Both the position numbers and the translations under genes were made by a program. From positions 1 through 24,149 of the forward strand of contig VBHS01000291.1 of NCBI GenBank assembly GCA_005881295.1: a stretch of 24,149 nt of DNA, in the 5' to 3' direction. How positions within the stretch are numbered: the first letter of the stretch is position 1; every line of letters begins with the position of its first letter. A model generated the notes under the pieces. It was not told where the DNA came from and did no database searches. It saw only the letters and a list, made by a program, of their open reading frames with translations. This DNA is from Chloroflexota bacterium (GTDB taxonomy: Bacteria > Chloroflexota > Ktedonobacteria > Ktedonobacterales > Ktedonobacteraceae). Positions 1 to 24,149 of the stretch are shown here, piece by piece.

Positions 1-359
1 TACCTGGCATCCATGAGGGGAGCCACAATACACTTCTGATCTCTAGCATTATAGAGCACGCAGCTTAATAATGTCCACAAGAAATTACCTGACGCTTGCA
101 TATCTCTTCTCCTAAGATACCACACTTCTCAGGAGAGGTGTTCCGGTTCCATAAGTGCCAGCACTGCGGCTTCGTCATCGCTCTGTGGCTTATAGCGATC
201 AGTGGCCTGGTCGATCTCCCAGACCCACCCTCTTCGTATGATATATCGCCACTTAAGATTTGACGAGTTATTAATATCGGCAAGTTATACGAACTACCTT
301 ATCATCTTGTATATTTTTTCCAGCGCAAGGAGTGCAAAAAGACACCACTGTGGCTCTGG

Positions 360-379
360 AAGGCAAGTTACCTTGCCTT
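360..379. promoter_or_regulatory. Perfect 8-bp inverted repeat just upstream of the -35 of the PolX-like gene; possible operator
   Basis: AAGGCAAG-ttac-CTTGCCTT, ending 6 nt before the TTGACA at 386. Confidence 0.35.
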
Positions 380-385
380 GAATAT

Positions 386-414
386 TTGACATCGCTTCCA
401 TAATGTGCTAAAAT
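386..414 (+). promoter_or_regulatory. sigma70-type promoter with extended -10
   Basis: TTGACA (386-391), 17-nt spacer, TGc-TAAAAT (406-414). Confidence 0.75.
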
Positions 415-416
415 TA

Positions 417-428
417 GAACATGATTTC
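417..428. promoter_or_regulatory. Imperfect LexA (SOS) box near the predicted transcription start
   Basis: GAAC-ATGA-TTTC, one mismatch to the GAAC-N4-GTTC box of Firmicutes, Actinobacteria and Chloroflexota; 2 nt downstream of the -10 of a DNA-repair-type gene. Confidence 0.45.
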
Positions 429-536
429 AATGTATTTTTTACACTAACTCAACGTTTCGTATGGTCTCATATATTGTATTCACTTATCACAATCAAAGGG
501 CTTACCAGTTAAGCTAAGACGAGGAGCGGGCCAGCC

Positions 537-1154
537 ATGAGTATTATGCAGCTCACCCAAACTATTCAAATTATTCCTACAACCTCTGGTTCGTATAACA
601 AACATACCAGGCAACCTATGCTGCCAGGTCTGGAGCTAGAGCATGAAAAAGCACCCGTGGTGACGAATCGCCAGATTGCAGAGGTTCTTTCCAGTATCGC
701 CAGCATGCTGGAAAATCAAAATAGCAACCCCTATCGTATTCAGGCCTATCGCAATGCAGCACGCGGTATCCTGGATCTAAATGAACCGGCGGCCGATATT
801 CTCGCGCGTGGCGAGGAACTAGCTGTACCAGGGTTGGGACAGCGATTACGAACACGCATTAAAGAACTGGTGGAAACCGGTACATTGACATTTTACAATG
901 ACCTCTTTATGCAATCTCTCCCGCCCGAAGTACGTAGGTTGATGGCAGTTGAACATGTCGGTCCGCGGACCGCCATTCGTCTCCATGAGGAATTGAACAT
1001 CGACACCCCAGAGAAGCTCTGGTGGGCTGCCCATAATCATCGTATTCGTAATTTGCCGGGTTTCGGACCGCGCAGCGAATTACGGCTGAAAGAAGCTGCC
1101 GCTCGAATACGCAAGAGCAGCAACACCACCACCTCACTCGATGGCGCAGCCTGA
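537..1154 (+). CDS. Stand-alone PolX N-terminal (8-kDa plus fingers) helix-hairpin-helix protein, no polymerase palm or PHP domain
   Basis: NRQIAEVL...NPYRIQAYRNAA is the PolX N-terminal signature; HhH motifs VPGLGQRL, VEHVGPRTA, LPGFGPRS; stops after 205 aa; RBS AGGAG at 522-526. Confidence 0.85.
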   Translation: MSIMQLTQTIQIIPTTSGSYNKHTRQPMLPGLELEHEKAPVVTNRQIAEVLSSIASMLENQNSNPYRIQAYRNAARGILDLNEPAADILARGEELAVPGLGQRLRTRIKELVETGTLTFYNDLFMQSLPPEVRRLMAVEHVGPRTAIRLHEELNIDTPEKLWWAAHNHRIRNLPGFGPRSELRLKEAAARIRKSSNTTTSLDGAA

Positions 1155-1180
1155 GTTAGTTGCAGAATACACCAACCAGC

Positions 1181-1220
1181 AAAAGAGAGACAAATCACCC
1201 CTTTGTCTCTCTTTTCTTTT
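1181..1220 (+). terminator. Rho-independent terminator
   Basis: 14-bp perfect stem AAAAGAGAGACAAA / TTTGTCTCTCTTTT, 7-nt loop, T-rich tail. Confidence 0.8.
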
Positions 1221-1335
1221 ACCCGCATCATCGTTAAGAATAACTCTCGAGGATATGGTAGAATGGATTATTGAAAGATCGTCAATACTCCAGTCACTCT
1301 ATGATCTACTGTTTTTCCCATGTAGGAGGCTATCT

Positions 1336-2694
1336 ATGTCCGAGAGCATTTCTCACCTTGACATACCCGGTCCAAAATCGCGTGAATTGCTGGCACGCCG
1401 CCAGGAGTTCGTGGCGCGAGGTGTTTCATCCTCTATGAACGTATTTGCAGCGAAAGCAGATGGAGCCATCATCGAAGATGTAGATGGTAATCGCTATATC
1501 GACTTCGCAGGTGGCATCGGCGCCATGAATATTGGCCACGCCCGGCCAGAGGTGACGAAAGCTATCGCTGAACAGGCAGCCAGGTTCACACATACCTGCT
1601 TTAGCGTGATGATGTACGAACCCTATGTTGCGCTGGCTGAACGAATCGTACAGCTGGCACCTGGCGATTTCGCAAAAAAGGCTCTTTTTCTTAACAGCGG
1701 GGCAGAAGCCGTCGAAAATGCTGTCAAAATCGCTCGTTATGCCACCGGACGCCCCGCCATTATCACCTTTGATAATGGCTATCATGGCCGTACTTTGATG
1801 ACTATGACCATGACCGCCAAGGTCAAGCCCTACAAATATCGCTTTGGTCCCTATGCAACAGAAGTCTATCGAGCTCCATTCCCCTACCCCTATCGCATGA
1901 ATATGGCACCTCAGGATGCCTCCGCCTACTGCATCCAGGAGCTTGAGCGCATGTTCGTTGGCGAAGTAGCTCCCGACCAGGTAGCGGCCATCGTCGTCGA
2001 ACCGGTCCAGGGTGAAGGTGGTTTTATGGTTGCACCTCCAGGCTTTCTACGAGCGCTCAAGGCCATCTGCGAAAAACACGGTATCCTCTTTGTTGCCGAC
2101 GAGATTCAATCCGGCTTCTGCCGCACCGGCCAGATGTTCGCGGTAGAGCACGACCAGGTAGCACCAGAACTCATGATTATTGCAAAATCGATGGGGGCTG
2201 GTATGCCTATCAGCGGTGTCGTTGGACGTGCCGATATCATGGATGCACCACCGCCCGGAACACTTGGAGGAACCTACAGTGGAAATCCCGTGGCCTGTGC
2301 AGCTGCGCTAGCTGTTCTCGACCTTTATGAAAAAGAGGATCTTGCTGCTCGTTCGCGCGATGTGGGACAAGCTGTTATAAAACGCTTCGTAAAACTTCAA
2401 GAGAAGTACTCCCTGGTTGGCGATGTACGTGGTCTGGGGGGTATGGTCGCGATGGAACTGGTAAAAGACCGCGGAACAAAAGAACCGGACTCTCAGGCAA
2501 CAAGCGATATCTTAGCTGCCGCACACAAACGCGGGCTCGTGCTCATTAAGGCGGGCATGTACGATAACGTCCTGCGTGTCCTCGTTCCGCTCTGTGTTAC
2601 TGATGAGCAATTGCAGCAAGGCTTAGACATCTTTGAGGATGCCTTTACCTCTGTTGCTGAAGCAGCCATTGCCACAACCAGTTCTGTAGGCTAA
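1336..2694 (+). CDS. gabT: 4-aminobutyrate (or 5-aminovalerate) aminotransferase, class III PLP enzyme, 452 aa
   Basis: DFAGGIG, NSGAEAVENAVKIAR, YHGRT, EPVQGEGG, DEIQSGFCRTG, AKS (PLP lysine), GGTYSGNP; start moved to ATG 1336 behind AGGAGG (1324-1329). Confidence 0.9.
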   Translation: MSESISHLDIPGPKSRELLARRQEFVARGVSSSMNVFAAKADGAIIEDVDGNRYIDFAGGIGAMNIGHARPEVTKAIAEQAARFTHTCFSVMMYEPYVALAERIVQLAPGDFAKKALFLNSGAEAVENAVKIARYATGRPAIITFDNGYHGRTLMTMTMTAKVKPYKYRFGPYATEVYRAPFPYPYRMNMAPQDASAYCIQELERMFVGEVAPDQVAAIVVEPVQGEGGFMVAPPGFLRALKAICEKHGILFVADEIQSGFCRTGQMFAVEHDQVAPELMIIAKSMGAGMPISGVVGRADIMDAPPPGTLGGTYSGNPVACAAALAVLDLYEKEDLAARSRDVGQAVIKRFVKLQEKYSLVGDVRGLGGMVAMELVKDRGTKEPDSQATSDILAAAHKRGLVLIKAGMYDNVLRVLVPLCVTDEQLQQGLDIFEDAFTSVAEAAIATTSSVG

Positions 2695-2703
2695 CTCGCT
2701 CCT

Positions 2704-2737
2704 CTATGGAGGCAGCCTGAAAAGCATGCCTCCATAG
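2704..2737. terminator. Hairpin between convergent genes
   Basis: CTATGGAGGCA / TGCCTCCATAG 11-bp stem between the gabT stop and the convergent aminotransferase stop. Confidence 0.65.
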
Positions 2738-2748
2738 TGGTACAAGCA

Positions 2749-3591
2749 TCAAAAGTCACCCTGCTCTATCATCTCGATAAACCGCTGTTCCAGTTCATAG
2801 GTTCGCCGACCGGGCAGCCCTTTACCAATCTTCAGTTCGTCGATTTGTACAACAGGCATTATTTCTTTGGATGAGGAGGTGATGAACGCCTCGTCAGCCA
2901 GTGCCAATTCATCCAGCAATATTGGACGTTCTTCAATTGGGAAGCGCTCCATAGCCAGGTCCAGGACGACATTGCGTGTGATTCCCTTCAGTACGCCTGC
3001 CCCCGGTGTTATCAGTGTATCCCCCCGAAAAATAAAAAAGTTACTGCGTGTGGCCTCAAGGACGTGGCCCTGCTCATCGACATAGAGGGCATCTGAAGCA
3101 TTTCGTCGAGCAGCTTCTTTCAAAGCTCGTATGGCCACAACATAATTGGTTGTCTTCGCATCAGGCTCAGTTCGCTGTAAGCGAGTAGTTATGAGCCTAT
3201 ATCCCTGGGCGAAACGCTCCATATCCCGCTCGCCCAACGCGGTAATCAACACGGCAAGCGTTGGTTTCCTCGTGGGAAGAATGCTATCTTCACTCTCTCC
3301 TCCTGTGACAAGAATGCGAATCGCAGCATGTTTATATGTATTTCGTTCGATTACCTCGCGAATAATAGCCGCGAGAGACTCACGGGACCAGGGTATCTCC
3401 AATTCAATCAATTCAGCAGAACGATAGAGACGAGTGAGATGCTTATCCAGGTGAAATGGACGCCTGTTATATGTGCGCAGCGCCTCAAAGGCGCTGTAAC
3501 CACGCAATACCGCGACATCGTTGATCGATATCACCGCTCCATCAGGATGAACCCACTGCCCACCAACATACCATAATGCCTGCTTATCCAT
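2749..3591 (-). CDS. PLP fold-type IV aminotransferase (D-amino acid / branched-chain family), 280 aa
   Basis: LRGYSAFEALRTY, HLTRLYRSA, AKTTNY (catalytic Lys), EATRSNFF, LKGITR, EAFITSS; start at ATG 3591 behind AAGGAG. Confidence 0.9.
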   Translation of the reverse strand: MDKQALWYVGGQWVHPDGAVISINDVAVLRGYSAFEALRTYNRRPFHLDKHLTRLYRSAELIELEIPWSRESLAAIIREVIERNTYKHAAIRILVTGGESEDSILPTRKPTLAVLITALGERDMERFAQGYRLITTRLQRTEPDAKTTNYVVAIRALKEAARRNASDALYVDEQGHVLEATRSNFFIFRGDTLITPGAGVLKGITRNVVLDLAMERFPIEERPILLDELALADEAFITSSSKEIMPVVQIDELKIGKGLPGRRTYELEQRFIEMIEQGDF

Positions 3592-3911
3592 ACAAATGTG
3601 CTCCTTACCGAGAACGTTCTTTCGTTTTTCTCTCTCCCGCCATATATTGTACACCCATCGCTGCAAAACATCAGACGTGTTCGCATCTACAGGTTAAAGC
3701 TCACCTGATAGCACATCCACCTGGGGAAATGCCTTCCAACCCATAAGACCCCCTATGCGTATACATAGCGTAGTCGAAATGAAGAACAAAAGAGGCTACG
3801 CTACAAAAGAGCTCGCCATGCACTATCTTTCAGGCTCGTGTAAAAAAGCATGATAGTGGGGTTCGTAGTTCATAACCAACAAGTGATACATTAAGAAGGA
3901 GAAGGAGAAGC

Positions 3912-4244
3912 ATGTCACAGACAGAACCAAATGTAGAACAAAGGCAAGGGTTCCAGGATGAATTGCAAGTAATGGGCGAACAGCTGCTTTCTAAAGTGAA
4001 AGAACTCGTCCATGAAGGTAATGTACGGCGCATCATCATCAAGCAAGGGGGAAACACTATCATGGAGTTCCCCTTGAATGTTGGTCTCGTGGGTGTTGTC
4101 CTGGCCCCAACACTTGCCGCAATCGGAGCCGTTGGCGCACTGCTCGCCCAATGCTCCATTGAGGTTGTCCGTACAGAGCGCCCCGCTGAAGCTGCGAAAA
4201 GCACAGTCGAGGAAGTTATGCGCGACGAGCCACCCGCATTATAA
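3912..4244 (+). CDS. DUF4342 domain protein
   Basis: KVKELVHEGNVRRIIIK...EFPLNVGLVGVVLAPTLAAIGA..AL...CSIEVVR; RBS AAGGAG upstream. Confidence 0.8.
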   Translation: MSQTEPNVEQRQGFQDELQVMGEQLLSKVKELVHEGNVRRIIIKQGGNTIMEFPLNVGLVGVVLAPTLAAIGAVGALLAQCSIEVVRTERPAEAAKSTVEEVMRDEPPAL

Positions 4245-4270
4245 CGCCAATTGCTCACGTTCAAGACTCT

Positions 4271-4324
4271 GGATTGAGATCAAGACTGCTGAGATCACAG
4301 TCGTTTTGATCTCAATCCTTTTTT
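4271..4324 (+). terminator. Rho-independent terminator
   Basis: 13-bp stem GGATTGAGATCAA / TTGATCTCAATCC with inner GACT/AGTC pairing, followed by T6. Confidence 0.75.
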
Positions 4325-4403
4325 GGGTCGAACCCTGAGTCAATTAAACCAGGAAAAAGAGAGTGTTTACCAGTTTCCACCCATTTCTGGTTTTTGCCTG
4401 CAA

Positions 4404-6896
4404 CTATTTATCAAGTGCTACAACACCCAACATATGCCCCTTCACCAGGGGCACACCTTTTTTTGCCCGTGTAAATGCTTTTAGCTCAACCGCTTTGATG
4501 GCTGTGACCTGTTCACCATCTTCGTTTTTCCAGGTCAGCAGCAGGTGATCTTTCTCATCTATAATCATCGTCAGCAACACGCGGTCCCTGTCAACAAGTT
4601 CAGTAGTCACGATACCCGCCGTCGCACGCCCCTTCGGGGGATACTGGCTCAATGGCACCTTCTTGCCCAGCCCGCTCTCGGTGACCACCAGCAAGCTCAG
4701 GAAATTGCCACTGTCAGTAGAAATCTCACTATCCAGGTAGGAGGCGCTTACAACTTGAGCATCCGGCCCTAAAGCAATGGCAGCCACTCCCTGGCCCACA
4801 CGTCCCTGCGCTCGCAATGCATCATCTTTGAATCGCAAAGTCTGCGCGGTATTCGTCGTCACGAAGTATTCACCCTGCCCTCGAGAAAGCAGTGCAACAG
4901 CAACAGCGTCACCGTCAGCCAGTTTCATGTCCTGTAAACCATCAACGTCCGCGGTCTTATAATCGCTCAAAGGTGACTTCTTCACTTTCCCCATTCTGCT
5001 AAAGGTAACGAGATAGCGATCCTCATCATAGTTCTCTACAGGCAACACGGTCACTATCTCTTCGCCTTGAGCCAAACCCAACAATTTGCGCACAGGCTCG
5101 CCTTTTGCCGAACGATTTCCGGTTGGGATGCGATGAGCCGCGATTTGGAAGACCCTTCCGCTTGAAGAGACACACAAAACATAATCTTGTGACGTGGCTG
5201 CGACGACCTGGCGCAGTTGCTCATCGCCGCGAACAGGCGTATAGATCGCTGCACCATTTTTTCCCCTGGGAACAAACGTATCTGCTGGCAGCGCTTTGAG
5301 CGTACCAGCACGTGTAAAGGCAATAGCGAGGGGCTCTCGTTCGTGCAGACTGGCAACTTCTTTAATGGGCTCATGAACCTGGCCCTCCACGTCGATAGTT
5401 GTCCGGCGCTCGTCGCCAAATTGCTTGATGAGCTGTTGCATCTCTTTCTTCAAAAGCAGCAGCATCGCCTTGCGATCTGAAAGGAGGTGTTGTAACTCGC
5501 CGATCCGTGTCTGCAATTCTACTTTTTCCCTGGCGTATTTGCTTGCGTCTAGCCGCGTTACCTGGGCCAGCGTCATCGAGGCAATAACTTCCGACTGGAT
5601 AAGTGTGAGCTTATACGTCTTCTCGATAACCTGGCGAGCAGCCGCCCGATCCTCGGCCTGCTGGAAAATCTTGACAATCTTATCAGCGTTGGCCGCACCA
5701 ACAATCAACCCCTCGACGATATGCAATCGTTCCTCCGCCTTGCGCAATTCAAACTGCGTTCGCCGAGTTAATACGTCCATCTGGTGCGTATTCCAGTAAT
5801 TGAGCAGATCGATCATACCCACCTGTTTGGGTTGTCGCGCTGCCTGCATCGGCTCGCCGAAGAGAAACACTATCTGGAATGAAAGGGCAATTTGCAGATC
5901 TGTTTCGGCGAAGAGTTGCGAAAGCGCCTGTGCAGCATCGGCATCTTTCCGCAGCTCCAGCACAATGCGCATCCCTTTCTCAGTATCGCTTTCGTCGCGC
6001 ACATCAGGCAACAGGCCTTCCAACTTACGGGCGTTGATCGCCTTTACAATAGATGCCTTGACCTTGTCTCTCCCTATAGGAGGAATCTGCGTAACGATCA
6101 GCGAGCGACTGCGCGGCGTATCTTCCAGCCGTACCTCTGCACGTGCAATGATGCGTCCCTTGCCAGTGGCAAAATAGTCTTTTATGCCGTCAACGCCGAT
6201 GATTCTTCCCCCCTGGCAAAAATCTGGCCCTTGAATATACCTCATAAGCTGCTCGACATCCATGTTCGGTTGATCAAGCAGGGCGATACAGGCCCGCAAT
6301 ACCTCAACGAGGTTATGTGGCGGAATATTGGTGGAGAGGCCAACGGCGATGCCACTCGATGGATTGACGATAGGTGGAATCCTGCCTGGCAAGTAATCTG
6401 GCTCTAACACTTTCGGGTCTTGTTTATAGCTCGGATGCTGGGGAACTGTGTCGCTCTCCATATCGGCCATCAACGCTTCAGCCAGGGGAGAGAGGCGCAT
6501 CTCTGTATAGCGGTAGGCGGCAGGAGCATCGCCATCCTCACTTCCCATGTTCCCCTGTCCCTCAATTAAGGGATAGCGTAAGGTAAAAGGTTGTGCCATA
6601 CGTACAGCTGCGTCATATACCGAGGTATCGCCGTGTGGATGATAGTTACCTAAAATCAGGCCCACCACCTCTGCGCTTTTTACTGTGGGGCGAGTGGATA
6701 GGTAACGAGCCGCTCGCATTCCTGCTAGAATCCGCCGCTGCACCGGTTTTAAACCGTCTCGTGCATCAGGTAATGCGCGGTCAGTGACAACGGAAAGCCC
6801 ATAGGTCGCGAAAGCCTGGGCCATGATAACGGAGAAATCCTCTTCGCGGATAATTCCCGTTTCTACTGTAGTGCTATTATCGGTTATACGAGCCAT
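4404..6896 (-). CDS. parC: Type IIA topoisomerase subunit A, ParC-like (GyrA paralog without GyrA-box)
   Basis: DRALPDARDGLKPVQRRIL, YHPHGD, AAYRYTE (catalytic Tyr130), C-terminal beta-pinwheel repeats; no QRRGGKG and no acidic tail. The parC versus gyrA symbol is inferred. Confidence 0.85.
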   Translation of the reverse strand: MARITDNSTTVETGIIREEDFSVIMAQAFATYGLSVVTDRALPDARDGLKPVQRRILAGMRAARYLSTRPTVKSAEVVGLILGNYHPHGDTSVYDAAVRMAQPFTLRYPLIEGQGNMGSEDGDAPAAYRYTEMRLSPLAEALMADMESDTVPQHPSYKQDPKVLEPDYLPGRIPPIVNPSSGIAVGLSTNIPPHNLVEVLRACIALLDQPNMDVEQLMRYIQGPDFCQGGRIIGVDGIKDYFATGKGRIIARAEVRLEDTPRSRSLIVTQIPPIGRDKVKASIVKAINARKLEGLLPDVRDESDTEKGMRIVLELRKDADAAQALSQLFAETDLQIALSFQIVFLFGEPMQAARQPKQVGMIDLLNYWNTHQMDVLTRRTQFELRKAEERLHIVEGLIVGAANADKIVKIFQQAEDRAAARQVIEKTYKLTLIQSEVIASMTLAQVTRLDASKYAREKVELQTRIGELQHLLSDRKAMLLLLKKEMQQLIKQFGDERRTTIDVEGQVHEPIKEVASLHEREPLAIAFTRAGTLKALPADTFVPRGKNGAAIYTPVRGDEQLRQVVAATSQDYVLCVSSSGRVFQIAAHRIPTGNRSAKGEPVRKLLGLAQGEEIVTVLPVENYDEDRYLVTFSRMGKVKKSPLSDYKTADVDGLQDMKLADGDAVAVALLSRGQGEYFVTTNTAQTLRFKDDALRAQGRVGQGVAAIALGPDAQVVSASYLDSEISTDSGNFLSLLVVTESGLGKKVPLSQYPPKGRATAGIVTTELVDRDRVLLTMIIDEKDHLLLTWKNEDGEQVTAIKAVELKAFTRAKKGVPLVKGHMLGVVALDK

Positions 6897-6898
6897 TT

Positions 6899-9022
6899 TT
6901 AGACATCCAGTTCCTTAATTTTGCGCGAATGCTCAGCCAGGAAGACACGCCGGGCCTCAGCATTTTCATCTTCCATCAATTCCTTGACCAGCCGCGCCGC
7001 CAGTACTCCATCCTCCATGGAAACACGTTTAAGTGTACGCCTGGCAGGATCAAAGGTAGTATCGCGCAATTCCTTCGGATTCATCTCACCAAGACCTTTG
7101 AAGCGCTTGAACTCCAGTCCTCCAGCATCTGCATGCGTCTTAATGAATTGCAGACGAGCTTCATCATCGAGCAGCCAGATGGTCTTACCCTTGTACTTGA
7201 CCGAGTACAGCGGAGGGCAGGCGATGAATACATGACCCTGCTCTATCAGATCACTAAATTCCTGGTGAAACAACGTGAGCAACAGACACTGAATGTGTAA
7301 GCCATCCACGTCAGCGTCAGTGGCGATAATGACGCGGTCAAATTTTAAACGGCTAATGTCAAAAGAATCCCTCGTTCCTGTTCCTAAAACATTGATGATA
7401 GTACGGATCTCTTCATTTTCGACGATACGCCGCAAATCGGCCTTGGCGACATTGAGCGGTTTCCCTTTGAGCTTCAGAATCGCTTGAAACTCCGAAAAAC
7501 GTCCCTGACCCGCGCTGCCACCGGCGGAGTCACCCTCCACGATGAACAGTTCAGCACGCTCGGGATCATTGGAGTTACAACGCAAGAACTTTTTTGAAAG
7601 CGTCGTGTCGATCAATTCGCCATTCTTCTTGTTACCGCCTCTGGCCAGCTCTTCTACCAGCTGCGCCTCGTTGCGAGCTTTCTGCATCTGCAGGATCTTC
7701 TTCAGCCACTCTTTTCCCGCGGTAGTATTGCTCTCAAACCAATCTTTCAAGCCCTCATCAACAACCGAGCGCACAATCCCCTCAACTGGTGCATTGTTGA
7801 GGCGATCTTTGGTTTGCCCCTGGAACTGCGGGTTAGTCAGCTTGACCGAGATCACCGCGTTCAGTCCTTGCTGGATAACTTCTGGTCGGAAACCATCCTC
7901 TTCACGGTTTTTGATGATCTTCCATTTCAGTGCGTAGTCATGGACAACTTTTGTCAGAGCAGCCTTAAAGCCTGTTTCATGTACCCCTCCATCACGTGTA
8001 CGAACGGCATTAGCAAAACTGTAGATGGTAGTCTTATAACCGGTCGTTGGCTGTAATGCTACCTCAACCTGCACACCATCCTTTTCTTTAGCTATACCAA
8101 GCACCTGCTTAAAAAGTGGGGCGCTGGTACTGATGGAAAGCTCTCTCACATAGTCCGGTAAACCGTCACGAGAATAGAATGTGCGGCTCACTTGCTTATT
8201 TTCAGCATCATCCCAGGCATCCAGCTGGAAAGTGACGCCGCGATTCAGGTATGCCGCCGCCTTCAGGCGGCTGTCGATGGCCTCCAGGGGATAGTAAGCC
8301 TCGTCGTCAAAGATCGAACGGTCAAACAACCACCGGAGTTGCGTTCCATGCAACTTTGGGTCACATGGAGCAATATGATGCGGCAGCGCTACTCCACGGC
8401 TGAATATTTGCGTAAACTTCTGACCATCCTTCCAGATCGTCAATTCTAGTTTCTCGGATAGAGCGTTGATTACCGTTGCGCCTACACCATGTAGGCCTCC
8501 CGCCGTCTTATATACACCTTCGGAAAACTTACCACCCGAGTGAGGAACCGTCAGAATAACGGTAGCAGCAGGCAGGTAGTCACCCTGGTACAACATGGGG
8601 TCAAAAGGCATTCCTCTGGCCTCGTCCTTCACCGTGACCCAGCCTTCCTGATCAATATTCATCCAGATATGCTTACCATATCCCGCGACCGCTTCATCTA
8701 CAGCGTTATCAAGAGCTTCCCAGATGAGGTGGAGCAGCCCAGACGTAGAAGTTGAGCCAATGTACATTCCTGGACGATGGCGGATTGCCGCAATCCCCTC
8801 CAAGACCTGAATATCAGCTGCACTATATGACGCACTCTTTTTTGTTCGCGCCCCAGGTTTTTTCTCTATCGTTGCAGAACTAGATTCTCTTTTAGATGAC
8901 GATTCTCTCTTGTTAGTTTCTTTTTGTTCATCTGTTTTATGCGGAGCAAAAAGCGTAAGTTGTTCCTGCGTGCTGTCATGATCATCTCGTATTGTTGCTA
9001 AGATTTTGGAGGAACGTGACAT
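6899..9022 (-). CDS. parE: Type IIA topoisomerase subunit B, ParE-like
   Basis: IQVLEG...RPGMYIGST, EALDNAVDE, HSGGKF, GGLHGVG, EGDSAGGS, LKGKPLN, DADVDG, RFKGLGEMN; RGMP with ParE-type Met; stop lies 2 nt before the parC ATG. Confidence 0.85.
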   Translation of the reverse strand: MSRSSKILATIRDDHDSTQEQLTLFAPHKTDEQKETNKRESSSKRESSSATIEKKPGARTKKSASYSAADIQVLEGIAAIRHRPGMYIGSTSTSGLLHLIWEALDNAVDEAVAGYGKHIWMNIDQEGWVTVKDEARGMPFDPMLYQGDYLPAATVILTVPHSGGKFSEGVYKTAGGLHGVGATVINALSEKLELTIWKDGQKFTQIFSRGVALPHHIAPCDPKLHGTQLRWLFDRSIFDDEAYYPLEAIDSRLKAAAYLNRGVTFQLDAWDDAENKQVSRTFYSRDGLPDYVRELSISTSAPLFKQVLGIAKEKDGVQVEVALQPTTGYKTTIYSFANAVRTRDGGVHETGFKAALTKVVHDYALKWKIIKNREEDGFRPEVIQQGLNAVISVKLTNPQFQGQTKDRLNNAPVEGIVRSVVDEGLKDWFESNTTAGKEWLKKILQMQKARNEAQLVEELARGGNKKNGELIDTTLSKKFLRCNSNDPERAELFIVEGDSAGGSAGQGRFSEFQAILKLKGKPLNVAKADLRRIVENEEIRTIINVLGTGTRDSFDISRLKFDRVIIATDADVDGLHIQCLLLTLFHQEFSDLIEQGHVFIACPPLYSVKYKGKTIWLLDDEARLQFIKTHADAGGLEFKRFKGLGEMNPKELRDTTFDPARRTLKRVSMEDGVLAARLVKELMEDENAEARRVFLAEHSRKIKELDV

Positions 9023-9063
9023 CTACTCTGATACCTCTCTTTGATTGCATGTACTGTTCCCTC

Positions 9064-9092
9064 AGCATACAGCCTTCATTCATAAAAGTCAA
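9064..9092 (-). promoter_or_regulatory. sigma70-type promoter of the parE-parC operon
   Basis: Minus strand TTGACT (9092-9087), 17-nt spacer, TATGCT (9069-9064). Confidence 0.6.
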
Positions 9093-9288
9093 GAGAAATT
9101 TTGGTCAAATGTTCTAGCAATTCATAAATTCATTTTGCCCTTGCCAATTAGCTCAAGTGCAACAGAATTACTGCCCAGAGCGTAATAACATCTATAGATG
9201 TGAAACCAAAACTACCAAAAGTTGCATGACAGTATCTTTGAGGTATTATACTTAAAACTACAGAGTAGATACGAAACGATCTGTGAAC

Positions 9289-9326
9289 AAAAATGATGAG
9301 ATAAAATAAAAATGATGAGATAAAAT
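9289..9326 (+). repeat. Perfect tandem 19-bp duplication
   Basis: AAAAATGATGAGATAAAAT x2 (9289-9307, 9308-9326) in an AT-rich divergent intergenic region. Confidence 0.9.
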
Positions 9327-9471
9327 ATCGCTTAATTTACCTCATCGATTCTTTTTCTGTTACAAAGCAAATAGATGTAATTCCATATATGAAGATAAGA
9401 TTTAGGATACTTCACAGCACGAATAAAAGCTAAGTTAATTATTATTTCGATGTTTTTTAATAGAATATCTA

Positions 9472-9500
9472 TTGTTATTTGTATGCTAATCCATTATAAT
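9472..9500 (+). promoter_or_regulatory. sigma70-type promoter of the XRE-TPR gene
   Basis: TTGTTA (9472-9477), 17-nt spacer, TATAAT (9495-9500). Confidence 0.55.
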
Positions 9501-9579
9501 TTTGTTAAATTTAGAATCCCGTACGGCGTCTTGATAACTTTTTAGTGACATAATTACAAAGGAAGGATGAAATGGAGGT

Positions 9580-10947
9580 ATGCCACGTCCCCCCAAGCAT
9601 GTTCCTCCAGATACTCTTGGAGGCCGCATTAGAGCTGCGCGAGAGAATTTAAATCTCTCGCTCAAGACAGTCGCTGCTGAACGTTATAGTACGAGTTTGA
9701 TTTCGCAGATCGAAAGAAATCGGGTTGAACCATCTCAGGAGAGTTTAGAATTTCTAGCAGAAAAATTACACTTGCCATTAGCAGACCTCCAAACTCTGGC
9801 GCAACAACAACGAGAGGCTGATAGTGATACTTGCCAGTATAAGTTCAATGAAGAACAATTGAGCGTCGCATTGGAGTTGCTTGCAAGTAAGCATCCACGA
9901 GAGGCTCTGGACTCGTTAAGTACGGTAAACATGGCCCAGACTTCAGCGTCGCTGCGTTGGCGTTTAGCGGCTGTTCGTGGCCAATGTTACTTTCAGCTAC
10001 GGCAATTTCTCAATGCCCAGAAAGATTTTCTTTATGCCGTTACCGAACAGCCAGAGATTTTACCCGCAGATCAACGTCTCGTCGTCTTAGAATTGCACCT
10101 TCATCTCGCCGCTACACTGCGCGAATTGAAACAACCCGATGCTGCATTAGAGCAATATAACATTGCCCTACGTATGATGAATGCCACTACATCCCTTCAC
10201 TACGTTGCTGAAGCGAATTGGGGGGTGTCCCTCATCGCCTTCGAGCAGGCTAAAAAGCCCTTAGATACCTCGCATTGTCCTCGTTGCAAAGAAGCGCAGT
10301 TACAAGATGCGTTTAATCATGCAGTAAACGCATGTATCCTCTATCGTTCTATTGGAGAATCACTGCGTGCAGCCCTGTTAACCTGCCAGATTGGACTCAT
10401 CGAGCAGGAATCTGGGAACCGAGATGACGCTCGCCAGCACTTCCAGGGGGTTCTCTCTGCCTGGTTGCCAGAGCTAGAAAAGAGAGCTAATGCACCTGAG
10501 ATGGAACAGCGCGGATTGCATGAATTGGCGAATGTTGTCTCTGCCGCTGCCTGTTCCCTGGCTGGTCTTGAACTCGAAATGGAGAACTACTCAGAAGCGC
10601 TGAAATATGTTCAACAGGCACAATATGCAGGTCAGATGAGCTATACTCTGAGAAAGGCCGAAGCAGCAATCATGCTTGGTCGTGTCCTCGAATCGATCGA
10701 TGTCCTTGATCCCGCGGCAGAAAGAGCATTCCGTGATGCCATCACTCTGCTGGCACCCACCGATCGCATTGCCGCACAGATACGAGCGCACGATGCTCTT
10801 GGTCGCCATTTGCTTAAAAAAAGGGAGACAAAGGCAGGTGAAATAGAGCTTGACATAGCTCGTTCACTCTCTGATGTAGCATCAGCCTTTAGCAGTTCCT
10901 CTATCTTTGTAGAGGACGAAACAGATGAGATTGCTTTGAAAGTGTAA
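9580..10947 (+). CDS. XRE/Cro-family HTH transcription regulator with C-terminal TPR-like helical repeats
   Basis: LGGRIRAARENLNLSLKTVA...SLISQIERNRVEPSQESLEFLAEKL HTH, then Ala/Leu-rich helix pairs (GQCYFQLRQFLNAQKDF, LAATLRELKQPDAALEQY). Confidence 0.85.
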   Translation: MPRPPKHVPPDTLGGRIRAARENLNLSLKTVAAERYSTSLISQIERNRVEPSQESLEFLAEKLHLPLADLQTLAQQQREADSDTCQYKFNEEQLSVALELLASKHPREALDSLSTVNMAQTSASLRWRLAAVRGQCYFQLRQFLNAQKDFLYAVTEQPEILPADQRLVVLELHLHLAATLRELKQPDAALEQYNIALRMMNATTSLHYVAEANWGVSLIAFEQAKKPLDTSHCPRCKEAQLQDAFNHAVNACILYRSIGESLRAALLTCQIGLIEQESGNRDDARQHFQGVLSAWLPELEKRANAPEMEQRGLHELANVVSAAACSLAGLELEMENYSEALKYVQQAQYAGQMSYTLRKAEAAIMLGRVLESIDVLDPAAERAFRDAITLLAPTDRIAAQIRAHDALGRHLLKKRETKAGEIELDIARSLSDVASAFSSSSIFVEDETDEIALKV

Positions 10948-10956
10948 GCAACCTCA

Positions 10957-11194
10957 CCCAGTGTCCAGTTCCTTGGGCGGTTGGGGTGCGACAGGTTCCT
11001 TGTTTTGCCTCTACACTCACGAGCTAAATCACCGCTCCTGTGTGGATGGGGTGCGACCTTGCTTATCTCTCTTTGCCGTGTCGAGGACAGCGTAGCTAAA
11101 TCACCGCTCCTGTGTGGATGGGGTGCGACAGGTTCCTTGTTTTACCTCTACGCTCACGAGCTAAATCACCGTTCCTGTGTGGATGGGGTGTGGC
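10957..11194 (+). repeat. Cluster of 36-bp direct repeats with 29-36 bp spacers (CRISPR-like or REP-like, no cas)
   Basis: AGCTAAATCACCGCTCCTGTGTGGATGGGGTGCGAC at 11022-11057 and 11094-11129; 31/32 copy at 11159-11190; degenerate copy 10957-10992. Spacers 29, 36, 29 nt; the two 29-mers are 27/29 identical. Confidence 0.85.
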
Positions 11195-11225
11195 AGCCCG
11201 CAGGCTGCCACACCCCATCCACACA
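11176..11225. repeat. Perfect 23-bp inverted repeat (REP-like hairpin)
   Basis: TGTGTGGATGGGGTGTGGCAGCC-cgca-GGCTGCCACACCCCATCCACACA; the left arm is the core of the direct repeat. Confidence 0.9.
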
Positions 11226-11287
11226 AAAAATCATTGCGAAGAGCGCAGCGATGAGGATTCAAAACCACATGAACATGAACTTAGTTA

Positions 11288-11296
11288 TGATATAAT
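11288..11296 (+). promoter_or_regulatory. Extended -10 promoter element
   Basis: TGaTATAAT in an AT-rich patch upstream of the zinc-ribbon ORF; no clear -35. Confidence 0.45.
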
Positions 11297-11500
11297 ATCG
11301 TATAAGCTACTCAAAAAATAATTGCCAAGCGTAGCCGCATCGCTAATGCAGCCCAGTCCTTCATCAATGGACAGCAAATCGCAACAAATGCTCCAGAAGT
11401 ACGCAGAGAAGGCACATATACTGCTCAAGGAAACGCTATCGCGTTCCGTTTTGATGATGGAGCAATAGAAGATGGAAAGCTTGCCTGGAACGGCGAAGGA

Positions 11501-11929
11501 ATGCAGTTTGGGCCAAATTTTTTTAACAAAGTTTCCGATTCTACCTTCCTACCGCCCGCCAATCGCATGAAGAAAGATATGGACGATATCGCCAAGGGCA
11601 TTAAAATTGCTGGAACCATTGGTGGTATGGCAATGAAAGCCGCAAAGACAATCCAGGACACGATCCAAACTACCCAGGAACCCGGAACAACTCAGAAACA
11701 ATATGCTCCTCCCACATCTGCTGGCCAAACAAATCAACCGGCACCAGCGCCCCCTCCTGTCCAGTCGACCTCATCCTCTCCCTCCAACGCTGCACCTCAC
11801 CCACCGGTGCAGAGTACCACAACGCCTCCTCAGCAGAAGGAACAGGAAGCCATCTTCTGTGATCAATGTGGCGCACGCGCTCGACCAGGAAAAAGATTTT
11901 GTAATAATTGTGGCGCTCAGCTACCGTAG
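11501..11929 (+). CDS. Pro/Gln/Thr-rich protein with C-terminal double zinc ribbon; start uncertain (frame open from 11306)
   Basis: C-terminal FCDQCG-x9-FCNNCG; low-complexity linker; no good RBS at 11501. Confidence 0.7.
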   Translation: MQFGPNFFNKVSDSTFLPPANRMKKDMDDIAKGIKIAGTIGGMAMKAAKTIQDTIQTTQEPGTTQKQYAPPTSAGQTNQPAPAPPPVQSTSSSPSNAAPHPPVQSTTTPPQQKEQEAIFCDQCGARARPGKRFCNNCGAQLP

Positions 11930-11942
11930 CTCGTTCATACCT

Positions 11943-12254
11943 TCACATCGTTGGCTGTTCCCTGGTCAGGTACTCATATGCAGCTATGATGCGCTTCATC
12001 TGCTGCTGATCTCCCCCACGATCGGGATGATAACGTTTCGCCAGTGTTCTATAGCGACGTTTAATTTGCTGTGGAGTGGCATTTGGCGGCAAACCCAGCA
12101 CATTCAAGGCCTGCTGGCGCTCCACAAAAGGACGAGCGGGATTGGCGCGGTTTTCCCAGATGGCTTTGAAACTCAAACGCAAAACATCCCATAAAAGTGC
12201 CGCAAAAGACTTTGGTGGTGGTTGTGCATTCATACCCTGGTTCCTGGCTTTCAT
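11943..12254 (-). CDS. Small J-domain (DnaJ-like) protein
   Basis: ALNVLGL..NAT..QIKRRYRTLAKRYHPDRGGD..QMKRIIAAYEYL with intact HPD; alternative start at 12233. Confidence 0.88.
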   Translation of the reverse strand: MKARNQGMNAQPPPKSFAALLWDVLRLSFKAIWENRANPARPFVERQQALNVLGLPPNATPQQIKRRYRTLAKRYHPDRGGDQQQMKRIIAAYEYLTREQPTM

Positions 12255-12447
12255 CGAGATGCCTTACGTTAGCGTATACTATACCGTATTTTTGGCCGAA
12301 GTGAAACTGTCAAAGACCCACCAAACACATCTTTAGCTGAAACGAGTTGGGCTCATCTATCGTGAATCAATGCAGAAAATAGAGATTACAATGACGCTCT
12401 TTGGGTGTTCACTTTCCAGGAATTGAAAGGTTGCGGGTGATAGCACG

Positions 12448-13554
12448 ATGAAAAATGCAACAAAGCCTTCCCAGGATGATAGCAAGGAAGGTATCTCAGA
12501 AGTAGTCAAAACCGCCGAAAAGGGAATTTCTCCCATCAAGGCCTTCTGGACTAAATTCACCAATGACTGGTGTTTTAATCTGTCCGCTATGCTGGCATAC
12601 AATTTACTTCTGGCAATGTTTCCAATAATAGTTGCTATCGTATCCATCCTTGGCTTGTTTCTCAGTGGACTGAACCCGAATGCAGAGAACCAACTCATCC
12701 AACAAATTGCCAATGTCTTCCCGTCATCAATTTCATCGCAAGAAGCTTTAAAACCTGCACTTAATCAGCTCGCCCATGATTCTGGTATTTTGGGCTATAT
12801 TGCTATTATCCTGGCTGTTTTCGGCGGATCACGCCTCTTTCCCGGCGTTAACATCATTTTTAGCCTTGGCGGCATAATTGGCACCTTGATATCCTCGTGG
12901 ATATTGTTCCAGGTTATCTATATGGTTGTCCCCAACCAGCACATCAGCTTCCGCAACGCTGTCTTGGGAGCAATTATTGCAGCGGTGGGACTTTCAATCT
13001 ATTTACCACTCTTCCCATTGTACGCCGCGAACTTCCTCAAAGGATTTGCGGGACCAACTGGCCTTTTCGTCATTTTACTGGTTTTCCTCTACTACTTTGC
13101 CCTTATTATACTTATTGGCGCCGAAGTCAATGCCTTCTTCGCTGAAAAGATCGAGGCAACGCCTGTTGACCTGGTGTCTATGGTCCACATCGTTACAAGT
13201 CATCTACCAAAGAATCAAGAGGATAAAGAGAAACAGGCACCACCTTCTCATAAAGATGCCCCAACCGGCGATGTGGCAGAAAAAACTGGCATAGAAAATG
13301 CACCAGGTAACGGGAAACACGATACTGCTGGTATAACTACGGCTGCAGCCGCAGAGCCTTCTTCGGCAAAGACCACATCAGGACAGCCCTCGACCACGTC
13401 TCCTGCACAAAGCAAAAACAAGCACAACAAGCACGATAAAGAAAAAGAACATACCACGCCGACCTCATCGAAAACTGCTGTCGTAGCCGAGGCGGTAGCA
13501 GGTACTGGCCTGGCATTCCTCGTGGAATTGCTCAGGTTACGTCGAAAAAGATGA
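12448..13554 (+). CDS. YihY / virulence factor BrkB family membrane protein, apparently internally deleted
   Basis: LSAMLAYNLLLAMFP N-terminal motif, VVPNQHISFRNAVLGAIIA, C-terminal IILIGAEVNA; low-complexity tail. Confidence 0.8.
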   Translation: MKNATKPSQDDSKEGISEVVKTAEKGISPIKAFWTKFTNDWCFNLSAMLAYNLLLAMFPIIVAIVSILGLFLSGLNPNAENQLIQQIANVFPSSISSQEALKPALNQLAHDSGILGYIAIILAVFGGSRLFPGVNIIFSLGGIIGTLISSWILFQVIYMVVPNQHISFRNAVLGAIIAAVGLSIYLPLFPLYAANFLKGFAGPTGLFVILLVFLYYFALIILIGAEVNAFFAEKIEATPVDLVSMVHIVTSHLPKNQEDKEKQAPPSHKDAPTGDVAEKTGIENAPGNGKHDTAGITTAAAAEPSSAKTTSGQPSTTSPAQSKNKHNKHDKEKEHTTPTSSKTAVVAEAVAGTGLAFLVELLRLRRKR

Positions 13555-13623
13555 CTATCTTTCTACATTTCCTCCTATTTCCCTCATTCCTGAAAAGATG
13601 TCAAGTCAAATACCCTATTTTGC

Positions 13624-13653
13624 TTGACGCCATCTATACCCATCTGTTACACT
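13624..13653 (+). promoter_or_regulatory. sigma70-type promoter with extended -10, overlapped by an imperfect inverted repeat
   Basis: TTGACG (13624-13629), 18-nt spacer, TGt-TACACT (13645-13653); TCAAGTCAAATA-ccc-TATTTTGCTTGA (13601-13627) overlaps the -35. Confidence 0.55.
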
Positions 13654-13777
13654 TTGACATAATTACATACCCCTTGCGCAAAAGCATTGGTATTTCTATG
13701 TAAGTTACTTTATCTACGCGTATTTTTATGGTGCGTCTCTTGCACCACTGGTTTAAATTCTTGACGAGGAAGAGAGC

Positions 13778-16729
13778 ATGTTAGGTGAGCGTCCCCCCTT
13801 CACCAATGATCAGGAACATCAACGACTGGTAACTGCGCTGCGTGAAAGTGAGATTTTGCGTGAATTAGCAGAGCTTTTAGCATCCTCGCTCGATCTCAAA
13901 AATATTTTGCACGCATTGACTAAACGTACAATTGAGGTCTGCGAAGTAGAGCGCTGCTCTGTCTGGCTATTCGATGACACTCGCAATGTTTTTCTCCCCA
14001 CTGCCTATTACCTTTCCACGGAGCACGTTGACCGTAAAAAAATCACAGCCGCGGATCATCTCTGGTATCATGGCTCTATCTTCTTCGAGGACCCTCACCT
14101 CCCCCGCCTTCTCCAGGAAAAGGGTCTGCTCCTTGTTAAAGATCTATTGAATAATCCCAGGGCACGAAAAGTGGCAGAAACATTTCTTGTGCGCTCTGTA
14201 TTACTCATTGCGCTCAAGCGCGAAGACCGCATCCTGGGTATGATGTCCCTTGATGACCCGGCTCAAATACGCGACTTCTCCCAGGAGCAGCAACAACTTG
14301 CACGCGCTATTGGACAACAGGCAGCACTTGCCATAGACAATGCTCGGCTCTACCAGCAGGCACAGGCAGAGCGAACACGCGCTGAACGGTTGATTGAACG
14401 TGCCCGCGCAATTTATCAGGTAGCATTAACCGTCAATTCAGGGGAAGATCTTTCGGTTGTGCTCAAAATCGCTACACAACACCTGGTTCGCGGACTAAAC
14501 GCGGATAGTGGTGAGATTATGCTCATAAATTCTCAGACGTTATACCTGGCTAACAGTACAGGGCCGCAACAAACACATTTCAATGAACCACTCATCACAG
14601 CCACTACACTGCAAGACCTACCTGACTGTCAAAAGGCGGCTACCACTGGTTCGCCCCTCTTTTTGAACATCCATCAAATGACGGGATCCGAACAGCCTTT
14701 TTTTCAAAAGCTCGGCTTTGATAATGTGATGATTGTCCCGCTGATGGCCGGCGGTGTTCGTTCAATAACCTCCACACCAGGTACCCAGCCGGCATCTTCT
14801 AGTTCTCAGTGCATTGGCTTCGCCTTTGTCAACTATCGAGACTCGACCTATCACCCCACTCAAGGTCAGTTTGCCTTTGCTCAGGATATTGCGGCCCAGT
14901 GTGCGCTTGCTGTGAAAAAAGATCAACTCCTGGCAGATGTCCGTAATTCTGCTAAGCTGGCAACCGAACGGGCAAATACGCTCGACGCTGTTTTCCAGGC
15001 CATGAGCGAAGGAATAACCGTTGTCAACCAGGATGGAGAAGTTCTTGTACGCAACAACGCCGCCTCGCTCTTTCTCGGAGTTCCAGTAAACTCTACTGAT
15101 CGATTACAATCGTTTCTCAATCGTTACCCGACCCGCTCGATGCATGGGCAACCGCTTTCGTACGATGAATTCCCGGTTGCGCGCGCCCTCAAAGGTGAAC
15201 GCATCCGTGGTGAACGATTCGTGACCGTCCGGGGTGATGGCGTCGAGCGAGTGATAGAGGTAAATGTCACTCCCATGTTGGATGAGGCGCAAAAACAGGT
15301 AGGGCTCGTCAGCGCCTTTCGCGATGTCACACAGCAAACACGCGCCGAGCAGCGTGTTCGTTTGGCGCTCGAAACAATGCTCAATGTAGCGGAAGCTGTT
15401 TCCGGCATTACCGAAATAAAAGATATTCTCGATAGTGTCCTGGAAATGACGCTCTCTACTCTCAACTGCGAGCGGGGCTCCGTCCACCTCTTTGATCAAA
15501 GTGAAGAAGCGTTTACCTTCCTGTTGTCCAGGGGATTCAAAGATAATGAAGTAGAAAAAACATGGCTATTCGAGCAGAGCCGCTGGCTTTCTCCAGAGGC
15601 ACATCAGTATCAAGGGTTCCGTAGACAAATATTAGAAGGCCATGCCACCGTCATTAACGCCGAGCAGTACGACAACCAGCCCAATCCATTCAACCAGACA
15701 ATGGTACTTGCCGCACCTATCACTCACAATCATCACATACTTGGCTTGATAACCCTGGATCGCTCATCATCCCATTCAAAGAATATCCCTCCTGGCGAAA
15801 CTGAACAACCATCTGTACCGCTTGATTTTTCTATCTGGGATATGGCAGTCATCGAAGGTATAGCGCAACTTGCCGGGCTGGCAATCGAGCAGGCCCGCTG
15901 GCAGCAAGAAGCTGTGGACGCGCGCACGAGCGAAGCCGCAATGCGCGAGGCAAATGCTCTAAAAGACGAATTTCTGGCTATCACCGCTCACGAATTTCGT
16001 TCACCTCTCACTGTTATTCTCACTCATAGTCAGGTCGCTTTACGTATGTTGCGCAAAGGAACAGATCCACAGAACACACAACGAGTGGCTGATAGCCTTA
16101 CAGCGATTGAGGAACAAGCTCACCAATTGACAAATATCGTCAATACCTTCTTAGAAGTAACCCAGATCAACCGCAAACAACTGGTTATCAACTCAGAACC
16201 TGCTGACCTTGCAGAGATTGCTAAACAGGTGGTCTCAGCCCATGGCTCTACGTCAACCGCTCACCAGATCGCTTGTCACATCGCACCCAGCGATCACCCT
16301 TATATCGTTATTGGAGACAGCGCACGCCTCAAACAAGTAATTGCCAACCTGGTACAGAATGCCATAAAATATAGTCCTCTCGGCGGTCCAATCACTGTCT
16401 CCATGTGCCAAAAAGAGAGTGAAATAGATAAGGGCAGTCGAACCATCGAAGTCTGCATTGAGGATTCAGGCATTGGCATTCCAAAAGAAGCACTCCCTCG
16501 TCTCTTCGAGCGCTTTTATCGAGGGTCCAATATCGATGGAAGTAAAACCAGGGGCATAGGTCTCGGCCTGTATATTGTCGCGGAACTGCTCCACATGCAC
16601 GGTGGGACTATCCGAGCTGAAAGCAGTGGTATACCAGGCGAAGGAAGCCGCTTTATTGTCACGTTACCTTCGTCCAATCTAGAGAAAGAACTTGTAGATA
16701 GTGATAGAGCTTCGCAATTGGCTCCTTGA
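13778..16729 (+). CDS. Cytoplasmic multi-sensor histidine kinase (GAF-GAF-PAS-GAF-HisKA-HATPase)
   Basis: GAF ends (IGQQAALAIDNARLY, IAAQCALAV, IAQLAGLAIEQAR); PAS (MSEGITVVNQDG...NNAA, VSAFRDVT); H-box AHEFRSPLT; N-box NLVQNAIKYS; G1 DSGIGI; F-box LFERFYR; G2 GIGLGL; no transmembrane helix. Confidence 0.92.
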   Translation: MLGERPPFTNDQEHQRLVTALRESEILRELAELLASSLDLKNILHALTKRTIEVCEVERCSVWLFDDTRNVFLPTAYYLSTEHVDRKKITAADHLWYHGSIFFEDPHLPRLLQEKGLLLVKDLLNNPRARKVAETFLVRSVLLIALKREDRILGMMSLDDPAQIRDFSQEQQQLARAIGQQAALAIDNARLYQQAQAERTRAERLIERARAIYQVALTVNSGEDLSVVLKIATQHLVRGLNADSGEIMLINSQTLYLANSTGPQQTHFNEPLITATTLQDLPDCQKAATTGSPLFLNIHQMTGSEQPFFQKLGFDNVMIVPLMAGGVRSITSTPGTQPASSSSQCIGFAFVNYRDSTYHPTQGQFAFAQDIAAQCALAVKKDQLLADVRNSAKLATERANTLDAVFQAMSEGITVVNQDGEVLVRNNAASLFLGVPVNSTDRLQSFLNRYPTRSMHGQPLSYDEFPVARALKGERIRGERFVTVRGDGVERVIEVNVTPMLDEAQKQVGLVSAFRDVTQQTRAEQRVRLALETMLNVAEAVSGITEIKDILDSVLEMTLSTLNCERGSVHLFDQSEEAFTFLLSRGFKDNEVEKTWLFEQSRWLSPEAHQYQGFRRQILEGHATVINAEQYDNQPNPFNQTMVLAAPITHNHHILGLITLDRSSSHSKNIPPGETEQPSVPLDFSIWDMAVIEGIAQLAGLAIEQARWQQEAVDARTSEAAMREANALKDEFLAITAHEFRSPLTVILTHSQVALRMLRKGTDPQNTQRVADSLTAIEEQAHQLTNIVNTFLEVTQINRKQLVINSEPADLAEIAKQVVSAHGSTSTAHQIACHIAPSDHPYIVIGDSARLKQVIANLVQNAIKYSPLGGPITVSMCQKESEIDKGSRTIEVCIEDSGIGIPKEALPRLFERFYRGSNIDGSKTRGIGLGLYIVAELLHMHGGTIRAESSGIPGEGSRFIVTLPSSNLEKELVDSDRASQLAP

Positions 16730-16752
16730 ACGCGCTAAAGCAATCATGGATA

Positions 16753-17025
16753 GTCAGCGACTCCACACCTGAATGGGTGGGGGCTTGCTCCGGCAAGCCC
16801 CGATGCTGAGCAGTCCCCAGGTGTAAGTACCTGGTAGCCCTTCGCGAAGAATGCATAGGCACTCCGGGGTGGCCTTCCAGTCCCGGACCCTGCGGCGCGT
16901 CGTTAAACAGCGAGATGGGGTTTCAATCGCAGTGCGGCTCGCATCCAAAGGAAACCTTCGCAGAAGTTGGACGAGGAAAACTTTACCCGGCGCTTGCCGG
17001 AGGCCCGAAAGGGCAAGAACAGAGG
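16753..17025 (+). ncRNA. omegaRNA scaffold of the IscB (OMEGA) system; guide is the 5' flank (about 16733-16752)
   Basis: About 280-nt structured non-coding leader of iscB: GTCAGCGACTCC...GGGGCTTG start, GGGGCTTGC/GCAAGCCCC hairpin, CACTCCGGG...CCCGGA, GTTAAACAG...CAGTG, GACGAGG, CCGGCGCTTGCCGG and GCCCGAAAGGGC hairpins. 3' end approximate. Confidence 0.8.
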
Positions 17026-17033
17026 ACTCAGCC

Positions 17034-18329
17034 ATGTCGTACGTCTTTGTGATTGATCAGGAGAAGCGGCCCCTCGATCCGGTTCATCCCGGTCGAGCCC
17101 GCAAGCTCCTCTCATCTGGGAAGGCAGCCGTCTACCGGCGATTTCCCTTTGTCCTGATTCTCAAGCATCCAGTTTCTGAAGCACATCCACAGCCCCTGCG
17201 CCTGAAAATTGATCCAGGGTCCAAGACAACGGGGCTCGCCGTCCTCAACGATACATCAGGACAGGTGCTATGGGCTGCGGAGTTGGTTCACCGGGGAGAA
17301 GAGGTCCACCAGGCGCTGCAAAAACGGGCTGGCGTGCGTCGAGGTCGCCGTTCTCGGCATACGCGCTACCGGGCGGCCCGCTTTAGCAATCGTCGGCGCA
17401 AACGCGGGTGGCTTGCTCCTTCGTTGTGCTCACGGATGCAAAATGTGCAGACCTGGACCAGGCGGCTGATGCGTTGGTGCCCGCTGGGTGCCATTTCCTA
17501 TGAGGCGGTGCGCTTCGACACCCAGGCCATCCAAAACCCTGAGATCAAGGGAGTCGCCTACCAACACGGAACTCTCGCGGGGCTAGAAGTTAAAGAGTAT
17601 CTTTTACTCAAATGGCGACATAAATGCGTCTACTGCCAAAAAGGAGATATCCCGCTCGAAGTGGAACATATCGTGCCCAAAAGACGTGGAGGCAGTGACC
17701 GGATCACCAATCTCACCCTGGCCTGCGAAGCGTGCAATCAACAAAAAGGCTCCCAAACCGCCCAGGCATTTGGCTTTCCCCACCTCCAGGCACAGGCCTT
17801 GCAACCATTAAAAGACGCAGCAGCAGTGAACTCGACACGTTGGGCGCTCTATGAACGACTCAAAGCCACAGGACTGCCGATCGAGGTCAGTACGGGGGGC
17901 CAGACAAAATGGAATAGGAAACAACGCGGCATTCCCAAGAGTCATTGGCTCGACGCTGTATGCGTGGGGCCATCTACACCAGAGCGGGTCCAGTGGCAAC
18001 ATGTTATCCCCCTGCTTATCACAGCCAGAGGCCGACAATGCCGCCAGCTTTGTAATGTTGACGGATGGGGATTTCCAAGGAGCCGCCCGAAAGGGCCAAG
18101 CAAAGTCTTTGGATTCCAAACGGGGGATATGGTTCAGGCAGTCGTCACCAGAGGGAAAAGGATGGGTACATATGTTGGACGCGTTGCCATTAAAACTGAT
18201 GGGTACTTTAAGATTACCGGCACACATGGCATGGTGGAGGGCATTCATGCTCGCTATTGCTCGCCTCTACATCGCGTTGATGGTTATGAGTATCAAAAAG
18301 GTTCGGCGGCGCTTCCTCCCCAGATGTGA
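17034..18329 (+). CDS. iscB: RNA-guided endonuclease IscB, 431 aa
   Basis: PLMP-type N-terminus (RPLDP..PGRARKLL), RuvC-I KIDPGSKTTG, Arg-rich bridge helix RRGRRSRHTRYR, RuvC-II YEAVRFD, HNH CVYC...EHIVPKRRGGSDRITNLTLACEACNQQK, RuvC-III SHWLDA; start at ATG 17034 behind AGAGGA. Confidence 0.95.
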   Translation: MSYVFVIDQEKRPLDPVHPGRARKLLSSGKAAVYRRFPFVLILKHPVSEAHPQPLRLKIDPGSKTTGLAVLNDTSGQVLWAAELVHRGEEVHQALQKRAGVRRGRRSRHTRYRAARFSNRRRKRGWLAPSLCSRMQNVQTWTRRLMRWCPLGAISYEAVRFDTQAIQNPEIKGVAYQHGTLAGLEVKEYLLLKWRHKCVYCQKGDIPLEVEHIVPKRRGGSDRITNLTLACEACNQQKGSQTAQAFGFPHLQAQALQPLKDAAAVNSTRWALYERLKATGLPIEVSTGGQTKWNRKQRGIPKSHWLDAVCVGPSTPERVQWQHVIPLLITARGRQCRQLCNVDGWGFPRSRPKGPSKVFGFQTGDMVQAVVTRGKRMGTYVGRVAIKTDGYFKITGTHGMVEGIHARYCSPLHRVDGYEYQKGSAALPPQM

Positions 18330-18456
18330 ACATCGGGGCCTCCGCGCCGCCTTCTGGTGAAGGAGCCGAAGACACTGCCCATGACTTTGATCACCTTGTC
18401 CGTGTCATGGCTATTGCAGATTCGATTCAAACGATCGAGGGAGGAGATCTTCTCAA

Positions 18457-19176
18457 TTAGCTTATTCGATAATTGAATGACGCCGCTTTCCTCGCTGCTG
18501 CGCTCAGGTGGACAGTAAATCCTACCTGTGGATGGAGAGTAACATACTGTACCACCACCGGACCTGGATCAGCCGTCAGTACCACAACTACGACACTCGA
18601 TGCGATAATATGTGCATTGGCAACCATAACCTCGCATTGCCCCTTCTCAAACCGACCTGAACCCGAGGTTTCTTGACCGTCTTCATCAGCACGAGGACCC
18701 ATAGGACCTGCAAGCCTGTCCACAGCTGGCATACTGGGATTGGTGTCCACTTCATAAGATCGCACCCCGGTCATTTCAGGTTTCTCAATTGCCTCCTGCT
18801 TGGGAACAACCTGCAAACGCACCTTTGTTGCACGTCTCGGTGAACGTTGCCTGCTTTGCACAGGACCAGGCGCTTCCGTTGGTCGAGAAACCGCTGCCCC
18901 CACTGTAGCTAGAGGAAGATAATCGGTTCGCACCTTCACTGATCTACTGACCGCCGGCAACTGTTTAGATTGAAGACTCAGGCGCGGGGGAATAAGCGCC
19001 GTACTTTTTATGATAGGGACATTATCTTCAACCTCGTCTGATTCCGGGTCTTCCTGAGCAGACACATCTGTCAACGCTTCTTCAACTGAGGCCGAGAGGT
19101 CAAAGCGCTCTCTTGCCACACGCGCTTGCCATTGCTGCTGCTCTTTCTCATCAATGTCATCAAGCCAGTCCATCAT
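18457..19176 (-). CDS. Hypothetical protein: acidic helical N-terminus, disordered middle, beta-rich C-terminal domain of about 70 aa
   Basis: 239-aa ORF with GAGGT RBS (start may be the second ATG, 19173); fills the gap between the IS end and the methyltransferase. Confidence 0.7.
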   Translation of the reverse strand: MMDWLDDIDEKEQQQWQARVARERFDLSASVEEALTDVSAQEDPESDEVEDNVPIIKSTALIPPRLSLQSKQLPAVSRSVKVRTDYLPLATVGAAVSRPTEAPGPVQSRQRSPRRATKVRLQVVPKQEAIEKPEMTGVRSYEVDTNPSMPAVDRLAGPMGPRADEDGQETSGSGRFEKGQCEVMVANAHIIASSVVVVVLTADPGPVVVQYVTLHPQVGFTVHLSAAARKAASFNYRIS

Positions 19177-19241
19177 CTACCTCTAATTGATTTTAGAACA
19201 TTGTATCGAATTTCGTGACACGGTCTGGAATATCAAGAGGC

Positions 19242-19250
19242 ATTATAACA
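19242..19250 (-). promoter_or_regulatory. Extended -10 promoter element
   Basis: Minus strand TGtTATAAT, about 65 nt upstream of the 19176 start. Confidence 0.45.
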
Positions 19251-19318
19251 TATCTCTTAAGAGCAAAATGGGCCAATAGCACATTTGGGCTGTGCCAGGC
19301 AGCTGGAATCTCTCCTCC

Positions 19319-20146
19319 CTACTTCTGCACCGTGATTATAGCCCCTATCATTGCCTCGACTGGTGGCACAAGCATTCCATTGCGCTCAACCAGCCAGTCC
19401 TCCAGCAAATGGCGTAACTCCTTGCGCGTCATATCATCACCGGGTAAAATGAGCTGCTCTGACACCTCTTCCACTGCAACATCAACAGAAGGATAGCTGA
19501 GGATTACGGGGAGTTTGACGACTTCCACATCTGCGTATATCCCCAACTCATAAAGCACGTCGAGCGCATGAATATATCCAGGAGGCAGACGCCGCTCATC
19601 TCCATGGAAGTGTTTCCAGAGATGGCCAGTTAAAGCATCAATAGAGGTTGCTCGCATGTAGATATAGCAAATATGGCCCGTCGCTTTAATCAGTTTCGCC
19701 AGGAAAGGTACAATGTCGACTATTGGATAGAGTACGTGACTACAGATAACGATATCTGCTGCAAGAGTCTCGGGAGCATCCTGCCAGATCGACTGAATAA
19801 TGGTGATATTTGTGAGGCCCTGTCCATCCGCGTCCTTGCGCAAATAACCCAGCATTGCAGCATTTGGTTCAACGGCGGTAATATGCCCCCCTGTAGGGGC
19901 AAGTGCCAGCAAAAACCGGCCCGTTCCGGCCCCCACATCCAGCACGCTCGTATGAGCAGTTACTACATCCTGGAGTCTGCGCAATAAAGGATCATGCACA
20001 ACTGCATCTTTCGTTGTGCTATGAAAGCGCCGCGCCCGCCGATCCCAGAAATCCGCGCTCGTACGCCCCAGGCGGGCATAAGCAGCATCCATCTGTTGCG
20101 CTCTCAAGTTGAGCATGATCTTCCAACGTTCAACAGCGGTCTCCAT
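19319..20146 (-). CDS. Class I SAM-dependent methyltransferase
   Basis: Motif I VLDVGAGTGRF, motif II ITAVEPN, DIVICSHVLY; begins 14 nt after the coxG stop. Confidence 0.9.
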   Translation of the reverse strand: METAVERWKIMLNLRAQQMDAAYARLGRTSADFWDRRARRFHSTTKDAVVHDPLLRRLQDVVTAHTSVLDVGAGTGRFLLALAPTGGHITAVEPNAAMLGYLRKDADGQGLTNITIIQSIWQDAPETLAADIVICSHVLYPIVDIVPFLAKLIKATGHICYIYMRATSIDALTGHLWKHFHGDERRLPPGYIHALDVLYELGIYADVEVVKLPVILSYPSVDVAVEEVSEQLILPGDDMTRKELRHLLEDWLVERNGMLVPPVEAMIGAIITVQK

Positions 20147-20160
20147 AGAGATTTCTCTCT

Positions 20161-20625
20161 CTACCCGCTGGCAGTATTACTATCCGGAGCCTCTAACTTG
20201 CTTTTGAGGCAATCGAAAAACTGCCCGGTAAGTTTCTCCGCGGTTCCCTGCAGCAGGCGAGCGCCAACACTGGCAATTGTGCCACTCACAACGACGGAAG
20301 CCTGCCAATCCATACGCGTCTGCCCATCATCGACCGCCGTTAGTCTCATGTCGCCAGACAGATCAACAGCGCTGCCAGGGGCCTTGCCCCTGCCCTTCAT
20401 AGTCATATGTTCTGGTTCTTCCATCTCTGGCCGCGTCACATCCAGCGTAAATTTTGCCTTTACAGCCCCTACACCAACTCCAACCACTGCCTTCCAGTGT
20501 TCATCTTCCAACACCTCCAGGCTCTGAAAACCGGGCGCACAGGCAGCTACCTGATTGACGTCGTAGAGAAACGCCCATACCTTCTCAATGGGAGCGGCAA
20601 TAGTTTGCGTACCAGTAAATTCCAT
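20161..20625 (-). CDS. coxG: CO dehydrogenase accessory subunit CoxG (SRPBCC fold)
   Basis: APIEKVWAFLYD..QVAACAPG...G.IASVGARLLQGTAEKLTGQFFDCL; cox context. Confidence 0.88.
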   Translation of the reverse strand: MEFTGTQTIAAPIEKVWAFLYDVNQVAACAPGFQSLEVLEDEHWKAVVGVGVGAVKAKFTLDVTRPEMEEPEHMTMKGRGKAPGSAVDLSGDMRLTAVDDGQTRMDWQASVVVSGTIASVGARLLQGTAEKLTGQFFDCLKSKLEAPDSNTASG

Positions 20626-20814
20626 ACTGAGCCTTACCTTTCATACTGACACCTGTTCAATGAAATATGTTCTTACAGTTGTCGACAGATGGTGGCGGGT
20701 AGAGTGACAAAAATAGCTGTGGTAGATCATCAAGTTTGCCACGGCGCCACACTTAAACTGTATCTATTATCATATCACAGGATTCAGTTACAATAGGAAG
20801 CTGCAAGAGCACAT

Positions 20815-21771
20815 TCATCTTTCATGCTGTACAAGATATTCCTGTGGGTTCCTCTCAAATGAACGCTTACAGGCGGGACAACAAAAGTAAAAGGTACGAC
20901 CTTCAAAATCGCTATGGTGTCGTGCGTTCGCTATTTCCACTTCCATACCGCAAACCGGATCAATAGCACTGGCAACAGTTCCAGCGCTAACTTCGTACCG
21001 TATCTCCTTCGTGCCCTGCTTGCTTTCCTCATCGTCGATTGCACCTCGTCGACGCACCTGCACCAGCTCTGCCAGCACACTGGCCGCAATTTCATCTGGA
21101 GTGAGTGCGCCAATGTCAAGCCCTGCAGGCGCCTTAAGACGAGCAATTTGCGGTGCGCTCAAACCAGCGTCACGCAAATATGCGCGACAAGCCTCAGCCC
21201 GTTTGAGGCTACTTACCATACCAACATAGCGAGCGCGACTGCCCAACGCCTGTTCTACAGCTTCTTCATCGTATTGTCCGTGACTGGCAACAAGAATACA
21301 CGTCTGCTCATTGATAGTAACCTGGCTCAGATCGGCATCATGCAGTTGCGTGACTGAAAAGTCGATCACCTGCGCTAGCTGACTCAGTGCCGCAACCACG
21401 GGCGATTCACCTATCAGCACGAGTTTGGGCAGAGGAAAATGTGGTTCCATAAAGATATCTAATACGCCTCCACTGCTACATGACATGGGGAAATTTCGTA
21501 CATCCTTGCGGTCAATCCCCGTATCAGATGTCCCTAAGCGCAAGAGATAAGGATCGCCGCCTTCACGCAAGATGCGCGCAGCCTCACGTATAACGACAGG
21601 TTGGGCACAACTACCCCCGACCCAGCCCGTCACCTGTCCATCGGCCCGGATAAGAGCCTGTGCGCCTGGTTTAGCTGAAGTGGGCCGTTCACACCACACG
21701 ACCGTTGCCAGCACAAATGGCTCGCCAGCCTCGGTCAATTGATGTGCCAGCTCCAGTAGTGTCTTAGACAT
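20815..21771 (-). CDS. xdhC: XdhC/CoxF-type molybdenum-cofactor maturation protein fused to a C-terminal YHS/TRASH domain
   Basis: FVLATVV...SAKPGAQALI..GWVGGSC, C.SGG.LDIFMEP, RYVGMVSS, APAGLDIGALTPDEIAASVLAEL; C-terminal DPVCGM...FYFCCPACK..FE.NP; start at ATG 21771 behind GGAGG. Confidence 0.9.
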   Translation of the reverse strand: MSKTLLELAHQLTEAGEPFVLATVVWCERPTSAKPGAQALIRADGQVTGWVGGSCAQPVVIREAARILREGGDPYLLRLGTSDTGIDRKDVRNFPMSCSSGGVLDIFMEPHFPLPKLVLIGESPVVAALSQLAQVIDFSVTQLHDADLSQVTINEQTCILVASHGQYDEEAVEQALGSRARYVGMVSSLKRAEACRAYLRDAGLSAPQIARLKAPAGLDIGALTPDEIAASVLAELVQVRRRGAIDDEESKQGTKEIRYEVSAGTVASAIDPVCGMEVEIANARHHSDFEGRTFYFCCPACKRSFERNPQEYLVQHER

Positions 21772-21809
21772 AGTATCCTCCAGGAAAAACGGTAAACGCA
21801 ATACCATGC

Positions 21810-21876
21810 GGCAATGGTGATAGGCAAGGTAGGAGGGTCAGTATTGTCTCTTTTACCTTTCCGTATCACCATTGCC
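21810..21876. other. Long intergenic stem-loop between coxL and xdhC
   Basis: 13-bp perfect outer stem GGCAATGGTGATA / TATCACCATTGCC plus inner AAGGTA/TACCTT pairing. Confidence 0.65.
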
Positions 21877-21905
21877 TCGATAGTAAGATTTGCAAGCTGT
21901 AACTA

Positions 21906-24149
21906 CTAGTCCGCCGTCATGCCTTTTTCTTTGAGGATACTCCACACCTTCCATGGCGTTATTGGAATGTCAATGTGACGCACACCAAGATGTGCAAGGG
22001 CATCAACAACAGCATTGGCTATCGCTTGCGGAGCGCCGACAGTCGGCGACTCACCGACCCCCTTGGCTCCGATAGGATGATGCGGTGATGGCGTAACTGT
22101 TCTATCCGTTTCCCAGTTTGGAGTCTCCATTGAAGTAGGAATCAGGTAGTCCTGGAAGTTCCCAGTCAGGATATTCCCGTTTTCGTCAAAAGACAACTCT
22201 TCATACAGAGCTGGCGCAAGCCCTTGTGTCAAACCGCCATGGATCTGTCCCTCGACGACCATAGGATTAATAATCGTGCCACAGTCATCCACCGCCATAA
22301 AGCGACGGATATGCACCTGGCCCGTACCTCTATCGATATCTACAACGCAGATGTAGCTCCCAAACGGATAGGTGAGATTGGGAGGATCGTAGTAGTTCAC
22401 TGCCTCCAGGCCTGGCTCCAGAAATGGTGGGCAATTTGTATAGGCGGCAAAGGCCAGTTCCTGTATCGTCTTACCCTTACCAGGTGTCCCCTTGACGAAG
22501 AAGCGCCCTGGTTCCCACTCGAGGTCATCTTCACCGACCTCCAGTAAATAGGCAGCGATCTTCTTTGCTTTATCCCGTACTTTTCGTGCCGCCAGCGCGG
22601 TAGCGGCACCAGCTACTGGCGTGCTCCGGCTGGCATAGGTTCCTAGCCCATAGGGTGCTGTATCGGTATCGCCATGCTCGACATCCACGTCATCAGGTGA
22701 CATGCCCAGTTCCGCCGCTATTATCTGAGCAAAGGTAGTTTCATGTCCCTGCCCTTGCGTCTGTACGCCGATGCGTGCGAGAATCTTGCCCGTTGGATGG
22801 ACGCGTATTTCGCAGCTGTCGAACATCTCGATACCAGCAATATCAAAGTGTTTCCCAGGACCAGCGCCCACAATCTCAGTAAAGCTGGAGATACCAATCC
22901 CCATCAATTCTCCCCGGGCACGTTTTTCGGCCTGTTCTCGACGCAGCCCTTCATAGTCAATGTTCTTCATCGCCAGCTTTAAGGCGCCTTCATAGTTTCC
23001 ACTATCGAATGTCCAATTAAGGGCTGAGCGATAGGGGAAAGCTTCTGGTTTAATGAAGTTTTGCAGGCGTAGTTGCGCCGGGTCTTTCCCAAGATCATGA
23101 GCAAGCATATCCATCATACGCTCGATCAAGTACGAAGCCTCAGTTACGCGAAACGAACATCTATAGGCGATACCACCAGGAGCTTTGTTGGTATGGACCG
23201 CATCCACATCGACAAATGCATGCTTGAAGTCATACGAGCCCGTACAGATGTGGAAGAGCCCGGCAGGGAATTTGGTTGGCTGTGCTGCAGCATCAAACGC
23301 GCCGTGGTCCGCCAGCGTATGGACTTTTAATGCCTTTACATTACCATCTTTGTCGGCGGCTATCTCCGCGTGTATATGGTAGTCACGAGCAAACCCTGTG
23401 CTACCGATATTCTCAGAGCGGTCTTCAATCCACTTGACGGGCTTACCTGTGGTGAGAGATGCCACCACAGCACAAACATAGCCAGGATAGATGGGCACCT
23501 TGTTGCCAAAACCACCACCAATATCAGGAGAGATAATGCGGATACGGTGCTCAGGCAGACCAGCGACAATAGCAAAGAGCGTACGATGTGCGTGCGGGGC
23601 TTGCGAAGTGAGCCACACAGTCAATTTACCGGTCGTTTTATTGTAATCAGCAACGCAGCCACACGTCTCGATAGGAGCCGGATGGATACGCGGAATAAAC
23701 ATATCCTGCTTGACAACGACGCCACTGGCTTCCGCATCGGCGAAATCCGCATCGGTTTCAGTCCTCTCGCCTGTCTCCCAGTGGTAAATCTGGTTTGTGG
23801 GTTGTTTATCTTTCTTATCCGGTCGCAGCAAGGGGGCATCAGGATCAAGAGCCTTTTTTGGATCAACGACCACTGGTAGAGGTTCATATTCGACGTCGAC
23901 TGCTGCCGCACCATCAGCTGCAGCATAACGGCTGGTGGCAACGACGAAAGCAACCTCTTGCATCTGAAAGTGAACGCGATCCAGCGCGAGCACTGCCTCC
24001 GTGTCCCCTGAAAGGGTAGGCATCCAGGCCAGTCCAGCGGCATCCAGATCTTTACCCGTAATCACCGCCACCACGCCGGGTACTTTCATCGCCTCACTAA
24101 TATCGATATTCTTGATGAGCGCGTGAGCATAGGGGCTACGCACAATATC
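21906..24149 (-). CDS. coxL: Aerobic (Mo-Cu) CO dehydrogenase large subunit, form I; 5' end beyond the window
   Basis: Form I active-site loop AYRCSFR (23148-23168), GGGFGNK, QGQGHETT, GTYASRST, GQIHGG, AKGVGE; frame is open to the window edge. Confidence 0.95.
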   Translation of the reverse strand, partial: DIVRSPYAHALIKNIDISEAMKVPGVVAVITGKDLDAAGLAWMPTLSGDTEAVLALDRVHFQMQEVAFVVATSRYAAADGAAAVDVEYEPLPVVVDPKKALDPDAPLLRPDKKDKQPTNQIYHWETGERTETDADFADAEASGVVVKQDMFIPRIHPAPIETCGCVADYNKTTGKLTVWLTSQAPHAHRTLFAIVAGLPEHRIRIISPDIGGGFGNKVPIYPGYVCAVVASLTTGKPVKWIEDRSENIGSTGFARDYHIHAEIAADKDGNVKALKVHTLADHGAFDAAAQPTKFPAGLFHICTGSYDFKHAFVDVDAVHTNKAPGGIAYRCSFRVTEASYLIERMMDMLAHDLGKDPAQLRLQNFIKPEAFPYRSALNWTFDSGNYEGALKLAMKNIDYEGLRREQAEKRARGELMGIGISSFTEIVGAGPGKHFDIAGIEMFDSCEIRVHPTGKILARIGVQTQGQGHETTFAQIIAAELGMSPDDVDVEHGDTDTAPYGLGTYASRSTPVAGAATALAARKVRDKAKKIAAYLLEVGEDDLEWEPGRFFVKGTPGKGKTIQELAFAAYTNCPPFLEPGLEAVNYYDPPNLTYPFGSYICVVDIDRGTGQVHIRRFMAVDDCGTIINPMVVEGQIHGGLTQGLAPALYEELSFDENGNILTGNFQDYLIPTSMETPNWETDRTVTPSPHHPIGAKGVGESPTVGAPQAIANAVVDALAHLGVRHIDIPITPWKVWSILKEKGMTAD

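Follow-up and report, generated by a model that had tools for sequence, protein, structure and literature searches.

How does a decatenating topoisomerase find the intertwined sister DNA left behind by replication? To our knowledge, an answer exists for E. coli alone, where MukB, SeqA and FtsK are involved; most bacteria are without these proteins. A locus from a soil member of the Chloroflexota family Ktedonobacteraceae raises the question of whether a replication protein, the beta sliding clamp (DnaN), could serve as the guide instead. The window analysed here is a contig of 24,149 nucleotides (VBHS01000291.1) from a soil metagenome-assembled genome (MAG; 3.18 Mb, 456 contigs, 77% complete). 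Database proteins nearly identical to those encoded here bear names that assign the organism to Ktedonobacteraceae. On its minus strand it encodes a type IIA topoisomerase B subunit with an unusual N-terminal tail, and the original prediction read the pentapeptide QLTLF within this tail as a clamp-binding motif. Answering the question requires identifying the enzyme, establishing what the motif is and how widely it is kept, and weighing other explanations for its conservation.

The B subunit (P0001, 707 aa) occupies positions 6899 to 9022 and contains HATPase_c, DNA_gyraseB, Toprim and GyrB_C domains (PF02518, PF00204, PF01751 and PF00986), all above Pfam cut-offs and ordered as in the GyrB/ParE superfamily. 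Its closest PDB chains are B subunits of gyrase and of Topo IV, with E-values of 1e-147 to 1e-138. The partner A subunit (P0002, 830 aa) lies at 4404 to 6896 on the same strand, its start codon 3 nt past the B-subunit stop, and carries a DNA_topoisoIV domain and GyrA_C blades. This adjoining B-A order is maintained in the relatives checked. Neither protein reaches any of the NCBIfam equivalog thresholds for GyrB, GyrA, ParE and ParC, and they are therefore not filed as ParE/ParC members. For P0001 the score is 578 (cut-off 900) with parE_Gpos and 447 (cut-off 723) with parE_Gneg; for P0002 it is 524 (cut-off 813) with parC_Gpos and 433 (cut-off 629) with parC_Gneg.

A further feature is the GyrA box, which is needed for supercoiling. 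At the corresponding position in P0002 (5253 to 5273, minus strand), VPRGKNG stands in place of QRRGG[K/R]G, and the site is variable among orthologs (for instance, KPRAKNG and TPRGKDE). The genome's other GyrA, on contig C88, and the GyrAs of two complete relatives (G014 and G016) keep QRRGGRG. Since P0002 has no GyrA box and a separate, boxed gyrase is present in the genome, P0001 and P0002 most likely form a non-supercoiling, Topo IV-like enzyme beside a true gyrase, P0001 being the second, Topo IV-like paralogue. The label of ParE or decatenase given in the original prediction is reasonable in view of this partner, but we infer decatenase activity solely from the absent GyrA box, and P0001 itself falls below the family cut-offs for both GyrB and ParE. 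The pair resembles the Topo IV of E. coli and Firmicutes (ParE/ParC) as a two-subunit type IIA enzyme encoded by adjoining genes, with an A subunit devoid of a GyrA box, coexisting with a true gyrase in one genome. It differs in scoring under the NCBIfam cut-offs for both ParE/ParC and GyrB/GyrA, and in belonging to an isolated Chloroflexota clade whose identity to other GyrB/ParE proteins does not exceed 45%.

An exhaustive profile-free search found the P0001 clade to be isolated: among 50%-cluster representatives, one shares 66% identity and another 50%, and the others, generic GyrB/ParE proteins, reach at most 45%. Among 301 sampled Chloroflexota genomes, the clade was found in 18 of the 21 from Ktedonobacteraceae and in two further families only; a search of three sister families within the same order yielded no member.

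The feature that sets P0001 apart is its N-terminal tail (residues 1-65; 8828 to 9022, minus strand). The conserved core begins at Y66 (YSAADIQVLEG), leaving an extension of 65 residues, the length that had been estimated from a first inspection. The tail is polar and charged (37% charged residues, 38% S/T/Q/N/H and 12% hydrophobic) and is predicted to be disordered. In an AlphaFold2 model based on 63 aligned sequences, which has a mean pLDDT of 83 and a confident enzyme body, residues 1-60 show a pLDDT of about 30 and no secondary structure, in keeping with the disordered, charged surroundings originally described for the motif. The tail has no counterpart in the PDB, where homologues align from about residue 60 onward.

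Translation of 6899-9022 places Q21-L-T-L-F25 at 8948 to 8962 on the minus strand (codons CAA CTT ACG CTT TTT), exactly where it had been reported, and within the tail this candidate motif is the island with the strongest conservation. It fits the beta-clamp-binding consensus QL[S/D]LF or Qxx[L/M]F, although we know of no clamp-binding motif that has been experimentally defined in Chloroflexota. A match to QL[STD]LF is expected by chance about 2e-4 times per 65-aa tail and in about 2% of cases per whole 24-kb window, and the crude ORFs of the same genome, 1.36 million residues in all, contain the pattern four times. Chance occurrence is thus not rare in the proteome, so the presence of the motif is by itself weak evidence and the weight of the argument comes from conservation. 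Of the other three occurrences, one is a QLSLF that forms the very last residues of a helix-hairpin-helix protein, one lies in an ORF that matches no family, and one is a QLDLF in Pol I, in the linker that joins its 5' nuclease domain to its 3'-5' exonuclease domain. Pol I is a clamp partner named in a 2022 review (PMC9690074).

Conservation was assessed in several ways. The best 120 clusters at 90% identity, with overall identities of 81-96%, have QLSLF in 102 cases, QLTLF in nine, QLALF in three and QLSFF in one; the remaining five are either gene calls cut short or forms with a single changed residue (QLSMF, QPSLF). QL[S/T/A]LF or a near variant is therefore kept in about 115 of these 120 clusters, and in about 35 of 39 Ktedonobacteraceae species genomes. 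A first set of 21 species orthologs contained 12 strict matches, four near variants (QLSFF, QLSLL and QYSLF twice) and two weak ones (SLSFF and EFSFL). About three orthologs in this set (L011, L017 and L019) have lost the motif, which, together with the few weak forms, indicates that it is dispensable in some lineages. One ortholog of this first set (L012) comes from an unpublished genome (G024); it contributes one QLSFF to the tally, and none of the conclusions would change without it. In a second set, all 18 species genomes keep the motif, counting one QYSLF and one QLSFF. Among them is a genus of high GC content in which nothing else of the tail can be recognised.

Related motifs near the N-terminus also occur in more distant members of the clade, where they precede long disordered linkers. 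The 66%-identical lineage, an abundant uncultured Chloroflexota group, begins MVTKQ[T/P/A]SLFDE, with KQ[T/P/A]SLF at residues 4-9 followed by a Pro/Ala/Val-rich linker of about 75 residues; KQxSLFDE persists even where the remaining tail has changed. Members of family f30 carry DPDPQQLVM[A/S]WD, followed by a Lys/Ala-rich tail of 150-250 residues, and more distant forms begin QLRLT or QLEL[V/T]. Relatives from family f31 (L077 and L078) have no recognisable motif. The genome's own GyrB paralogue (contig C373, 42% identical) also carries an N-terminal tail, and no such motif was found in it or in its orthologs. Likewise, QL[STDAEN]LF was absent from every part of 150 diverse 50%-cluster GyrB/ParE representatives.

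If the motif binds DnaN, the receiving pocket should be present in these bacteria. A search for dnaN (TIGR00663) found no gene in the MAG itself, a miss that reflects the incompleteness of an assembly estimated at 77% and not a true absence. DnaN was found, with its gene adjoining recF, in two genomes of the same genus (G002 and G004) and in the complete family members G014 and G016. Its peptide-binding pocket appears canonical at key positions: compared with the E. coli beta clamp, R152, R176, L177, P242, N320, Y323, V360 and M362-P363-M364 are invariant (E. coli numbering), and several pocket positions are substituted (T172A, H175F and R246Q). A loose clamp-binding pattern applied to DnaE and the Y-family polymerases of this genome and its relatives detected no clear DnaE motif, and one DinB with QFDLL is too weak a match to define a lineage consensus.

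In E. coli, clamp clients with a clamp-binding motif include Pol II, Pol IV, Hda, MutS/MutL, Pol I and ligase. The form that predominates in the Ktedonobacteraceae, QLSLF, is that of the C-terminal clamp-binding motif of B. subtilis PolC, which binds DnaN with a KD of about 7 uM and remains functional after transplantation into DnaE (PMC12309361). The ktedonobacterial motif shares with such clients the pentapeptide class, the location in a flexible, exposed segment and the character of a conserved island. It is unlike them in its carrier, a type IIA topoisomerase B subunit, and in its position about 20 residues from the N-terminus instead of at the C-terminus.

Conservation and disorder show that the motif has a function, but they do not identify what it binds. 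It could be a short linear motif for a partner other than DnaN, such as SMC-ScpAB, FtsK or another chromosome-segregation factor, or an intramolecular latch on the ATPase or A-subunit domains that regulates closure of the N-gate. E. coli Topo IV provides a precedent for other partners, being targeted through a contact between ParC and MukB and following SeqA (PMC3950513, PMC7803763), whereas the candidate element described here is on the B subunit. The tail also joins the N-terminal arm that is exchanged between ATPase protomers, and it holds two more conserved islands, suggesting more than one role. One of these, MxRSxK, occupies residues 1-6 (9005 to 9022, minus strand). The other, the basic RxKK island (RTKK here; residues 59-62, 8837 to 8848, minus strand), directly precedes the ATPase N-terminal arm and could contact DNA or the partner protomer; both islands may add further functions. 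Against a different partner, the sequence agrees exactly with the clamp-binding consensus in its strongest form, and the variants in sister lineages (QxSLF and QLVMAW) are typical of clamp motifs. We also know of no bacterial hub other than the clamp that recognises QLSLF. With regard to a latch, the AlphaFold2 model leaves the tail undocked from the folded body. Overall, we regard a target other than DnaN as unlikely.

A second explanation holds that the motif is conserved without binding anything, as a feature of translation initiation or mRNA structure, as a stability or degradation signal, or through descent without function. The orthologs do come from one family and a few relatives, so that shared ancestry inflates the counts, and a few species have lost the motif. 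However, in a set of 38 tails from which all pairs at 60% identity or more had been removed, mean identity is 0.87 in the motif columns and 0.40 elsewhere in the tail, and the motif is the best five-residue window of the tail. The expectation of the original prediction that QLxLF would be conserved while its flanks diverge therefore holds among orthologs. The linker between motif and core, about 40 residues here, ranges from about 30 to about 95 in relatives, a threefold variation, and the motif itself moves between residues 5 and 35, lying 50-105 nt into the ORF. Synonymous variation occurs at all five motif codons (CAA/CAG, CTT/CTC/TTA, TCA/TCG, TTT/TTC), which argues for selection on the peptide and not on the RNA, and an RNA-level element was rejected on this ground. 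Related motifs persist, moreover, in lineages that are only 60-66% identical. A conserved feature that binds nothing is accordingly quite improbable, and neither it nor an alternative partner explains the exact match to the strongest consensus together with clamp-like variation in sister lineages.

All of this presupposes that the tail is part of the protein. An in-frame TAG lies immediately 5' of the ATG at 9022. Between M1 and L74, which is already within the conserved core, the window offers no alternative in-frame start (ATG, GTG or TTG); the tail must therefore be translated if the enzyme is to possess its N-terminal arm. Relatives agree: the MxRSxK island follows directly after an in-frame stop in at least 12 species genomes, which fixes the start codon, and peptide-level conservation extends through the tail. 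Soil RNA libraries offer a weak hint in the same direction. Within the compared region (8000-9600), short soil metatranscriptome contigs extend over 8287-9027, a stretch that takes in the motif as well as the start codon, and one contig of 151 nt spans 8877-9027, with two of its three differences listed, both synonymous and in tail codons. Such libraries can contain DNA, and these contigs prove neither transcription nor the 5' end. A sigma-70-like promoter match (TTGACT-17-TATGCT; 9064 to 9092, minus strand) lies about 40 nt upstream of the ATG, in a region where the scan returned no more matches than in shuffled sequences. A true start downstream of the motif, which would leave tail and motif outside the protein and for which the later-starting database gene calls (651-680 aa) might be cited, is ruled out for practical purposes by the stop and start context, the absence of in-frame alternatives and the starts in other species, and is scarcely credible.

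We therefore consider it rather probable, from comparative sequence evidence, that QL[S/T]LF in the tail serves as a clamp-binding motif, tethering the enzyme to beta clamps behind replication forks. Under this clamp-tethering reading, the gene pair at 4404-9022 (minus strand) would encode a Topo IV-like B2A2 enzyme whose tail acts as a flexible tether, with the motif docking in the hydrophobic cleft that separates domains II and III in a clamp loaded on DNA. The linker of about 40 residues would keep the ATPase N-gate, the entry point of the transported duplex, near the clamps that remain on newly replicated DNA. Strand passage would then be concentrated on precatenanes, favouring decatenation and precatenane removal behind the fork. 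Since each enzyme would have two tails and each clamp dimer has two clefts, binding could be bivalent. E. coli Topo IV likewise acts behind the fork, through its other partners MukB and SeqA (PMC7803763, PMC3950513).

The individual parts of this proposal are familiar. Both the enzyme class and the motif class are known, and their combination appears to be undescribed, with strong comparative evidence in its favour. Among the papers that could be searched, no bacterial type IIA topoisomerase was found described as a clamp partner, in agreement with the initial remark that no such enzyme with a clamp motif was known, and nothing relevant was found on Ktedonobacter topoisomerases. The partner table of the 2022 review has no type IIA topoisomerase among bacterial clamp partners, and it lists Topo II alpha for PCNA (PMC9690074). 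The idea of coupling a type II topoisomerase to a sliding clamp is thus shared with eukaryotic PCNA partners, among which that review places Topo II alpha, but the clamp, the motif class (a PIP box as opposed to QLxLF) and the evolutionary origin all differ, and the likeness is at most an analogy.

A broader reading can be offered more tentatively. Clamp docking of a decatenating type II topoisomerase may be a recurrent, independently evolved route to newly replicated DNA in bacteria that do not have MukB or SeqA. In the Chloroflexota, this route would run through the N-terminus of the B subunit, with a motif that would be ancestral in the clade (QLSLF, QxSLF, QLVMAW). Through it, the N-gate's capture of the sister duplex would be linked to the clamps behind the fork. 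This possibility is less secure than the clamp-binding role of the motif itself.

If true, the ktedonobacterial enzyme would illustrate a simple recruitment route for a Topo IV-like enzyme, reduced to a sharp prediction of one pentapeptide and one pocket. A topoisomerase would then join the bacterial clamp interactome, in parallel with the link between PCNA and Topo II reported in eukaryotes.

Immediately upstream of the topoisomerase operon, the window has a gene for a 455-aa HTH (XRE-type) and TPR regulator (9580-10947, plus strand), which is transcribed divergently from the operon. The same strand carries genes for a 205-aa protein that consists solely of PolX-type HhH modules (HHH_8 and HHH_5; 537-1154) and for a 492-aa IscB-like protein with RRXRR and HNH domains (16851-18329).

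The true GyrB paralogue of this genome is encoded on another contig (C373, L002:214-2238, minus strand). It too has an N-terminal tail, of about 50 residues, which begins with a conserved M-A-K-T-R-E-S start and includes Asn-Gly repeats (NGNGNGG); a clamp-like motif is absent from this tail. Among the B-subunit homologues of the more distant Chloroflexota family f30, a D-P-D-P-Q-Q-L-V-M-A/S-W-D peptide is conserved (loci L079, L080 and L081, whose start codons are uncertain). In these three homologues, a Lys/Ala-rich, histone-H1-like tail of 150-250 residues separates the peptide from the ATPase core.

Several type IIA topoisomerase genes are matched in pieces. In 10 relatives (G005, G009, G013, G017, G025, G026, G028, G029, G032 and G035), the GyrB paralogue is matched in 2-3 pieces within open frames of 850-1394 aa, a pattern consistent with inteins in gyrB. 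The gyrA gene of the window's own genome (C88:6112-8220, L044) is matched in two pieces with a TAA inside, while the Topo IV-like A subunit of the relative G014 (G014:C1:10496729-10499199, L040) gives two overlapping pieces with a TGA inside. For each of these two split genes, a frameshift, an intein or a sequencing error is possible.

Elsewhere in the window's genome, two further proteins carry peptides resembling the clamp-binding motif. The Pol I gene (C22, L045:6045-7346, minus strand) encodes an acidic/Pro-rich linker of about 150 residues between the 5' nuclease and 3'-5' exonuclease domains, and the QLDLF inside it is a candidate for a clamp-binding motif in an internal position. In the linker region the reading frame is also broken, with the ORF at 6045-7346 overlapping the next one (4588-6102); the cause is a frameshift or faulty assembly. 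A 286-aa helix-hairpin-helix (HhH) protein, its family assigned at the HhH level, is encoded on contig C75 (L046:97-957, plus strand). It ends exactly in QLSLF-COOH, a putative C-terminal clamp-binding motif of the textbook type.

Follow-up and report, generated by a model that had tools for sequence, protein, structure and literature searches.

The 24,149-nt stretch of DNA that was analyzed here (the window), from a member of the Ktedonobacteraceae, carries an IscB element at positions 16753–18356. IscB is an RNA-guided DNA nuclease and the ancestor of Cas9. This element is composed of a HEARO RNA, or omegaRNA (16753 to ~17033), followed by an intact iscB gene for a protein of 431 amino acids (17034–18329). 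It is very probably an intact, nonautonomous insertion sequence of the IS200/IS605 family whose cargo consists only of iscB and the omegaRNA, and which would be mobilized in trans by TnpA, with IscB homing to the joint that excision leaves behind. The element is a natural case for which occupied and empty sites, guide, target-adjacent motif (TAM) and transposon ends are all defined to the exact base.

An initial annotation, made from the letters alone, had described a complete IscB locus with its omegaRNA. This description is borne out by the Rfam HEARO match, the Pfam domains, the alignment with OgeuIscB, the residues conserved among 75 homologs and the predicted fold. All positions it listed likewise read as it gave them: the flank at 16733–16752, GTCAGCG beginning at 16753, a terminal TTCTG ending at 18356, and GTGAA at 18357–18361. 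The features of the element and of its insertion site are as follows.

16701–16752, plus strand: 5′ piece of the HD-gene remnant, starting with a GTG that lies within the last codons of the overlapping histidine-kinase gene
16733–16752, plus strand: flank-encoded guide of the omegaRNA, the 20 nt named in the initial annotation; outside the element and inside the HD-gene remnant
16753–17033, plus strand: omegaRNA scaffold (HEARO); the Rfam part (16753–16986) is followed by two small hairpins up to the ribosome-binding site of iscB
16753–16757, minus strand: transposon-encoded motif (TEM) that marks the RE boundary, reading CTGAC on the TnpA strand and GTCAG on the iscB strand
~16761–16783, minus strand: RE subterminal hairpin, from a single-stranded DNA fold; CCCC...TTCA...GGGG
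Complement of 16784–16787, minus strand: RE DNA guide CAAG, immediately 5′ of the hairpin foot and at −35 to −32 counted from the element end (16753)
17034–18329, plus strand: iscB coding sequence, 431 amino acids, with ATG at 17034 and stop codon at 18327–18329, supported by Pfam and structural alignment
18305–18356, minus strand: LE, nested hairpin, with an outer stem at 18305–18312/18344–18351 and an inner hairpin at 18318–18338 over the iscB stop codon
Complement of 18339–18342, minus strand: LE DNA guide GAGG; the 5-nt spacer is at 18352–18356
18357–18361, plus strand: TAM GTGAA (TTCAC on the TnpA strand, 5′ of LE), which belongs to the host site and not to the element
18357–18460, plus strand: 3′ piece of the HD-gene remnant, which ends in a premature stop

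Empty sites and the interrupted HD-domain gene

The ends of the element were tested in three independent ways, using an empty junction from a metagenome, the genomes of relatives, and other copies of the element. The initial annotation had predicted the sequence that should be found at a site lacking the element. This predicted 26-nt junction (...CATGGATA|GTGAAGG...) occurs verbatim in WNFJ01747108.1, the one contig matched in the metagenome collection. The flanks of this contig are 94.8% and 93.4% identical to those of the window. Its left flank aligns up to position 16754 and its right flank from position 18357, and there is nothing in between. The reconstructed junction is also colinear, with no indel, in the genomes of six relatives, one of which (G003) belongs to the same genus. 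Two minor matches in an unpublished genome, G024, were left out of the analysis. The empty site is scarless in the metagenome contig and in all six relatives, and there is no target-site duplication.

The insertion point lies within the 5′ portion of an HD-domain gene that is itself already truncated, and the element is co-oriented with the histidine-kinase gene that lies upstream. The G003 ortholog of the interrupted gene encodes a 223-amino-acid HD-domain protein (Pfam HD, 4e-13), and its GTG start overlaps the end of a GAF/PAS histidine-kinase gene. When the element is removed, the window flanks rejoin in frame (VIELRNWLLERAKAIMD|SEGAEDTAHDFDHLVRV...), and the rejoined protein starts with VIELRNWLLE..., as does the G003 ortholog. 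The reading frame then meets a premature stop because ~570 nt that are present in G003 are missing from the window. The same truncation is found in WNFJ01747108.1, which lacks a further 46 nt (18404–18449), and G004 is without the HD gene altogether. Since the contig with the empty site shares the truncation, and since G004 has no such gene, the HD gene was decaying already, with insertion of the IscB element not being its sole lesion. Meers et al. (2023, bioRxiv 10.1101/2023.03.14.532601) attribute an orientation bias of IscB elements to the need for the guide to be transcribed from external sequence, and the co-orientation of this element with the kinase gene fits this bias.

Transposon ends and proposed mobilization

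According to Meers et al. (2023, bioRxiv 10.1101/2023.03.14.532601), the RE of an IscB element is the end that carries HEARO, and the TAM is found on the 5′ side of the LE. Because the literature places the ends in this manner, the minus strand of the window corresponds to the TnpA top strand. At the LE, the order on this strand is TAM (TTCAC), cleavage point, 5-nt spacer and nested hairpin, with GAGG located immediately 5′ of the foot of the inner hairpin. As single-stranded DNA, the LE folds with −18 kcal/mol (z = −3.3), and an inverted repeat was found there. The LE architecture is kept in relatives. Subterminal hairpins are thus present at both ends of the element on the same (minus) strand. 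The initial annotation had assigned pairing tetranucleotides to the two ends, and both GAGG and CAAG are located precisely where it placed them (complements of 18339–18342 and of 16784–16787, the latter at −35 to −32).

In IS608, position 2 of the cleavage site pairs with position 1 of the DNA guide, position 4 pairs with position 4, and T1 pairs with A2. Under this mapping, both pairs of the window element fit, namely TCAC with GAGG and TGAC with CAAG. Covariation among related loci was examined at each end. At the LE, the base that follows the hairpin (iscB strand) is C in 14 of the 15 loci with a G-type TAM. This base is T in 15 of the 24 loci with an A-type TAM when raw calls are used, and in ~20 of 24 after correction of regex mis-picks. 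At the RE, elements that start with GTAA carry CTTT or CTCT after the first hairpin (9/9 loci), and those that start with GTCA carry CTTG in 14 of 20 loci and in all 10 same-family copies, with the exceptions being mostly cyanobacterial. Automated hairpin calling was off by 1–2 nt, and the RE loci were counted by a tolerant parse, with a strict regex missing the wider loci. At least three changes of TAM state are seen on the IscB tree. Among three independent pairs, the guide changes along with the TAM in two, and it does not change the opposite way in any. IS608-type pairing at both ends is consistent with this covariation, which comprises three independent switches, too few for a statistical test.

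From the behavior of characterized relatives, a likely sequence of events can be proposed that includes mobilization in trans, transcription of the guide and cleavage by IscB. A Y1 transposase, presumably made elsewhere, would fold both subterminal hairpins, and the tetranucleotides 5′ of the hairpin feet would pair with the cleavage sites (GAGG with TCAC, and CAAG with TGAC). The element would then leave as single-stranded DNA, which would create the scarless joint ...CATGGATA|GTGAA.... Read-in transcription, presumably from the co-oriented histidine-kinase/HD operon, would provide an omegaRNA with the flank ending ...GCAATCATGGATA as its 5′ guide. Directed by this omegaRNA, IscB would recognize the empty joint and cut it by using its RuvC and HNH domains. 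Recognition should be limited to exactly this joint because only there is a guide match followed by the TAM (GTGAA). The occupied site would be spared because the guide is followed there by the TEM GTCAG, which differs from the TAM at position 3 by lacking the G. Finally, recombination of the cleaved joint with a sister copy would reinstall the element. The locus is a ready substrate with which to study the homing model (peel-and-paste then cut-and-copy) in Ktedonobacteria.

The genome yields three Y1_Tnp matches, the best of which is on contig C224 and is followed by tnpB. The LE of this tnpA–tnpB element has the same nested-hairpin layout and the same 5-nt spacer, and its guide tetranucleotide, CATC, predicts a TTGAG target. 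It is possible that the C224 element is the partner of the IscB element.

These observations on the transposase also bear on a different explanation, in which the element is an immobile relic. If the lineage carries no compatible TnpA, then IscB and its omegaRNA would either persist without a homing role or drift to loss. Several facts are in keeping with this possibility. The genome (a 77%-complete assembly of 456 contigs) has a single copy of this IscB subfamily, a second IscB locus of the same genome, on contig C386, is interrupted by a stop, and the Y1_Tnp matches are few, with the best one having a different pair of guide and TAM. However, a relic is difficult to reconcile with the presence/absence polymorphism, which leaves a scarless joint between genomes that are ~95% identical. 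Likewise, iscB has a dN/dS of ~0.1, both hairpins and both pairing tetranucleotides are intact, and the omegaRNA scores above the Rfam gathering threshold. We consider it improbable that the element is a relic, and favor an insertion sequence that can be moved by a TnpA acting in trans.

Boundaries, omegaRNA and IscB protein

A GT dinucleotide is common to positions 16753–16754 and 18357–18358, and the junction is therefore ambiguous by 0–2 nt if judged from the empty site alone. The ends can be assigned to 16753 and 18356 because comparison with other copies resolves this ambiguity. Copies elsewhere had been expected to share these limits, and this is what was observed. Ten copies from the same family and order become homologous precisely at GTCAG(C/T)GACCCCACG, and the DNA upstream is unrelated. 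The base preceding GTCAG varies in ten same-family copies (g, t, g, g, c, c, c, t, a, t), and the G and T of GTCAG are constant. At the other end, which is readable in five of the closest copies, the element terminates with ...TTTG or ...TATG, which is followed by GTGAA and then by unrelated DNA. The wider family has the same layout with ATGA or GTGA. An nhmmer search with the omegaRNA of the window as query recovered only 22 of 81 related loci. Matches to the right end only were evaluated as candidate cargo-less (PATE) elements and were rejected, as they are divergent IscB C-termini at 40–48% identity.

A boundary displaced by 1 or 2 nt within the common GT would define the element as 16754–18357 or 16755–18358, and the TAM as TGAAG or GAAGG. 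The two alignments with WNFJ01747108.1 do overlap by 2 nt, with the left reaching 16754 and the right beginning at 18357. However, a displaced boundary does not account for the variable base before GTCAG and the constant G and T in the ten same-family copies, nor for right flanks that keep GTGAA or RTGA in register. Moreover, the TAMs measured for this clade (RTGAD, RTGA and VTGA) start at the corresponding position, and position 1 of the Rfam model is the G at 16753. Displacement is very unlikely given these data, and we retain 16753 and 18356 as the ends. These ends are the ones given in the initial annotation, and they agree with the verbatim empty junction, the six colinear relatives and the limits of the other copies.

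The omegaRNA was identified by its match to Rfam HEARO (RF02033), the RNA now named IscB omegaRNA. The match covers 16753–16986 on the plus strand and the full length of the model (positions 1–211), with 98.4 bits compared with a gathering score of 83 (E = 2e-19). Fold prediction for the scaffold gives −116.9 kcal/mol (z = −1.9), and the scaffold start, GTCAGCGACCCCACG, is common to the same-family copies. This cognate RNA is positioned directly upstream of iscB on the same strand (HEARO 16753–16986; iscB start 17034).

The guide abuts the scaffold start at 16753 directly, and in empty sites the guide flank runs on into 18357 and beyond. Its effective part is probably the last ~14–16 nt. IscB elements as a rule have their guide beyond the RE (bioRxiv 10.1101/2023.03.14.532601). 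When a 16-nt guide was searched with one mismatch or fewer, no second site was found elsewhere in the genome. A promoter and terminator scan gave no hit above shuffled expectation, and no promoter-like sequence was conspicuous upstream of the guide.

The iscB reading frame is open from 16851, and the real start is the ATG at 17034. Pfam matches comprise RRXRR (4e-69, residues 4–179) and both HNH and HNH_5 (residues 198–247). The N-terminal PLMP/RRXRR region, including an arginine-rich bridge helix, is present, with the motif RPLDPVHP at residues 12–19. The initial annotation had stated that the catalytic residues of the split RuvC domain (D, E, H/D) and of the HNH domain are complete, and each of them was located. 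Residues D60 (in IDPG), E157 and H304/D307 (in SHWLDA) line up with the RuvC catalytic positions of OgeuIscB in a HMMER alignment. Similarly, H212 (in EVEH) lines up with the HNH catalytic position, and the HNH domain sits between RuvC-II and RuvC-III. Residues D60, E157, H212, N226, N235 and D307 are invariant in 75 homologs, as are the zinc cysteines C198, C201, C231 and C234, and H304 is conserved in at least 90% of these proteins.

The closest solved structures are the IscB–omegaRNA–DNA complexes of TbaIscB, HfmIscB and OgeuIscB. An AlphaFold model built on the 75-homolog alignment has a mean pLDDT of 85, and its top Foldseek matches are all IscB complexes, with E-values down to 6e-26. Alignment of the model with OgeuIscB gives Z = 22 and an rmsd of 4.7 Å over 298 residues (model 2–421, chain 3–495). 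The C-terminal part of the protein has no Pfam match. Because the model aligns with OgeuIscB over residues 2–421, this part is assigned from the model as the usual TAM-interacting domain.

Relative to the two closest genomic copies, the dN/dS of iscB is 0.10–0.11. The gene is intact, and these values indicate purifying selection. The nearest database relatives are unnamed metagenome proteins with 82% identity, and the identical IscB protein is reported from five contigs. The best named related locus is from a Ktedonobacteraceae MAG. A named IscB of Ktedonobacter racemifer is 62% identical to the protein of the window, and a cluster representative with the N-terminus of KraIscB6 is 60% identical. 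RNA-guided, TAM-dependent DNA cleavage is predicted for the window protein, with measured values coming from its relatives. That the protein might instead be catalytically or functionally altered, such as a nickase or a protein that the host uses for RNA-guided binding, for which domesticated RNA-guided relatives of TnpB offer a precedent, is hardly to be expected given that the RuvC and HNH catalytic residues and the zinc ligands are conserved both here and in the homologs, that the fold is full length, and that the gene still lies between both transposon ends next to a TAM.

The TAM and comparison with known systems

The TAM assignment agrees among sites with and without the element. GTGAA is present at the empty site in WNFJ01747108.1 and in G003, it adjoins the LE in those five closest copies whose right end is readable, and RTGA is found across the family. 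For KraIscB6 of K. racemifer, the measured TAM is RTGAD and the scaffold begins with GTCAGCGACCCCAC, and other tested proteins include KraIscB3 (VTGA), DphIscB1 (RTGA) and PolIscB1/2 (NTGA/VTGA) (Kannan et al. 2025, PMC13180657 Suppl. Table 1). The whole table has 4 GTGA, 10 RTGA, 7 VTGA, 16 NTGA and 17 ATGA entries. GTGAA falls within the RTGAD of KraIscB6. By analogy, the TAM preference of the window protein would be of the same type.

It had been suggested in the initial annotation that both this ortholog and its G-initiated TAM may be uncharacterized. The suggestion stands for the ortholog, as its N-terminal motif is absent from the tested IscBs of PMC13180657 Suppl. Table 1. It does not stand for the TAM. 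Given the RTGAD of KraIscB6 and the tabulated GTGA, RTGA, VTGA and NTGA entries, a G-initiated xTGA TAM has already been characterized in this clade.

A further matter is how the first TAM base (G or A) is chosen. One speculative explanation, which we hold to be somewhat unlikely, is that this base is set at the level of the transposase by a single base of the LE DNA guide. The guide base in question adjoins the hairpin foot, and the nuclease may tolerate either purine, as the RTGAD and RTGA TAMs would allow. If this hypothesis is true, then a one-nucleotide change would retarget elements between GTGA and ATGA sites with the protein unaltered. Another possibility is that the protein itself determines this base through residue 341, which is Asn in 10 of 11 G-type orthologs and Lys or Arg in 17 of 18 orthologs of the A type. 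Any link between protein residues and the first TAM base is a lead only: phylogeny is a confounding factor, and RTGA-type TAMs have been measured for orthologs of both residue types.

Among characterized systems, IS608 of Helicobacter pylori resembles the window element in its subterminal hairpins on one strand, the tetranucleotides 5′ of the hairpin feet, scarless excision and the absence of target duplication. In contrast, IS608 carries tnpA and tnpB but no iscB and has TTAC as its target, whereas the cargo of the window element is iscB, which lies opposite the TnpA top strand. OgeuIscB (PDB 7XHT, 7UTN, 8CSZ) matches the predicted fold from end to end, and its catalytic D, E, H and H..D positions align. 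However, the two proteins are only ~27% identical over aligned residues, OgeuIscB is larger (496 versus 431 amino acids), and its TAM, NWRRNA, is of a different class.

GstIscB of ISGst5 (Geobacillus stearothermophilus) provides a close parallel at the level of the transposon. It too is part of a nonautonomous IS200/IS605 element. The omegaRNA of that element is likewise located at the RE and takes its guide from the RE flank, and the TAM precedes the LE on the 5′ side. Its TAM, TTCAT (ATGAA on the iscB strand), is read by both TnpA and IscB, and IscB cleaves the donor joint (bioRxiv 10.1101/2023.03.14.532601). On the iscB strand, the TAM of GstIscB starts with A and the one here with G, and the LE guide base next to the hairpin differs correspondingly. 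The host phylum is also different. Furthermore, the partner TnpA of GstIscB has been identified and tested, whereas the window element has only a candidate partner.

The most similar characterized protein is KraIscB6 from K. racemifer DSM 44963 (Altae-Tran et al. 2021; tabulated in Kannan et al. 2025, PMC13180657 Suppl. Table 1). It belongs to the same IscB subfamily and the same host class (Ktedonobacteria), has a similar size (~431–438 amino acids) and the same omegaRNA start, and its TAM includes GTGAA. However, protein identity is only ~60–62%, as estimated from the named K. racemifer protein and the cluster representative, the omegaRNA of the window is shorter, and the KraIscB6 TAM has been measured. 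Publications already cover this class of system and this type of TAM, as well as the connection of the TAM to the transposon end, and the element opens no new question. It offers a compact IscB candidate with an RTGA-type TAM, and it is an addition to the known IscB elements, in a group whose close relatives with the same TAM type have already been measured.

Insertion site in a decayed gene

The IscB element of the window splits a gene for an HD-domain protein.

16701-16752 and 18357-18460, decayed HD-domain gene on either side of the element

Comparison with the same-genus relative G003, which carries a 223-aa HD-domain protein, shows that ∼570 nt of the 3′ part of this gene is absent in the window. 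The truncation is common to the window and the metagenome contig that carries the junction without the element (WNFJ01747108.1), where the gene is short of another 46 nt (window positions 18404-18449). In another genome compared (G004), the HD-domain gene has been lost entirely.

Reading frame and TAM-associated residue of IscB

The iscB frame is open for 61 codons 5′ of the true start, through the omegaRNA, to an ATG at position 16851 (16851-17033). Database homologs of 457-471 aa may be over-extended gene calls of this kind. Many JGI records name the IscB family "McrA restriction endonuclease."

Residue 341 of the 431-aa protein, encoded at 18054-18056, is Asn in 10 of the 11 orthologs whose natural TAM begins with G, and it is Lys or Arg in 17 of the 18 with an A-initial natural TAM. 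Phylogeny alone may account for this pattern, because in both types the TAMs that have been measured resemble RTGA.

Related loci and a candidate transposase

The ∼56-nt left-end hairpin region is retained at 85%-91% identity at four loci (L109, L110, L114, and L120; genomes G001, G022, and G034), whereas the IscB C-termini beside these left ends are only 40%-48% identical. The transposon end is therefore better conserved than its cargo.

Besides the locus in the window, the genome from which the window comes holds three HEARO (RF02033)/omegaRNA loci, all from other subfamilies, and an IS605-type element.

C387:1383-2957 (L126), intact 440-aa IscB, 54% identical to that of the window
C386:531-1800 (L129), IscB 44% identical to that of the window, its gene broken by a stop after ∼320 residues
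C39:5216-5457 (L127), omegaRNA incomplete because the contig ends within it
C224:1291-3054 (L123), IS605-type element with tnpA (Y1_Tnp, 127 aa) and tnpB

The TnpA encoded on C224 is a candidate partner transposase for the IscB element, acting in trans. The left ends of the two elements are alike in nested-hairpin layout and 5-nt spacer, but the C224 element differs in its guide, CATC, and its predicted target, TTGAG.
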